A stretch of DNA of 64,000 nucleotides from Vulcanimicrobiales bacterium (GCA_038231455.1 JBBRLI010000012.1:36794-100793); one strand, 5' to 3'; shown: positions 1 through 64,000, numbered from the stretch's first letter. A program made the numbers and translations. Notes: generated by a model from the letters alone, not told the origin.

Positions 1-1128
1 TTTGTCGATCACGGCTGCTTCGACGTCTTCGAGCAAGTGGCCGGCCTTCGAGACGCCCGTGAGCTTCGCTGGTTGGTACTTTGCGGGAAGGGTCTTCGCC
101 GCTTCGTTCGCCTTTGCCATCACGGCTACGGGATCGGTGCTGTTCGCCAGGTCCATCGCGCGCGCGAGCACGTGCATCGCCATGTAGTTGTTACCAAGTT
201 CGGAATTGGCTTCGTACGATTTGCCGTACTTTTTGAGGAAGGCGACGAGGAACTGATTGAGACCGGGCCCGTTGTAGCGGCGCAGCGGCAACACGCCGGT
301 CGTGCCCTCAAGCTTTGCCAGCGGAACGACGCCGGTGATCTGGTCGAACTTCGCTTGATCCATCATAACAAAGCCGCCGGTGAAACCTTGGTCGCGCGCA
401 GCTTTGATCACGAGACCCGTTGGCTGCGAAGGCCCTCCGACGAAGATCACGTCGGGTTTATCCGCGAGCGTTTTGCTAACGGCCGTCGAGAAGTCGGCCG
501 TCGTGTTGTAGTCGACGCCGTTGTTGCCGAGCACGGTGCCGCCGCTCTTGGTCCACTGCTCGCTAAAGCCTTTGGTCCACGCGTTGCCGTACGCAGTCGT
601 CGTCGGGATAAGACCGAGACGCTTCCCAAACTTCGCCATCGTGACTTCCGTAAACGGTTTAAAATAGGCATCGTATGAGGGCGGGATCATAAACGTACTG
701 CCGTTATTTTGCTTGAGAATTGCCGGCTCACTCGAGTACGCACCGAGGAGAAACTTCGGCGACTGCTTCTCGTTGAAGCCCTGGATCGCAAGAATGCCGC
801 CCGAGTGCGAGCAGAAGACGATCGGCGCGTTTTCTTGCCCGGCCAGACGCTTTGCGTTCGTGGCCGCTTCGTTCGGACGGTAAGCATCGTCGAGCGGCAC
901 GAGCTTGAGGCGATTTTTCTTTCCGCCGACGCTCACGCCGCCGTCGGCGTTGATCTCATCGATCGCCATTTCAAGCCCGCGCTGCACGTCTTGCCCGTAC
1001 TGCGCCGCACCGCCGCTGAGCGGTCCCGTGTAACCAATATTAATCGTTGAGGTGGTTTGAGCCGATGCACTAAGAGACATCGCGCCGATAAGCGCGATGC
1101 CAAGACCGATTCGCAGTTGACGTATCAT
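1..1128 (-). CDS. Branched-chain amino acid-type (LivJ/LivK family) ABC substrate-binding protein, runs off the window edge
   Basis: Hand translation from ATG 1128: MIRQLRIGLGIALIGAMSLSASAQTTSTINIGYTGPLSGGAAQYG (signal peptide plus PLSG motif). GGAGGG RBS upstream. Absent from the ORF track because the stop lies outside the window. Confidence 0.9.
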   Translation of the reverse strand, partial: MIRQLRIGLGIALIGAMSLSASAQTTSTINIGYTGPLSGGAAQYGQDVQRGLEMAIDEINADGGVSVGGKKNRLKLVPLDDAYRPNEAATNAKRLAGQENAPIVFCSHSGGILAIQGFNEKQSPKFLLGAYSSEPAILKQNNGSTFMIPPSYDAYFKPFTEVTMAKFGKRLGLIPTTTAYGNAWTKGFSEQWTKSGGTVLGNNGVDYNTTADFSTAVSKTLADKPDVIFVGGPSQPTGLVIKAARDQGFTGGFVMMDQAKFDQITGVVPLAKLEGTTGVLPLRRYNGPGLNQFLVAFLKKYGKSYEANSELGNNYMAMHVLARAMDLANSTDPVAVMAKANEAAKTLPAKYQPAKLTGVSKAGHLLEDVEAAVIDK

Positions 1129-1141
1129 TCGATTCCCTCCG

Positions 1142-1846
1142 TTATGCGCCGATGAAGGCTTTTCTGACAAGCTCGTTTGCCTGGAGTGCGCTCGCCGAGC
1201 CTTCGAGCACGACCCGACCGTCGGACAACACGTAGCCGCGATGCGCAATCGAAAGCGCGGCGTACGCATTTTGTTCTGCGAGAAGCACCATCGTGCCGTC
1301 GCGGTTGATCGCTGCGACTGCCTCGAGCATCGCTTGCACCACTTTTGGCGCAAGGCCGAGCGAGGGTTCGTCGAGCAGCAAGAGTTTGGGTCGCGCCATG
1401 AGTGCGCGTCCGATCGCGACCATCTGCTGCTGTCCGCCGGAAAGCGATCCGGCGGATACGTTCAACTTCGGTCGAATTGCCGGGAAGAGATCGAGCACGC
1501 GCGCGAGTGAGGCATCGGCATCGCCACGCAGATGCCGGCGTACGTAGGCGCCGAGCCGTAAATTTTTCTCGACCGACAGGTCGGGAAAGAGATTGCGGCC
1601 TTCGGGACACTGTGCGATACCAAGCGCGACGATCTCGTCGCTGCGCATGCCGCGAATTGCGCGACCGTTGAACGTGATCTCACCGGTCGATGGAACAAGA
1701 CCACTGAGCGCGGCAAAAAGCGACGTCTTGCCCGAACCGTTCGCGCCAAGCAGCGTGATCAGCTCGCCCTCGGCGATCGTGAAATCGACCGCGTCGATGG
1801 CCGGTGCATCGCCGTAACGAACACCGAGTTTGCGCACTTCAAGCAT
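1142..1846 (-). CDS. livF: ABC transporter ATP-binding protein, LivF family
   Basis: Walker [17 protein letters not shown] signature, [12 protein letters not shown]; start taken at MLEVRKL. Confidence 0.93.
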
Positions 1847-2603
1847 GCGTCGCCGCTCCGAGATAGGCATCGATGACCGCCGGATCGGCTTGCACGTGCG
1901 CGGGCGTTCCATCAGCGATTTTCGCACCGTGGTGGAGCACGATGACACGCTCGGCGATGCCCATCACCAGACTCATTTTGTGCTCGACCAAACAGACGGT
2001 AAAGCCGGCCTTCGCCATGGCAAGAATCAGGTCGGCATGCTCGACCGTTTCTTCGGAGGTAACGCCCGCCGCCGGTTCGTCCAACAGCACGAGTTTGGGT
2101 TTGCTGGCGACAGCGATTGCGATCGCGAGCCGCTTTTGCGCCTCCTGCGGGATCGAGCCGGCAATACGGTCGGCATAACGCTCGATTCCGGCAAAGCGCA
2201 AGGCCTCGTAGGCCGCCTCGCAACTCTCGCGTTCTTCACGCCGCGCGCGCGGCGTTCGCAGAAGCGCATCGAAGAGACCGCTCTGCGTATGCATGCGGTA
2301 CCCGACGATGGCATTGTCGAGCACGCTTGCATTTCGAAAAAGGCTCGTCGTTTGGAAGGTGCGCGCGATCCCAAGCCGTGCGATTTCGTGCGTCGCACGA
2401 TGCGTGATGTCGACGCCCTCGAAGACGAGCTGCCCCGAGGTCACCGGATAATAGCCCGAGATCAGATTGAAGCACGTCGACTTGCCCGCGCCGTTGGGTC
2501 CGATCAGTGCGACGATGGAACCGCGCTCGATCGTGAAGCTGACATCGTCAACGGCGGTAAGTCCGCCGAAGCGTTTCGTGATGCCGCTGACGGTAAGCAG
2601 CAT
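1839..2603 (-). CDS. livG: ABC transporter ATP-binding protein, LivG family
   Basis: [30 protein letters not shown]-terminal VIDAYLG; start taken at MLLTVSG. Confidence 0.93.
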
Positions 2604-3595
2604 TAGTTCGCACTGCCCTGTGCGAGTGGCGGCTCGCTCGTCAGGGCAGTCGGGGTCGGACGGCCGATGCGGCCGCGCAATTTCGCCAGCCCACCGACGA
2701 TGCCGCTCGGGAAAAATATCACGAGCAGGACGAGCATCGGTCCGAAGATCAAGAATTTGAAACTCTCGATGCCCTGCAAAAATTGTCCGAGGACCACCAG
2801 CACGAGCGTGCCCACAAGCGGCCCCCACAGGGTGCCGACACCACCGACGATGAGGTAGAGCAGCATGTCGAAGGTCACGTCGAGACCCGTCGAGTCAGGC
2901 CCCAGGAACCCGATGAAAATCGCGTACATCCCGCCGGCAAGCCCCGCCAAAAACGTCGAAAGCATGAAGGCCGCGCTCTTCGCACGCATCACATCGATGC
3001 CAACGGCGCGCGCGAGATCTTCGTTGCCGGCGATGGCAATGAGCGAGCGGCCAAAGAGCGAGCCGCGTACGCGCGCGCAGATCGCGAAAGCGAGGATCAG
3101 CGCGACGAGCACGAGATAGTATTTCGCGATCGAACTCTCAAATGAGATCGGACCGATTGGCGCAGGCGGCGGAATGTTGAGCACGCCGATATTCCCGCCG
3201 GTGAGTTCTTGCCAGTTTGTGAAGATCACGCTGATCATCACGCCGATGGCCGCCGTGAAGATCGCAAAGTAATGCCCGCGCGTGCGCAGTGAGACCAGAC
3301 CCACCAGATATCCGAGGATGACCGCCGCCGCACAACCCGCCGCAAGCGCGACCCAAAACGGTACGCCCAGGCGCGTCTCGAGCAGCGCGACGCCGTATGC
3401 GCCAATCCCAAAAAACGCCGCGTGACCAAGCGTAAGCAGGCCGGTGTACCCAAGGATGATGTTCAGGCCGTAGACCGCGATCGCACTGATATACGCGGTC
3501 ACGATCACTTGCCGATAATATTCGCTATGGACGAACAGCGGCAGCACGAGAGCGACGAGTAATGCGGCAAGCGGAACGATGCGGCGGGCGCCCAA
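2603..3595 (-). CDS. livM: Branched-chain amino acid ABC permease, LivM family
   Basis: GYTGLLTLGHAAFFGIGAY, LRTRGHYFAIFT, GGVGTLWGPLVG; probable TTG start 1 nt after the livH stop. Confidence 0.9.
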   Translation of the reverse strand: MGARRIVPLAALLVALVLPLFVHSEYYRQVIVTAYISAIAVYGLNIILGYTGLLTLGHAAFFGIGAYGVALLETRLGVPFWVALAAGCAAAVILGYLVGLVSLRTRGHYFAIFTAAIGVMISVIFTNWQELTGGNIGVLNIPPPAPIGPISFESSIAKYYLVLVALILAFAICARVRGSLFGRSLIAIAGNEDLARAVGIDVMRAKSAAFMLSTFLAGLAGGMYAIFIGFLGPDSTGLDVTFDMLLYLIVGGVGTLWGPLVGTLVLVVLGQFLQGIESFKFLIFGPMLVLLVIFFPSGIVGGLAKLRGRIGRPTPTALTSEPPLAQGSAN

Positions 3596-3596
3596 G

Positions 3597-4457
3597 CTAG
3601 GTGCCCTTCGCAAAGAGGCCGGTCGGTCGAACCGTAAGGATGACGACGAGCAGTCCGAATGCGATGACGTCCTGGTAGCTTGTCGAGATATACGTCGCGC
3701 CGAAACTCTCGGCGAAGGCCAGAATAAACGCCCCGAGGATCGCTCCGGGAATGCTGCCCATCCCCCCGAGCACGATGATCGCAAACGCTTTGAGGATCAC
3801 CGTCGACCCCATCGAGGGGAAGATCAAGTTGATCGAAGCGATCAGCGTCGCGGCAGTGGCCGCGAGCCCCGCGGAGATCGCGAAGACCAGACTTTGCACG
3901 CGATCTGCGTTAATTCCAACGAGCGCCGCGCCGCGTCGATTCTGCGCGACGGCCTCGATCGTCGCACCTACGAGCGTGCGCTTGAGAAACCAAAAGAGCG
4001 CAACCATCACCACGGCTGCAGCGAAAACGACGATGAGCTGCTGTTGCGTGATGATGAGCCCGGCGATCTTTACGACGTGGTCGTAAGGCGTGGGCAGAAC
4101 GCGAAAACCGGGACCGAAGAAGACGCGCGCGATCGCTTCGAAGAAAAACAACACGCCGACCGCCGCGATGATCGCGTTGACCTCGGGCGCTTTTTGTAAT
4201 GGGCGGAAAACCAAGCGTTCGAGCAACACGCCGACGAGCGCGAGCACAACGATTGCGAGCAGCATCGCCGGCCAGTAGCCGATGTTCGCGACCGTAACGC
4301 CAAAAAAGGCGACATACGCACCGAGCATATAGAGATGGCCGTGCGCGAAGTTCGGGATACCCATCGTTCCGTAAACGAGCGCCAGTCCAAGCGCTACGAG
4401 CGCATAGATACTGCCGACGACAAGGCCGTTCAACAGCTCTTGAAAAAAAAGATGCAT
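3597..4457 (-). CDS. livH: Branched-chain amino acid ABC permease, LivH family
   Basis: NGLVVGSIYALVALGLALVYG, NFAHG, VLGGMGSIPGA, RPTGLF. Confidence 0.93.
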   Translation of the reverse strand: MHLFFQELLNGLVVGSIYALVALGLALVYGTMGIPNFAHGHLYMLGAYVAFFGVTVANIGYWPAMLLAIVVLALVGVLLERLVFRPLQKAPEVNAIIAAVGVLFFFEAIARVFFGPGFRVLPTPYDHVVKIAGLIITQQQLIVVFAAAVVMVALFWFLKRTLVGATIEAVAQNRRGAALVGINADRVQSLVFAISAGLAATAATLIASINLIFPSMGSTVILKAFAIIVLGGMGSIPGAILGAFILAFAESFGATYISTSYQDVIAFGLLVVILTVRPTGLFAKGT

Positions 4458-4532
4458 GCACGCTCCAGCTCGGTAGAGATTTTTTCCGTTCTGGTGGAGC
4501 CTCCCTTTTCAAGTCCCGAGAGCTGGAAGTAC

Positions 4533-6632
4533 ATGGCGTCCCTTGCCCGCCTGACCAAACACGGCAACGTCGCCGTCATCGCCATCATGAATCCGCCGGT
4601 CAACGCGCTCGGCGCAGCATCAATTGCTGCGCTCTTGCCCGAACTCTCGGATGCCGAAAACGACCCGGGCGTCAGCGCGGTCGTGTTAACCGGATCGAAC
4701 GGGACGTTCAGCGGCGGCGCCGACATCAAGGGCTTTGCATCGCCGCTCCTCGCAAGCCCGAGTGTACGCGACGCGATCGACCGGATCGAGGCGATGACGA
4801 AGCCCGTCGTCGCCGCCATCGACGGCGTGGCACTCGGCGGCGGTCTCGAACTTGCGCTCGGCTGCGACTACCGCGTTGCAACGCCGCAAGCGAGGCTCGG
4901 CGTTCCCGAAATCAAGCTCGGCCTGCTCCCCGGTGCCGGCGGCACGCAGCGCCTCCCGCGGCTCGTCGGTGTGGAAGCCGCGCTCGAGCTGATCATCAGC
5001 GGCGAACCGATTTCGGCCGAACGCGCGCTTGCCATCGGTCTCATCGACCGCATCGCCTCAGATGAGGTCATCGACAACGCCGTCGCCTTTGCCGAGACAC
5101 TCGCGGGCGTGCCGCGCCGGATCGGCAACTTGCTCGCGGTCAAAGGTGACCGGCCGGCGATCAACGCCGCGCGGCGGCGAGTCGAGCCCGAAGAGCGCGG
5201 GGGCCTCGCCTCGCATCGCGCGATCGACGCGGTGCAAGGGGCGCTCGACTATTCCTTTGCCGAGGGCCTCAAAATCGAGCGACGTCTGTTCGAAGAACTG
5301 CGCGCATCCGAGCAATCCAAAGCGCGCATCCACTTGTTTTTTGCCGAACGCGAAGCAGCAAAACCCGTCACCGACGAATCGTTCGCGCCGATTCGAACGG
5401 CTGTCGTCCTGGGCGCGGGGACGATGGGAACCGGGATCGCAATGGCACTTGCAAACGGGGGCATCACGACGACGCTCACGGATTTGCAACCGGACGCGAT
5501 CGAACGCGCGCGTTCCACGATCGCCGGCAACTACGCTGCAACCGCGCGTAAAGGGAAACTCACCGAGGAACAGATGGCCGAGCGGCTCGCGCGTATCACG
5601 TACGCGACGAGTTTCGATGCCGCAGCGAACGTCGACCTCGTGATCGAGGCGGTCTTCGAGGAGATGGAGATCAAGCGCGATGTGTTCCGCAAAATCGATG
5701 CGATCGCGCGACCCGGCACGATGCTCGCCACCAACACCTCAACGCTCGACGTCGACGCGATTGCGGCTGCGACGAACCGCCCGCAGGACGTGGTGGGCCT
5801 GCACTTCTTCAGCCCCGCAAACGTGATGAAATTGCTCGAGATCGTGCGCGGCAAAGACACGGCGCCGCGCACCGTCGCACGCGCGCAAGCGCTCGCAAAG
5901 CAACTCAAGAAAATCGGCGTCGTCTCCGGGAACGGTGACGGCTTCATTGGGAATCGCATGCTCGCGCACTACAAGCGCGAGGCTGACTTTCTGCTCGAAG
6001 AAGGCGCGACACCGCAGCAGGTCGATCGCGTGATCAAAGCATTTGGCTTTCCGATGGGACCGTTCACGATGTTCGATCTTGCCGGCATCGATATAAGCTG
6101 GCGCATTCGCAAACGCCGCAACGCCGAACGACCGCCGACGGGTCGCTATTCCAAACTCGAGGATGAGATGTGCGAGATCGGACGCTTCGGACAGAAGACC
6201 GGCATGGGCTTCTATCGCTACGAAGACGGCAATCGCACGCCGATCCCCGACCCTCTCGTACTCGACCTCATCGAAAAGAACGCGCACGAAGCCGGCATTG
6301 AACGGCGCACGATCGAGGATCTGGAAATCCGCAAACGCTGCATTTATCCGCTCATCAACGAAGCAGCGAACATTCTGAGCGACGGCATCGCTACGCGTCC
6401 GGGCGACGTGGACGTCGTCTGGGTGAACGGCTATGGCTTCCCCGCGTTCCGCGGCGGACCGCTGCGCTACGCCGATTCCGTCGGCCTGCGCGATATCTAT
6501 GAAGACATGCTGGCGTTCGAACGGATTCACGGCGCATACTGGAATCCAGCTCCGCTGCTCGCGCATCTCGCGAAGAGCGGCGGCACTTTTGGATCCTGGA
6601 CGGGAGACCTGGCTTGGGCGACGACGCAGTAA
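4533..6632 (+). CDS. Enoyl-CoA hydratase / 3-hydroxyacyl-CoA dehydrogenase fusion (PimF/FadJ-like)
   Basis: Crotonase motifs [40 protein letters not shown] site; [14 protein letters not shown]; start taken at MASLARL. Confidence 0.93.
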
Positions 6633-7798
6633 TCGTATCGACGGCACGCACGCCGATCGGCAAAGCATTTCGCGGTGCGTACAACGATACGCATGGTGGA
6701 ACGCTCGCGGGGCACGTCGTCAAGCACGCGGTCGTGCGCAGCGGTATCGATCCGCACGAAATCGAGGATGTGATTCTCGGCTGCGGCTATCCCGAAGGTG
6801 CGACCGGTCGCAACATCGCACGCGTCGCGGCGATTCGCGCGGGGCTGCCGGTGAATGTGGCAGGCACCACGGTCAACCGTTTCTGCAGTTCGGGTCTCCA
6901 AACGATCAGCATGGCTGCGCAACGCGTCATCGTCGACGGCACGGGGCCAATCGTAGCCGGAGGCGTTGAGTCGATCAGCCTCGTGCAAAACAACCGCAAC
7001 ACCTATCGCGATACGGAGCCGTGGGTCGCGGAATTCAAACCCGACCTCTACTGGCCGATGATCGACACCGCCGAGACAGTGGCGAAACGGTATAACGTGT
7101 CGCGCGACGCGCAAGACGCATTCTCGCTTATAAGCCAACAGCGCATCGCAGCGGCGCAAGCGGCGGGGCGATTCGATGCCGAGATCGTACCGCTCGCCAC
7201 GCGCAAGGCAATCGTCGACAAAAATACCGGCGCGACGACCTACGAAGACGTCCGGCTCGAACGCGACGAAGGCAATCGACCGCAGACGACGCTTGCAGAC
7301 CTTGCGAAACTCGAGCCGGTCCGCGGCCCGGGCAATTTCATCACGGCCGGTAATGCAAGCCAACTCTCCGATGGCGCCTCGGCGTGCGTCGTGATGTCGG
7401 CAAAAGAAGCGCAGCGCCGCAACATCGAACCCCTTGGAATCTATCGCGGCCTCGTCGTGGTCGGACTGCAACCGGATGAAATGGGGATCGGGCCGGTCGA
7501 CGCCGTGCCGCTCTTGCTCAAACGCCACGGTCTGCGCGTCGCCGACATCGACTTATGGGAACTCAACGAGGCCTTCGCCGTGCAAGCACTCTACTGCCGC
7601 GAAAAGCTGGATATCGATCCCGACAAGTTCAACGTCAACGGCGGTGCGATTGCGATCGGCCATCCGTACGGCATGAGCGGTGCGCGACTCGTCGGCCATG
7701 CGCTCATCGAGGGCAAACGCCGTAAGGCACGCTACGTCGTTGTGACCATGTGCGTCGGCGGCGGCCAAGGTGCGGCGGGGCTCTTCGAGATCGCATGA
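6614..7798 (+). CDS. Acetyl-CoA C-acyltransferase (thiolase, PimB-like)
   Basis: NRFCSSG catalytic Cys, [24 protein letters not shown]. Confidence 0.95.
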
Positions 7799-8859
7799 CG
7801 GGCGCCGATCCCGAACTCATCGCGGTTCGTCCCGACGAACGGCTCGCCGTCGAACTCCTCGAACCGTATCTACGCGAACGTCTTCCGCAGACCGATGGGC
7901 CGTTCGCGTTCGGGCAATTCGGCGGCGGCCATGCGAACCTCACCTACCTGATCCGATTCGGCGAGACCGAGTACGTGCTACGCCGTCCACCGCTCGGACC
8001 CGTCGCGCCGAGCGCCCACGACATGAAGCGCGAGCACCACGTGCTCTCCGTGCTCTACGAGCGATTTCCACTTGCGCCGCGCAGCTTTCTCCTATGCACC
8101 GATTCCGCAATCATCGGCGCCGAATTCCAAGTCATGGAGCGACGGAACGGCATTGTCATCCGCCGCGCGATGCCGGCGCGCTTCAACGATCCCGCAACCT
8201 GCCGCCGCATCGGCGAGATGCTCGTCGATCGATTGGCGGAATTTCACGCGATCGGACCGGCCGACGTCGGACTCGGCGATTGGGGCAAACCGGAGGGGTT
8301 TATCGCGCGCCAATGCGAGGGCTGGATCAAACGTTGGCACGCCGCGAAGGATCGCGACTACGAGTACGCAGGGCCTTTCATTGCCTGGTTGCGCGACAAT
8401 GTCCCGAGCGGCGGCGACGTGTCGCTCGTCCACAACGACTACAAACTCGATAACGTCCTCGTCGCGGCACACGATCCGGCGTGCATGGTCGCAATCCTCG
8501 ATTGGGATATGTGCACGCGCGGCGATCCGCTCGTCGACCTTGGCTACCTTCTCGATTATTGGACGCAGTCAGACGACGATCCGAGCTGGTCATCGACAGC
8601 GGCGATGCCCACGCGCGAACCGGGATTTCCCACCCGTGCCGAGGCCGCGCAGCGGTACGCGACGATTACCGGTCGGGACATCAGCGAACTGCACTGGTAC
8701 GTGATGCTCAATCTGTTCCGCACGATCGTCATCCTCGCGCAAATTTACCTCCGCTACCTCAGCGGACAAACACAGGATACGCGCTTTGCGAATTTCGGCG
8801 AGCGCATCAAGGGCCTCTTTGAAAAAGCGCGCGCGATGGTGCCGCGGGGGACGATTTAA
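7795..8859 (+). CDS. APH-family phosphotransferase, ACAD10/ACAD11 kinase-domain type
   Basis: GGGHANLTY...[45 protein letters not shown] overlap with the thiolase stop. Confidence 0.88.
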
Positions 8860-9620
8860 TCGACATCACCGATCGTCACGCCGCCGTCGACGACGAGCAC
8901 TTGACCCGTTACGAACGCGCCGGCGCGGGAGGCAAGAAAAATCGCCGCGCCCGCCACGTCGTCGGGTTCGCCGATCCGTCCGAGCGGGTAGCTGCGCACG
9001 GCTTTTTCGTACGTCGCCGGGTTCTCCCAGAGTGCCTTGGCAAAATCCGTTCGGATGATCCCGGGAGCGATCGCATTGATGCGGATGTTGCTCTTGCCCC
9101 ATTCCACGGCGAGATTCCGAACGAGCTGAAAATCGGCGGCTTTCGAAATTCCATACGCACCGAGCATCGCGTTGCCTTTGAGTCCGGCGATGCTCGAGAC
9201 GACGATCACGCTCCCGTCTTTGCGCGCGGCCATTTGTGGGATCACCATGTTGCACAGCCAGAGATTGCTGCGCACGTTGCTCGCCATGATCTTATCGAAT
9301 GCCTCATCGGTAATCGTAGCAAGCGGACCGAAGTGCGGGTTGACCGCTGCATTACACACGAGCGTATCGATACGGCCCCACTCGGCGAGCGTGCGGTCGA
9401 CCAGCGCCTGCAGCGCCGCTTTGTCCGCGATGTTCGCCGCTTGCGCGATCGCCGCGCCGCCGTTTGCAACGATCTTCTGCGCCGCAGCCGCGCAGGCGTC
9501 GGCTTTTCGACTAGAAATGACAACGTTCGCGCCGCTCTCCGCCATGCGCTCGGCAATCGCCAGCCCGATACCGCGCGACGACCCGGTAATCAGCGCGACC
9601 TTCCCCTGCATCGAAAACAT
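8856..9620 (-). CDS. Short-chain dehydrogenase/reductase (DHRS4-like)
   Basis: TGSSRGIG, NAAVNPHFG, YGISKAA (YxxxK), PLGRIGEPDD. Confidence 0.93.
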   Translation of the reverse strand: MFSMQGKVALITGSSRGIGLAIAERMAESGANVVISSRKADACAAAAQKIVANGGAAIAQAANIADKAALQALVDRTLAEWGRIDTLVCNAAVNPHFGPLATITDEAFDKIMASNVRSNLWLCNMVIPQMAARKDGSVIVVSSIAGLKGNAMLGAYGISKAADFQLVRNLAVEWGKSNIRINAIAPGIIRTDFAKALWENPATYEKAVRSYPLGRIGEPDDVAGAAIFLASRAGAFVTGQVLVVDGGVTIGDVD

Positions 9621-9652
9621 GTGCAACCCTCCCGTTCGAACGAAGGTGCTCG

Positions 9653-10768
9653 ATGGACTTAGCCTTTACCCCCGAGGAACGCGCGTTCCGCGATGACGTC
9701 CGACACTTTATCGCCGCGAAGTTGCCGGGTGACGTACGCGCAAAAGTGCAAGCCGGTGAATCGCTGGAAAAAGATGACTTCGCGCGCTGGCACACCGTGC
9801 TCTACGCGCACGGCTGGGCCGCGCCGAATTGGCCGATCCCATATGGCGGCCCGGGCTGGACTGCCGTGCAGCGCCACATTTTCAGTGAGGAACTCGCGTA
9901 CGGTTGGGCACCGCGTCTGCCGCCCTTTGGCCTGGTGATGGTGGCGCCCATCATCATGGAATTCGGCAACGACGCACAGCGCGAGCGCTATCTCCCAACA
10001 ATTCTCTCCGGTGAGGAGTGGTGGTGCCAAGGCTACTCGGAACCCGGCGCGGGCTCGGATCTTGCTGCGCTCGACACGCGCGCCGAACGGGACGGCGATC
10101 ACTACATCGTCAATGGCACGAAGACGTGGATCACGTTCGCTCAATATGCAGACTGGATTTTCGTTCTCGTTCGCACGAATCCGCAGGCAAAAAAACAAGA
10201 GGGCATCTCGTTCATCCTGGTCGACATGAAGACGCCCGGCGTGACCGTACGCCCGATCGTCACGATCGACGGCGGCAAAGAGATCAACGAGGTCATCTTT
10301 GAAAACGCGCGCGTCCCGATCGAGAATCGCGTTGGTGACGAGGGGGCGGGGTGGACGTACGCCAAGTTTTTACTCGAACACGAACGTACGGGTACGGCCG
10401 GCGTCGCGCGCTGCCGCCAGCAACTCGTCCAACTCAAAGAGCGCCTTGCATCGGATGGCATCAGCGACGATCGCTTTCTCGACCGCATGGCGCTCGTCGA
10501 GATCGAACTCGACGCGCTTGCATACACGGAACTGCGCACGCTCGCCGCGGAATCCGCCGGGAAACGGCCCGGGCCCGAATCGTCAATTTTGAAAATTAAA
10601 GGCACGCAGATCCAACAGGCGCTCACGGAACTCGCGCTCGATGCAGCCGGGCCGTATGCGGACCAACTCGCGGCGAACGCCTACTTCAACTATCGAAAAA
10701 CCTCGATCTATGCCGGATCGAACGAGATTCAAAAAACAATCATTGCCAAACGTATTCTCAAGCTCTAA
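9653..10768 (+). CDS. Acyl-CoA dehydrogenase, PimC-like large subunit
   Basis: MDLAFTPEE start, WCQGYSEPGAGSDLA, NGTKTWIT, SIYAGSNEIQK. Confidence 0.9.
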   Translation: MDLAFTPEERAFRDDVRHFIAAKLPGDVRAKVQAGESLEKDDFARWHTVLYAHGWAAPNWPIPYGGPGWTAVQRHIFSEELAYGWAPRLPPFGLVMVAPIIMEFGNDAQRERYLPTILSGEEWWCQGYSEPGAGSDLAALDTRAERDGDHYIVNGTKTWITFAQYADWIFVLVRTNPQAKKQEGISFILVDMKTPGVTVRPIVTIDGGKEINEVIFENARVPIENRVGDEGAGWTYAKFLLEHERTGTAGVARCRQQLVQLKERLASDGISDDRFLDRMALVEIELDALAYTELRTLAAESAGKRPGPESSILKIKGTQIQQALTELALDAAGPYADQLAANAYFNYRKTSIYAGSNEIQKTIIAKRILKL

Positions 10769-10779
10769 GGGACGGCAAG

Positions 10780-11871
10780 ATGGACTTCACACTCTCCGCC
10801 GAGCAACTCATGATCAAAGATTCCGTCACGCGCTTTGCCGCCGAACCGCCGAAAGGCGACCCGTGGTCGACGTTTGCGGAACTCGGCTGGCTCGCGCTCG
10901 GCGCACCCGAGGACCTCGGCGGATTTGGCGGTCCGCTTGAAACGATGATCTTGATGGAGGCATTCGGCAAAGGGCTGGTCACGGCGCCGTATCTCGCGCA
11001 AGTCGTGCTTGCCGGTTCGATCTTGCGACTTGCGGCACGAACGGATTTACTCGAAGCACTCGTCGACGGGAACGCGCGTTTTGCCGTCGCGTACGAAGAG
11101 CCGCACGCGCGGCATGATCCCTCGCGCGTTGCGACGATTGCCATGCGCCAGGGTGACGGTTACGCACTGGGTGGCAGCAAAGTGCGTGTCCTCGGCGCGA
11201 GCAGTGCATCAACGTTGATCGTCTCTGCGCGCCTGGACACGCACGACGGTGAGATCGGGCTCTTTGCCGTACCCCTCGACGCGCCGGGCGTCGAAATCCA
11301 CGGACTTGCAAGCGAAGACGGCCACGACGTTGCCGCGATCCAATTGGACAATGTCCGTATTTCTTCGAACGGGCTGATCGCGCTTGCCGGTCTTGCGATC
11401 GTTGAACACGCGCTCGACATCGCGACGGCGGCGCTGTGTGCCGAAGCCGTCGGTATCATGACCGTTCTGCACGACGTCACGCTCGACTACTTAAAAAATC
11501 GCACGCAATTCGGCGTTGCGATCGGTTCGTTCCAAGCGCTCCAGCATCGGATGGCGGAAATGTTTACCGAACTCGAACTCGCACGCTCGATGTCCTTCGT
11601 CGCGGCAATGACGGTCGCGGGTGAGGCGGATCCACGCGAGCGTGCGCGCGCGATCTCCGGCGCAAAAGTGCAAATCGCGCGCTCCGGCCGGTTTGTCGGC
11701 CAAAACGCGATCCAACTTCACGGCGCGATTGGGATGACCGAGGAGTATAAAATCGGACACTACTTCAAGCGGATGACCACCCTGGAACGACTCCTAGGCG
11801 ACAGCGACTACCATCTCGGCCGCTACATCGCAAGCCAGCGTGTTCCCAGGCGGACACCGGTAAACGCGTAG
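10780..11871 (+). CDS. Acyl-CoA dehydrogenase, PimD-like small subunit
   Basis: MDFTLSAEQ, RTQFGVAIGSFQALQHR, IQLHGAIGMTEE; degenerate N-terminal FAD motif typical of the partner subunit. Confidence 0.88.
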   Translation: MDFTLSAEQLMIKDSVTRFAAEPPKGDPWSTFAELGWLALGAPEDLGGFGGPLETMILMEAFGKGLVTAPYLAQVVLAGSILRLAARTDLLEALVDGNARFAVAYEEPHARHDPSRVATIAMRQGDGYALGGSKVRVLGASSASTLIVSARLDTHDGEIGLFAVPLDAPGVEIHGLASEDGHDVAAIQLDNVRISSNGLIALAGLAIVEHALDIATAALCAEAVGIMTVLHDVTLDYLKNRTQFGVAIGSFQALQHRMAEMFTELELARSMSFVAAMTVAGEADPRERARAISGAKVQIARSGRFVGQNAIQLHGAIGMTEEYKIGHYFKRMTTLERLLGDSDYHLGRYIASQRVPRRTPVNA

Positions 11872-11910
11872 CGTTGTTAGACGCTCGACCGCGCCGGGTA
11901 CGACACGGTC

Positions 11911-12027
11911 ATGGGATTTCTGTTCGGTTTCGTACGCACGATCATGACGGTCTTTGCGATCGCCATCGCTATCCTGGTCGTCGTGGACGGCTCGCTACTC
12001 GCGAACCTGCTGCGCAAACGCGAGTAG
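11911..12027 (+). CDS. Putative 38-aa single-pass membrane micropeptide
   Basis: MGFLFGFVRTIMTVFAIAIAILVVVDGSLLANLLRKRE; fills the intergenic gap, hydrophobic core and basic tail; below the ORF-track cutoff. Confidence 0.6.
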   Translation: MGFLFGFVRTIMTVFAIAIAILVVVDGSLLANLLRKRE

Positions 12028-12064
12028 CAAGGGTTCGCGCGCACGAGCGCGCATGGTATCCGGA

Positions 12065-13165
12065 ATGAAACCGCAGGTGGTCATCGCTGATGACCTCACC
12101 GGCGCGTGCGATACCGGGGCCGCATTTGCAACCGCTGGAACCCGCGTTCACGTCTTCGGCGAATTTGACGATCCAGAGATCGGTAAAACCGGCGCCGATA
12201 TTATCGTCGTCGACTGCGATACGCGCCATCGCAGCGAGCACGAGGCGTTCGAGCGTGCCGCGGCCGTTTTAGCGCGCGTCCGGCCCGACCGACCCGAAGA
12301 ACTCTTCATCAAAATCGACTCGACGTTACGCGGCCCAATTGCGGGCGTGGTGCGCGCAGCGCTCGAAGCATTTCCCGACGCCAGCGCCGTCGCCGCGCCG
12401 GCGTTTCCGCATCAACGTCGCACCACGCGCGCGGGTCTCCAGCTCGTCGACGGCGTGCCCGTGCATGTTGGCGCGGTATTCGACGCGCGCGCACCGATCC
12501 GCAGCTCCGATATCGCACTGGTCATCGGCAAACCCGATCGGGTGCGCGTGTGTGACGCCGAAACCGACGCCGATCTCGATGCGATCGCACGGCAAACGAA
12601 CTTCATTTGGATCGGATCGGCCGGAATCGCCGCAGCACTCGCACGCAAGCGCGGGACCGTGCCGACCCTTCCGCCATCGACGCACGGCGTCGTCATCGTC
12701 GCCGGGACCACGAATATCGTGACGCACGAACAGCTCGCCGAAGTTGAAGCGGGTGGCTTCGTCGTCGAGCGCGTCGTGCCGGGCGATTTGCTAATCGAAA
12801 ACGAGCGCTTACGCGGACTCCGTCGGCGGCTGGAAACCGTCGCCTCGAGCGGTGCATCATTCGCGCTCGCGCTCGATCCGGGCGGACGCGTCGTCGACCA
12901 CGCTTCAGTGCTCTCGGCACTATGCGGGTTTCTCACGAGCCTTCCATACGATCCGCGCGTCACGCTGCTGGCGACGGGCGGCGAGACGGCGCGCGCGCTC
13001 TGCCGCGCGCTCGGTATTCACGTCCTGCAGCCGATCGGCGAGGTCGCGACCGGAGTTCCACTCTCGCTTGCGCTCGGACGCGATGCGCGTCTTATCACGA
13101 AGGCCGGAGGATTCGGCGATCCGGGTACCCTTGCCAGGATCGCCGCCGAACGCGCCCGCACCTAA
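12065..13165 (+). CDS. Four-carbon acid sugar kinase (DUF1537, DtnK/DenK-like)
   Basis: IADDLTGACD, KIDSTLRG, PAFP, TGGETA, ITKAGGFG. Confidence 0.9.
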   Translation: MKPQVVIADDLTGACDTGAAFATAGTRVHVFGEFDDPEIGKTGADIIVVDCDTRHRSEHEAFERAAAVLARVRPDRPEELFIKIDSTLRGPIAGVVRAALEAFPDASAVAAPAFPHQRRTTRAGLQLVDGVPVHVGAVFDARAPIRSSDIALVIGKPDRVRVCDAETDADLDAIARQTNFIWIGSAGIAAALARKRGTVPTLPPSTHGVVIVAGTTNIVTHEQLAEVEAGGFVVERVVPGDLLIENERLRGLRRRLETVASSGASFALALDPGGRVVDHASVLSALCGFLTSLPYDPRVTLLATGGETARALCRALGIHVLQPIGEVATGVPLSLALGRDARLITKAGGFGDPGTLARIAAERART

Positions 13166-13170
13166 GCGTG

Positions 13171-14160
13171 ATGCGACCGCGAATCGGGCTGACCATGGGC
13201 GATGCGAGCGGCGTCGGGCCCGAGATCATTGCGAAAACCCTCGCGCATGACGACGTGTACGATCGCGTGCGGCCGATCGTGATCGGTGATGCGCGACGGA
13301 TGCGCCAGGCGATGGACATCGTCGGTTCTCCCCAGCGCGTGCGTGCGGTCATCGACGCATCGTCGGTCGAGACCGATCCGCAGTTTCTCGATTGCCTGAG
13401 CGTTGGAACGCTCCCCGGCGACCTCCCGTTCGGCAAACTTTCCGCGGCTGCGGGACACGCAGCATACGCGTACATCGAAGCCGCGCACGATCTTGCGATG
13501 CAACACAAGATCGACGCCGTGGTAACGGCGCCGCTCAACAAAGAAGCCTTACACGCGGGCGGACATCTCTTTCCCGGCCATACCGAGATCTTTGCGCACC
13601 TGAGCGGAACGAGCGACTTTGCGATGATGCTGACGGCGCCGGATCTGCGCGTCATCCACGTAACGACGCACGTCGGGTTGATCGACGCAGTCGCTCGCAT
13701 CACTCCGGCGCGCGTCGAACGTGTCGTGCGTCTTGCCGACGAAACGCTGCGCCGCGCGGGGATCGCGCGACCGCGTATCGCCGTGTGCGGCATCAATCCG
13801 CACGCCGGTGAGAACGGGCTCTTCGGACACGGCGAGGAGGCCGAGAAAATCGTCCCCGCCCTCGAACGCGCGCGCGCAGACGGAATCGATGTCCAGGGTC
13901 CGCTCCCTGCCGACACGCTCTTCTTCCGCGCGCGTCGCGGCGACTTCGACATCGTCGTTGCGATGTATCACGATCAAGGCCACGGGCCGATCAAAGTGCT
14001 CGGACTCGAGGCGGGGGTCAATATTACCGTCGGACTGCCGTACGTCCGGACGAGCGTCGACCACGGAACCGCCTTCGACATCGCCGGAACCGGCGCCGCC
14101 GACGAACGCTCGCTCATCGCAGCGATCGACGCGGCGATCGATCTTGCTCCGAAGGCGTAG
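13171..14160 (+). CDS. pdxA2: PdxA-family dehydrogenase (4-phospho-D-threonate/erythronate dehydrogenase PdxA2-like)
   Basis: TMGDASGVGPE, FPGHTE, NPHAGE, AMYHDQGH, RTSVDHGTAFDIAG; adjacent to a DUF1537 kinase. Confidence 0.88.
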   Translation: MRPRIGLTMGDASGVGPEIIAKTLAHDDVYDRVRPIVIGDARRMRQAMDIVGSPQRVRAVIDASSVETDPQFLDCLSVGTLPGDLPFGKLSAAAGHAAYAYIEAAHDLAMQHKIDAVVTAPLNKEALHAGGHLFPGHTEIFAHLSGTSDFAMMLTAPDLRVIHVTTHVGLIDAVARITPARVERVVRLADETLRRAGIARPRIAVCGINPHAGENGLFGHGEEAEKIVPALERARADGIDVQGPLPADTLFFRARRGDFDIVVAMYHDQGHGPIKVLGLEAGVNITVGLPYVRTSVDHGTAFDIAGTGAADERSLIAAIDAAIDLAPKA

Positions 14161-14162
14161 CG

Positions 14163-15293
14163 ATGAACCCGCTCGATGCTGTAAGGGATCCCGATCCGTA
14201 TCCGTACTACGCAGACCTCGTTGCTCGCGGCGGTTTGATCCGCGATGGGGCGCTTGGCATTTGGATCGCCGCCGACGCGGCGAGCGTGACGCGCGTACTG
14301 CAGGATGCGACGCTCGCCGTGCGCCCGGCAGCGGAAAAAATTCCTGCGACGCTCGCTGGGTCGCGCGCAGGCGAAATCTTCGGCACCTTCATGCGGATGG
14401 ACGATTCGCCTCGGCACGACCAAACGCGCGAAGCACTCGAGTCGACGCTCCCAGTCGCAACCCCAACCATCGTGCGTACGACCGCGGCACGCTTCGCAAC
14501 CGAGGCGATCGCCGCGCCGGTCGACTTCGATGGCCTTGCGTTTCGCATGCCGATCTACACGATCGCAACGCTGCTCGGAATTCCGCACGACGACCTCGCG
14601 GATGTCCTTACGTGGACGCGCGCCTTCGTTCGCGCAGCTGCACCCGGCGCCTCAACAACTGAGATCGCCGAAGGCAGCAAAGGCGGCGAGGCCCTCTTCT
14701 CGCTCTTCACCGCGCAACTCGAAGACGCGACGGTGCGCGGCGTGTTGCTGCCGAAATTCGTGCAGAACCTCGAACAGGCGGGCGGACGTCAACGCGATGC
14801 GATCGCAAACGCGATCGGGCTGCTCTTCCAAACCTGCGATGCGACGGCCGGACTCATCGGCAACACGATCGTGCGGTTGCAGAACGATCCGGCGCTGCTC
14901 CGGCGATTGCATCACGAATACGCGTTGCTGCCGAAGACCGTTGCGGAGATTCTCCGCTGGGATTCGCCCGTCCAGAATACGCGCCGCTTCGTGACGCGGG
15001 CGCTAAAAATCGGCACGATCGAGGTCAAGCCGGGCGAAACGATCCTTGCCGTACTCGCCGCTGCAAACCGCGATCCACTCGCAAACGAGCATCCGCAAAC
15101 GTTCGATCCGGAGCGAACGACACGGCGCACCTTCACGTTCGGCTCGGGGACGCACGCGTGTCCGGGCGAACGGATCGCGCTGACCATTGCCGAGGCCGCA
15201 CTGCGTGCGCTGCTGGAGAGCGGAGCGTCAATTACGCGGACGTATACCTACCAGCCCTCGGTCAACGCGCGTATCCCGCTCTTTGGAACCTAG
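14163..15293 (+). CDS. Cytochrome P450
   Basis: ExxR (EILR), AANRDP, heme ligand FGSGTHACPG. Confidence 0.9.
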   Translation: MNPLDAVRDPDPYPYYADLVARGGLIRDGALGIWIAADAASVTRVLQDATLAVRPAAEKIPATLAGSRAGEIFGTFMRMDDSPRHDQTREALESTLPVATPTIVRTTAARFATEAIAAPVDFDGLAFRMPIYTIATLLGIPHDDLADVLTWTRAFVRAAAPGASTTEIAEGSKGGEALFSLFTAQLEDATVRGVLLPKFVQNLEQAGGRQRDAIANAIGLLFQTCDATAGLIGNTIVRLQNDPALLRRLHHEYALLPKTVAEILRWDSPVQNTRRFVTRALKIGTIEVKPGETILAVLAAANRDPLANEHPQTFDPERTTRRTFTFGSGTHACPGERIALTIAEAALRALLESGASITRTYTYQPSVNARIPLFGT

Positions 15294-16540
15294 AGCGCGA
15301 GCAGCGCGCCTTGCCGGGCGAGTTCATCGCGCACGTTTTTCGATGCGACGGAGCCGGAACGCGCTTGTTCGGCGGCAGCGACACCGGCGGCTTGACCGGT
15401 GGCAAAGGCGGTCCCCATGACGCGTAACGATGCTCCCGCGTACTGGTCGCCGTCGGCCGTGCGCCCTGCGGCGTAGAGATTATCGGTATCGCGGCTCTGC
15501 AGGCTGCGCAGGGGAATATCGTACGACTCGCCGTTACGAATCGTGAACCACGTGCTGCCTGCCGCGACCTCGGGATGATATTCCATCGGCCACGTTCCGA
15601 GCGCAACGCCGTCATCGAAGCGCGCGCCGGTGGCGACATCGTCGCGCGTCATTTGGTAGCGCGCGTTGATATGGCGTGACTCGCGCGTGCCGATATCCGG
15701 ACCGGTAGCGGTAAGATAGGCACGTTCGTATCCCGGCATTGCTTTGATCGCGGTAAGATACGCCCACGCTTGCTCGCGCCCATGTCGTTCGGCATGCGAG
15801 ATGCTGCGGCTATCGCGCGCATCATACGATTCGTCGATCACGAGCGCCACGATGTCGTTCGAGAGCGGAACGCGCCCGAGAAATCCGGTCTCGCTCGCAA
15901 GCGGGGCGACGCCGCGGGCTTTCGCCGCGCGAATCGCGTGCGACCACGACTCCGGTTCGACCACGACGCTGGGATCGACGCCGCCGATGCGGATCGCGAG
16001 CGTTCCAATGTTGATGAAGCCGTGGTTGCCGTAGCGCGTCGACGCGCCGCCGAAGTAGGCAAGATCGCAGTCGCCGCTCGCATCGACGAATGTCGACGCC
16101 GTTAGTTCGCGTGGTCCGTTGCGATCGTGCACGACGATGCTGGTCATCCGCTCGCCACTGCGGGTCGCGGAGATCATCGTCGTGTGCAGCAGCACATCGA
16201 CGCCCGCGGCAACACACACGCGGTCGAGCGCGACCTTCGCGGCCTCGGGATCGAAGAGCACGATGACGCCACGAAACCGGGTCGGCTCCGAGAGCGCGCT
16301 CATCGCGCGCAGTTCGGCGAGCACGGATTCAGCGACGCCGAAGACGGCTTGGCGCGGCGCGTCGCCGCACGTATAGAGTCCGCAGTATGAGAGGACGTTC
16401 TTCATCGTCGCGGCTCCCCCAAGGCAGCCACTGGACTCGACCAAGAGAACGCGGGCACCCGTCTGTCGGGCCCCGATCGCCGCCCCGACGCCAGCGGCAC
16501 CGCCGCCGACGACGATCACGTCGAAATGATCTTCACGCAC
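15290..16540 (-). CDS. FAD-dependent oxidoreductase (FAD_oxidored family)
   Basis: DVIVVGGGAAGVGAA, LGGAAT, FVDASGD, IGTRESR, YDIPLRSL, LRVMGTAFATGQAAG; start taken at GTG 16540. Confidence 0.88.
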   Translation of the reverse strand: MREDHFDVIVVGGGAAGVGAAIGARQTGARVLLVESSGCLGGAATMKNVLSYCGLYTCGDAPRQAVFGVAESVLAELRAMSALSEPTRFRGVIVLFDPEAAKVALDRVCVAAGVDVLLHTTMISATRSGERMTSIVVHDRNGPRELTASTFVDASGDCDLAYFGGASTRYGNHGFINIGTLAIRIGGVDPSVVVEPESWSHAIRAAKARGVAPLASETGFLGRVPLSNDIVALVIDESYDARDSRSISHAERHGREQAWAYLTAIKAMPGYERAYLTATGPDIGTRESRHINARYQMTRDDVATGARFDDGVALGTWPMEYHPEVAAGSTWFTIRNGESYDIPLRSLQSRDTDNLYAAGRTADGDQYAGASLRVMGTAFATGQAAGVAAAEQARSGSVASKNVRDELARQGALLAL

Positions 16541-16634
16541 TGTACAAGCGTACAAGCGTTCTCCGAGACGGGCCAGCCCTCTCTTGTGGTACAAGTGGCA
16601 GTGGTAGGAAAGCGCAATCGCGAACGTCGACCAC

Positions 16635-17522
16635 GTGGACTTTACCCATGACGACGAGCGCCGGCAAGAGCTTACCGCCTTTCTCCGCAGCCGTCGGGCC
16701 CGCTTGCGACCGGACGAGGTTGGACTGCCCGCAACGCGCGGTCGGCGTCGGGCCCCCGGACTGCGGCGCGAAGAAGTCGCGGCGATCGCCGGTATGAGCG
16801 TGAACTGGTACACGCTCTTTGAGACCGGTAAAAACGATTCGATCTCGGCCAAAGCCGTCGCCGACGTTGCCCGCGCGCTGCAGCTCAGCGTCCGCGAACG
16901 GCAACATTTGGCGGCCCTTGCCCGCGTCACGCTCGAACCGCTCGATCCGCTTGCAGCGCCCCCCTCGGCCGGAATCATCGCCGTCCTCGACGATCTCCGG
17001 ACGACGCCGGCCGTCGTCTGGAATCGCCGCCGCGATGCGCTCGCGTGGAACGGCCTCTTCGGGACCATCTTCGATTACTCAGCAACGAGTTCGGCTTGGA
17101 AACGCAACGGCGTCTGGCGCATCTTCAACGACCCCTCGCGGCGCGTGGTCTGGCCCGATTGGGACGGAGCGGCGCGGCGTTCGTGTTCGGCTTTACGCTG
17201 GCAGTTCGCGCGCGAACCCGAACTTGTGAAAGCCCTGATGGACGAACTGCGAACCAATGCGGACTTTCAGCGCCACTGGGCGGCCGATGACGGCGTGACC
17301 GATTGGATGCACGAGCCGGAATTGCCGCTCGTGGTCGGCCGCGCGCACGGCGAGCCGCTACGCTTTTTGCAGTCGACGCTCGCGACGCCCGAATCGGGGA
17401 CACATCTCGTGCAGTTTTACACCCCGGCGGACGACGCGACGCGCAGCGCCATTTTGCGACTCACGGTCCGCGAGGGAGCGGCGTTCCAATCGGGAACGCT
17501 TCCGCATTCGCCGTCTGCTTGA
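16635..17522 (+). CDS. XRE/MmyB-type transcriptional regulator
   Basis: FLRSRRARLRPDEVGL...RRRAPGLRREEVA HTH; PAVVWNRRRDALAWN ligand-binding domain. Confidence 0.9.
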   Translation: MDFTHDDERRQELTAFLRSRRARLRPDEVGLPATRGRRRAPGLRREEVAAIAGMSVNWYTLFETGKNDSISAKAVADVARALQLSVRERQHLAALARVTLEPLDPLAAPPSAGIIAVLDDLRTTPAVVWNRRRDALAWNGLFGTIFDYSATSSAWKRNGVWRIFNDPSRRVVWPDWDGAARRSCSALRWQFAREPELVKALMDELRTNADFQRHWAADDGVTDWMHEPELPLVVGRAHGEPLRFLQSTLATPESGTHLVQFYTPADDATRSAILRLTVREGAAFQSGTLPHSPSA

Positions 17523-17601
17523 GACGGCACGGGGAGCGAGCCCACCGGGCCGTGCTCGAACTCCGGCTGCACGACGGCTCGCGTAAGTGGAGAATACCCG
17601 A

Positions 17602-17709
17602 ATGGATACCTCGAGCGTATTTCCGATCTGGACCTGGCTGCTCGTCGGTGGCGCCGTGCTCGCCGCAATTGGTTGCTTCGCCGCAATGGGCGCCGTCAAA
17701 AAAACCTAG
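17602..17709 (+). CDS. Putative 35-aa membrane micropeptide
   Basis: MDTSSVFPIWTWLLVGGAVLAAIGCFAAMGAVKKT; GGAGA upstream; followed by an intrinsic terminator. Confidence 0.6.
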   Translation: MDTSSVFPIWTWLLVGGAVLAAIGCFAAMGAVKKT

Positions 17710-17730
17710 TCGTTCGATCGTCGAATCACG

Positions 17731-17762
17731 AGCCGACTCACCACGAGTCGGCTTTTTCTTTT
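17731..17762 (+). terminator. Rho-independent terminator
   Basis: AGCCGACTC-accac-GAGTCGGCT perfect 9-bp stem followed by a T-rich tract. Confidence 0.8.
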
Positions 17763-18433
17763 CAGCGCGTCGCTTGAACGGGCATGCCGCGCGAGAATGC
17801 AGCAAAATCCGGGACCGCCGCAAGCGTGATGCCGAGCGGTTCGGCGAGCGTGTTCGTTTCGATTTCGAACGCGAGCGACTCCAGCTGCCAGGGTGCGTGC
17901 TTAATATCCCCGCGAACGATCCGACCGCGACGTTCGACAAAGAAGTGATAGCGTTCGTGCAAGAACGCGACGAGCGAATGCGGCGGGACGAGAATGGCAT
18001 CGTGCAGTGGTCGGTACGTCGCGCGAAACCGCACGTGCGGCTCGCCGCGATGCGTGCGCCGGCTCGTGTACGAAATGATGCCGTCCGTTTCGGACGTGTC
18101 GATGGCCGCATCGAAGTACGGTAAGCCGGTCGTCACGCGTGCTGCACGAACCGCAAGCCAACTCGCCGCGTCCAAGCTAAAAAAGTAGACCGCGCGTCGA
18201 TCTCCCACGCGCACGTACGTGCGTAGATTGATCTCGTGCACGTCGGCGAATCCCGGCAAAACGGGCGTTCCCGCGGGATGGACGCCCGTCATCCGAAACG
18301 GGACGACCGAAAGCCAAGCCGACCCCTCGAACGTGTCGAGCGTCAGACCGGGTGGAATCGCCGCCTCAATTCGCGTCGGATCGATGCGCCAATGCGCGAA
18401 TGCGACGTCGCGCCACTGCATCTCGAGTTTCAC
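17762..18433 (-). CDS. DUF2071 / YqjF family protein
   Basis: MQWRDVAFAHW, LDTFEGSAWLSVVPFRM, EINLRTYV, VYFFSLDA, FLHERY, IKHAPWQL. Confidence 0.88.
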   Translation of the reverse strand: MKLEMQWRDVAFAHWRIDPTRIEAAIPPGLTLDTFEGSAWLSVVPFRMTGVHPAGTPVLPGFADVHEINLRTYVRVGDRRAVYFFSLDAASWLAVRAARVTTGLPYFDAAIDTSETDGIISYTSRRTHRGEPHVRFRATYRPLHDAILVPPHSLVAFLHERYHFFVERRGRIVRGDIKHAPWQLESLAFEIETNTLAEPLGITLAAVPDFAAFSRGMPVQATR

Positions 18434-18437
18434 GAAT

Positions 18438-20468
18438 TTACCAGACGGAGCAGACGGGTTTCGGCGGCTTCGGGCAGTTGAACGCCGCGTACCATTCCGG
18501 AACATCGGCAAGGGTCACGTTGATGCGGTCGCGCGGAATCGGATGCGGATCGGTCAGCGCCTGACGTTTTGCTGCTTCGGGCCGAACCGACTCGGTCCAC
18601 GACTGACCGTAGGCAAGAAAATAGCGCTGTTCGGGCGTGAACCCATCCGCTTTTTCGTGCGGCTTGCCAACAAGCGACGACTCGAGCGCGCGATACCCGA
18701 TGACGACGCCGCCGAGATCCGCGATCGCTTCGCCCGAAACGAGGCGACCTTGATAGTGCGTCGTACCGACGGCTACGGTGTTATCGAACTGCTTGATCAC
18801 GCAGTTCGCACGCGCGGTAAATTGCGTGAGATCTTTTGCGGTCCACCAATTGGTGAGATTCCCGTTCCGATCGAACTTGTGCCCTTGATCGTCGAAGCCA
18901 TGCGTCATCTCGTGACCGACGGTGCCGGCACCGGTCGCGCCGAGATTATCCGGGTCGGGTGCGGCCGCATCGAAGAACGGTCGCTGCAACTGCGCGGCCG
19001 GCAGCACGATTTCGTTGCGCTGCGTATCGTTATACGCATTAACGGTTTGCGGAGTCATATTCCAGAGCGTTTTGTTGAGCGGTTTGCCGATCTGCGCGAG
19101 TTGGTACGCGCGTTCGAACGTGCGACCGCGCTCGACGTTGGCAAAGAGCGCTGTGGGTTCGACCGAATACGCCGCATAACTGCGCCACCGGTCGGGATAT
19201 CCGACCTTGAGGCCCATCGCATCGAGTTTGGCAATCGCGACGCGCTTGGTCGCGGGAGTCATCCACGCAAGCGAGGCCATCTCCGCGCGGTAGGCTGCGC
19301 GAATGCGCACCGTCATATCGAGCGCACGTTGTTTTGCCTCGGGCGGAAACGTCTTTGCGACGTACGCTTTGCCGACCGCTTCGCCAAGCAGCGCACTGGT
19401 GAGATTCACGCAGCGTTTCCAGCGCGGCAACTGCTCTTTTGCGCCGCCGAGAATCTTGCCGTTAAACGCGAAGTTCTCGGCCTCGAACGCCTTTGGCAGC
19501 ACGGTTGAGGTCGAATCGAGCAGGCGCCAACGCAGGTAGGCACGCCACTGCGCGAGCGGAGCGGTCGCAACGGCGCGGTCGAACGTGCGCACGAACCCCG
19601 GCTCGGCGACATTGAACGAACCACTCGAGGGGACGCCGGCAGCGGCAAGATACGAACGCAGCGCAAGATGGGGCGCGAGTGCCGCAACACCGCCGAGGAG
19701 CATCGGATGGTACACGGCTTCAGGCGAGCGTAAATCCGCAGCAGCCGTCGAACCGCGCGCGAGCACGGTTTCGAATGCCATGATCGCAGCAGCGTCGCTG
19801 GCCGCAGCGCTATCGCCCGCGAGGGCAAGCGTTTTTGCGACATGCGTAACGTACTGCGTGCGCAATTTACGCGATTCCGCATCGGCGCGCAAATAATAAT
19901 CGCGTTCGGGCAAGCCGATCCCACCTTGATCGACTTCCGCAATCACGCGTCGACTATCTTTGTAGTCTTGCGTCGGCGAAATCCCAAAGCCCGCATCTAC
20001 CCCGATCGTCTGCAGGCGTGCGAGTTCGGCCCCGATCTGCGCGCGCGCGGTGAGCGCGTCGATGCGCGCGAGTTCCGGCGCGAGCGGATGGAGACCGGCG
20101 CGTTCGATGCTCGCGGTATCCATACACGACCCGTAGAAACCACCGATCTTTTGGGTCTCGCTCCCCGCATCGCCGGGTTCCTTTGCTGCCGCTTCCAGCG
20201 TCTCGCGCACGATGCCGCGCGTCGTATCGACTAACTGTTCGATATAGCCGTACTCCGTGTACGCGGCGGGAATGGGATGGTTCTTCCGCCACGTCCCGGT
20301 CGCATAGCCAAAGAAGTCTTTGCAGGCGTTGACGCTCGTGTCCATTTGCGCGGGATCGAACGGCGCCGCGAGTTCCGCATCGGCCCCCGCGGGGCCGTGC
20401 GCGTGGACAACGGCAAGCCCGCCGCAAACGGCGAGGGCAAGGGCGAAGCGAACGATGGATTGACGCAT
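18438..20468 (-). CDS. M13 family metallopeptidase, secreted
   Basis: Signal peptide; CKDFFGYA; VNAYN; GHEMTHGFDDQG zinc motif; GEAIADLGG. Confidence 0.93.
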   Translation of the reverse strand: MRQSIVRFALALAVCGGLAVVHAHGPAGADAELAAPFDPAQMDTSVNACKDFFGYATGTWRKNHPIPAAYTEYGYIEQLVDTTRGIVRETLEAAAKEPGDAGSETQKIGGFYGSCMDTASIERAGLHPLAPELARIDALTARAQIGAELARLQTIGVDAGFGISPTQDYKDSRRVIAEVDQGGIGLPERDYYLRADAESRKLRTQYVTHVAKTLALAGDSAAASDAAAIMAFETVLARGSTAAADLRSPEAVYHPMLLGGVAALAPHLALRSYLAAAGVPSSGSFNVAEPGFVRTFDRAVATAPLAQWRAYLRWRLLDSTSTVLPKAFEAENFAFNGKILGGAKEQLPRWKRCVNLTSALLGEAVGKAYVAKTFPPEAKQRALDMTVRIRAAYRAEMASLAWMTPATKRVAIAKLDAMGLKVGYPDRWRSYAAYSVEPTALFANVERGRTFERAYQLAQIGKPLNKTLWNMTPQTVNAYNDTQRNEIVLPAAQLQRPFFDAAAPDPDNLGATGAGTVGHEMTHGFDDQGHKFDRNGNLTNWWTAKDLTQFTARANCVIKQFDNTVAVGTTHYQGRLVSGEAIADLGGVVIGYRALESSLVGKPHEKADGFTPEQRYFLAYGQSWTESVRPEAAKRQALTDPHPIPRDRINVTLADVPEWYAAFNCPKPPKPVCSVW

Positions 20469-20589
20469 ACCCGCCCGAGCGTTCGCGGCCGGACGGCGCC
20501 GTTCCGTGCGTCCGGTTGCAACACGTGCCGACCCCACAATGCTCCAAATGGCCCGAGGACTCGAGCACCGCCCTCATAATTTCGGACGT

Positions 20590-22020
20590 ATGGCTAATGA
20601 ACTGCGCGATTTTCTCATGCTTTCGTACACCGAGCTCGAAGAGCTCAACCTTGCGGCCAAAGACGACCGTAAGAACCGCGTCCCCGAGGCGAAGATCGCC
20701 GAGAAGCGGATGAAGTATCTCGCGGGAGAGACGCGCATCAAGGCGGTCACCGTGCTCTTCACCGACCTCGAAGGTCGGCTGCACATGCTGGACTACGACA
20801 AGAAGTTCTTGCTCAAGTCCGCCGACAATTTGACGTTCGACGGATCGTCGATCCGTGGATTTACGCCGCAGCGCGAAAGCGATCTGCGCTTGGCGCTCGA
20901 CTGGAGTGCGTTCTACTGGGCCCCCGGCGACATTTTCGGCGCCGGGAAAGTTATGGTCTTCGGCGAGGTCCTCGACCGCGACGGCTCGATCTTCCCGGGC
21001 GACATCCGCGGCAAGCTCAAGAAGCTCTCGAAGGACCAGTTCGAGAAAAACGGCTACACGCTCAACGCCGCAAACGAAATCGAAGGCTTCGTTTTCGAAG
21101 GCCTCGATGCAGAGCGCAACTATCACAAAACGGGCAAATTCGAATATGTGAACACCGGCGGCTACTACCACTCGCTCCCCGGCGACAAACTCCGTCTCTT
21201 CATCGATACCGTAGCCGAAGTGCAGCGCGCGATGGGCTTCGAAAACGAAAAAGATCATCCGGAAGTCGCTCCGTCGCAGTTTGAAATCAACTACAGCTAC
21301 GGCGAAGTGCTCATGGCCGCCGATCAGATTCAGCTCTACAAGTTGATCTGTCGCCAGGTCGCAACGACACTCGGTCTCTCGGTTAGTTTTCTTCCCAAAC
21401 CCGTCGTCGGCGTCAACGGCAGCGGCATGCACACCAACGTCTCGATTTCCAAGAACGGCAAGAATCTGTTTTGGGATCCCAAAGGCGAAGAAAAAGTTAG
21501 CGCAATGGCGTGGGGCTTTATCGATAAAATTCTGACTGCGGGTAACGATATTTGCCTGATGCTCAATGCAAGCGTCAACTCATATCGTCGACTCGATCCG
21601 CACTTCGAAGCGCCGAATCAGATTAAAGCCTCAGCCGTCGATCGGGGCTCGATGATCCGCATTCCGATCGGCAACGAACGTTCTGCGCGCGTCGAGGTTC
21701 GCTCGGTTGCGCCCGATGCCAATCCGTACATGGTTATGCTCGCGGTGTTCCAAACGGGGCTTGAAGGCACCGTGAGCAAGATCAAAAATCTGCGTCAGGC
21801 CGAACGGTATCTGCCGGATAACATCTACACGGCGCTCGATGACTTTCGTGCCTCGGAGTGGACGGCAAAGCTGCTTGGAGCGGATGTTAAAGAACGGTAT
21901 GCAGAACTCAAACAGGCGAGTGCCGATCGGTGCCCGCGACTGCTTGGCACTTTTGTGAAAGCGCAAGAAGTGCAGTATCATCACGAAGTTTACAATCAGT
22001 ATCTTTGGAATTTGTTTTAA
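20590..22020 (+). CDS. glnA: Glutamine synthetase family protein
   Basis: FDGSSIRG, HPEVAPSQFEI, FLPKP...NGSGMHTN, NSYRRLDPHFEAP, RVEVRSVAPDANPY. Confidence 0.9.
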   Translation: MANELRDFLMLSYTELEELNLAAKDDRKNRVPEAKIAEKRMKYLAGETRIKAVTVLFTDLEGRLHMLDYDKKFLLKSADNLTFDGSSIRGFTPQRESDLRLALDWSAFYWAPGDIFGAGKVMVFGEVLDRDGSIFPGDIRGKLKKLSKDQFEKNGYTLNAANEIEGFVFEGLDAERNYHKTGKFEYVNTGGYYHSLPGDKLRLFIDTVAEVQRAMGFENEKDHPEVAPSQFEINYSYGEVLMAADQIQLYKLICRQVATTLGLSVSFLPKPVVGVNGSGMHTNVSISKNGKNLFWDPKGEEKVSAMAWGFIDKILTAGNDICLMLNASVNSYRRLDPHFEAPNQIKASAVDRGSMIRIPIGNERSARVEVRSVAPDANPYMVMLAVFQTGLEGTVSKIKNLRQAERYLPDNIYTALDDFRASEWTAKLLGADVKERYAELKQASADRCPRLLGTFVKAQEVQYHHEVYNQYLWNLF

Positions 22021-22041
22021 GATCTGATTGTTCGTGGACTT

Positions 22042-22071
22042 GGAGGGTAGCGTCTGCTGCTCTCCTTTTTT
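22042..22071 (+). terminator. Rho-independent terminator of glnA
   Basis: GGAGGGTAGC-gtct-GCTGCTCTCC stem (two G-U pairs) plus T6. Confidence 0.75.
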
Positions 22072-22235
22072 ATTGTGGCTGGGCGGGGATTGTATGCGGT
22101 TGCGGTGGGGACGCCCGCTATTTCACATCCATGTGAAATAGCTACTTGCCGACATTTTGCTCCCGCCCATCCTGGGCTCCGCAAAATGCTCGGACACCCC
22201 ACCGCAACCGCATACCATCCCCGCCTCAGTACGAT
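22072..22235. repeat. Branched (three-way junction) palindromic element, REP/MITE-like
   Basis: Outer arms GGCGGGGAT(T/G)GTATGCGGTTGCGGTGGGG inverted; inner perfect hairpin GCTATTTCACAT-cc-ATGTGAAATAGC (22117-22142); second hairpin CCGACATTTTGC..GCCCA-tcc-TGGGC..GCAAAATGCTCGG (22149-22193). Confidence 0.85.
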
Positions 22236-22271
22236 TTTCTTTGTTCGCTTGGTTGGGTTTTCTATTTTTTT

Positions 22272-23957
22272 CTAGGTGCAGTTGTAGCCGGTTGCCAGTG
22301 GCGTTATTCCTGAGGGTACGGTTCCGCCGGTTACTGTTGCGTTTATTGTTGGTGATCCGATGTTGGTGGTGACGTCATTATTGCTGTGTTTGCCGGCGTG
22401 GTAATGATAGTGCCGGCGGGGATGCTCGTGTGCGTTGTTGCGTCGGTGTCGGTGATGGTGAAGCTTAGGGCGTTGCCATTTTTGTCCGAGTAGGGTTCTG
22501 CGCCGACGATGAGCGCGCCCGATGCGTCTCGTGCTACGAGCTGAACCGTTGTTGTTAGGACGGATGCTCCCGGACATGGGGCGATGATTCCGATTGCAAA
22601 GGTTACTTTGTCGACGACTCCGTTTAGGGCTACTGCTAATTTGTTGACGGCGTTTGGTTGGACTAGAAGCGGGACCGTGTTTGTTTCGAGAATTTTTCCG
22701 GTTCCGCTGGCTCCGCCGATGGCGTTGTAGCCGGTGATCGTGACGTTTGATTGTCCGGCGGCGACGGTTAGCGTTGTCGGTCTGCAGGTTAACGGAAATC
22801 CGATACGGGCGACGTTGCCGGCGCTCTGCTCGCTGAACCAGACGGCTTGATCGGAGCCGAGCGTTGCGTAGATGACGCCGCTGCTAGCCGTCGGCGGGTT
22901 GAATGTGTTGAAGACGCCGCTGGTTGTGGCGCGAATGACCGTGTTGTTGTTGTAATCGGTCATGTAGAGCGCGCCGTCGGCGCCGACGATCATTTTAAAG
23001 ATGAACGGAGTTGTGGCAGGGATCGGGTACGAGTTGGTGGTGATGCCCGCGTAGGTCATGCGGTTGAGCATCGTTGCGTCGGCATACCAGATTGCGTTAT
23101 CGGGGCCGGCGACGATTGCGTTTCCGTTCTTCGGCACGCTGAATTCGGTTAGAACACCCGCGGTCGTTAATTTCCCGACTTTGCTGTTGTCTTCGGTGAA
23201 CCAGATCGCGTTGTCGGTGCCCGTCGTTAGGGCGTAGGTATTGCCGCTCGTTGGATAGGTTCCGATTAGGGCTCCGGTGGCGTCGAGATGGAAAATGTTG
23301 GGTCCGGTATTTGTTGTCGAGGCGGTGAACGCGGAATACCAGAGCGTTTTGTCCGCCGTTGCAGTAAATTGCAGGGCTTGGTTTGCTACCGGAAGGATCG
23401 TTTCGGAAAACGTTGTTGTGATGTCGGTAATCGAACCGGTGTAGAGCCCGCCGACCCACAGGTTGTTGTCGGGGCCGACGATGATGTCTTGTGCGAGGCC
23501 GCTCGAAGTAAGGTTCGGCGTGCGCGCGTAGTTCGTGCCGTCGGTATCGATGTGCGAGATTGCACCGCCGTTGTCTTCGACGATCCAGAGTTTGCCGTCG
23601 GGGCCGTTGATGATGCCGCGCGGTTGGACGTACGACGAGTACAGAGGGTATTCGTTGATTGAGGGCTTGGTGCAATCGGCCGTGCATCCGGGCGTTCCCA
23701 TGGCGAGATTGACGTTGACCGGTGGGGCGGCGCCGACGGTTACGGCGATCGACTTTGTCTGCGGCGAGATGTAGGAGGCGTGTCGTTTTCCCGAATTGCT
23801 CGCTCGTGCCGGAATGGTGATGCTCACGGCAAGCGAACCGGTACCCGCCGGCTGCGGCGTAGCGGGGGCTGTCGTTCGCGTCGCGATAGACGCACCGCCT
23901 CCGCTGCACCCGACGATGGCGAGAGAGAATCGCGGCAATGGCGGTTCGACTTTGCAC
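22272..23957 (-). pseudogene. Lipoprotein with Vgb (virginiamycin B lyase)-like beta-propeller repeats; two frameshifts
   Basis: Repeats GPDGKLWI/GPDNNLWV/GTDNAIWFTE/GPDNAIWY/GADGALYM/GSDQAVWFSE. Signal peptide MQSRTAIAAILS and lipobox LAIVGC are in different frames (shift at 23921-23928). The natural C-terminus ...TTNIGSPTINATVTGG...YNCT* is in another frame (shift near 22375). Confidence 0.75.
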
Positions 23958-24095
23958 TTCGTAACCCTCAGGGCGGCTGACCAGACGGCGTAGGGCTTGC
24001 TCGTCTGGGGTGGGTGCACCCTCCGGGATCGCATTTCGACCGGGCTAACCGCCTAGAGCATGTGCTAGCTTCCTTATTTTTGGGTAACGGCGGTT

Positions 24096-24902
24096 ATGCC
24101 CAAGACGATTTTGCTGATCCCCGGCTGGCACGAGAAGGCGCACGATCTGCGCACGATCACGCATGGCCGGCCGCCGCTTCCAGGTCTGGCCGCGCGCGGG
24201 TACGATCCCAAAACGTTTGAGTTGCTCCCCGATGAGTCGTTGCCCGAGCGGATCGATCGCTTTGCGGATTATGTCCGCGCGCTCAAAGTCGCGGAGCCGA
24301 CGCGCTTTCCGCTCTCCATCTTTGGCTATTCAATGGGCGGGATCGTCGCGCGCGGACTCTTGCATCGGCATCCCGAGCTCGTCCCGGACATCTCGCACGT
24401 TGCGCTGCTGGCGACGCCGAACTGGGGCCTGCCGATGGCCGACGTACCGGCACTCGCCCGCGTCGTGGGCTTACCGTGGAAAGAGCTGTACGACATCGAT
24501 CCGCAGCGCGAATTCATCCCTACGCTCAACGGTTGCCACGGGGATTGGAACGATATCGACGGCACCCGCGTGTGGCTGCCGGATCAAGAGCCGTGGATCG
24601 CTCCGGCCGGCGTCAAAATGCTGGCAATTGCGGGTATCGTGCCGCGTTTTCAAGACGGTGATGGGCTCGTGACGACAGACTCCGCGACGATGGGCGGACG
24701 CATTCCGTCGGTTATCATCACGGATCGTCACGCAAATCATCTCAACGTTACCGGTGAAACCGATTCGATCGCAACGCTCGTGCGCGGCTTTCAGCGCTCC
24801 GACGGCGTCTGGCCGCAGGTACTCGACGCGTTTTGCGAATTCATCGAAACCGAAGAACAATCGCCCGTTCGCGAGGAAACGCTGACGCGTCTGGCCGGAT
24901 AG
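24096..24902 (+). CDS. Alpha/beta hydrolase (lipase/esterase-like)
   Basis: LLIPGW oxyanion region, GYSMGG nucleophile elbow, LATPNWG, GDGLV, NHL. Confidence 0.85.
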   Translation: MPKTILLIPGWHEKAHDLRTITHGRPPLPGLAARGYDPKTFELLPDESLPERIDRFADYVRALKVAEPTRFPLSIFGYSMGGIVARGLLHRHPELVPDISHVALLATPNWGLPMADVPALARVVGLPWKELYDIDPQREFIPTLNGCHGDWNDIDGTRVWLPDQEPWIAPAGVKMLAIAGIVPRFQDGDGLVTTDSATMGGRIPSVIITDRHANHLNVTGETDSIATLVRGFQRSDGVWPQVLDAFCEFIETEEQSPVREETLTRLAG

Positions 24903-24908
24903 ACGCGC

Positions 24909-26153
24909 ATGCGTTTTTCCCTCGGCGTCAACTACTGGCCTAGCGGCAGCGCGATGGCCATGTGGCAGCGCTTCGATGCGGGCGAGATTCGCGAAGATTT
25001 CGCTCGTGTCGCCGGACTCGGCCTCGATACGGTCCGGTTCTTCCTGCGCTGGGATGATTTTCAGCCGGCCATCGATACGATGGACGCGACGATGCTCGAT
25101 CGGCTCGAGAGCGTCGTTGCAATCGCACACGACGCCGGTCTGCACGTGATGCCGACGCTTTTCTGCGGCCATATGAGCGGCGTCAACTGGCTTCCCGCAT
25201 GGACGCTCGATCGTACGACGCCGCACGGTCGCTTTCGTACGATCACGCGCGACGGAGAATCGCCGTATGGTATCGGTGACTTCTACACCGGGGCGCTGCT
25301 CGAAGCGCAAGTGCTTTTTGCGCGTACCGTCGGCGAGCGTTTGCGCGCGCATCCCGCAATCGTTGCGTGGGATCTCGGCAATGAGTTTAGCAACTTGCGT
25401 GAACCCGCATCGGAGTTCGCTGCGGCGGAGTGGAGCCGGCGGCTCACCGCGGCGCTGCGCGAGACATCAGCGCTCCCCGTCACGGCGGGCACGCACGGCG
25501 AGGATCTCACGCGCGACCGCAATATCCGCTTTGCCTCGCTCTGTGCGCCGTATGCATTCGCGACGATGCATGGCTACAGCGTCTATAGTTCGTTTGCACG
25601 CAACCGACTCGATCCCGAAGTGGTACCGTTTCTCTCGCTGCTCGCGCAGTCGTTCTCTTTTAAGCCGCTTCTCTTTACCGAATTTGGCAATCCGACGTGT
25701 CCGCCGAACCGGCTCTCGCCCTTCGAACGCGTCGCACTGCCCGACGAACCCCCGACGCCGACCATCTCACCCGACGATCCGCTCTTTGCCACGTACGCAT
25801 GCCTGACCGAGACGGAGAATGCGGCATACTGCACGAGCGTGCTCGATCGCCTTCACGCGGATGGCCGACTCGGCGCGTATTACTGGTGTTGGGCCGATTA
25901 CGATACCGCCTTGCACACCGACCCGCCGTTCGATCGCGCAACACATGAAACGTCGTTCGGCATCATTCGCAGCGACGGCTCGGAGAAGCCCGTCGCTGCG
26001 GCGCTTGCGGCATTCGCGCGCGAAGAACGCGAAGTCGTTCCCGCTCGCGACATGGCCATGATCTCAGCGACGTACTACTATCGCACGCTGCCCACGAGCA
26101 CCAAGACGCTCTACGATGCGTTCCTCGGCTCAAACGAGGAGCGTCGTTCCTAG
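24909..26153 (+). CDS. Glycoside hydrolase clan A (GH5-like), no signal peptide
   Basis: GVNYWP, VRFFLRWDDFQP, WDLGNEF (acid/base), TEFG (nucleophile), WCWAD, FGIIRSDGSEKP. Confidence 0.85.
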   Translation: MRFSLGVNYWPSGSAMAMWQRFDAGEIREDFARVAGLGLDTVRFFLRWDDFQPAIDTMDATMLDRLESVVAIAHDAGLHVMPTLFCGHMSGVNWLPAWTLDRTTPHGRFRTITRDGESPYGIGDFYTGALLEAQVLFARTVGERLRAHPAIVAWDLGNEFSNLREPASEFAAAEWSRRLTAALRETSALPVTAGTHGEDLTRDRNIRFASLCAPYAFATMHGYSVYSSFARNRLDPEVVPFLSLLAQSFSFKPLLFTEFGNPTCPPNRLSPFERVALPDEPPTPTISPDDPLFATYACLTETENAAYCTSVLDRLHADGRLGAYYWCWADYDTALHTDPPFDRATHETSFGIIRSDGSEKPVAAALAAFAREEREVVPARDMAMISATYYYRTLPTSTKTLYDAFLGSNEERRS

Positions 26154-28273
26154 GTCAGCGGAAACCCGCGATCGCGCATGAGCGCTTCGGCGTTCACGTC
26201 GCGGCCGCGGAAACGGTGGAACGCCTCTTCGGCGGTGATCGTGTTGCCGACGCTCATAATCGAATCGTGGAGTCGTTTTGCGACGGCCTTATCCCACGGA
26301 CCGCCCGCCTCGGTGAACGCTTCGTATGCATCGGCCGTTAGCGTGTCGGCCCAGATGTAATCGTAGTAGCCTGCCGCGTAGCCTTCGCCCGCGAAGATGT
26401 GCCCAAACTGCGTTGGACGATGACGCATGACGATTTCGCTCGGCATGCCGAGTTCCGCCAGCGCCGATTTCTCGAACGCGGCGGGGTCGATCGCCTGCCC
26501 CGTCGATGCGAGGTGAATCTTCATATCGTAGAGCGCGGAACCCAAGTACTCGACCGTGCCGAATCCCTGATTGAACGTGCGTGCCTTCGCAATTTTGGCG
26601 ATCAATTCGGGCGGCATCGGTTTGCCGGTCTCGTGATGGAGTGCGAACCGGTCGAGCACTTCACGCGTCGGCAGCCAGCGTTCGTTGAGTTGGCTTGGGA
26701 ACTCGACGAAGTCGCGCGCGACCGCGGTCCCCGCGAGCGTCGGATACGTGACACTCGAATTGAGCCCGTGCAGCGCATGTCCGAATTCGTGGAACATCGT
26801 GACCGCATCGCCCCACGAGATGAGCACGGGTTGTCCGCTCGAAGCTTTGATGAAGTTCGAGTTGTTCGAGACGATCGGGGCAATCGTGCCGTCGGCGCGC
26901 TGTTGCGTTCGGTACTCCGACATCCACGCCCCAGAATTCTTGCCTTCGCGCGCATACGGATCGAAATACCAAAGGCCGACGTGCTCGCCACTGCGGCGTA
27001 CGTCGTAGACCGTCATATCCGACTGATACACCGGGACGTCCGTGACCGGAACGAACTCGAATCCATACAGCTGGCCCGCCGTCCAGAACATCCCCTTGCG
27101 GACGTTATCGAGCGCGAGATATTGCTTGACCTCGTTTTGATCGAGGTCGTATTTTGCTTTGCGGACTTTTTCAGCATAGAAGCGATAGTCCCACGGCTCG
27201 ATCTTGAACGTACCGCCTTCGGTTCGCGCGATCGATTGCATATCCGCGACTTCTTCCCGCGCGCGCGCCACCGCCGCCGGCCACACGCGCATCATCAGCG
27301 CCATCGCGGCATCCGGCGTTTTCGCCATGTTTCTGGACGTACTCCAGTGCGCGTACGTCGGGAAGCCTAGGAGCTGCGCCTTTTGGGCACGCAACTGAAG
27401 AATCTCGGTAATGACCGCTTTATTATCGTGGGCGTCGTTGTTGTCGCCGCGCGAAATCCACATCCGCCAGCCGCGTTCGCGCAGAGCGCGGTCCGTGGAA
27501 TACGTGAGGAACGGTTCCATCGACGAGCGCGTGTTCGTGATGACCCACTTGCCCGCGTGACCATGTTCGCTTGCGGCCACCGCGGCGCTCGCCTTGAGTT
27601 GCTCAGAGAGTCCGGCAAGATCGCGCTCGTGCTCGAGCACAAGCACACCCGACTCTTCGTCGGCGAGTTCGTTCTGCGAAAAACGTGTGTAGAGCGAGGC
27701 GAGCTGCTGATTGATTGCGGCGAGTTTCTTCTTGCGCGACGGATCGAGCGCAGCGCCTTGGCTTACGTAGTGCGTGTAGACGACGTCGGTAAGTCGCTGC
27801 GCCTCGGGAGAGAGGCCGCTCGTCGTGCGCGAATCGTAGACCGATTTGATCCGCGCGAAGACGGCGGCGTTTTGAATCTGTTCGTCGGAGAACGCAGCGA
27901 GGATCGGTGTCATCTCGACTTGCAGCTTGCGCATCGGTCCGCGGTTCATGGTGCTCGTAAACGTGCCGTAGAGCGTACGCACGCGTTCGAGTTCGCGACC
28001 GGACTTCTCAAGTGCGAGAACCGTGTTTTCGAAAGTCGCCGGCGATGCGCTCGTCGCAATCGCGGCCGTCTCGCTCCGATGGGCGTCCATCGCGGCGAGT
28101 AGCGCCGTCTTAAATTCGTCGACCTTGATGCGATCGAACGGCGGAACGCCGCCGTGCGGGCCGGTCCACGGCGCGAGCAGCGGTAAACTACTTCCCACCG
28201 ACGCCTCCGCAAATGGCGGAAGCGCGGTTAGCGCAAACGCGCTTGCGACAGTGAAAAACGAACGGCGCTGCAT
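26150..28273 (-). CDS. M3 family peptidase (peptidyl-dipeptidase Dcp-like), Tat signal
   Basis: MQRRSFF twin-arginine; GKNSGAWM; FHEFGHALH; DFVEFPSQ; GYAAGYY. Confidence 0.93.
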   Translation of the reverse strand: MQRRSFFTVASAFALTALPPFAEASVGSSLPLLAPWTGPHGGVPPFDRIKVDEFKTALLAAMDAHRSETAAIATSASPATFENTVLALEKSGRELERVRTLYGTFTSTMNRGPMRKLQVEMTPILAAFSDEQIQNAAVFARIKSVYDSRTTSGLSPEAQRLTDVVYTHYVSQGAALDPSRKKKLAAINQQLASLYTRFSQNELADEESGVLVLEHERDLAGLSEQLKASAAVAASEHGHAGKWVITNTRSSMEPFLTYSTDRALRERGWRMWISRGDNNDAHDNKAVITEILQLRAQKAQLLGFPTYAHWSTSRNMAKTPDAAMALMMRVWPAAVARAREEVADMQSIARTEGGTFKIEPWDYRFYAEKVRKAKYDLDQNEVKQYLALDNVRKGMFWTAGQLYGFEFVPVTDVPVYQSDMTVYDVRRSGEHVGLWYFDPYAREGKNSGAWMSEYRTQQRADGTIAPIVSNNSNFIKASSGQPVLISWGDAVTMFHEFGHALHGLNSSVTYPTLAGTAVARDFVEFPSQLNERWLPTREVLDRFALHHETGKPMPPELIAKIAKARTFNQGFGTVEYLGSALYDMKIHLASTGQAIDPAAFEKSALAELGMPSEIVMRHRPTQFGHIFAGEGYAAGYYDYIWADTLTADAYEAFTEAGGPWDKAVAKRLHDSIMSVGNTITAEEAFHRFRGRDVNAEALMRDRGFPLT

Positions 28274-28337
28274 GACAACCCCCCAACAACATGATCGCCT
28301 GGTGTTTGCGGCGCGCCCTCAGAAAGCCCGTCGCCCG

Positions 28338-28946
28338 CTAGGTCGGCCGAACCATTTCGAAGAGACTGGTGACCTCGGCATAGTCTCCGCGATAGCCGCA
28401 ACGAGCAACCGGTCGCGCGGCTGCGGTGTCAAATCGGCCGTTGACGAGGAACGTCGGATTGATGTGCACGCCGACGACTTGGCCGAGGACGAGAAACGAA
28501 TCGAGCCCCGCGCCCGCGAGATCGTGCAGCGGGATGATCTGCACGACTTTGCATTCGAATGCGGCGGCGGCTCGCGCGACCCGCGGCGGCTTCACAAGCG
28601 TCGACACCGCCGGTTCAAGGCCGACGAGCGCCATCTCATTGATGTCGCGCGAGACGTTGGCGGAGGTCGCATTCATCAACTCGGCGAGATCGCGCGTGAC
28701 CATGTTGCAAACGAATTCGCCGGTCGCCTCGGCGTTGGAGACGCTGTCTTTGCGGCCTTCGCTACTAAAGCCGACGATCGGTGGGTTCGAATTGAAGCCG
28801 TTGAAAAAACTGTACGGCGCGAGATTGACAAGGCCGTCCCGGTCGACGGTTGAGACCCAACCGATCGGGCGCGGCGCGAGGATTGCTTTGAAGGGATCGT
28901 GCGGGAGTCCGTGCCCGAGGCGCGTCTCGTAAAAATAGGTCTCCAC
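28338..28946 (-). CDS. Flavin reductase-like (flavoredoxin/DIM6-NTAB) protein
   Basis: PRPIGWVST, NLAPYSFFN, KDSVSNAEATGEFVCN, ARCGYRGDY. Confidence 0.9.
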   Translation of the reverse strand: METYFYETRLGHGLPHDPFKAILAPRPIGWVSTVDRDGLVNLAPYSFFNGFNSNPPIVGFSSEGRKDSVSNAEATGEFVCNMVTRDLAELMNATSANVSRDINEMALVGLEPAVSTLVKPPRVARAAAAFECKVVQIIPLHDLAGAGLDSFLVLGQVVGVHINPTFLVNGRFDTAAARPVARCGYRGDYAEVTSLFEMVRPT

Positions 28947-28948
28947 GC

Positions 28949-29431
28949 TTATCCGTCCTCACCGTCATAATACGGGGCTTGCTCGCCGCGAATGACCGCA
29001 CGTCTGGGCGACGCAAGTGAATATTTGTTGCTATCGGGAAAGTGCGCCGACTCACCCAGCGGATTATCTGCAACGACGTAGACGATCAAATCAGCCTCAC
29101 TGTCGTTAATGAGCTGATGCGCTTCACCCGGTTGAAAGAGAAACGCATCGCCCGCGACGATCGCTTCCGAACCGCTATCGTGACGAACGCGACCGCTCCC
29201 GGCGATCACGTGGTAAAATTCCCACTGCATGCTGTGTGAATGAAACGGATACGGCATTTTGCCCGGCGGAACACGTAAAATTTCGACATCGAACGGCTGA
29301 CGTTCGAGCAGATCCGTCGAATCCGGTTTGCGTCCGAGCGCCTCGGAGAGCTGTTTGCCAGCTCCGGCAAATGTGCCGTTTGGTGATGACCAGGTGAGCT
29401 CGTCGAGTGAATCTGAATTGACTTTGCGCAT
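28949..29431 (-). CDS. Cupin domain protein
   Basis: PFHSHSMQWEFYHV and GEAHQLIN cupin motifs; start taken at MRKVN. Confidence 0.85.
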   Translation of the reverse strand: MRKVNSDSLDELTWSSPNGTFAGAGKQLSEALGRKPDSTDLLERQPFDVEILRVPPGKMPYPFHSHSMQWEFYHVIAGSGRVRHDSGSEAIVAGDAFLFQPGEAHQLINDSEADLIVYVVADNPLGESAHFPDSNKYSLASPRRAVIRGEQAPYYDGEDG

Positions 29432-29617
29432 TATTCGTCGCGAGCCGCATCGAACCGAGCGAAAATGCCAACTTGTGCCGTGCTCATGAGGCGCGTTTTG
29501 CACGTCTCATCGCTTGGTTCCCGGCTCGGCGTTCGCTGGCACGTTTGGCAAAGCCAAAGCCGGACTTGAGAGGCCGACCAACACGAACGCAAAAGTGCTC
29601 AACTGGAGGGGTTCATC

Positions 29618-30732
29618 ATGGCTGGAGTTCGTGTTCTCGTTGGGACGCGCAAAGGCGCGTTCGTCCTCACATCCGATGAGCGACGCGCGACCTGGAAGGT
29701 CGACGGGCCGCACTTTGCGGGCTGGGAGATGTTCCATCTCAAAGGCTCGCCCGTCGATCCCAATCGATTGTACGCATCGCAGTCATCGGGATGGTTTGGC
29801 CAACTCATCCAGCGATCCGACGATGGCGGCGCGTCTTGGAATCCGGTCGGCAACGATTTCGCTTACGCGGGCGTGCCGGGGACGCATCAGTGGTACGACG
29901 GGACGCCGCATCCGTGGGCATTTGCGCGCGTGTGGCATCTCGAACCCTCGCTGAGCGATCCCGACACGATTTACGCGGGTGTCGAAGACGCCGCGCTTTT
30001 CCGTTCGACGGACGGCGGTCAGTCGTGGACCGAGCTTGCGGGGTTACGCGAACATAGCACGGGATCGTCGTGGCAACCCGGGGCGGGCGGGATGTGCCTG
30101 CATACAATCGTGCTCGATCCGACCAACCACAACCGCATCTACGTTGCGATCTCCGCTGCCGGTGCCTTTCGCAGCGACGACGCCGGAACAACGTGGAAGC
30201 CCATCAATCGCGGCCTAAAATCCGAGGGCATCCCCGACCCGGACGCCGAGGTCGGCCACTGCGTCCACCGGATAGCTATGCACCCCAAACGACCCGAGGT
30301 GCTTTTCATGCAGAAGCACTGGGACGTGATGCGTAGCGACAACGCCGGCGATTCGTGGATCGAGGTAAGCGGCAATTTACCCACGGATTTTGGTTTTCCG
30401 ATCGACGTCCACGCGCACGAACCCGAAACGGTTTTCGTCGTGCCGATCAAGAGCGACCAGCAACACTTCCCGCTCGACGGCAAACTGCAAGTGTATCGGA
30501 GTAAGACCGGCGGAAACGAGTGGGAGGCGCTCACCAAGGGACTTCCGCAGCGCGACTGTTACGTCAACGTGCTACGCGACGCAATGGCAGTCGACTCGCT
30601 CGATTCGTGCGGCGTGTATTTCGGTACGACGGGCGTTAGGTGTACGTGTCGCCCGATTCCGGTGACACGTGGTCTGCGATCGTGCACGATCTGCCCGCCG
30701 TCCTCTCGGTCGAAGTGCAAACGCTCGCGTGA
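29618..30732 (+). pseudogene. BNR/Asp-box repeat (sialidase-like) beta-propeller protein, frameshifted near the C-terminus
   Basis: [42 protein letters not shown]. After YFGTTG the conserved tail [30 protein letters not shown] continues in another frame (lesion at 30635-30639). Confidence 0.8.
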
Positions 30733-31025
30733 TTCGGGTCGTGCTTCCGGGGCATTTGCGCACGCTCGCTTGCATCAGCGGTGAAGTCTGTCTCGATGTT
30801 GCCGGAGCAATCACGCAGCGCTCCGTTATGGATGCGATCGAAGCAGCTTATCCGATGTTGCGCGGAACGATACGCGATCAGCGAACGCAGCTGCGACGAC
30901 CGTTCGTGCGTTTTTTCGCGTGCCAGCGGGATCTCTCGCACGAGTCACTCGACTCGCCGCTTCCGCAAGCCGTCTGCGTAGGCGAAGAGCCGCTGCTGGT
31001 CGTCGGCGCAATGGCCGGCGGCTAG
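30729..31025 (+). CDS. MoaD/ThiS-family ubiquitin-like protein
   Basis: [14 protein letters not shown]...[10 protein letters not shown]...GAMAGG with C-terminal GG; GTGA overlap with the repaired upstream stop. Confidence 0.85.
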
Positions 31026-31132
31026 CGAACGTCGCGTTCGATCGGCTGAGAATTCGATGAGAGCCGCTACGCCTTTTAACCGGATCGCGTTACGATGACA
31101 TTCCGCTATCATTCACCATCGGAGGATCATTG

Positions 31133-31420
31133 ATGAACGTTCGTCTGCTCGCACTCACGGGAGCAATCGCCGGACTCGGCTGCGCGACCGCCGTTTCGGT
31201 CTCACATGCCACGCCTGCCTCAGCCCAGATCATCGCGCAAATTCGACCCGACGGCGCAAGCGAGCGCAACCTGCGCGGCGTGCGTCACCGCCTCGAAGGC
31301 TTGATCGACCAACTGCAACACGACCAGAGCGACTACGGCGGCCATCGCGTAAAAGCGATCGCCGATCTCCAACAAGCACGTGCCGAAATCGTCGCCGCAC
31401 TCGGCGACGACCGCCGCTAA
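31133..31420 (+). CDS. Small secreted helical hypothetical protein
   Basis: GGAGG RBS, signal peptide ending ASA, helical-hairpin-like mature part with DYGGHRVKAI; own terminator. Confidence 0.75.
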   Translation: MNVRLLALTGAIAGLGCATAVSVSHATPASAQIIAQIRPDGASERNLRGVRHRLEGLIDQLQHDQSDYGGHRVKAIADLQQARAEIVAALGDDRR

Positions 31421-31429
31421 GCCACCGAC

Positions 31430-31458
31430 ACGGGAGAGCCAATCGGCTCTCCCGTTTT
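31430..31458 (+). terminator. Rho-independent terminator
   Basis: ACGGGAGAGCC-aatc-GGCTCTCCCGT 11-bp stem plus T run. Confidence 0.8.
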
Positions 31459-31535
31459 CCCGGCAACCAGAGCGGTAGCTGCGATGACGTCATCGAAGGC
31501 GATGCGCGTCCGGTCTTCCGGACAGAAGGCACGCC

Positions 31536-31787
31536 ATGGATTTCCTCGATTCAGTGGACCGCGCGGCCATCGACGGACTCGAGCCGCTCGCCGAATCCGA
31601 CCAGTTCGCAATTTACGCTGTCGGCTCTGACACGTATCTGCTCGTCCAGCGCCACGGTTCGACGCCATGGACGGCTCTGCGACTCTCCGGCGACGGCATG
31701 TTCCGCGTCGGCTCGCTGTTGATGGATGCAATGCGCCATCTCTATCGCGACGTCGCCTCCAATCTCTCCCCGAGCGCTCGCCGGTAA
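31536..31787 (+). CDS. Hypothetical protein (83 aa)
   Basis: Host-like codon usage, normal globular composition, GAAGG upstream, fills the gap. Confidence 0.65.
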   Translation: MDFLDSVDRAAIDGLEPLAESDQFAIYAVGSDTYLLVQRHGSTPWTALRLSGDGMFRVGSLLMDAMRHLYRDVASNLSPSARR

Positions 31788-31927
31788 AGTCTACTCGCGG
31801 CGCCTTTGATCGAAGAGTCCCGGCGGACGCAGTCGTTCTCCGGACGGGTGGCGCCCGCGCGACATTCATCGATCGGTGCGGTACTGCAAAAAAGCCACAC
31901 TGTTGCGTTTTGTCGAACGAATCGCCG

Positions 31928-32473
31928 ATGGCTTCACATATCGAGACCGCGCGCCTGATCTTGCGGCCGTGGGAGGACGCGGATGTCGCGCATTGGATTG
32001 CGATGGGCGCGGATGAACGCGTGATGGAATTTTTTCCGGGGCTCGTGGACCGCACGGAGGCCGAGGCGCAAGTCGCGCACTTTCGCGACCGCCTCGCGCA
32101 GAATGGATTTGGCTGGTGGGCTCTCGAGACGAAAGCCGACGGCCTGTTCGCCGGTACCATCGCTCTGCAAGACGTGCCGATCGATCTGCCATTCGCGCCG
32201 GCGCTTGAAGTCGGCTGGCGCCTCTCAACGGACTATTGGGGTCGCGGATACGCGACGGAAGGCGCACGCGCGGCGCTCGATTTTGCGTTTCGAGAATTAG
32301 GTCGAACCGAGGTCGTCGCAATGACGGCTCGTCGTAACTTGCGTTCGCAAGCCGTGATGCAGCGGCTTGGAATGACCCGATCCGTGTTCGATGATTTCGA
32401 GCATCCACGGATCGCCCCGGGCCATCCAATCCGGGACCACGTGCTCTATCGAATCGCGCGCGGGCAAACGTAG
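31928..32473 (+). CDS. GNAT (RimJ/RimL-like) N-acetyltransferase
   Basis: IETARLILRPW, EVGWRL...WGRGYATEGARAAL, NLRSQAVMQRLGM. Confidence 0.9.
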   Translation: MASHIETARLILRPWEDADVAHWIAMGADERVMEFFPGLVDRTEAEAQVAHFRDRLAQNGFGWWALETKADGLFAGTIALQDVPIDLPFAPALEVGWRLSTDYWGRGYATEGARAALDFAFRELGRTEVVAMTARRNLRSQAVMQRLGMTRSVFDDFEHPRIAPGHPIRDHVLYRIARGQT

Positions 32474-32511
32474 CGACGGGTTCCATAAGGCGCACAGCGA
32501 ACGACGTTGCC

Positions 32512-33006
32512 GTGAATTCTGCGATCGATGAACTCCTTGAAAATGCCGTCGCGCACGAAGCGGATTTCGAGGGACAACGGGCCGTCATTCCGGCAAAACA
32601 CATTACTGTCGTAACATGCATGGACTCGCGTATCGACAACTTCCGCATCTTCGGTTTGCAATCGGGTGAAGCGCATCTTCTGCGGAATGCCGGCGGCCTT
32701 GTGACCGATGATGTCCTGCGCTCGCTCGTCCTCTCGCAGCGGATTCTCCAAACGCGCGAAGTCATCTTGATGCATCATACTGACTGCGGTTTGCACGACG
32801 TCGACGAGCCGGCATTCCGCGCGGAGATCGCGGCGGAAACGGGCGACGAACCGCCCTACCCGTTCGGCTCGTTCAGCGATATCGACGACGCGGTGCGACA
32901 AGCGATTTTACGCGTGCGCGGGCACAAGTATCTTCCGCACCGCGACCATGTGCGCGGATTCATTTACGACGTCGACAACGGACATCTGCGGGAAGTGATC
33001 GTCTAG
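32512..33006 (+). CDS. Beta-class carbonic anhydrase (cab/D type)
   Basis: CMDSR, RNAGG, HHTDCG zinc ligands. Confidence 0.92.
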   Translation: MNSAIDELLENAVAHEADFEGQRAVIPAKHITVVTCMDSRIDNFRIFGLQSGEAHLLRNAGGLVTDDVLRSLVLSQRILQTREVILMHHTDCGLHDVDEPAFRAEIAAETGDEPPYPFGSFSDIDDAVRQAILRVRGHKYLPHRDHVRGFIYDVDNGHLREVIV

Positions 33007-33014
33007 GCGTTCTT

Positions 33015-33824
33015 CTAGACGGTGGACGTCTCGCGCAATGCGTCGGTCGCTGCGAGCTCGAGCGGAACATAATTCTGCGAGACGACGTACTCGGGACGCG
33101 GATTCTCGGGAACGGGGCGCGGTCGATTCGCGCTTGGGTTATACGCGATATAGACGTGCCAGCGGTCATTCGCGCTGAGATTGTGTCCCGAACCATGCAC
33201 CATGTTGCAGTGAAAGAGCACGGCCGTGCCGGGTTTCCCGGTGATAGCAATTGGAGCGGAGCTTTCACGCAAGAACGCTCGCATCGTTTCTTTTTCGATT
33301 GCCCACTGTGGATACGATGTCGTCGTCGTATCTTTGTGAGCGGTTAGAATCCCGCGTTTATGCGAGCCGGGCACGAAATAGAGCGAACCGCCCATCTCGG
33401 TTGCTTCATCGAGCATAACAAGAAACGTCGCCATCGTGCTCTTCGGGATGCCGTCGTGCTGCCAGTAGCCGTAGTCCTGATGCCAAAGCCACACCGTGCC
33501 GTCGATCGCGGTTTTGATGTTGGCTTTGCAGTGGAAGACGTAGAGCTCATCATCGCCCAACACTTGCTGCGCGGGTCGTAGAAAGCGCGGCGTTCGGACG
33601 AGTTGATGAAAGACCGGCGAGGCCGTCGGACCCTCTGGTTCGTGTGACCGGTAAATCGTGCGCGTGGACCCGGTGCGCTCGCGGACAATCGCATCGCTTT
33701 GCGCCGTTCCGACGCGTGCGAGCTCGCTTTTGAGCAGCGCAATTTCGGCGGGATCGAACAGGTTCTCAAAGCGCAGAAAACCATCGCGGTCGAACTGAGC
33801 GAGCTGTTCCTCGGTGAGCGTCAT
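33015..33824 (-). CDS. PhyH-family Fe(II)/2-oxoglutarate dioxygenase
   Basis: FDRDGF, WHQDYGYW (HxD), VPGSH, HCNMVHGSGHN...R. Confidence 0.88.
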   Translation of the reverse strand: MTLTEEQLAQFDRDGFLRFENLFDPAEIALLKSELARVGTAQSDAIVRERTGSTRTIYRSHEPEGPTASPVFHQLVRTPRFLRPAQQVLGDDELYVFHCKANIKTAIDGTVWLWHQDYGYWQHDGIPKSTMATFLVMLDEATEMGGSLYFVPGSHKRGILTAHKDTTTTSYPQWAIEKETMRAFLRESSAPIAITGKPGTAVLFHCNMVHGSGHNLSANDRWHVYIAYNPSANRPRPVPENPRPEYVVSQNYVPLELAATDALRETSTV

Positions 33825-33990
33825 AGGCGGACCCCCGGCGACGAGCGTATCGATCCGGCTTCGCTAACCTCGGCGGCAAAGTCCCGCCCACGGACAAATT
33901 GCAATCGGGCTTACGGCACGACCCGGGCGGAGACGGTAGGCTGAGTGCGGACGTCGTTCGACGCCCGATCCGCTTGAATAAGGACGTACG

Positions 33991-34323
33991 ATGACCAAGA
34001 TTCTAACCGCGGCATGTGCCGTATTGCTCCTCGGCGCACCGACCGTCGCATTCGCCGATGACGCAATGAAGGCCGACCAGATGATGATGAAGCCCGGCGC
34101 AATGATGATCTGCCGCGAAGCAAAGCCAAATGAAAAGGGCACCGCTATGATGATGAGTGGCCATATGAACCTCACGTGCAAATCGATTACCGCGATGATG
34201 CACGATGGAAAAGTGACCGGCCCCGACCTCTCCAAGGCCCTAACGACCGAGCAAGTCAGCGCCGCATGGCAGGCCTGGATCGCCGCTCAGTTCTCGATCC
34301 CCGCAACGCCGGGCGGCGGTTAA
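33991..34323 (+). CDS. Secreted methionine-rich small protein
   Basis: AGGA RBS, signal peptide ending AFA, 13 Met in 110 aa, two Cys. Confidence 0.75.
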   Translation: MTKILTAACAVLLLGAPTVAFADDAMKADQMMMKPGAMMICREAKPNEKGTAMMMSGHMNLTCKSITAMMHDGKVTGPDLSKALTTEQVSAAWQAWIAAQFSIPATPGGG

Positions 34324-34538
34324 GCCTCCCAAGACTATTACCCAGTCGGTTCATTCTGAATACAGTCACGGTGCATACATCAGAGGTGGTGCACCGCGAC
34401 GCATACCGGACCACCGGCGACGCTCCGAAAGGTTCCAAAGTTTACTCGAGCGGAGCCGTCGTCCTCAATTCGGAGCTCGTCCAGACCCTTGCGTCAACTC
34501 TTAGCCGACGGCTGGATCGTCGTTGGCCCGGCGATCGC

Positions 34539-34631
34539 ATGGTGACGCACGACGATCGCTTTGCGAAACGCGCAGCTCGAACGGTTCAACTTCTCGACGG
34601 GCGCATCGTCGGCGAATCGCTGGTTGTCTAG
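34539..34631 (+). pseudogene. 3' remnant of a LolD/MacB-type ABC ATPase gene
   Basis: MVTHDDRFAKRAARTVQLLDGRIV matches the H-switch and C-terminus of this family; no Walker motifs upstream. Confidence 0.6.
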
Positions 34632-36139
34632 GTCGTTTTTGATTTCCGGCGCGGCGGTGCTGGGCGACGACTCCCGTGTTTTTGGTAAACGGCTTCCGCC
34701 TCAACGCGGGAAGTCGTGAGGCGACGGATCGCGTAGAGACGGTCTTTTGCCGCTCGGACGGCGAGCTTATCGTCGACGATCGGCAACGGGTACGCAACGC
34801 CACCGGATAATCCGCAGGCGGCAGCGACGATCGGCGGCATGAGATGCGGTTCGGCGAGAAACGCATCGGGGACGTTTGCAAGTTCCGGTACGTAACGCCG
34901 GATGAACGCCCCGGTTGGATCGTTGTCGCGAGCCTGTTTGGTCGGCGAGTAGATCCGAATCGTGTTGATTCCCGTGACACCGCTCTGCATTTGCATCTGC
35001 GGCCAGTGAATGCCGGGCTCGAAGTCGAGAAATTGCGTAGCTAGATAGGTTCCCACTCGGCGCCAGTCGAGCCATAAGTGATACGCGGCAAACGACACCA
35101 GCATCGCACGCATCCGAAAGTTGATCCAGCCGCCCGCGTGCAACGCGCGCATGCACGCATCGACCATTGGGTATCCGGTCATTCCGTTACGCCACGCAGC
35201 AAACCACGACTCGTTGAAATCGTTCTCGCGCATACCGTCGTATGCACGCGCCTGGTTCACGAATTCGAGCGACGGTTGATCCTCGAGTTTCTGCATGAAA
35301 TGACAGTGCCAGTGGAGCCGTCCACGGAATGAGACGAGCGATCCCATCCAGCGCGCGTCGATCGGCTCGCCGGCGAGCTTGCTTGCGCGCACTTGGGCTT
35401 CGCGCGCATACGTTGCCTGTGCGAGGGTGCGCATCGAAATCGCGCCGTACGCAAGATACGGTGAGAGTCGCGAACAGCCGTCCCACGCGTTGAGAGGACT
35501 GGACATATCTTGCCGATAGTTGACGCCGCGCTCATCGAGAAAACTTGCGAGCTCCAATTCGGCGAGTGAGGCGCCACCGTGTTTTGCCTCATGCTTGGTC
35601 GACTCCGGCAAGCCAAGATCGTGCAGCGTCCGTCGCCTTTCGTGCGCGATCACCGGTGAGGTGATGCGCGACGGCGGTTGGGTGATGGGTTCCGACATCC
35701 GCGAATCCCAACGACGCGCCCAGCCATCACGCGACGCGAGTGGGCGCATGACGCCATACTGCGCGAACTCAACCCACGCAACGCCCCGCTCAGCGCACCA
35801 CGCAGCCACGCGCAGATCCCGGGCGTATGTTACCGCGCTCCCCGTCTCTTCGTGCGAGTAGAGCGATGTGAATTCAAGTTCGTCGTGCAACGCCGACAAG
35901 ACCTCGGGCATGCTCCCGTGCCGATACGTGAGCGTGCCGCCACGCTCTGCAATAGCCGTCTCGAGTTCGGCCAAACACTCATCGATAAAGACGTAGTGCG
36001 ACGGGTCCGTCGTCGGTGCAACGAGCAATTCGGGCTCGTAGACATACAAGCAGAGAACCGCTCCGCGGCAAGCGGCTTCGACAAGCGGACGATGATCGGC
36101 GATGCGAAGATCGCGCTTGAACCAGACGACGGAGGTCAC
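34628..36139 (-). CDS. Cryptochrome/DNA photolyase family protein
   Basis: VVWFKRDLRIADH, SRLSPYLAYG, TGYPMVDACMR, NFRMRAML, DFEPGIH. Confidence 0.93.
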   Translation of the reverse strand: MTSVVWFKRDLRIADHRPLVEAACRGAVLCLYVYEPELLVAPTTDPSHYVFIDECLAELETAIAERGGTLTYRHGSMPEVLSALHDELEFTSLYSHEETGSAVTYARDLRVAAWCAERGVAWVEFAQYGVMRPLASRDGWARRWDSRMSEPITQPPSRITSPVIAHERRRTLHDLGLPESTKHEAKHGGASLAELELASFLDERGVNYRQDMSSPLNAWDGCSRLSPYLAYGAISMRTLAQATYAREAQVRASKLAGEPIDARWMGSLVSFRGRLHWHCHFMQKLEDQPSLEFVNQARAYDGMRENDFNESWFAAWRNGMTGYPMVDACMRALHAGGWINFRMRAMLVSFAAYHLWLDWRRVGTYLATQFLDFEPGIHWPQMQMQSGVTGINTIRIYSPTKQARDNDPTGAFIRRYVPELANVPDAFLAEPHLMPPIVAAACGLSGGVAYPLPIVDDKLAVRAAKDRLYAIRRLTTSRVEAEAVYQKHGSRRPAPPRRKSKTT

Positions 36140-36209
36140 GGTCTATAGACGACGCAAGCTCCCGCTTTTGCAACGTAAGAGCGAACAAACGAACCTCGGC
36201 TGCGGCTTC

Positions 36210-37169
36210 CTATCGCGACGAGGCAAGGTAACGCTGGACTGCGAGCCCGTAAACACGATCGTGATAGACGTTGTTTTCCGACCAAGCCGTATAGGTCGCC
36301 TTGATCACGTGTTCGTCTTCTGATTCGCATGCCTGCGCATTCAGCAGCGACCACGCCGGTACCGCATCGAACTCTTGCTGCCACATTCGTTCCGCTGGCA
36401 GCGGCGGAGCACCGGCACTTACGTAGACCGCAACCACCGCCCGCCAAAAATCTTGCATCAGCTGATCCGAATCGCGAGCGAGCGGTAAGACGATCCGCAA
36501 CGCGTGGGTTGCGGTCATCGCATGCAGCAGACGGAAACTCTGCGTAGCGGCGAACGCGCGAACCATCGCCGCAGCGATCTCGCCAAGGGACGATTCGTCA
36601 AACGACGGGTGACCGCAAGCAAGGTCGAATGCCGTATCGTCGGCGACGTGTTCCATCTGTGCGGAGATGTGTCCGCGATCGCCGATCCGACGCGCGACAT
36701 CGGCGAGCGAGGTTCGGACGGAATCGAGCGCCATGCGCACGTCGAATCGCTTCGCCTCACGCGGTAGCGATGTCGCGCCCAGATCTAAGAACACATCGCG
36801 CCAATACACAAGACCAGCCGCAATCTCGTCATCGTCTTCTTCAACGATCCCGTAAGCAACGCGTATCAATGCATGAAAGGCGCCGGCGCCGATCCCTCGC
36901 CCAAGCGTCGCAAGCTCCGCCGCGAGAACCGACGCTCGCCCGTCCGCCTCAATCCGCGATCGCATTGCCGTGCGCGCCGCCAATTCCGTATCGCTTGCAG
37001 CGAGTGGACGCAGGTGCTTGTGCTCGACGTAGTCGCGGGCATAAACGGCTCGACGCAGCTCACTTGCACCCATGTGCTTGAGCGCCGCGAGGGTCATCGG
37101 CAAGTGATCTGCGAGCGCGTTTCCGTACTGAGCGGAATAGATTCTCTGACTGCGATCTAAGGTCGTCAT
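36210..37169 (-). CDS. Questin oxidase family (DUF4243) protein
   Basis: DHLPMTLAAL, AGAFHALIRVAYG, LLHAMTATHA, DEHVIK. Confidence 0.75.
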   Translation of the reverse strand: MTTLDRSQRIYSAQYGNALADHLPMTLAALKHMGASELRRAVYARDYVEHKHLRPLAASDTELAARTAMRSRIEADGRASVLAAELATLGRGIGAGAFHALIRVAYGIVEEDDDEIAAGLVYWRDVFLDLGATSLPREAKRFDVRMALDSVRTSLADVARRIGDRGHISAQMEHVADDTAFDLACGHPSFDESSLGEIAAAMVRAFAATQSFRLLHAMTATHALRIVLPLARDSDQLMQDFWRAVVAVYVSAGAPPLPAERMWQQEFDAVPAWSLLNAQACESEDEHVIKATYTAWSENNVYHDRVYGLAVQRYLASSR

Positions 37170-37238
37170 CGGAGCACCCCTTCGTTCTACTGCTTAGAAC
37201 CGGGGGGGATCGCGCCAGGGTTCCAGGCGCTGCACTTC

Positions 37239-38648
37239 TTAGCCGATTAGTCTTGCCCGGTCGACGCGTTTGCCGCCCTGCACGATCAATTTTGGCGCGG
37301 TTTCTAAAAGCCGGGTGTCGGTCGAGGGGTCTCCGGCGAAGGCCACGACGTCGGCGAGTAATCCAGGGGCGATCCGCCCCCGGTCCGGCGTGCCAAGCAG
37401 ATCGGCGGCGACCGAGGTTGCCGACATTAGCAGGTCGAGAGGACGCATGCCCATCGCCTGCAAGAGCGCGAAGTCTTTGTTGTTTTCTCGGTGCGGGAAG
37501 ACCCCGGCGTCGGTGCCGTAGGCGATCTTCACGCCTGAGGGAACGGCGCGCATCATGCCTGCGTTGCGGATGCGCGCGGCTTGCTGCGCTTTCGCGTAGG
37601 GTCCCGCGGGAATGTGGTTTGGATTGCCCGGTTGCAAGATCGAATCGAGCGCCCAGATTGTCGGCACGAGATACGTTCCGCGCGCTTTCATCTTCGCAAG
37701 CGTCGCGGATTCGACGCCCGTAGCATGTTCGATCGAATGCACGCCGCCTTCGACCGCCATCGCGATCCCTGTATCGCCATGACAGTGCGCTGCCACTTTC
37801 AATCCAAATTTGTGTGCTTCATCGACGAGCGCTTGGATCTCATCGAGATTGAACTGCGGCACATCGAACGCATCTCCGTACGAGAGCACGCCGCCAGTCG
37901 AGGTAATCTTGATCAGATCGACGTGTCGTTTGACGTGCTCGCGCACTTTCTGCCGGAATCCATACGGTCCGAAGGAGACCCCCGACTCGATCTCGCTTCG
38001 AACGTCGACGAACGCCGGAAGATCGTTGTCATCACCGTGTCCGCCCGTAATCGAGAGTGCCGGTCCCGATGCGAGCATGCGCGGGCCGGGAATCGCGCCG
38101 CGCGCGATAGCGTTGCGCATGGCAAGATCGATGCCATTGCCGCCGCCGACATCGCGCACCGTCGTAAAACCGTTTGCGAGCATCTCGGCAGCGTTGCGCG
38201 TGCTGTTCAGGGCGGCTTCTGCGACAGAATCGGCAGAGCCACGCCGGTTCGCCATCAAAAACGACGAGGAGACGACCGACGCGGCCACGTGCGTGTGCGC
38301 GTCGATGAGTCCCGGCATGATTGTTGCATCGCCAAGGTCGATTACCGTCGCGCCGCTCGGCGCATCGCCCGCGTTCATCGAGACGATCTGCGTGCCTTTG
38401 AGGACGACGAGGCCCGGTGTATGCATCCGCGTCCCATCGAAGAGTCGCGCTGCACGGATCACGATCACATCGGTATCCGCTGCGTAGGCTCGCAACGGTC
38501 GCATCGCGAGCGCCCCGCCAAGGGCGAGGACGCCGCTGAGAAACGCCCGCCGCCCAAAAGCCGCTTCGGCAGCGGAAAAAATCGCGGGGTCGAATTCATC
38601 GTGCGGGCACCGGCAGCTCAAATCGGAATGCATGCACGGCCTTTCCAT
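37239..38648 (-). CDS. Amidohydrolase (Xaa-Pro dipeptidase-like), Tat signal
   Basis: GRRAFL; PGLIDAHTH; GFTTVRDVG; AAHCHG; SIEH; GTDAG. Confidence 0.9.
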   Translation of the reverse strand: MERPCMHSDLSCRCPHDEFDPAIFSAAEAAFGRRAFLSGVLALGGALAMRPLRAYAADTDVIVIRAARLFDGTRMHTPGLVVLKGTQIVSMNAGDAPSGATVIDLGDATIMPGLIDAHTHVAASVVSSSFLMANRRGSADSVAEAALNSTRNAAEMLANGFTTVRDVGGGNGIDLAMRNAIARGAIPGPRMLASGPALSITGGHGDDNDLPAFVDVRSEIESGVSFGPYGFRQKVREHVKRHVDLIKITSTGGVLSYGDAFDVPQFNLDEIQALVDEAHKFGLKVAAHCHGDTGIAMAVEGGVHSIEHATGVESATLAKMKARGTYLVPTIWALDSILQPGNPNHIPAGPYAKAQQAARIRNAGMMRAVPSGVKIAYGTDAGVFPHRENNKDFALLQAMGMRPLDLLMSATSVAADLLGTPDRGRIAPGLLADVVAFAGDPSTDTRLLETAPKLIVQGGKRVDRARLIG

Positions 38649-38672
38649 GCACGCACGCCAACTCTTTTGCCG

Positions 38673-38804
38673 CTAGGTTCGCCGCCGCTCGCGGGCGTCA
38701 AGCTCGGCAATCTTCATATAGACAACAACGTACCCAGAGATGGCGATCGACCCAAGGCCAATCGTAGCGGTGACGTACCAAAACCAAAACGGCATGGTGA
38801 ACAT
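38673..38804 (-). CDS. Putative 43-aa membrane micropeptide
   Basis: MFTMPFWFWYVTATIGLGSIAISGYVVVYMKIAELDARERRRT; TGATG coupling to the upstream ORF. Confidence 0.6.
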   Translation of the reverse strand: MFTMPFWFWYVTATIGLGSIAISGYVVVYMKIAELDARERRRT

Positions 38805-38911
38805 CAGCGCTTCACGCGCCCATTGATTGCGCTACCGATAAGACCGACGATACCCCACACGGCCGTCACGATCACCGCCGCTGCGACCCAAAAGATGTCT
38901 TGGCTATTCAT
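38804..38911 (-). CDS. Putative 35-aa membrane micropeptide
   Basis: MNSQDIFWVAAAVIVTAVWGIVGLIGSAINGRVKR; start overlaps the upstream gene end by 8 nt. Confidence 0.6.
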   Translation of the reverse strand: MNSQDIFWVAAAVIVTAVWGIVGLIGSAINGRVKR

Positions 38912-39371
38912 GTGCTCGCACCGCGGATTCTCCAAGAAAGTCCATCTGCTCGATCGTCTGGCGAGCCAGTCGACGATTTTCGATGAGGACGAGTTGCGGG
39001 ACCGAGAAGAGCGACTCCAGCCACCACGCGCCAAGCCCGTTGAGCGTAACGAGGGCAGCCGTGCATTTGCCCCACTGCTGCATGTAGCCAAATGCGCCGA
39101 TCGGACCGAGCACGACGGTCAGCATCCAGGCGACCGCGACATTTTTCGGCCCGGCACGATGGTATTCGTCGTAGAACCGAAGTGTCTGCGCCCGATCCAT
39201 GCCGAGCGTCGCCTCCAGGACCAGTTCCTCGCCACGAGCGATCGCAACGATCACGCGATTGACCGCCGCGGCGAGAAGCGCGAGCACGAGAATCCCGAGC
39301 GTGCCCCAGGCAACCCCGATGACCCGAAGAGCGACGTCATTGAATGCGACGAACACCGGTAAAAACAACAC
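38904..39371 (-). CDS. Membrane protein with a TM2-like segment
   Basis: KNVAVAWMLTVVLGPIGAFGYMQQWGK...LNGLGAWWL resembles TM2/NINE domains; AAGGGG before the GTG start. Confidence 0.65.
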   Translation of the reverse strand: MLFLPVFVAFNDVALRVIGVAWGTLGILVLALLAAAVNRVIVAIARGEELVLEATLGMDRAQTLRFYDEYHRAGPKNVAVAWMLTVVLGPIGAFGYMQQWGKCTAALVTLNGLGAWWLESLFSVPQLVLIENRRLARQTIEQMDFLGESAVRAHE

Positions 39372-39446
39372 GCCCCTTTGACGGGAATCTTTGCGAAGAG
39401 TTCCCAAGCACGGGACCCGGCTTGCGTCCGAGCGAACGCGAATTCG

Positions 39447-40985
39447 GTGCAAGTACGAAATTTTTCGCTGACGGCCGCATGTGCGGTGGCCCTTCTGCTC
39501 GCCGGCAGCCTCGTGCGGACCAGCGCCGCCGAAGTGCCCCCTCCCGCAGCTGCATCGCCAGCCCCGGCACCAAGCGGCATCGTTACCACCCGGCACTCGG
39601 TCACCATCGGCGGCAAGCCGCTCGCGTATAGCGCGCACGCGGGGATGCTGACGCTACGCAACGCAAAAGGCGAACCGACGGCGAACGTCTTCTCCGTCGC
39701 CTACACACTCGACGGTGCAGCGCCGCGCTCGCGGCCCGTGACGTTCGTGTGGAACGGCGGTCCCGGGTCATCCTCGATGTGGCTGCAGATGGGATCGTAC
39801 GCGCCCGTACGGGTGCAAGTGCCCTCGAATGCGGTGGCCGCCGCGCCGAATACGCCGCTCGCACCCAATCCCGATTCGCTCATCGACACGACCGACATGG
39901 TGTTCATCGATGCGATCGGCACCGGCTACAGCGAGATCGCGGAAAAAGGCGATCCCAAGTTGTTCTTCGGGATCGATGAAGACGCGCGCGCATTCGCACA
40001 ATTCATCCGTCTGTGGACGACCGTCAACGATCGTTGGACGTCACCAAAATTCTTGTTCGGCGAATCGTACGGGACGACGCGTGCAGCGGACGTCGTCAAT
40101 CGCCTGCAAGATGACGGCATGGCGATCAACGGAGTCGTGCTGCTTTCCTCGGTCCTGGATTTCAACGCCCTCGACAACGGACAGGGGCCGGGCGAAGACT
40201 ACGGCTACATCGCGTTTCTGCCAACCGAGGCCGCCGTCGCCTGGTACCACAAGCGCGTCGCGGGTAATCCGCCTGACCTCGGGCGCTTCCTCGACACGGT
40301 GCGCGCATTCGCGCTCGGGGCGTACGGCGACGCGCTGCAGCGCGGTGATGCCCTCGACGTCGCCACGCGCCGCAGTGTGATTGCGAAGATCAGCGAGTAT
40401 ACGGGACTCGATCCCGCCTACATCGATCGCGCAAACCTGCGGATCGATCCCGGACGTTTCGAACACCAACTCCTCAGCAACACGGGTCAGACGACCGGTC
40501 GACTCGACGGCCGGTATCAAGGTCCGGAACTCGATCGTACCGGCGATTCGGCGACCTACGATCCGACGAGCGATTCGACGCTGACGGGCGCGTTCGTCGG
40601 CGCGTTTAGCAGCTACGTTCGCAACGACCTCGGCTTCAAAGTCGACCGACCGTACTTCGGAACGAATTATCCCGTTGTGGGCGCGCACTGGAATAACCGA
40701 CGCGAGAATACGATCACGGCCGCAAGCGTCGCCGGAGATTTGCGCGATGCAATGACGAAGAATCCATATTTGCGCGTCTTTTCCGCAAACGGGTATTACG
40801 ACTTGGCAACGCCGTTCTTTGGCACCGAATATACGCTCTCGCATCTCGGTCTTGCGCCGTCGCTTCGTTCGCATATCGAATACGGCTTCTATCCCTCAGG
40901 CCACATGGTCTACATCAACGACGAATCGCGGCGCGCGTTCAAAACCGACCTCGTGCGATTTTACAAAGAAGCGGTAGGGCAATAA
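39447..40985 (+). CDS. S10 family serine carboxypeptidase, secreted
   Basis: NGGPGSSS, DAIGTGYS, GESYG, NGYYDLATP, SGHMVY. Confidence 0.92.
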   Translation: MQVRNFSLTAACAVALLLAGSLVRTSAAEVPPPAAASPAPAPSGIVTTRHSVTIGGKPLAYSAHAGMLTLRNAKGEPTANVFSVAYTLDGAAPRSRPVTFVWNGGPGSSSMWLQMGSYAPVRVQVPSNAVAAAPNTPLAPNPDSLIDTTDMVFIDAIGTGYSEIAEKGDPKLFFGIDEDARAFAQFIRLWTTVNDRWTSPKFLFGESYGTTRAADVVNRLQDDGMAINGVVLLSSVLDFNALDNGQGPGEDYGYIAFLPTEAAVAWYHKRVAGNPPDLGRFLDTVRAFALGAYGDALQRGDALDVATRRSVIAKISEYTGLDPAYIDRANLRIDPGRFEHQLLSNTGQTTGRLDGRYQGPELDRTGDSATYDPTSDSTLTGAFVGAFSSYVRNDLGFKVDRPYFGTNYPVVGAHWNNRRENTITAASVAGDLRDAMTKNPYLRVFSANGYYDLATPFFGTEYTLSHLGLAPSLRSHIEYGFYPSGHMVYINDESRRAFKTDLVRFYKEAVGQ

Positions 40986-40986
40986 C

Positions 40987-42510
40987 GTGCGGATCCTCAT
41001 GACACTCCTCGGCGCAGCGATGCTCGGCGCTCTGCCGGTGGCGGCCGCGGCTCAAACCGCGCCCGCACCGCAAGCGACGCCCACCCCGCGTCCGATCCCC
41101 AAAGTCGCCGACTCCCTCACGCACCACACGATCGTGCTGGGTGGGAAACGCATCGCATACACGGCGCGCGCCGGAACGCTCTTGCTGCGCGATAGCGACG
41201 AACGACCGACCGCCAGCGTCTTTTATGTCGCGTACACCGCCGACGGGGCGGTCGCCCGCAAACGTCCGGTCACATATTTTTGGAACGGCGGACCCGGCTC
41301 ATCCACCATCTGGCTGCACATGGGCTCGTTTGCGCCCGTTCGCGTCCAAGTGCCCGCAAACGGAACGCAGCCGCCGCCGAATGCACCGCTGGTCGACAAT
41401 CCCTCATCGCTCCTCGATACGAGCGATCTTGTTTTCATCGACGCGGTCGGAACCGGCTGGAGTTCGCTTGTCGGTCAGGGCAAAGGCACCGACTTCTGGG
41501 GCATCGACGAAGACGCAAAAGGCTTCGCGCAATTTATCGAACGCTACGCAACGCGCTATGCGCGCTGGGAATCACCGACCTTTCTCTTCGGAGAATCCTA
41601 CGGGACCACGCGCGCGGCGAACGTTGCGAACGTGCTGCAAACGTACGGCATGGCGGTCAGCGGCGTAACGCTGCTCTCCTCGGCACTCGACTACAACGTC
41701 TTGCCGATCAGCAACAACCCGGGCGAAGACCTTGCATACATCGGGTATCTACCGACGGAGGCGGCCGTTGCGTGGTATCACCATAAGGTCCCGGGCAATC
41801 CGAAGAACCTCGAAGCGTTCGTCGCGCAAGCGCGCGCGTTCTCCGGCAGCGACTACGCACGCGCCTTGCGCATGGGCGATAAGCTCGACCCCGCGACGCG
41901 CACGGCTACGATCGCGCGCATTCACGCTTTGACGGGTTTGGACGAGCGCTACATCGACGCGGCAAATATGCGGATCGACCCCAGCCGCTTTCAGATCGAA
42001 CTCCTGCGCGGCGAAGGCAAGAACGTTGGCCGCTACGACGGACGCTACAGCGGCCCGGAGCCCGATCGCAACAGCGCGAATCCGTCGTACGATCCCTCCG
42101 ATACCAACGCTTCAAGCGCGTTCGTTGGAGCGTGGAATCACTACGCGCACGACGTCCTCAACTTCAAAGACGAGCGCCCGTACAACGTCATCGACTTCAC
42201 CGTGAACCAGAATTGGAAATACCAGCGCGGCGAGGATTCGAATGCTCCAACCGTTGTCGCCGACCTGCGGAACGCGGTCATCCAAAACCCCTACCTGCAC
42301 GTGCTCTCAGCGAACGGGTATTTCGATCTTGCGACATCGTTCTACGGAACGGAATATCTGCTCGATCACATGGGCTTGAACGCCGCACAGCGATCGCGCC
42401 TGCACTACGCCTATTTTGCCTCCGGTCACGAAGTCTACCTCAATGGCGTCGCGCTCGTGCAATTCAAAGCAGCGATGGTAAAATTCTACGCCGAGGCACT
42501 CGCGCGCTAG
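40987..42510 (+). CDS. S10 family serine carboxypeptidase, secreted (tandem paralog)
   Basis: NGGPGSST, GESYG, NGYFDLAT, SGHEVY. Confidence 0.92.
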   Translation: MRILMTLLGAAMLGALPVAAAAQTAPAPQATPTPRPIPKVADSLTHHTIVLGGKRIAYTARAGTLLLRDSDERPTASVFYVAYTADGAVARKRPVTYFWNGGPGSSTIWLHMGSFAPVRVQVPANGTQPPPNAPLVDNPSSLLDTSDLVFIDAVGTGWSSLVGQGKGTDFWGIDEDAKGFAQFIERYATRYARWESPTFLFGESYGTTRAANVANVLQTYGMAVSGVTLLSSALDYNVLPISNNPGEDLAYIGYLPTEAAVAWYHHKVPGNPKNLEAFVAQARAFSGSDYARALRMGDKLDPATRTATIARIHALTGLDERYIDAANMRIDPSRFQIELLRGEGKNVGRYDGRYSGPEPDRNSANPSYDPSDTNASSAFVGAWNHYAHDVLNFKDERPYNVIDFTVNQNWKYQRGEDSNAPTVVADLRNAVIQNPYLHVLSANGYFDLATSFYGTEYLLDHMGLNAAQRSRLHYAYFASGHEVYLNGVALVQFKAAMVKFYAEALAR

Positions 42511-43961
42511 TCGGTGCGGTAATTCTCCGCATCGAAGCGCGCGGTCCGGTTCCGAAACGCAAACGTAAATCCGGGCCAGAGCGACACGTTTTTTCCGCTC
42601 GCGTCTTGGTACCAGCTCGAGCAGCCCGTCGCCCACACCGTTCGCTTCATGCGTTTTTGGACGTCATGGTTGAACGTTTGCGAGACATCGGCTTTGACGT
42701 CGATTGCACGCGTATTCGTTTGCTTGAGGTATGCGATCGCGCCCAGAATATAGCGGTACTGGGCCTCCATCATGTAGACCATCGAATTATGCCCGAGACC
42801 CGTATTGGGTCCGATCACAAGAAAGAAGTTGGGGAAACCGGGGATGCTGGTTCCAAGGTAAGCTTCCATCCCCGCGCTCCACGTTGAAGCAAGATCGATA
42901 CCGCGCCGGCCGAAAAATGAAACCGGGGCTGTTCCTTCGGTCGCTTTAAAGCCCGTTCCATAAATAATGACGTCGGCGGGAATTTCGCGCCCGTCGGCCG
43001 TCAACACGGATTGCGCGCGAATTTCATCGAGGCTTGCCGTCAGCAGTTCGACGTTCGCACGTTGGATAGCGGGATAGTAGTCATCGGAGATCAAGATGCG
43101 TTTGCAACCAGCGCGATACGCGGGCGTGAGCTTCTTGCGTAGAACCGGATCGGGGACGGAGCGTTCGAGAAACCTCCGTACACCTGCTTCCTGTTTTTCC
43201 AAAAGTTTTGGATTCACGACGAATCCGAGCGCCCGAATCTCGAGCGTCCAGTAAATTGCTTGGCGCACAAACCATGCGTAGAACGGAATCGCTCTGCGCG
43301 CGAGCTTCCGACCCGGACTGACGGCGCGATCCTTGCGCGGAATGATCCACGGCGGCGTGCGCTGGAAGATCGTAAGTTGCTTGACCAGCGGTGCGATCTG
43401 AGGAACGAACTGGATCGCACTTGCGCCAGTGCCGATCACGACGACGTTCTTACCGTTGAGATCGACCGAATAGTCCCACTTCGATGAATGGAACGACGCG
43501 CCGGCAAACCGCTCCCGACCGGGAATCGCCGGGTAGTTCGGTTTGTTGAGCGGCCCCATCGCCGAGACGACGATTCTGCTGCGAAGCACGTCACCGCTAG
43601 TTAGCCTCACCGCCCACGTGCCGCTCGCATCGTCAAAGCGTGCCTCCGCAAGTTCACTGCCAAAACGAATGTGCTCGTAGACGCCTTGCTTCTTTGCGGT
43701 GCGCTGCAAATAGGTCAGGAGTTCCGGCTGCTGCGGATAGATGCGTGTCCAGCGCGTGTGCGCTTCGAACGAAAACGAATAGAGCATCGAGGGAATATCG
43801 CACGCACAGCCGGGATAGATATTGTCGCGCCACGTCCCGCCGACGTCTGCCGCGCGCTCGAGAATAATGAACGAATCGCGGCCGGCTTTTTTAAGTTGGA
43901 TCGCCATCCCAAGGCCGCCGAATCCGGCCCCGACAACGATCACCTCTGCATCGATCTTCAT
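42507..43961 (-). CDS. Baeyer-Villiger-type flavin monooxygenase
   Basis: GAGFGG, GGTWRDNIYPGCACD, FAGASFHSSKW fingerprint, GTGASA, GTGF. Confidence 0.92.
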   Translation of the reverse strand: MKIDAEVIVVGAGFGGLGMAIQLKKAGRDSFIILERAADVGGTWRDNIYPGCACDIPSMLYSFSFEAHTRWTRIYPQQPELLTYLQRTAKKQGVYEHIRFGSELAEARFDDASGTWAVRLTSGDVLRSRIVVSAMGPLNKPNYPAIPGRERFAGASFHSSKWDYSVDLNGKNVVVIGTGASAIQFVPQIAPLVKQLTIFQRTPPWIIPRKDRAVSPGRKLARRAIPFYAWFVRQAIYWTLEIRALGFVVNPKLLEKQEAGVRRFLERSVPDPVLRKKLTPAYRAGCKRILISDDYYPAIQRANVELLTASLDEIRAQSVLTADGREIPADVIIYGTGFKATEGTAPVSFFGRRGIDLASTWSAGMEAYLGTSIPGFPNFFLVIGPNTGLGHNSMVYMMEAQYRYILGAIAYLKQTNTRAIDVKADVSQTFNHDVQKRMKRTVWATGCSSWYQDASGKNVSLWPGFTFAFRNRTARFDAENYRTD

Positions 43962-44911
43962 TGCGCCGGTATCCCACGCAGGGTCTCCGCAGTCGCGCGA
44001 ATACCCATCGCAAGTGCGCGCTTCGCTTCGGGCACGACGCCCGCTAAATTGACAAATGCGTGCGGGAGTGTCCTTCGCAGGTCGTAGGTGACCGGCACGC
44101 CCGCCTCACGCAGTCGATTGGCATAAGCGTAACCTTCGTCGACCAGCGGATCGTACTGGGCAGCCAACACGTAGGCAGGCGGATGACGCTCGGGGTTCGG
44201 AGCGTCGAGCGTCACGAGCAGCGGTTTGACGAAATCTTCGGGGCCGTTTGTCGAATGCTGCGTAAACCACGCAATCGTCTCGGTCGTGAGCGGTAAGCCG
44301 CTGGGGAATCGGGTGCGCGAGGGAAAGCGCGCACGTCCGTCAACGGACGGGTAAATCAAAAATGCGAAGGCCGGCGGCGGCAAGCCGCGCGATTCGGAAA
44401 AACTTGCGATGCCCGCCGAGAGACCGCCGCCCGCACTATCGCCGCCAACGGCGATACGACGCGGGTCGATGCCCAGCTCCGCCGCATTCGCTCGAAGCCA
44501 CGCGTAAGAATCAAATGCGTCTTCAAAGCCCGACGGAAATTTGTCCTCCGGCCCTAGTCGATAGTCGACCGAGAGCACCGCAAGACGCCCTTCGCGCGCG
44601 AAAAATCGCGTGAGGCCGTCGTAGGCATCGACATCACCGATCACATAGCCGCCACCATGAAAATACAGCAGCACGGGGAGCGTTTCACCCGCCGTCTTTG
44701 CCGGTCGATAGAGCCGCGCATGGATCGCCGCTCCGTCGTTTGTCGGGATCGTACACTCGCGCGTCTCCACACCCGGTACGTTCTTGATTCCGAAGCGCTG
44801 ATTCATTTGCACGTAGGACGCGCGCATCGCACGGACGCTCACCTTCGGATTGAACGACTGGCCAGATTTTTTCGCGAGCCAAAGCAAGAACCGAATACGC
44901 GTATCGAGCAC
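43958..44911 (-). CDS. HSL-family esterase (alpha/beta hydrolase)
   Basis: HGGG, GDSAGG, DPLVDEG, HAF; start taken at GTG VLDTRIR. Confidence 0.9.
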   Translation of the reverse strand: MLDTRIRFLLWLAKKSGQSFNPKVSVRAMRASYVQMNQRFGIKNVPGVETRECTIPTNDGAAIHARLYRPAKTAGETLPVLLYFHGGGYVIGDVDAYDGLTRFFAREGRLAVLSVDYRLGPEDKFPSGFEDAFDSYAWLRANAAELGIDPRRIAVGGDSAGGGLSAGIASFSESRGLPPPAFAFLIYPSVDGRARFPSRTRFPSGLPLTTETIAWFTQHSTNGPEDFVKPLLVTLDAPNPERHPPAYVLAAQYDPLVDEGYAYANRLREAGVPVTYDLRRTLPHAFVNLAGVVPEAKRALAMGIRATAETLRGIPAQ

Positions 44912-44945
44912 CCTGCTCGATACGCCCTCGAAGCGACACAACCCG

Positions 44946-47126
44946 TTAGGGGTGGTACCGCCGTTCGGTATGGCCGATGAGTTGTCCGGGATAGAAGTAG
45001 ACGTCGCGCAGTTCACCCCTACTGTACCGGAGTGCCTCATCGACGAAGTGCGGAGAAGCCGGGCTACCACTCTCGCCGCCCGCCGTCACGGCCTTCGCAC
45101 GGATTACTGGACCGAACTCGACCACCGCAACGAAACTATTGCCATTCGTACCGTAGTGCCGCTTCGTGTGCGAGGCGTTCGTTCCGAATGAGGCAAGCGA
45201 TCCCCACAGACTCGAGGTGAATGGGACGGGAATGCTTGGCGCCGCATCGTCAAAGCGGGCAACGATCGCATCGTTTGTCCGTTGGAACCGATTGATCTCG
45301 CCCCACGGCGTGCGCCACGTCCCGAAATCAGATGTCAGCTTGTCGACGCCCACCTCGAGCGCGTTTACGAGCTGCTCCGGCGTAGCCGCGCGCATCGCAT
45401 CGTAGATCTTGGTTCGCGAACCGGGTGCGTGCGTGTCGACAATGATGCCGAGCGCCTCGCCGAAAAAAACGGCGAGCGATGTTGGGATCGACGTAGCCGA
45501 CCAGCGATCGTCCCATCCGCGCAGCAGCGTAATCGGTTCGACAAATTTTGCTTTGCGGGAATCGCTTTGCGGCAATGCGTCGTAAGCGGCAACGAGCTTG
45601 GGCACGAGATCGGCAAAGGCCGGGAGGTACGGGTCGTACGCCGCTGCGATGAGACTATCGAGCGTGAAGTCGGTGCGTCCGGTCAGCAGTAAGGTATCGT
45701 GCACACCGCGCGCGTTTTCGCCGGCCGTGTCCATGTAGTGCGGAAAATTCTCGATCTTCGGACTGTTCGCGCCCGCCGACGAGTACGGCCAATTGTTGGA
45801 ATTGGCGATCCAGCCGTTGGGCGGGTCGAGCAGATGCGGCGCCTCATCGAGCGCATGCAGTCCATGCCAATCCGTTTTGGGGTCGGTGCCGTCGACGGGC
45901 TGCGTGTAGTCGAAGTGGTCATCACGGCGCGGAATGAATTGCGGATGAAGGTACGCGATCTCGCCTTTGCCATCGGCGAAAATCGTGTTGTTCGATGAAT
46001 TCGCGCGAAGCTCGGCGACGCGCAGGAATGTCGCGTAGTCGATTGCCTTCGTGCGCAGATACGACTGGCTCAGTGCCGCCACCGGCTTCTGCATGAGCGC
46101 GACGCTTATCCATTTGTCGCCCGCTGAGCGCACGACCGGACCGCGATGCGTGCGGTAGGTGGTGAACGTTTTGTAAGCCATCGGGCCATTCGCGGTGCGG
46201 TACGGCACCACGATACGCGCGGTGATGATCGGGCGTTCTTCGTTGCCATACCGATAGAAGATTTTGTCATTGCGGCGGACGATCGTCTCGGTGAAAAAGT
46301 CGACCGAATCGACGCCGCTCGAGGTATGCATCCAACCCGCGTGTTCGTTGAAGCCTTGATAGACGAAGAACTGGCCCCAGGTCACCGCACCGTAGACGTT
46401 GAGTCCGGTATCGCTCGTCATCTGGAGCTCGGAGCGGAAGTAAAATGACGTGTGCGGATTGATCAGCAGGAGCGCGTGATGACCAACCGTCGCCGCGGGA
46501 GCGATGGCGATTCCGTTGGAACCGGTCGGCTCGGGGAAGCGCGTGTTGAAATCGGTCGGAATGGCCGACGTTTTTTGGATGCCGCCGTAAAGTCCGGCGA
46601 GTCCGTCGGTCGAGACGCGCTCGATGTCGCCGCCGATGCTGCCCTCGGTGAAGCTGAGCGCCATCCAGGGTTCGAAGCGACGGAGTACACGCGGATGCAC
46701 GGTCGGATGCACGGCGAGATAATAGTTCAGCCCGTCCGCCCACGCGTTCATCAGCGACTGAAGAAACGTCGGGCTGCCTGCGTACTGCGCGCGCAATTCC
46801 ACGGGATCGATGAAGAGCTTCATCCGAAGATCGGCGTAGATCGATCGCTCGCCTTCGGCCTCGGACACACGTCCGAGCGCCATCAGGTAATTGTATTCAA
46901 CGCGATTGAAATCGTCTTCCGCCTGCGCATAGATCATGCCGAAAACGGCATCGGCATCGGTCTTGCCGTGGACGTGAGCGATTCCCCAATCATCGCGAAC
47001 GATCGTAACGCGTGCCGCCTCTGCTCGCCAGCGCGCGGTGTCGCCGTCCGCTGATGCGGCCGCAATCGTGGGTGTCAGGAGAAGCCACGAGATACAAATC
47101 AAGGCCGTCGTAAACAATCGAGTCAT
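44946..47126 (-). CDS. Penicillin/AHL acylase family (S45 Ntn hydrolase), secreted
   Basis: Signal peptide, RDDWGIAHVHG, GSNG autocatalytic Ser, NPH, GNSFVAVVEF. Confidence 0.92.
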   Translation of the reverse strand: MTRLFTTALICISWLLLTPTIAAASADGDTARWRAEAARVTIVRDDWGIAHVHGKTDADAVFGMIYAQAEDDFNRVEYNYLMALGRVSEAEGERSIYADLRMKLFIDPVELRAQYAGSPTFLQSLMNAWADGLNYYLAVHPTVHPRVLRRFEPWMALSFTEGSIGGDIERVSTDGLAGLYGGIQKTSAIPTDFNTRFPEPTGSNGIAIAPAATVGHHALLLINPHTSFYFRSELQMTSDTGLNVYGAVTWGQFFVYQGFNEHAGWMHTSSGVDSVDFFTETIVRRNDKIFYRYGNEERPIITARIVVPYRTANGPMAYKTFTTYRTHRGPVVRSAGDKWISVALMQKPVAALSQSYLRTKAIDYATFLRVAELRANSSNNTIFADGKGEIAYLHPQFIPRRDDHFDYTQPVDGTDPKTDWHGLHALDEAPHLLDPPNGWIANSNNWPYSSAGANSPKIENFPHYMDTAGENARGVHDTLLLTGRTDFTLDSLIAAAYDPYLPAFADLVPKLVAAYDALPQSDSRKAKFVEPITLLRGWDDRWSATSIPTSLAVFFGEALGIIVDTHAPGSRTKIYDAMRAATPEQLVNALEVGVDKLTSDFGTWRTPWGEINRFQRTNDAIVARFDDAAPSIPVPFTSSLWGSLASFGTNASHTKRHYGTNGNSFVAVVEFGPVIRAKAVTAGGESGSPASPHFVDEALRYSRGELRDVYFYPGQLIGHTERRYHP

Positions 47127-47244
47127 CAGTGTATCCGATTCCATTCCGGCGATCGGAAGACTTTTTCGATAGCCGACCATCCGTTCATCTGCGGGTCAGC
47201 TTCGCCGTGCAAGCTGTACCCGGTGGCAAGCGAAGAGAGAGACG

Positions 47245-47928
47245 ATGAAGATCCTTGTCATCGAGGATGACGCTCGCCTCGCCGAAGTGATCCGGCGCGG
47301 GCTCTCGGAGAGCGGGCACATCGTCGATTGCGAATATGACGGTCCCGCGGGCGAGCACGCTGCGCGCTCTGCATCGTACGACGCCGTCATTCTCGATGGC
47401 ATGCTGCCGGGCAAAGACGGGCTCGATGTCGCGCGAAGTCTGCGCAGCGCGGGCATCGGGACGCCAATCTTGATGCTGACGGCTCGCGACACTCCCGAGG
47501 ATATCGTTCGCGGCCTGGATGCTGGAGCCGATGATTACGTCCGGAAGCCGTTTGTCTTCTCGGAGATCGAAGCGCGGCTGCGCTCCATCACCCGCCGACC
47601 GCAGACGATCGGCTCCGACATTCTCTGCATCGCCGACGTAGAACTCGACCTTGCGACGCGGCGCGTCCGCCGAGGCAGCACGAACCTTGAGCTGACGGCG
47701 CGTGAGACCGCGTTCCTCGAGTATCTCATGCGCAATGCCGGACGGTTGCTCACGCGTGCGATGATCGAAGATGCCCTCTGGGAGCGGGATCGTGAGAGCG
47801 GATCCAACGTCATCGAGGTGTACATCCGTCGACTGCGCGCAAAACTTTCTCCCAACGGTGAACCCGCGCTGATCGAAACCGTCCGACGATCCGGATATCG
47901 GTTCGGCGAATCAAACGCCGATGCTTGA
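47245..47928 (+). CDS. OmpR-family response regulator
   Basis: ILVIEDD, LDGMLP, LTARD, GADDYVRKPF, winged helix IETVRRSGY. Confidence 0.95.
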   Translation: MKILVIEDDARLAEVIRRGLSESGHIVDCEYDGPAGEHAARSASYDAVILDGMLPGKDGLDVARSLRSAGIGTPILMLTARDTPEDIVRGLDAGADDYVRKPFVFSEIEARLRSITRRPQTIGSDILCIADVELDLATRRVRRGSTNLELTARETAFLEYLMRNAGRLLTRAMIEDALWERDRESGSNVIEVYIRRLRAKLSPNGEPALIETVRRSGYRFGESNADA

Positions 47929-49327
47929 TCTCCGGACGCTCCGCGGCCGCCTCAGTGTCGCTTACGCATCTGCGCTGATCGTCGCGCTTCTGCTCTTCGC
48001 CGCGGCATCGCTACTGATCGTCGATCGAGCCCAGCGCAGTCTTCTCGATGCGAGCCTTTCCACGACTGGTACGAGCATCATCGCGGGGCTTGAGATCACA
48101 CGCGGCACCTTGGAGCTGGAGCATTCGGATCGCGAACAGTTTGCTGCGATCGTCGGGGCGCGTTCCGCGGCGATTTTCGACCTCGACGGGCGCGTTACGA
48201 TTCGTTCGAGCGCTACACTTCCGCCAGCGATCGGCAATCGCGCCCGTGCCGTCTCGACACCTACTTTTGGATACGCGTTTGTCGACCGAGACCTCATCCG
48301 GTATATCATCGTTCCGATACGAAAAGACGGTCGACCGATCGGAAGCGTTGCCGTTTGGCGCGATGTCGACGATGTGGCCCAACTCGACGGTCGACTCGCC
48401 CTCTTGTTCGCCTTCGCGATTCCGATCTTTGCCGCCGTTGCGATCCTAGCTGGCACGACCATCGCACGACGCGGACTGCGTCCGCTCGATCGCATCGCTT
48501 CAATCGCATCCGAAATCGAGGCGCACGATCTGACACAACGCTTGAATCTTCCGCAAGGCAAAGACGAACTCACGACGTTCGCCGCAGCCTTCGATCGAAT
48601 GCTCGATCGGCTCGCGCATGCCTTCGCGCGCGAACGGCGCTTTACCAGCGACGCATCGCACGAGTTCCGCGCACCGCTCTCGGTGATCCGCGCGGAGACC
48701 GACCTCGCACTCCGACGCGAGCGAACCGCCGAAGAGTACCGGCACGCACTCGATGCAATCGCCCGCGAAGCCGACGCACTCGAGGGAATGACTCGCGATC
48801 TGCTTGCACTTGCACGCGCTGAGGAAACGGACGTCATCATTGAATCCTCAGTCGATCTCAACGCCGCGATCGCTCGAACCGTCGAACGCCTCCGCGTGCT
48901 CGGCGAGCCACGCGCAATCGTGATCTCGACGTTGCTCGAAGCCCAGCCGATTGAGGCCCACCCAGCCGAACTCGAGCGCATCATTGTCTCCCTCGTGCTA
49001 AATGCAATAAAATACGCTCCGCACAATGGGCACGTCGAGGTGCGCTCGCGAACGGAGGGCGAGCGCAGCGCGCTCATCGTAGGCGATGACGGACCGGGGT
49101 TTAGCGAGGAGGCGCGGGCGCACGCATTCGAGCGTTTTTGGCGCGACGACCCATCACGGTCGCGCGATGGGACAGGACTCGGCCTCTCGATCGTGCGAGC
49201 GCTTATCGAACGAGTCGGCGGATCGATTACGCTGGCGAATGCACCGAGCGGTGGAGCGCTGGTCACCGTCCTTTTTCGTCGTACTCCGCCGCCGCGCTCC
49301 GATATTCGATCCGATTCTTCCCATTGA
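47921..49327 (+). CDS. HAMP-containing sensor histidine kinase
   Basis: Two TM helices, DASHEFRAPL H-box, NAIKY, DDGPG, GTGLGLSIV. Confidence 0.93.
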   Translation: MLDLRTLRGRLSVAYASALIVALLLFAAASLLIVDRAQRSLLDASLSTTGTSIIAGLEITRGTLELEHSDREQFAAIVGARSAAIFDLDGRVTIRSSATLPPAIGNRARAVSTPTFGYAFVDRDLIRYIIVPIRKDGRPIGSVAVWRDVDDVAQLDGRLALLFAFAIPIFAAVAILAGTTIARRGLRPLDRIASIASEIEAHDLTQRLNLPQGKDELTTFAAAFDRMLDRLAHAFARERRFTSDASHEFRAPLSVIRAETDLALRRERTAEEYRHALDAIAREADALEGMTRDLLALARAEETDVIIESSVDLNAAIARTVERLRVLGEPRAIVISTLLEAQPIEAHPAELERIIVSLVLNAIKYAPHNGHVEVRSRTEGERSALIVGDDGPGFSEEARAHAFERFWRDDPSRSRDGTGLGLSIVRALIERVGGSITLANAPSGGALVTVLFRRTPPPRSDIRSDSSH

Positions 49328-51089
49328 GTTTGGCCTGATACAAAGCCGCATCGGCGCGCGAAAAGATCGCCGTTGGCCCACGGTCATCCGGTGTGCCGAG
49401 CGCGATGCCAAAACTGCTGGTGACGGTCAGGGTGCCGGAAGGTCCAACAATGACCTCGCGCTCGATTTTGACGCGAAGGCGCTCCGCGAGGACCACGAGC
49501 GCTTCGGCACTGATGTCTCCCGAGCACAGCATACCGAATTCTTCACCACCGAGACGCGCCACAACGTCACTGGGGCGGCGCATTTGATCGCGAAGGGCGC
49601 GACCCGTCGCTCGCAGGACGAGATCGCCGCTCTCGTGTCCGTGTTCATCGTTGATTGCCTTGAAGTCATCCAGATCCAGCAGAATCAAACCATACGGCGT
49701 GCCGTCATCTTGAAGTGCCGCAAATGCAGCAGCGCTTCGCTCGGTGAACTCACGGCGGTTGCTCAGCCCGGTCAGATAGTCGGTCTTCGTTTCAAGCGAG
49801 AGGCGCGCGTTGAGCGCTTCGAGTGCCTGCTGTGCCGCTCGTAGAGGCGTGATATCCGTAACGAGGACGTAAAATCCGCGGACGCCCCCCGATTCATCGT
49901 GATCGCGGAGATACTGCGCATCGGTCATGGTCTCGGTGCCGTCCGCTTTGATCAAACGCCGCTCGAAGTGCTGTCGTTGACCGGCGAAGACGCCGCGGAT
50001 GTGCGGTTCGTTGAGTTCGAAGAGGCGCTCACCCATCAGCTCGAGCATGGTCATGCCGACGATGCGTTCGGGCGAGACGCCGAACCAAGCGCGATAGGCC
50101 TCATTGGCAAACTCGCACCGAAAGTCCGCATTCCAATAACCGATCATGGCCGGGATGCTATCGGCGATCGTGCGCAAACGGCGATCGCTCCTGCGCTGCG
50201 TGCTCTCGGATGTCAAAAGACGTTTGACATGTTCGCGCATCGCATCGTTGCTCTCGCGAAGACGTTCGGTCTGCGCGGCGACGTCGCGCTCGAGAGCCCC
50301 GCGCAGAACCGTCATTTCGACGCCGACGGCCTTCTGGACCGAGATATCTTCGATTGCTACGATCATAAAATCCGGAACTCCGCTCACCGACCGGCGCGGT
50401 GCAACCGAGAGACTGGTCCAGAGATATGTGCCGTCCTTGCACAAAAAGCGCTTCTCCATTCGGTAGCTCTTGCGGTTTCCTTCGAGCGTTTCCATGAAGA
50501 AGTGGACGTTTTGCGAGACGTCGTCGGGATGGGTAATATCGACAAACGAGATCGCGAGCAATTCTGCTTCGGAATAGCCGAGCATTTCACAGATCCGCCG
50601 ATTGACACGTATGACCTGACCCCCGAACGTCGTATGGGCTAAACCGACGGATGCAAGTTCGAACGAATCGCGGTAAAGTGCCTCGCGTTCGCTTGCGGCC
50701 ATCAGCTCGCGTACCATGTCGCGTTCCCGCTCTTCCAATCGCAGGGCGCCTTCAAGAATTGAGGCGGATTTGCCAAGCACGTCCACATCGGCGGCAGTAA
50801 AGTCACGCGGGACGGCATCAATCGCGCACAGCGTTCCGAAGGCGCGGCCGTCGATTGCAAACATTGGGATACCAATGAAGGCGCGAACGAGCGGTTCCCT
50901 CGTTACGAGGGGATCGTTGCAAAAGCGTTTGTCTTTTGTTGCGTCATTCACGACGAGCGCGGCACGCGCAGCGACCGCCTGCGCGCAAAATGCCTCGTGC
51001 GGCGGGGAGATGCGAATCAAGGGCACGTGAAGGGCCGCTCTTGCAAAATTCACAATGCGGTTGAAAACGTCCGGAGGAGGCGCCGTCAT
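49263..51089 (-). CDS. Diguanylate cyclase (GAF-PAS-PAS-GGDEF)
   Basis: GTLCAID GAF, ITHPDD PAS, DLDDFKAINDEHGH, RPSD I-site, RLGGEEF. Confidence 0.92.
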   Translation of the reverse strand: MTAPPPDVFNRIVNFARAALHVPLIRISPPHEAFCAQAVAARAALVVNDATKDKRFCNDPLVTREPLVRAFIGIPMFAIDGRAFGTLCAIDAVPRDFTAADVDVLGKSASILEGALRLEERERDMVRELMAASEREALYRDSFELASVGLAHTTFGGQVIRVNRRICEMLGYSEAELLAISFVDITHPDDVSQNVHFFMETLEGNRKSYRMEKRFLCKDGTYLWTSLSVAPRRSVSGVPDFMIVAIEDISVQKAVGVEMTVLRGALERDVAAQTERLRESNDAMREHVKRLLTSESTQRRSDRRLRTIADSIPAMIGYWNADFRCEFANEAYRAWFGVSPERIVGMTMLELMGERLFELNEPHIRGVFAGQRQHFERRLIKADGTETMTDAQYLRDHDESGGVRGFYVLVTDITPLRAAQQALEALNARLSLETKTDYLTGLSNRREFTERSAAAFAALQDDGTPYGLILLDLDDFKAINDEHGHESGDLVLRATGRALRDQMRRPSDVVARLGGEEFGMLCSGDISAEALVVLAERLRVKIEREVIVGPSGTLTVTSSFGIALGTPDDRGPTAIFSRADAALYQAKLNGKNRIEYRSAAAEYDEKGR

Positions 51090-51290
51090 AGATCGATCGG
51101 TTCGAACTTCTCAGTTTGGCCGACCGAGCGCCTCCGCTCGTTTTGGCGCGGCACACCATGAGTGTCGGCCCCGGGCCGCGCAGACTTTAGTCAAACCCAT
51201 CTGCAACCGCAGTGCCGGAGATCAATTCATCGTAGCGTCAGCACAACGGGTGATGCTTATTTTTACCATCGGCCCATCCGGGAGTATCTT

Positions 51291-51593
51291 GTGAATATCA
51301 AACGTTCGATCCTTATCGTGGCGATCGCCATCGCTATACCGACCTCCGTCTTTGCCTACACCGGCGAGCAACTCGAAAAGACCGTCAAGATAAGCGTCGC
51401 GCAAGCGAAAGCCATCGCCTTGAAAAAAGAGCCCGGCAAGCTCCTTGATATCGAACTAGAAAAAGAAAAGGGCGGCACCGGTATCCGGTACACGATGACG
51501 ATCGCCGTCAAAGGCATCAAACGCGAAGTCGGCGTCGATGCCAATACGGGTACCATTCTCGAAGATATCGTCGAAGGGAAGAACCCCGACTAG
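51291..51593 (+). CDS. PepSY domain protein, secreted
   Basis: GGAG RBS, signal peptide, ISVAQAKAIAL...PG...ELEKE...VDANTG. Confidence 0.88.
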   Translation: MNIKRSILIVAIAIAIPTSVFAYTGEQLEKTVKISVAQAKAIALKKEPGKLLDIELEKEKGGTGIRYTMTIAVKGIKREVGVDANTGTILEDIVEGKNPD

Positions 51594-53236
51594 ATATCGA
51601 CGTTCATCATGTTGTCAAATGGCGTGATCGTGTTGGGGTCGTAATTGCGTAGATCGGAATTAAACGCGAAGAGATCCTCACGGATCGAAGTCACGATGGA
51701 GGGAACATCATCGATGAACGCCTGCATTACGACCTTGACATCAGCGTTTCGCTCGGCTTGTTGATAGTGGCCGATGAATGCGTCCATCGCTCCTTGGGCC
51801 GTTTTGTTGCACCACTGCAGATTGTTCTGTCCAACGGGCGGGAACTGATCGCAACCATAGAGTCCTGAATAATCGCCGAGTGGATCGGTAGCCCACGCGA
51901 AGAGCACGACATCCCAAGAGCCGCCGTAGATGATTCCGCCCTGTTGCGCGGGTGCGAACATCTGGGCAGGCGGATAGTGCTTGGCGTGCAGATCGACACC
52001 GATTTGTTGCCAGTTGGCGCGGACGAGGTCCATTTGTTTATCGGTGTCGTTTTGACCGGCGGAGATTGCGACTGTCAAGTCGAGCCGCACTCCATTCTTT
52101 GCACGGATACCGTCAGGGCCGCGCACCCAGTCGGCTGCATCGAGTAGTGCATTCGCCTTGCCCGGATCGTACGGCGTGGTTCCAAGATCGGTATAGAACG
52201 GCGCGCTTACCGGGATAGCCGCGTCGCGCACCATTCCGACGCCGTGCAAGAGTGTTGAGACAATCGTTTGCCGGTCGAGCGCCAGCCGTAGCGCCTGGCG
52301 GACCGTCCGCTCCGCGACCGCCGCGTGCGCCAGATTGAAATCAAAGTGATTGTACGCGAAGCTTGGGCGGCGGGCGACGGAGATGCCGGGAAGTGCCGAC
52401 ACGCGATCCAGATATGCGCCGCTAAACTGGTACCAGAGATCGACGCGATGGTCGCCCAGATTCGCAAGGAGCGTGTCGCGATCGGGCACGACCTTGTACA
52501 CGATCCGATCGAGCTTCGGTCGTCCACGCCAGTAGCGCGGATTTGCCTCGAGCACGACTTGCTTCGCGCGATCCCACCGCGCGAACACGAACGGTCCGAT
52601 TCCCACCGGGAGCGCGTTGTACGGCACATCGTTGATGTTCGGGTACTGCGAGAGGAGATGCTTGGGGAGAATGCTCGGATTTGCACAGCAACTCGAGAAG
52701 AATGCCTCGACGAACGTCGCGTACGGTTTCTTCAGATGGAAGACGACCGTGAATTCGTCGGGCGCATCGACGGAGGCAAGTTGGTCGAATCGGCCGCCTT
52801 CGTTATTCGCTGGATTGTTGACCGCGTTTGCACTGAACACGACGTCGGATGCGGTGAACGGCGCACCGTCGCTCCACACGACGCCTTTGCGGAGGTGGTA
52901 GGTGATCGAGCGTCCATCTGCGCTGACTCCGCCGTTCGCCGTGGTTGGTATGGCGGACGCAAGCTCCGGATAGGGCTCATTGTGTTTGTCCCACCGGACA
53001 AGCCACGCCATCGTCATCTCCGAGAGATTCGCAACCGGCGCGTTTTGACTGAGATGCGGGTTGAGCGTAATCACGTCGCCCGCATCGGAGATCGTTAAGA
53101 CGTGCGGAGTCGTCCACATATTGTGTCGGCCATCGGACGCCCCCACGCGCGAGGTGACTGACTGAGAAGCCACAACGAGCGTGAGGACGATTGCGGACGC
53201 GAGGCATACGCGAAGCAAGGCAGCAAAAACAGTCAT
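51590..53236 (-). CDS. Peptide/nickel (SBP family 5) ABC substrate-binding protein, orphan
   Basis: TYHLRKGVVWSDGAPFTASDV, PVGIGPF, VRQALRLALDR. Confidence 0.9.
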   Translation of the reverse strand: MTVFAALLRVCLASAIVLTLVVASQSVTSRVGASDGRHNMWTTPHVLTISDAGDVITLNPHLSQNAPVANLSEMTMAWLVRWDKHNEPYPELASAIPTTANGGVSADGRSITYHLRKGVVWSDGAPFTASDVVFSANAVNNPANNEGGRFDQLASVDAPDEFTVVFHLKKPYATFVEAFFSSCCANPSILPKHLLSQYPNINDVPYNALPVGIGPFVFARWDRAKQVVLEANPRYWRGRPKLDRIVYKVVPDRDTLLANLGDHRVDLWYQFSGAYLDRVSALPGISVARRPSFAYNHFDFNLAHAAVAERTVRQALRLALDRQTIVSTLLHGVGMVRDAAIPVSAPFYTDLGTTPYDPGKANALLDAADWVRGPDGIRAKNGVRLDLTVAISAGQNDTDKQMDLVRANWQQIGVDLHAKHYPPAQMFAPAQQGGIIYGGSWDVVLFAWATDPLGDYSGLYGCDQFPPVGQNNLQWCNKTAQGAMDAFIGHYQQAERNADVKVVMQAFIDDVPSIVTSIREDLFAFNSDLRNYDPNTITPFDNMMNVDI

Positions 53237-53395
53237 CGTTCGCTCCCAAAAACAAAAAAGCCAGTGACACCCTCAGCGCACCGGCTCGCGAAACTTCTCG
53301 ACGGACAAAGCAACTAGGTTTGTATCGTGCACGAGTGGGCGGGCGTTGTCAAGCAGTGGAGCGGGTTTGGAGCGGTGAGCTACGAAGGCCGATCC

Positions 53396-53938
53396 ATGGG
53401 CATTGTATCCGTCTCTCTTCTTTCAATTGCACTCCTAGCCGCGTCGCCCGCACCGCACGGTCCACCGGCTCCCGCCGCGAAGCCCCTCAGCAGCGATACG
53501 GCAAAAATGAACGTACCATTTGCGCTGGACTTCTTCAATATTCGAATTCAGAAAATTGAGTGGATGGCTGACACCTCAGCATTCGCACAAAAAATCAGCG
53601 CGAACTCGGACGAAGGACTCGGTTCGCTCGTCATCACGGCGCTTGTGAAAGCGAACGGCAGTGAGAGCGCCAATGTCCCGACCCCAAGCTCCCAAGCGAT
53701 CTTCAAAGACGGCTCGGCCTCAAACGAAGTTTCGCTCGACCCATACACGACCACCGGGAAACAATCAAATGCGACGTATCAACCCGGCGACGGCGGCACG
53801 GTCATCTGGGTAATGCAAAACGTCGCCGCGCCAACGCAAGATAACCCGATTACGAAGATCGTATTCAAGCAGTCATACACCGATCTGAAGCCAGCGCTCA
53901 TTCGACTTCTCAGTCCACCCGTGACCATCGTCCGCTAA
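53396..53938 (+). CDS. Secreted hypothetical protein
   Basis: Hydrophobic N-terminus, Pro/Ala linker, beta-rich domain; fills the gap. Confidence 0.65.
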   Translation: MGIVSVSLLSIALLAASPAPHGPPAPAAKPLSSDTAKMNVPFALDFFNIRIQKIEWMADTSAFAQKISANSDEGLGSLVITALVKANGSESANVPTPSSQAIFKDGSASNEVSLDPYTTTGKQSNATYQPGDGGTVIWVMQNVAAPTQDNPITKIVFKQSYTDLKPALIRLLSPPVTIVR

Positions 53939-53941
53939 GGT

Positions 53942-55531
53942 CTATGCGTCGCGACGGGGACGCCGCAGGGTGAACGATTCAAATGGCGCGAGTGTTCCCC
54001 CGAATCCAACGACGTCGTAATACGTGACTTTGATCGTAGTGTACCCGCCGCTTCTGGTCCCCGGATCGAGTTGGAATTCGGCGAATCCATAGGCGTGCGC
54101 GGCGTTCTTAACGGCAGACCACGGAGCGCCTTCTTTTACGTAAACCGGCGGACGTTTTCCGGTTGCCGGATCGGGCGCACCGACCCCGGTGATCACACGG
54201 CAGCCGGGCGGATCGAAGAAGAGTTGGTTCGACGGTGCCGACGTGCCGCCGCCGCCAATGATCATATGAACGGTGCCGTTGGTCGTATCGATTATGTCGG
54301 TCGCGCTCGCTACCGCGAGTGGCGTGCGGGTGGCGTTCGTTTGCTGGCCGCGCAAGGGATGCGACCGTTCGTAATGGTGTTCGTGTCCGCAGACGACGAG
54401 ATCGACGCCGTATTTGTCGAAGAGCGGCAGCCATTCTTCGCGGATCCCAAGGTCCGCGCCGTTGAACGTATCGGCGCTCGAAATTGCCACCTGATGCATG
54501 CAGATGACGATCCAGTCGATTGCACGATCGCGCCGCGCAGCTGCCAGTTCGCGCTCTAACCACACCTTTTGCGCGCCGCCGGAATAGCCACGCACGTAGG
54601 AATTCCCACCGTCCTGATACGTGATGTCGTCGTTTGCAAGACTGATCACGCGCATCGAACCAGCCGTGAACGCATACCAGAGTCCACGTGTAAGGTCGGA
54701 TTGTCCCGCAGTTGGAGGCAACGCAAAATACGTCTGATACGCACGATAGCCGATCGGTCCGTTCCCAAGTTCGTTCTCGTGGTTGCCCGCCGATGGCATC
54801 CACGGTCGATTACGCGCGCTGCGGCTATTGTTCGACCAAAAATCCCACCACGTCCGAACACGGTCGACGGCAATGTTCGCATAGCACAGGTCGCCATTGA
54901 AGAGGTGGAATGCCGGGCGCATACGTTCGACGCCAAGGGTGACGTCGCTCGCTGCCGGCGAGCCGAGGTTGTCGTTGACGAACGGCGGATTCGGAATCGT
55001 AACGCCTTCGGGCGGAACGAACCGTTTGCCGAGCGTGGGTGTGCCTTGATCGCCGAAGCTCGTAAAAGTGAAGGCAGCCCGGCCACGCGGCAACGTGCTA
55101 AACGTGCCGAACTCCGGCTCCGCACCGTCGTGTAGCGCGGCGTACAGGTACGCGGTCGCCGGTTTCAAAGCGCCGAGGCGTGCGTGATACGCGTAGACGA
55201 CTTGCTTCGATTTTGCATCGGTGTAGCTGGTTTGGGTCGCAGCGGCCGTGCGCTCGAGCTTGCCGTCGAGACGCCCGAGCAGAACGCGGGCATGTGTTAC
55301 GCGTTCGAGCGTATGCCAGGAAACGACCATTTCCGTTGCCGCATCAGCGCCGAACTGGAGGTGCAGCCCGTGCACGGGCGGCGCCAGGATCAAATCCCGC
55401 GATCGGAGCGCGGGAGCTGCGGCCTCCGCAGCCGCTGAACCGACGAGCGACGCAGCGGCGGCGATGCCGGCAGCAGCGAGAAGTTTACGTCGGCTCAGTT
55501 CTCTACCGGATTCAGCGTCGGAGGCAATCAT
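53942..55531 (-). CDS. Purple acid phosphatase-like metallophosphoesterase, Tat signal
   Basis: SRRKLL; FGDQG, GDLCY, GNHE, MHQ, GHEHHYER. Confidence 0.9.
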   Translation of the reverse strand: MIASDAESGRELSRRKLLAAAGIAAAASLVGSAAAEAAAPALRSRDLILAPPVHGLHLQFGADAATEMVVSWHTLERVTHARVLLGRLDGKLERTAAATQTSYTDAKSKQVVYAYHARLGALKPATAYLYAALHDGAEPEFGTFSTLPRGRAAFTFTSFGDQGTPTLGKRFVPPEGVTIPNPPFVNDNLGSPAASDVTLGVERMRPAFHLFNGDLCYANIAVDRVRTWWDFWSNNSRSARNRPWMPSAGNHENELGNGPIGYRAYQTYFALPPTAGQSDLTRGLWYAFTAGSMRVISLANDDITYQDGGNSYVRGYSGGAQKVWLERELAAARRDRAIDWIVICMHQVAISSADTFNGADLGIREEWLPLFDKYGVDLVVCGHEHHYERSHPLRGQQTNATRTPLAVASATDIIDTTNGTVHMIIGGGGTSAPSNQLFFDPPGCRVITGVGAPDPATGKRPPVYVKEGAPWSAVKNAAHAYGFAEFQLDPGTRSGGYTTIKVTYYDVVGFGGTLAPFESFTLRRPRRDA

Positions 55532-55555
55532 GCTCAAAAGTATCTCGCAGCGACC

Positions 55556-56521
55556 TTATGCTTGCATCATGGGTCGGATGATCGCGGCGTCGATGGGTCG
55601 CAGGCCAGCGGGCAACTCGTTACGCAGAAAGGCGGCGATCGCCCGTAGATCGCCGGAACGGGTCTCCGTCGCACGCCAGACAAGCGCGATCGATCGGCCC
55701 GCGTGGGCATCGTCAATCTCGCGGTAGGCAATCATGCCCTGCATGCTCGTGTGCTCGGCAGCCGCGAGCAGGGGGATCGCGGAGACGCCTTCGCCCGCCG
55801 CGATCATATGCCGCAGCATCTCGAGCGAACTTGCGTAGCGGCTCTGGTTTGGAAGTGCGCGTGGTTCGCAAAGTGCGAGCGTCTGATCGCGCAGACAGTG
55901 GCCATCCTCCATCAAGAGGAGCGGACCGCGCTTGAGGTCGCGCAGACGCACGCGGTCGCGCCGCGCGAGTTCGTGGTCGCCGGGACACGCCAAGCGAAAC
56001 GGTTCGAAAAAGAGTGGCTCGGCGACCAGTCCATCGAGCGGTACCGGAAGCGCGACGAGGATCGCATCGAGTTCTCCGTGTCGGAGCATCAGAAGCAATT
56101 CGTCGGTGGTCGATTCGCGCAAACGCAGCGCGATTCTCGGAAAATGGTGACGCCCGAGCGCGATGACGGACGGCATGTAGTACGGGCCAAGTGTTGCGAT
56201 TACACCCAGACGCAGCTCGCCCGAGAGGGGCTCCGCGCTTCGGCGTGCTTGTTCGAGCAGCTGCAGGGCGTCGCCGAGCAAGGCTTCCGCTTGCGCGACG
56301 ATCGCCGCGCCGCGCACGGTGAGCTCGACTTTGCGCTTCGTTCGCTCGAAGATGGCGACGCCCAGAATCGATTCGAGTTTTTGCAGTTGTTGGCTTAGGG
56401 CCGCTTGGCTGACGCCGCACGATTCGGCGGCTCGCCCGAAATGTCGCTCGCGGGCAACGGCGACCGCATATTCGAGATCGCGCAGGGAGAGCGAGGAGAC
56501 GTTAAGCGGCCGCATGAGCAT
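55556..56521 (-). CDS. oxyR: Hydrogen peroxide-inducible LysR regulator OxyR
   Basis: LysR HTH HFGRAAESCGVSQ; GHCLRDQTLALC with both redox Cys; divergent from katG. Confidence 0.9.
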   Translation of the reverse strand: MLMRPLNVSSLSLRDLEYAVAVARERHFGRAAESCGVSQAALSQQLQKLESILGVAIFERTKRKVELTVRGAAIVAQAEALLGDALQLLEQARRSAEPLSGELRLGVIATLGPYYMPSVIALGRHHFPRIALRLRESTTDELLLMLRHGELDAILVALPVPLDGLVAEPLFFEPFRLACPGDHELARRDRVRLRDLKRGPLLLMEDGHCLRDQTLALCEPRALPNQSRYASSLEMLRHMIAAGEGVSAIPLLAAAEHTSMQGMIAYREIDDAHAGRSIALVWRATETRSGDLRAIAAFLRNELPAGLRPIDAAIIRPMMQA

Positions 56522-58860
<2,339 letters not shown>

Positions 58861-59011
58861 TCCTCGCGGCCGGCAACCGAACAAGAGCGGAGCGTCGATG
58901 ACAAATGGCGCTTCTTTTTTTTACATTTTGACACCGATGCGATATCGTTTTCGGAAATCATTCGGTCGTTGAAGAGCGAACTGATTGTCGTACCGCCGGT
59001 CTGTAATTGCG

Positions 59012-59968
59012 CTATGCGTGCGGGGTGTAGCGGGCTAAGACCTCGCGTGCACGTTCGGCAAGGCGCGTGATCAACTCCGGTGGGTCGAGCGCAATTCCGC
59101 CGGTCGACCAGCCGAACGCTTCGTGGACGGCGTGTTCGAACGACGTGAAGGCGATGCGCACGAGGTACTCGTGCGGCGTGGTGCGCGCGATCCGACGCGC
59201 CGACTCGACTTGGAGATAGACGTTGGCATTGGCCATCCCGCGGTCGTCCATGCGAAAGGTTGCAACGAACGGCGTCCCGGGCGCGACGTTGCTTGCAACG
59301 GTCGCCCAGTATTCGGCAACGTCGAATCCCGACTGTCGCCTGAATGTGCGATCGACCACGCGGACCGCTTCGATGCGCTGAACGCGAAACGTCTTCATCG
59401 TTTCGCGATCGCACGCAACGAGATACCAGATGCCGGCCTTCGCGACCAATCCGTACGGTTCGAGCGTGCGGCGTGAAGTGGCGCCGCCGCGGTCGCGATA
59501 GGTGATCCTCACGCAGCGATCGGTCCACACTGCATCGCGCAGCATCGAGAGAAACGCCGAAGGCCCCGAATTGCGCGACCATCCGCGCGTATCCACGTGA
59601 ACGCGGCTGCGTCCGTTCTCGATCGAACGGCGTGCGCGTGCGGGGAGAGCGTTTGCGAGCTTTTTCAGCGCGTTCTTGCGGTCGCTCACAAGACCCACAT
59701 CGGCGAGTACGTCATCGCTTGAAACGAAAAGCGCGCGCAACTCACCTTGATCAAAACGCGCGAGCGTATCGCGATAGGAATCGGCAAGCACGATGCCGCC
59801 CTGCGCGCCGCGCTCGGCATAGACGGGCACACCGGCTGCGGAGAGCGCGTCGATGTCACGATAGATCGTGCGCGCCGAGACTTCCAGCTTGGCGGCAAGT
59901 TCCGGCGCCGAACGCTTGCCATCGTTTTGGAGCGCGAGCAAAAGTGCGATCAGTCGATCGGATTTCAA
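59012..59968 (-). CDS. WYL-domain (YafY/PafBC-like) transcriptional regulator
   Basis: HTH_11 LEVSARTIYRDIDAL; EPYGLVAKAGIWYLVA, FRVQRI; TTG start at LKSDRL with AGGA upstream. Confidence 0.92.
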   Translation of the reverse strand: MKSDRLIALLLALQNDGKRSAPELAAKLEVSARTIYRDIDALSAAGVPVYAERGAQGGIVLADSYRDTLARFDQGELRALFVSSDDVLADVGLVSDRKNALKKLANALPARARRSIENGRSRVHVDTRGWSRNSGPSAFLSMLRDAVWTDRCVRITYRDRGGATSRRTLEPYGLVAKAGIWYLVACDRETMKTFRVQRIEAVRVVDRTFRRQSGFDVAEYWATVASNVAPGTPFVATFRMDDRGMANANVYLQVESARRIARTTPHEYLVRIAFTSFEHAVHEAFGWSTGGIALDPPELITRLAERAREVLARYTPHA

Positions 59969-59982
59969 CGCAATCCTAAACC

Positions 59983-59997
59983 TGACATTATGTGTCA
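59983..59997. promoter_or_regulatory. Palindromic operator TGACA-N5-TGTCA between the WYL regulator and the VOC gene
   Basis: TGACATTATGTGTCA in the divergent intergenic region. Confidence 0.7.
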
Positions 59998-60046
59998 AGT
60001 ATATGCGACTATACTGGAGAAAATCAAGCTTCCGAAGGAGCCCCTC

Positions 60047-60421
60047 ATGAGTACGACAATTTCGAAGACCCAGATCACCGGCATGGATCTCGCCACGTAT
60101 TTCACGGGCGATCCGGCACGATCGGTTGCCTTCTATCGCGACGTCCTCGGCCTCGAACCGACACTGGAATCACCGGATCAAGGTGCCGAATTCACCCTCG
60201 CAGACGGCCAGACGTTCGGCGTGTGGAAACCCTACGATGGCAAGACCTCGGGCGGGGCGATCATGTTCAGGGTCGGCGACGCGAAGGCCGCAGTAGAACT
60301 CTATCGATCCAAAGGCGCCCAGATCCAGGATGTAATGGAAACGCCGGTTTGTTTCATGGCTCCAGGCGTCGATCCCGATGGAAACGCATTCATCATCCAT
60401 CAGAGCAAGGCGACACACTAG
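60047..60421 (+). CDS. VOC/glyoxalase family protein
   Basis: AAGGAG RBS; SVAFYRDVLGL, IMFRVGD, DPDGN. Confidence 0.9.
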   Translation: MSTTISKTQITGMDLATYFTGDPARSVAFYRDVLGLEPTLESPDQGAEFTLADGQTFGVWKPYDGKTSGGAIMFRVGDAKAAVELYRSKGAQIQDVMETPVCFMAPGVDPDGNAFIIHQSKATH

Positions 60422-60522
60422 CGCATCGATGCGCGGGGCTAGGCAAAGGGCGCTTCAGTCGAAGTACGACGTCCTTTGTTTAGCCGAATGCCCGGTGCCG
60501 CTCTGCGGATTTCGCTCCTTGG

Positions 60523-61236
60523 TCATTTCTTGTCGTCGCGTTTCATCGACGATTCGGCAACAAAGCGCGCGACGGTGAGAGCGGTACCGATGGCAAGTCG
60601 CGCATGTCGGGGCGATGGGCTGGCCGATTGACGGAGACGAACAACCACGTCGACGAGCGGTCCGAGGTCATCGCTCTTGCGATCGAAGGCCTTGCCTGCC
60701 GCATTGACGATCGCGCCAAGATCGCTCGTCTTTTTCAGCGTTGGTTTGCCAGCCGAAGCCAACACGGTCCGGCAAAGTGATTCGACCAGCGCGATCGCTT
60801 CCACGATCGCTTCCTTTGGACGCTCGTTTGCAATGATATTGAGTCGTCGTTCGCATTCGTCGATCGATGCAAAATCCTCGATGCTCATCATCGTAAACAG
60901 AGACGCCGCAGCGGTCACCGGCCGAAATGCGCCGTTGGCAAAAATGAAGCCGTCACGTTCCGCGGCTTTCACAAGATAGTCTTGCTTTGATGTGGCGACT
61001 TCATCGATCAATGCACCAAGTGCATCACCAAGCCGATTCAGCTGCTCGGAATCCTGTTGATTCACACTTCTAACGTACCGACGAAATTGCGTTCGGCGTG
61101 CCCCGACATACTCGCCGGAGTCGTCGCCCAGCGGAATATGGGCTCGCTCAAAAGCCTGATCGAGCGGGCGTAAGGGAATCGACGCCGAGGCATCTTCGAA
61201 CGCATCAAACGTCGCTCGGCTAAACAAACTTGGCAT
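60523..61236 (-). CDS. Abortive infection C-terminal (Abi_C)-like domain protein
   Basis: C-terminal half PKEAIVEAIALVESLCRTVL...HARLAIGTALTVARFV resembles Abi_C by eye. Confidence 0.55.
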   Translation of the reverse strand: MPSLFSRATFDAFEDASASIPLRPLDQAFERAHIPLGDDSGEYVGARRTQFRRYVRSVNQQDSEQLNRLGDALGALIDEVATSKQDYLVKAAERDGFIFANGAFRPVTAAASLFTMMSIEDFASIDECERRLNIIANERPKEAIVEAIALVESLCRTVLASAGKPTLKKTSDLGAIVNAAGKAFDRKSDDLGPLVDVVVRLRQSASPSPRHARLAIGTALTVARFVAESSMKRDDKK

Positions 61237-61319
61237 TCCGGTTGTTTTCTCCACGGGTCGCTCGATGCACTGGCATACAAGGCCGTCGATGCCGGTGTAC
61301 GAGCATTCCGACGAGATTA

Positions 61320-61360
61320 TGTATATACCTTGACACTGTATATACCGCCTAGAGTATGTT
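61320..61360 (+). promoter_or_regulatory. ArsR operon promoter/operator
   Basis: TTGACA (61330-61335) flanked by two copies of TGTATATACC (61320-61329, 61337-61346); TATGTT at 61355. Confidence 0.6.
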
Positions 61361-61368
61361 AATTTTCG

Positions 61369-61701
61369 TTGGAATCAGTATTTGAAATCATCGCCGAGCC
61401 AAATCGGCGCGCGATCCTCAGCCTGCTCGTCTCCTCAAACCGCTCGGTTGGAGAGCTCGAGCGTCATCTCCGCATGTCGCAGCCGACCGTCTCGAAACAT
61501 CTGCGTGTGCTTCGAGAAGCCGGATTTGTTGAAGCCACGGTCCACGCGCAACGGCGCCTCTATCGTCTCAAACCCGAGTCCCTACGGGAAGTCGATGCGT
61601 GGCTGGAACCGTTTCGAGAGCTGTGGTCCGCGCACGTTGCTTTATTAGAAACCTATCTCGACCGGATGGAACCCGCACCGCCGAAGAAACGGAAACGCTA
61701 G
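61369..61701 (+). CDS. ArsR/SmtB family transcriptional regulator
   Basis: IAEPNRRAILSLL, SQPTVSKHLRVLREAG, RRLYRL. Confidence 0.92.
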   Translation: MESVFEIIAEPNRRAILSLLVSSNRSVGELERHLRMSQPTVSKHLRVLREAGFVEATVHAQRRLYRLKPESLREVDAWLEPFRELWSAHVALLETYLDRMEPAPPKKRKR

Positions 61702-62247
61702 ATGAGCGACGGCAAAAAATACGCGCCCGGCCCCGCGTCTATTGCGCAGGTTCGCAAAGACGGCGAGACATGGAAACTCGTCCTCACGAGATTTCTGCAC
61801 CATCCGCCCGAAAAAGTCTGGCGTGCCATTACCGAGCCTGTGCACCTGAGCGCGTGGGCTCCCTTCGATGCATCGGGTGACCTCGGAACAATTGGAGCGG
61901 TGAACCTCACCTGGGTTAGATCACCGGCGCCGATCGCAACGCGGATCACGCTGGCTGATGCTCCGCGGTTGCTCGAATACGAAACCGGCGAAAATACGAT
62001 GCGCTGGGAACTCGAAGCAAGTGACGGCGGAACGCGCCTCATGCTCTGGGCCGTGATCGATCGCCGCTACATTTCGATGGGCGCTGCCGGTTGGCACATT
62101 GCGTTCGACGTTCTCGAGCACTTGCTTGACGGAACGCCTATCGAACGCATCGCCGGCCAAGCGGCGATGCAGTTCGAGGGCTGGCACCGGCTCAACACCG
62201 AGTATGCAAAACAGTTCGGTGTCGAATTACCAAAGTGGGGCACGTAG
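61702..62247 (+). CDS. SRPBCC/AHSA1-like protein
   Basis: HPPEKVWRAITEP, PRLLEY, GGTRL, AAGWH; abuts the ArsR gene. Confidence 0.88.
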   Translation: MSDGKKYAPGPASIAQVRKDGETWKLVLTRFLHHPPEKVWRAITEPVHLSAWAPFDASGDLGTIGAVNLTWVRSPAPIATRITLADAPRLLEYETGENTMRWELEASDGGTRLMLWAVIDRRYISMGAAGWHIAFDVLEHLLDGTPIERIAGQAAMQFEGWHRLNTEYAKQFGVELPKWGT

Positions 62248-62262
62248 ATGAGGAGCAAAAGA

Positions 62263-62649
62263 ATGAACGTCGTCCTATGGATCCTTCAGTTTCTTCTCGC
62301 TATGCATACCGCCGCCGGCGCGTTGTGGAAATTCACCAGCACGCCTGCGCACACAATGGCATCGTTAGCAGCGATTCCCGAAGGGGTTTGGCTTGGGATG
62401 AGCGCCCTAGAACTGATCTGCGTTATCGCATTGATTGCCCCGGCACTCAGTAAACGGCTGGCCTATCTGGCACCGATCGCCGCGGCGTTCATCGCTCTCG
62501 AAATGCTCTTCTTTATGGGAGTGCACCTTGCGTCGGGTTCCGCGAGCATCGGACCGTTGATCTACTGGTTTGTCGTCGCTGCGGCTTCAGGATTTCTTGT
62601 TTACGGAAGACTTGTGCTCAAGCCCGTTCGTCGAGGCGAGTTCGCTTAA
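62263..62649 (+). CDS. DoxX-like membrane protein
   Basis: MNVVLWILQFLLA...K, ALELI, four TM helices; AGGAG RBS. Confidence 0.8.
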   Translation: MNVVLWILQFLLAMHTAAGALWKFTSTPAHTMASLAAIPEGVWLGMSALELICVIALIAPALSKRLAYLAPIAAAFIALEMLFFMGVHLASGSASIGPLIYWFVVAAASGFLVYGRLVLKPVRRGEFA

Positions 62650-62712
62650 GCAAATAAGCGAACCGGGAGACGCTTCCCGCCGATCCGAATAGATCGCATG
62701 AAGGAGACCAAC

Positions 62713-63120
62713 ATGCTCTCACGTCTTCAATTCGCAACCTGTGTGTTTTGCGCGGCAGGCGGCGTTCTCGCCGCCGAAGTCGGCGCACCGGCCCAAGGGG
62801 CAGGCTTCACCCGCACGGTTATCAATCGCCAAGAGTTTCCCGGCGACACGATGGTGACGTTGCAAGTGCAAGTCGACATCGATCCGGGGTATCTCGTCGC
62901 GGCGCACACGCATCCCGGCGCGGAACTTGGCTACATCCTCGATGGCGGCGGCACGTTCGGGATGAAAGGCGTTGCCGATCGCACCGTTAAGCCCGGCGAT
63001 GCATTTTCCGTTCCTCCGGCGACGCCCCACTTTTTGCAAAATGGTTCGGCCAAAACGCGCGTCCTCTCGGTATATGTCGTCGATAAAAGCAAACCGCTCG
63101 CGACGCCGGCCGTGGTCTAG
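62713..63120 (+). CDS. Secreted cupin domain protein
   Basis: AAGGAG RBS; HTHPGAE, PPATPH, VYVVDKSKPLA. Confidence 0.85.
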   Translation: MLSRLQFATCVFCAAGGVLAAEVGAPAQGAGFTRTVINRQEFPGDTMVTLQVQVDIDPGYLVAAHTHPGAELGYILDGGGTFGMKGVADRTVKPGDAFSVPPATPHFLQNGSAKTRVLSVYVVDKSKPLATPAVV

Positions 63121-63125
63121 CGCTA

Positions 63126-63467
63126 CTAGCTCAGAGCATCGGCGAGCGAGACACTTTCCGCAACCGGTAACGCGGCGGCGGAAGCCAATTCTTGAAGGGC
63201 GGCGACGTGCGAGGCGAACGCTTGGCGTCCAGTACGCGTTAACGCGATTCGCGTCCGGACGTGGCCCGCAGCTGCGGCTTTTTGCAACTTCACATAACCA
63301 GCGTCTTCAAGCTGCTTCAAATGCTTCGAGAGGACCGAATCGCTCACGCCCGTTATCTCGCGTAGTGTTGCAAACTCCGCATCACTAACCGACGCGAGCG
63401 TCGCTGCGATTCGTAAACGCACGGGCGCGTGGATAATCGGGTCCAGTTGCGGAGCACGGTTTTTCAC
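63126..63467 (-). CDS. Winged-helix (HTH_34/MarR-like) transcriptional regulator
   Basis: DPIIHAPVRLRI, SDSVLSKHLKQLEDAGYV, LTRTGRQAF. Confidence 0.88.
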   Translation of the reverse strand: MKNRAPQLDPIIHAPVRLRIAATLASVSDAEFATLREITGVSDSVLSKHLKQLEDAGYVKLQKAAAAGHVRTRIALTRTGRQAFASHVAALQELASAAALPVAESVSLADALS

Positions 63468-63481
63468 GTCCGGAAACTGTT

Positions 63482-63925
63482 TTAGGCCGATTCAAATTCG
63501 GAGCGATAGGTGTCTTGCCAACGTCTCATCGCGACGAAAATGATCGGCACGACGACCGCCCCTCCGAGGATCGGCGCCCAAAAGACGTCCCGCTCGATTT
63601 TGAGCCAGAGACTCGTGAGGTAGATCGTCTCGATGATGACGAGAAGGCCGATTGCGATCTTGCGCGTCTTCCCTTTACGATAACCGTTGACAAAAAATCC
63701 CATACGTCGGCGCGCAACGATCGCCATGGCAATGATTGCGGCAAAACAGCTTATGGACAACACGAGTGCAATGAAACCCGGAGCAGCCTGAGCTGCGAAA
63801 GCGCCTCCGCACAACGTAGCCATAGTAAAGCGCCACGCGGGCGAACATTCAGCGCGAACCGCAAGATCACGTCGGACGGCCTGGACGTGCTCGATCGATG
63901 CACGAGCATCTTCGGTTGTGATCAC
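63482..63925 (-). CDS. Four-TM membrane protein co-transcribed with the wHTH regulator
   Basis: Four hydrophobic segments; GAGGA before the GTG start. Confidence 0.75.
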   Translation of the reverse strand: MITTEDARASIEHVQAVRRDLAVRAECSPAWRFTMATLCGGAFAAQAAPGFIALVLSISCFAAIIAMAIVARRRMGFFVNGYRKGKTRKIAIGLLVIIETIYLTSLWLKIERDVFWAPILGGAVVVPIIFVAMRRWQDTYRSEFESA

Positions 63926-63934
63926 ATCATCCTC

Positions 63935-63984
63935 ACTTTCCAGTATGGAAAGTAGTATACTGAGCACTTTCCATTTCGTCAAGT
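63935..63984 (-). promoter_or_regulatory. Sigma70-type promoter with two operator copies
   Basis: Minus-strand TTGACG (63982-63977)-17-TATACT (63959-63954); perfect palindrome ACTTTCCA-gta-TGGAAAGT (63935-63953); degenerate copy 63966-63984. Confidence 0.8.
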
Positions 63985-64000
63985 GGGTATCGGACGGGCC

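What the first reader, a model, noticed from the sequence alone, without database searches (positions are those of the whole stretch)
21400..23957. Strand-specific, distance-dependent mutational halo centred on a hairpin element: possible local hypermutation system
Seen (hand counts): in glnA (+), 40 codons at 20641-20760 end in C 18 times and T 3 times, but the last 40 codons (21901-22020) end in C 6 times and T 13 times. In the convergent propeller gene (-), 40 codons near its 5' end (about 23798-23917) end in G 14 times and A 5 times, whereas the last 33 sense codons next to the element end in G 2 times, A 15 times and T never. Both shifts equal C-to-T enrichment on the same physical (+) strand and are strongest at the 22072-22235 palindrome. 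The glnA terminator stem also carries G-U pairs. Because the two genes face each other, a transcription-linked bias should hit opposite strands, and horizontal transfer would not give a gradient inside glnA. Inference: repeated nicking, resection or single-strand exposure at the element (for example by a HUH/RAYT-type nuclease acting in trans) deaminates or error-repairs one strand over 1-2 kb, diversifying the neighbouring surface protein.
Basis: partly seen in the sequence, partly recalled or inferred. Interest (0 to 1): 0.8.

Follow-up and report, generated by a model that had tools for sequence, protein, structure and literature searches.

The report
One-strand substitution halo around dispersed repeat
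Every copy of a 160-base folded repeat in this uncultured soil-type bacterium sits beside one to two kilobases where one DNA strand has swapped C for T and A for G at silent sites, a local directional bias I found no report of for bacterial repeats.

Summary
The last 40 codons of glnA are in the top 0.14% of 2142 genes for T-ending over C-ending codons.

The element (window 22075-22235) is one of 10 copies of a three-helix palindromic repeat in this Eremiobacterota genome. All 10 copies have a G+T-rich 'top' strand just 3' of the element. The mean keto skew over 1 kb is 0.195, against 0.002 (sd 0.05) at 1310 control sites, and it decays over 1-2.4 kb whichever way the flanking genes point. A short 5' halo appears only where the upstream gene reads into the element.

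The bias sits at third codon positions. It is derived: a same-genus genome lacking the element after glnA has C where this genome has T at 34 sites against 3 in the distal 476 nt. It is missing at young copies in another genus.

It is not hypermutation. At six shared loci the C/T difference rate inside halos equals background, so direction changes and rate does not. It hits housekeeping genes (dnaA/dnaN, gatCAB, gcvP, glnA). I found no RAYT, reverse transcriptase or sigma-54.

Best guess, inferred only: asymmetric strand exposure and repair from outward transcription or R-loops.

The parts
20590..22020 (+). glnA (glutamine synthetase, 476 aa). Its last ~700 nt carry the short 5'-side halo: C-to-T on the + strand, rising towards the element.
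   Evidence: Pfam Gln-synt_C 3.1e-72 and Gln-synt_N 8e-11. Third-position blocks. Against G001 in 238-nt bins, sites with T here and C there: 1, 5, 4, 7, 14, 20. The reverse: 6, 8, 6, 2, 2, 1.
22042..22072 (+). glnA intrinsic terminator: 10-pair stem (two pairs read as G-T by eye) followed by a T run. It ends 3 nt before the element.
   Evidence: Terminator scan; fold.
22075..22235 (+). Repeat element, top strand = + strand. Outer stem P1 (arms 22082-22110 / 22197-22225), hairpin P2 (22117-22142), hairpin P3 (about 22148-22196). Conserved ends ATTGTGGCT ... GGCACGAT; this copy ends AGTACGAT.
   Evidence: Inverted repeats. RNA fold -135.6 kcal/mol, z = -13.8 for 22018-22270. Covariance model R1 scores 164 bits, E 1.9e-38. 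57 of 60 pairs show compensatory changes across 51 copies. No Rfam family reaches its gathering score.
22236..22271 (+). G+T-rich spacer between the element and the stop codon of the convergent gene. This is the start of the long 3'-side halo.
   Evidence: Sequence. Keto skew of the first 250 nt right of the element is 0.47.
22272..24034 (-). Vgb-lyase-family beta-propeller gene with a lipoprotein-like N-terminus, convergent with glnA. It lies wholly in the 3'-side halo, so its coding strand is A3/C3-rich. It has an apparent 1-nt frameshift near 22371.
   Evidence: Pfam Vgb_lyase 9.7e-41. Frames. Third positions. One base 'put in behind 22371' in a 1584-nt contig of run X1.
22236..23900 (+). 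3'-side halo at this copy. The + strand gains T over C: third-position T/(T+C) is 0.67, 0.75, 0.33, 0.55, 0.37, 0.33 per 300 nt, against a background of 0.28. It also gains G over A: A/(A+G) is 0.10-0.24.

Best explanation
SHOWN. The hairpin is one copy of a dispersed, structured, MITE/REPIN-like repeat of about 160 nt with three helices. It occurs in 25 of 41 related Eremiobacterota genomes searched.

In the genus of this window the copies are old, mutually diverged, and share the ends ATTGTGGCT...GGCACGAT. Each acts in cis as the source of a polar, strand-specific substitution bias. On the strand that carries the element in its defined orientation ('top'), silent sites shift from C to T and from A to G. 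The shift is strongest at the element's 3' edge and fades over 1-2.4 kb, whichever way the flanking genes point. A 0.4-0.8 kb halo on the 5' side appears only where the upstream gene reads into the element. The direction of substitution changes but the overall rate does not. This is a compositional drive, not a hypermutation device.

INFERRED mechanism. The top strand is kept preferentially unpaired or unrepaired while the bottom strand is protected. That is what happens to the non-template and template strands of transcription, or a persistent R-loop, that starts at the conserved 3' end and runs outward. Transcripts of co-oriented upstream genes that run into the element would add the short 5' halo.
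For: Cis link to the element:
- All 10 copies have positive top-strand keto skew in the first 250 nt to the right (0.09-0.47, mean 0.26; the genome's 99th percentile of |skew| is 0.20).
- Two of the 10 copies were found only afterwards by the model, and both obey the prediction.
- The mean over 0-1000 nt is 0.195. The 1310 intergenic controls have mean 0.002, sd 0.050, max 0.150. Seven of 10 copies exceed every control, and 0 of 200000 random sets of 10 reach the observed mean.
- 17 of the 25 most asymmetric third-position windows in the genome lie beside a copy.

Strand rule independent of gene strand:
- Third-position T/(T+C) next to the element is 0.69 in sense genes and 0.61 in antisense genes, against 0.28 background. 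G/(G+A) is 0.81-0.90 against about 0.75.

Filtered by selection:
- Position 3 is affected far more than position 1, and position 2 hardly at all.

Derived and directional:
- glnA against same-genus G001, which has no element there: 34 sites with T here and C there against 3 of the reverse in the last 476 nt, compared with 10 against 20 in the first 714 nt (Fisher p = 5e-7).
- 20 of 26 such changes in codons 358-476 are derived here by majority of 20 outgroups.

Needs time:
- 25 copies in G005 are 83-99% identical to their consensus (two outliers at 58-61%) and show almost no halo.

Features that point to transcription:
- The 5' halo is seen with 4 of 4 co-oriented upstream genes (0.51-0.75) and 0 of 4 opposed ones (0.33-0.49), Mann-Whitney p = 0.029.
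- The halo is longer in sense genes (about 2.4 kb) than in antisense genes (about 1.2 kb).
- C-to-T up and T-to-C down with unchanged flux: 19.1 and 20.3 C/T differences per 100 Y3 sites in the halo against 17.0-20.8 outside. That is what exposure of one strand plus protection of the other predicts.
- The dnaA-dnaN copy alone has GTAGCT at its 5' end. This reads as a TACAAT hexamer on the other strand, and that copy alone has a mirror-image halo running leftward over dnaN-recF.
Against: - No promoter or transcript is shown, and no RNA data exist for this organism.
- The -10-like reading of the 3' end is weak. The copy ending ...CACGAC still has a strong halo (0.26). Halo strength does not track hexamer quality across the 10 copies.
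- Ordinary high expression does not produce the pattern here. tuf and fusA have T3/(T3+C3) of 0.18 and 0.21.
- At this very copy an intrinsic terminator stands between glnA and the element. Read-through into the element should therefore be limited, yet the glnA halo is strong.
- The pairing statistics do not look like a top-strand RNA: G-T 0.93% against A-C 1.94% of 2997 cells.
- The copies in G000 and G001 are largely orthologous, so there are only about 10 independent loci. The sense/antisense and co-oriented/opposed contrasts rest on 4-6 loci each.
- The flux argument assumes near-stationarity. G000 is still gaining T relative to G001: 354 against 227 differences over 0-2.4 kb.
Confidence: 0.4

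Rival explanations
1. Mini-origin or nick model. The element is nicked, or primes DNA synthesis, on the top strand at its 3' end. Repeated rightward strand displacement or nick translation follows, as with leading-strand synthesis at a ColE1-type origin or rolling-circle initiation. This either leaves the old top strand single-stranded (deamination) or re-synthesises it with G-T-type errors.
For: - It has the same geometry as the observed halo: the strand running 5'-to-3' away from the element becomes G+T-rich, as at replication origins.
- Both C-to-T and A-to-G occur on one strand.
- The 1-2 kb scale fits.
- One of the 10 copies lies in the dnaA-dnaN spacer, where a mirror-image halo also runs the other way.
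- The lack of wobble preference in the stems fits a DNA-level hairpin.
Against: - The substitution flux is not raised in halos, whereas error-prone re-synthesis or extra deamination alone predicts about a 2-fold rise.
- It does not explain why the 5' halo depends on the orientation of the upstream gene, or why the halo is longer in sense genes.
- No Y1/HUH transposase was found.
- Element orientation shows no consistent relation to the weak background GC skew.
Confidence: 0.2
2. Selection, not mutation. A top-sense transcript or the top DNA strand near the element is selected to be C-poor and G/U-rich. Possible reasons are to keep the G-rich 5' arm of the hairpin from mispairing with flanking C-rich sequence, or to let an outward transcript escape Rho, which prefers C-rich, G-poor RNA (recalled).
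For: - Reciprocal change of the C-to-T and T-to-C rates with constant flux is the signature of a shifted fixation bias.
- A 5' halo only where the upstream mRNA includes the element fits insulation of RNA folding.
Against: - Weak selection would have to act on hundreds of silent sites as far as 2 kb from the element, in a smooth gradient.
- G enrichment would increase mispairing with the C-rich 3' arm.
- Sense genes are translated and so are not Rho targets, yet they have the longest halos.
- Non-coding flanks show the same shift: in the first 100 nt T is 0.33 and C 0.21, against 0.20 and 0.30 in all intergenic DNA.
Confidence: 0.15
3. Nicking and resection by a trans-acting HUH/RAYT nuclease create a local hypermutation zone that diversifies the neighbouring surface protein.
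For: The halo is real, strand-specific and centred on the element. The propeller protein's C-terminal part is rich in Thr, Asn, Pro and Ala, which are encoded by A/C-rich codons.
Against: - No Y1_Tnp match in the genome.
- The resection geometry gives the wrong strand on the long side.
- The rate is not elevated.
- The effect is at third positions.
- The same halo lies over dnaA/dnaN, gatCAB, gcvP and glnA.
- glnA has 1 amino-acid change in its halo.
Confidence: 0.03
4. No process at all. The pattern reflects horizontally acquired DNA, the codon usage of one gene family, or an assembly artefact.
For: The propeller gene and the element are absent at this locus in G001, so that segment could be an insertion. 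The propeller's amino-acid composition contributes to the all-position skew.
Against: - The neighbours of the 10 copies are unrelated core genes.
- The gradient runs inside glnA, whose 5' half is normal and 87% identical to G001.
- The changes are silent and directional.
- The same pattern is present in an independently assembled genome.
- An independent contig of the sample agrees with the window apart from 4 other letters and the single put-in base in 1584 nt.
Confidence: 0.02

Closest known systems
Replication-associated strand asymmetry (GC/TA skew switching at oriC) and the vertebrate mitochondrial strand-displacement gradient (recalled textbook knowledge; reviews PMC3269012 and PMC3269016 seen only as search listings and abstracts)
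   Same: The strand that runs 5'-to-3' away from the source becomes G+T-rich through C-to-T and A-to-G changes at silent sites. The amplitude is graded with distance, as expected for time spent single-stranded.
   Different: Here the effect is local (1-2.4 kb) and essentially one-sided. It is about ten times stronger than this genome's replicative skew (about 0.02). It is repeated at 10 dispersed copies of a mobile-type repeat, with no consistent relation to the background skew.
Transcription-associated mutational asymmetry and R-loop-linked GC skew downstream of promoters; somatic hypermutation tracts of immunoglobulin genes (all recalled, no paper read)
   Same: A 1-2 kb zone downstream of a fixed start. 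The non-template strand gains T and G. Exposure of one strand is combined with protection of the other.
   Different: No promoter or transcript is shown here. Highly expressed tuf and fusA in the same genome show nothing of the kind. The source is a repeated palindromic element, and the substitution rate is not raised.
REPINs/REP elements with RAYT transposases, and bacterial MITEs (PMC3116915, PMC3337134, PMC3733652, seen as search listings and abstracts only)
   Same: Dispersed intergenic palindromic repeats that fold as hairpins. They show compensatory changes in the stems, vertical persistence at orthologous sites, and bursts of near-identical copies in some genomes.
   Different: This element is about 160 nt with a three-way junction and a strongly conserved asymmetric core. 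No RAYT/Y1 gene was found. None of the titles or abstracts listed mentions a compositional halo around copies.
ColE1-type R-loop-primed origin with a Pol I synthesis tract (recalled)
   Same: A structured RNA or DNA element, with unidirectional synthesis over the first few hundred to a few thousand bases. In experiments the mutation footprint declines with distance.
   Different: That is a plasmid system with a known primer RNA. Here the copies are chromosomal and dispersed, there is no evidence of initiation, and the rate is not elevated.

Membership tests
REPIN/RAYT system | A single-copy RAYT (Y1/IS200-like tyrosine transposase) gene in the genome | tested here: not met
   Pfam PF01797 Y1_Tnp has 0 matches in G000 (93.7% complete). 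The control search rings in 6 of 14 reference genomes.
REPIN/RAYT system | Two inverted REP units forming a hairpin, with compensatory evolution of the stem | tested here: met
   95.4% of 2997 cells are paired. 57 of 60 pairs have changes on both sides across 51 copies. 0 of 500 shuffles reach this.
MITE (non-autonomous DNA transposon) | Many near-identical copies, indicating recent transposition | tested here: met
   In G005, 23 of the 25 copies analysed are 83-99% identical to their consensus. About 42 forward matches are listed for G005.
MITE (non-autonomous DNA transposon) | Target-site duplication and an empty site in a relative | tested here: inconclusive
   The apparent empty site at gatCAB in G001 is an internal deletion that keeps both termini. 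The gcvP site in G001 holds a truncated copy. No clean empty site was found.
IS200/IS605 TnpB guide (omega) RNA | The element lies at the 3' end of a tnpB gene, or matches the RNA of the resident tnpB loci | tested here: not met
   Two TnpB-like ORFs (C57, C8) give no match to model R1 better than 10.7 bits, E 0.09, with filters off.
Sigma-54 promoter (the conserved 3' end resembles the -24 box; consensus recalled) | A -12 GC at fixed spacing, and an rpoN gene in the genome | tested here: not met
   The flanks printed were read by eye: -12 GC stands at the right spacing in a minority of the 17 copies of G000 and G001. PF04552 Sigma54_DBD has 0 matches in G000.
Diversity-generating retroelement / retron | A reverse transcriptase gene and adenine-specific changes | tested here: not met
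   PF00078 RVT_1 has 0 matches. The spectrum is C-to-T and A-to-G on one strand, at silent sites.
Known RNA family (Rfam 15) | Score at or above the gathering threshold | tested here: not met
   The best matches are mir-935 at 29.2 bits (threshold 73) and TwoAYGGAY at 23.6 bits (threshold 43).
Outward sigma-70-type promoter in a repeat | A transcription start just beyond the 3' end | not testable with these tools
   No RNA run holds the stretch. The consensus scan finds no promoter inside the element. The reading of the 3' end as -10-like is by eye.

The most novel reading that the evidence does not exclude
Each long-resident copy is an active chromosomal site where a persistent R-loop or primed strand-displacement synthesis starts: a dispersed, mobile 'mini-origin'. 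If so, a selfish repeat rewrites the local mutation spectrum and codon usage of whatever host genes lie within 2 kb, including dnaA/dnaN at the true origin. The effect is strong enough to defeat codon-usage-based gene finding. This would be a new class of cis-acting genome-shaping element in bacteria.
Probability: 0.3. Interest if true: 0.92.

Novelty: categorically new. Interest (0 to 1): 0.86.

Why it matters
Local mutation or fixation bias in bacteria is usually ascribed to replication direction, expression level or horizontal transfer. Here a small repeat predicts the silent-site composition of the neighbouring 1-2 kb, strand by strand, at every copy. T/(T+C) rises from 0.28 to 0.6-0.8.

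If the cause is single-strand exposure, the copies are natural reporters of R-loops or non-canonical DNA synthesis in an uncultured phylum. The contrast between young copies (no halo) and old copies (halo) would then give a clock for how fast such asymmetries build.

If the cause is selection, it reveals an unknown long-range constraint around a structured repeat.

There are practical consequences. The halos made my codon-usage gene caller miss gatC, gatA and gcvPB. They mimic 'foreign' DNA in compositional screens, and they bias dS and codon-adaptation estimates for the affected genes.

Tried and rejected
- Paralogous gene family with odd codon usage: rejected. The neighbours of the copies are unrelated genes.
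- Rfam: nothing reaches a gathering score.
- RAYT/Y1 transposase, reverse transcriptase and sigma-54: no match in the 93.7%-complete genome.
- TnpB guide RNA: two tnpB-like ORFs exist, but the element model does not match them.
- Link to replication direction: the background GC skew is about 0.02 and its sign relative to element orientation is mixed.
- Context of the C-to-T changes in glnA. 34 of 87 available C3 sites changed. By 5' neighbour the rates are A 0.55, T 0.45, G 0.29, C 0.15, and there is no CpG effect (3' neighbour G: 0.31). The sample is too small to name an enzyme.
- Copy age against halo strength within G005: Spearman rho -0.26, p = 0.2, not significant.
- Terminal motif against halo. 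Copies ending in the g1-type hexamer have mean 0.196 (n = 14); the others have 0.056 (n = 42). The comparison is fully confounded with genus.
- Expression: no RNA holder is listed for the stretch.
- Laying contigs of the one DNA run gave only the 1-nt difference at 22371 and pieces of glnA from other organisms. It gives no information on polymorphism.
- Literature: five full-text searches listed no paper that describes a compositional or mutational halo around a bacterial repeat. I read only listings and abstracts. Supplements were not available.
- An ORF between a pair of inverted copies in G005 (L096) looked like no transposase by eye and was not searched.
Full report
**1. The observation**

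The window is contig C12:36794-100793 of a 3.71-Mb, 106-contig genome, 93.7% complete. The best glnA relatives are titled Vulcanimicrobiota or Candidatus Eremiobacteraeota MAGs.

glnA is 20590-22020 on the + strand (Pfam Gln-synt_C/N). The convergent gene at 24034-22272 is a Vgb-lyase-family propeller.

In 40-codon blocks, GC3 of glnA falls from 0.88-0.95 to 0.47. C3 drops from 16-26 to 5-8 and T3 rises from 1-7 to 10-13. G3 stays roughly level and A3 rises slightly. In the last ~450 nt of the propeller gene, A3 rises to 11-18 of 40 and G3 falls. T3 stays at about 3 and C3 stays high. Both shifts amount to C-to-T on the + strand.

I called 2775 ORFs of at least 100 aa with a simple codon log-odds caller; they cover 82% of the genome. 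Against this background the glnA tail is reached by 0.14% of 2142 genes and the propeller tail by 1.0%.

**2. The element is a repeat family, and the other copies also have halos**

BLAST and then a covariance model (R1, built from 7 copies) find 10 forward copies in the genome. Two of them (C10:77141-77333 and C3:143671-143830) were not used to build the model.

I scanned all 17539 windows of 200 third positions for D = T/(T+C) - A/(A+G) on the contig + strand. Of the 25 most extreme windows, 17 lie beside a copy. The other 8 lie in three genes on C5, C7 and C35 that have no copy.

The genes beside the copies are unrelated to one another. They include glnA and the propeller, the dnaA|dnaN spacer, gatCAB, gcvPA/PB, three large membrane-type ORFs and others. 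A paralogous family with odd codon usage is therefore excluded.

**3. Geometry**

The core of the element is asymmetric, so each copy has a defined orientation. The model scores the reverse strand about 100 bits lower.

With all copies oriented alike, the top-strand keto skew (G+T-A-C)/N in the first 250 nt to the right is positive at 10 of 10 copies (0.09-0.47, mean 0.26). The mean then runs 0.21, 0.18, 0.13, 0.12, 0.07 and reaches about 0 by 2.5 kb. The 250 nt to the left average 0.15. Genome 250-nt bins have sd 0.077, and the 99th percentile of |skew| is 0.20.

Controls were 1310 pseudo-sites: intergenic mid-points, both orientations, with real copies excluded. For 0-1000 nt they give mean 0.002, sd 0.050, max 0.150. 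The observed mean is 0.195. Seven of 10 copies exceed every control, and 0 of 200000 random sets of 10 reach the observed mean.

Pooled over all positions, T/(T+C) is 0.60 just right of the element, against 0.387 genome-wide, and returns to baseline by about 2.5 kb. G/(G+A) is 0.69 against 0.612, on the right side only. On the left, T/(T+C) rises from about -800 nt to 0.55 while G/(G+A) does not change.

**4. It acts at silent sites, on one physical strand**

For this analysis I added by hand four ORFs that my caller had missed inside halos. Third-position T/(T+C) on the top strand next to the element is 0.69 where the gene is on the top strand and 0.61 where it is on the other strand (background 0.28). 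Position 1 moves only to 0.44-0.47 from about 0.36, and position 2 hardly at all.

The right halo reaches about 2.4 kb in sense genes and about 1.2 kb in antisense genes.

The left halo is present where the upstream gene reads into the element: C12 0.62, C31 0.51, C9 0.69, C3 0.75 in the -300 bin. It is absent where the upstream gene points away: 0.36, 0.39, 0.33, 0.49. The separation is complete (Mann-Whitney p = 0.029) but rests on only 4 against 4 loci.

Non-coding flanks shift too. In the first 100 nt to the right T is 0.33 and C 0.21, against 0.20 and 0.30 in all intergenic DNA.

**5. The glnA halo is derived**

G001, the same-genus genome, is 87% identical over glnA. After glnA it has neither the element nor the propeller gene, and no remnant of the element.

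In six 238-nt bins along glnA, sites with T here and C in G001 number 1, 5, 4, 7, 14, 20. The reverse number 6, 8, 6, 2, 2, 1. That is 34 against 3 in the last two bins and 10 against 20 in the first three (Fisher p = 5e-7).

In codons 358-476 there are 26 silent differences with C in G001 and T here, against 1 of the reverse. By majority of 20 outgroup orthologues, 20 of the 26 are derived here, 2 are ancestral and 4 are unresolved. Majority polarisation in a C-rich clade leans towards C. Loss of an ancestral halo in G001 cannot be strictly excluded, but it would require near-complete reversion.

T3/(T3+C3) in the last quarter of glnA is 0.54 here and 0.13 in G001. Only 1 of the 12 amino-acid differences between the two proteins falls there.

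Of 80 glnA loci from other genomes I examined 25. Their last 60 codons have T3/(T3+C3) of 0.06-0.39, against 0.71 here.

**6. Other genomes**

The model matches in 25 of 41 relatives including G000: family f1 17 of 24, f2 5 of 5, f3 2 of 11. This tally includes the unpublished G009 and G022, from which nothing else was used.

In G001 all 7 copies with a right flank have a halo (first bin 0.10-0.30). By flank similarity, six are orthologous to copies here, so they are not independent evidence.

At gatCAB, G001 keeps only the two termini of the element after an internal deletion, and it still has the halo. At gcvP it keeps a truncated copy. The halo is therefore a legacy written in the DNA.

In G005, a closed genome of another genus, 23 of the 25 copies analysed are 83-99% identical to their consensus, which indicates a recent burst. 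Their mean right-side skew is 0.10 in the first 250 nt and 0.00-0.04 beyond.

The two glnA loci elsewhere that carry the element (L022 and L016, 2 of 80) show no halo. A few copies in other genera do show one: G019 L125, G010 L129, and mildly G012 L130. Others do not: G015, G014.

The conserved ends ATTGTGGCT...GGCACGAT are specific to the genus of the window. Copies with that kind of 3' end average 0.196 (n = 14) against 0.056 for the rest (n = 42), but this contrast is confounded with genus.

**7. Not hypermutation**

At the six loci where both G000 and G001 keep the element, C/T differences per 100 third-position Y sites are 19.1 and 20.3 in the first 1.2 kb of the halo, where T/(T+C) is 0.61 and 0.50. 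Outside the halo they are 17.0-20.8. The all-site figures agree.

I worked through a two-state model by hand from those numbers. A pure rise in the C-to-T rate large enough to give T/(T+C) = 0.61 predicts about 32% differences. A pure fall in T-to-C predicts about 11%. A reciprocal roughly two-fold change of both predicts about 20%, which is what is observed.

Direction is therefore biased while rate is not.

One caveat applies. G000 is still gaining T relative to G001 (354 against 227 over 0-2.4 kb, p = 1.5e-7), so stationarity is only approximate.

**8. The element itself**

It folds into an outer stem of 25-30 bp plus two hairpins.

Across 51 copies from 9 genomes (window/G000, G001, G005, G010, G012, G014, G015, G017, G019), 95.4% of 2997 cells are standard pairs. 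57 of 60 pairs have double changes. No shuffle (0 of 500) or slid register comes near.

G-T pairs make up 0.93% of cells and A-C pairs 1.94%. There is thus no wobble preference for the top strand as RNA. This fits a DNA-level hairpin or a constraint on both strands, as recalled for REPIN-type repeats.

No Rfam family reaches threshold.

**9. Mechanism**

The shown facts are as follows:
- The bias falls on one strand.
- Both C-to-T and A-to-G occur on the long side.
- The source lies at the 3' edge of the element.
- The reach is 1-2.4 kb and is longer in sense genes.
- The 5' halo appears only with co-oriented upstream genes.
- The substitution flux is unchanged.
- Time is needed for the halo to build.

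5'-to-3' resection from a break would expose the other strand on the long side, so it is rejected.

Outward transcription or an R-loop fits best. The top strand would be the non-template strand (exposed) and the bottom strand the template (hybridised or preferentially repaired). This model explains the reciprocal rate change, the sense/antisense difference and the orientation dependence of the 5' halo.

Two details read by eye point the same way:
- The conserved 3' end can be read as an extended -10-like box.
- The dnaA-dnaN copy alone has a 5' end whose complement reads TACAAT, and it alone has a mirror-image halo running leftward over dnaN-recF.

Several points count against this model:
- No transcript is shown.
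- Hexamer quality does not track halo strength.
- tuf and fusA show no such bias.
- The glnA terminator stands before this copy.

A nick-primed or origin-like model shares the geometry. It predicts a raised rate and does not explain the orientation effects.

Selection on a top-sense RNA explains the constant flux. It does not explain the 2-kb graded reach or the G enrichment.

I put the transcription/R-loop reading at 0.4, nick/mini-origin at 0.2 and selection at 0.15.

**10. Novelty**

Five full-text searches (listings and abstracts only) and three look-ups in this scan's earlier findings turned up no description of a compositional halo around a bacterial repeat. The nearest analogues are origin skews, the mitochondrial strand-displacement gradient, and promoter-proximal asymmetry in eukaryotes. 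These work in a similar way but belong to different systems.

Noticed in passing
window 22343-22400 (about 22371): The propeller gene is frameshifted in the window: frame 1 stops at 22343 and a second frame runs on to 22272. A 1584-nt contig of the only public run holding this stretch has one extra base after 22371, which gives a single open frame. This is probably an assembly error or a minor variant, not a pseudogene.
   Followed up: partly
G000:C4:199775-199933 (locus L002) and C4:196400-199500: One copy lies in the dnaA-dnaN spacer, antisense to both genes. Besides the usual right-side halo over the 3' part of dnaA, a mirror-image halo runs leftward over dnaN and recF. There the bottom strand is T-rich: third-position A/(A+G) on the top strand is 0.52-0.77, peaking about 1.2 kb away. 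It may reflect oriC, or a leftward start at this copy's unusual 5' end.
   Followed up: partly
G000:C9:88950-90815; C10:75376-76857; C3:143831-144874: My codon-usage-based gene caller failed to call gatC, gatA, gcvPB and a 347-aa ORF because they lie in halos. Compositional gene finders and 'alien DNA' screens may be misled at such sites.
   Followed up: partly
L135/L136 (G001:C33, near 25271) and L138/L139 (G001:C36:87067-88039): In the same-genus genome the gatCAB copy is reduced to its two termini by an internal deletion. The gcvP copy keeps only its first ~60 nt, followed by about 1 kb of unrelated DNA. Both sites keep their halos.
   Followed up: yes
right flanks of copies in G000 and G001, +14 to +45 nt (for example window 22236-22271): Several copies share a semi-conserved box (CTTCTTCTTAGCCGTTT-like) followed by GGTGG-type G clusters just beyond the 3' end. 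The functional unit may therefore extend about 40 nt past the modelled element.
   Followed up: no
G000:C57:about 2300-3522 (L144) and C8:1-854 (L145): Two TnpB-like (Cas12f1-like_TNB) open frames lie at contig ends. They are unrelated to the element by the model search.
   Followed up: partly
window 24096-24902 and L088/L091 (G001:C4:195276-196494): The alpha/beta-hydrolase gene next to the propeller gene is mostly missing in G001. Only its first ~80 nt remain, joined to the following gene. The two genomes therefore differ here by more than one indel.
   Followed up: no
G000:C5:135424-138783: A 1119-aa ORF has strongly A3/C3-rich codon usage (six of the top 25 asymmetric windows) with no element copy nearby. 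The cause is unknown.
   Followed up: no
L016:5449-5622 and L022:5451-5606: In two other genera the element also sits immediately after glnA, once in each orientation. This suggests repeated insertion behind this terminator rather than shared ancestry.
   Followed up: no
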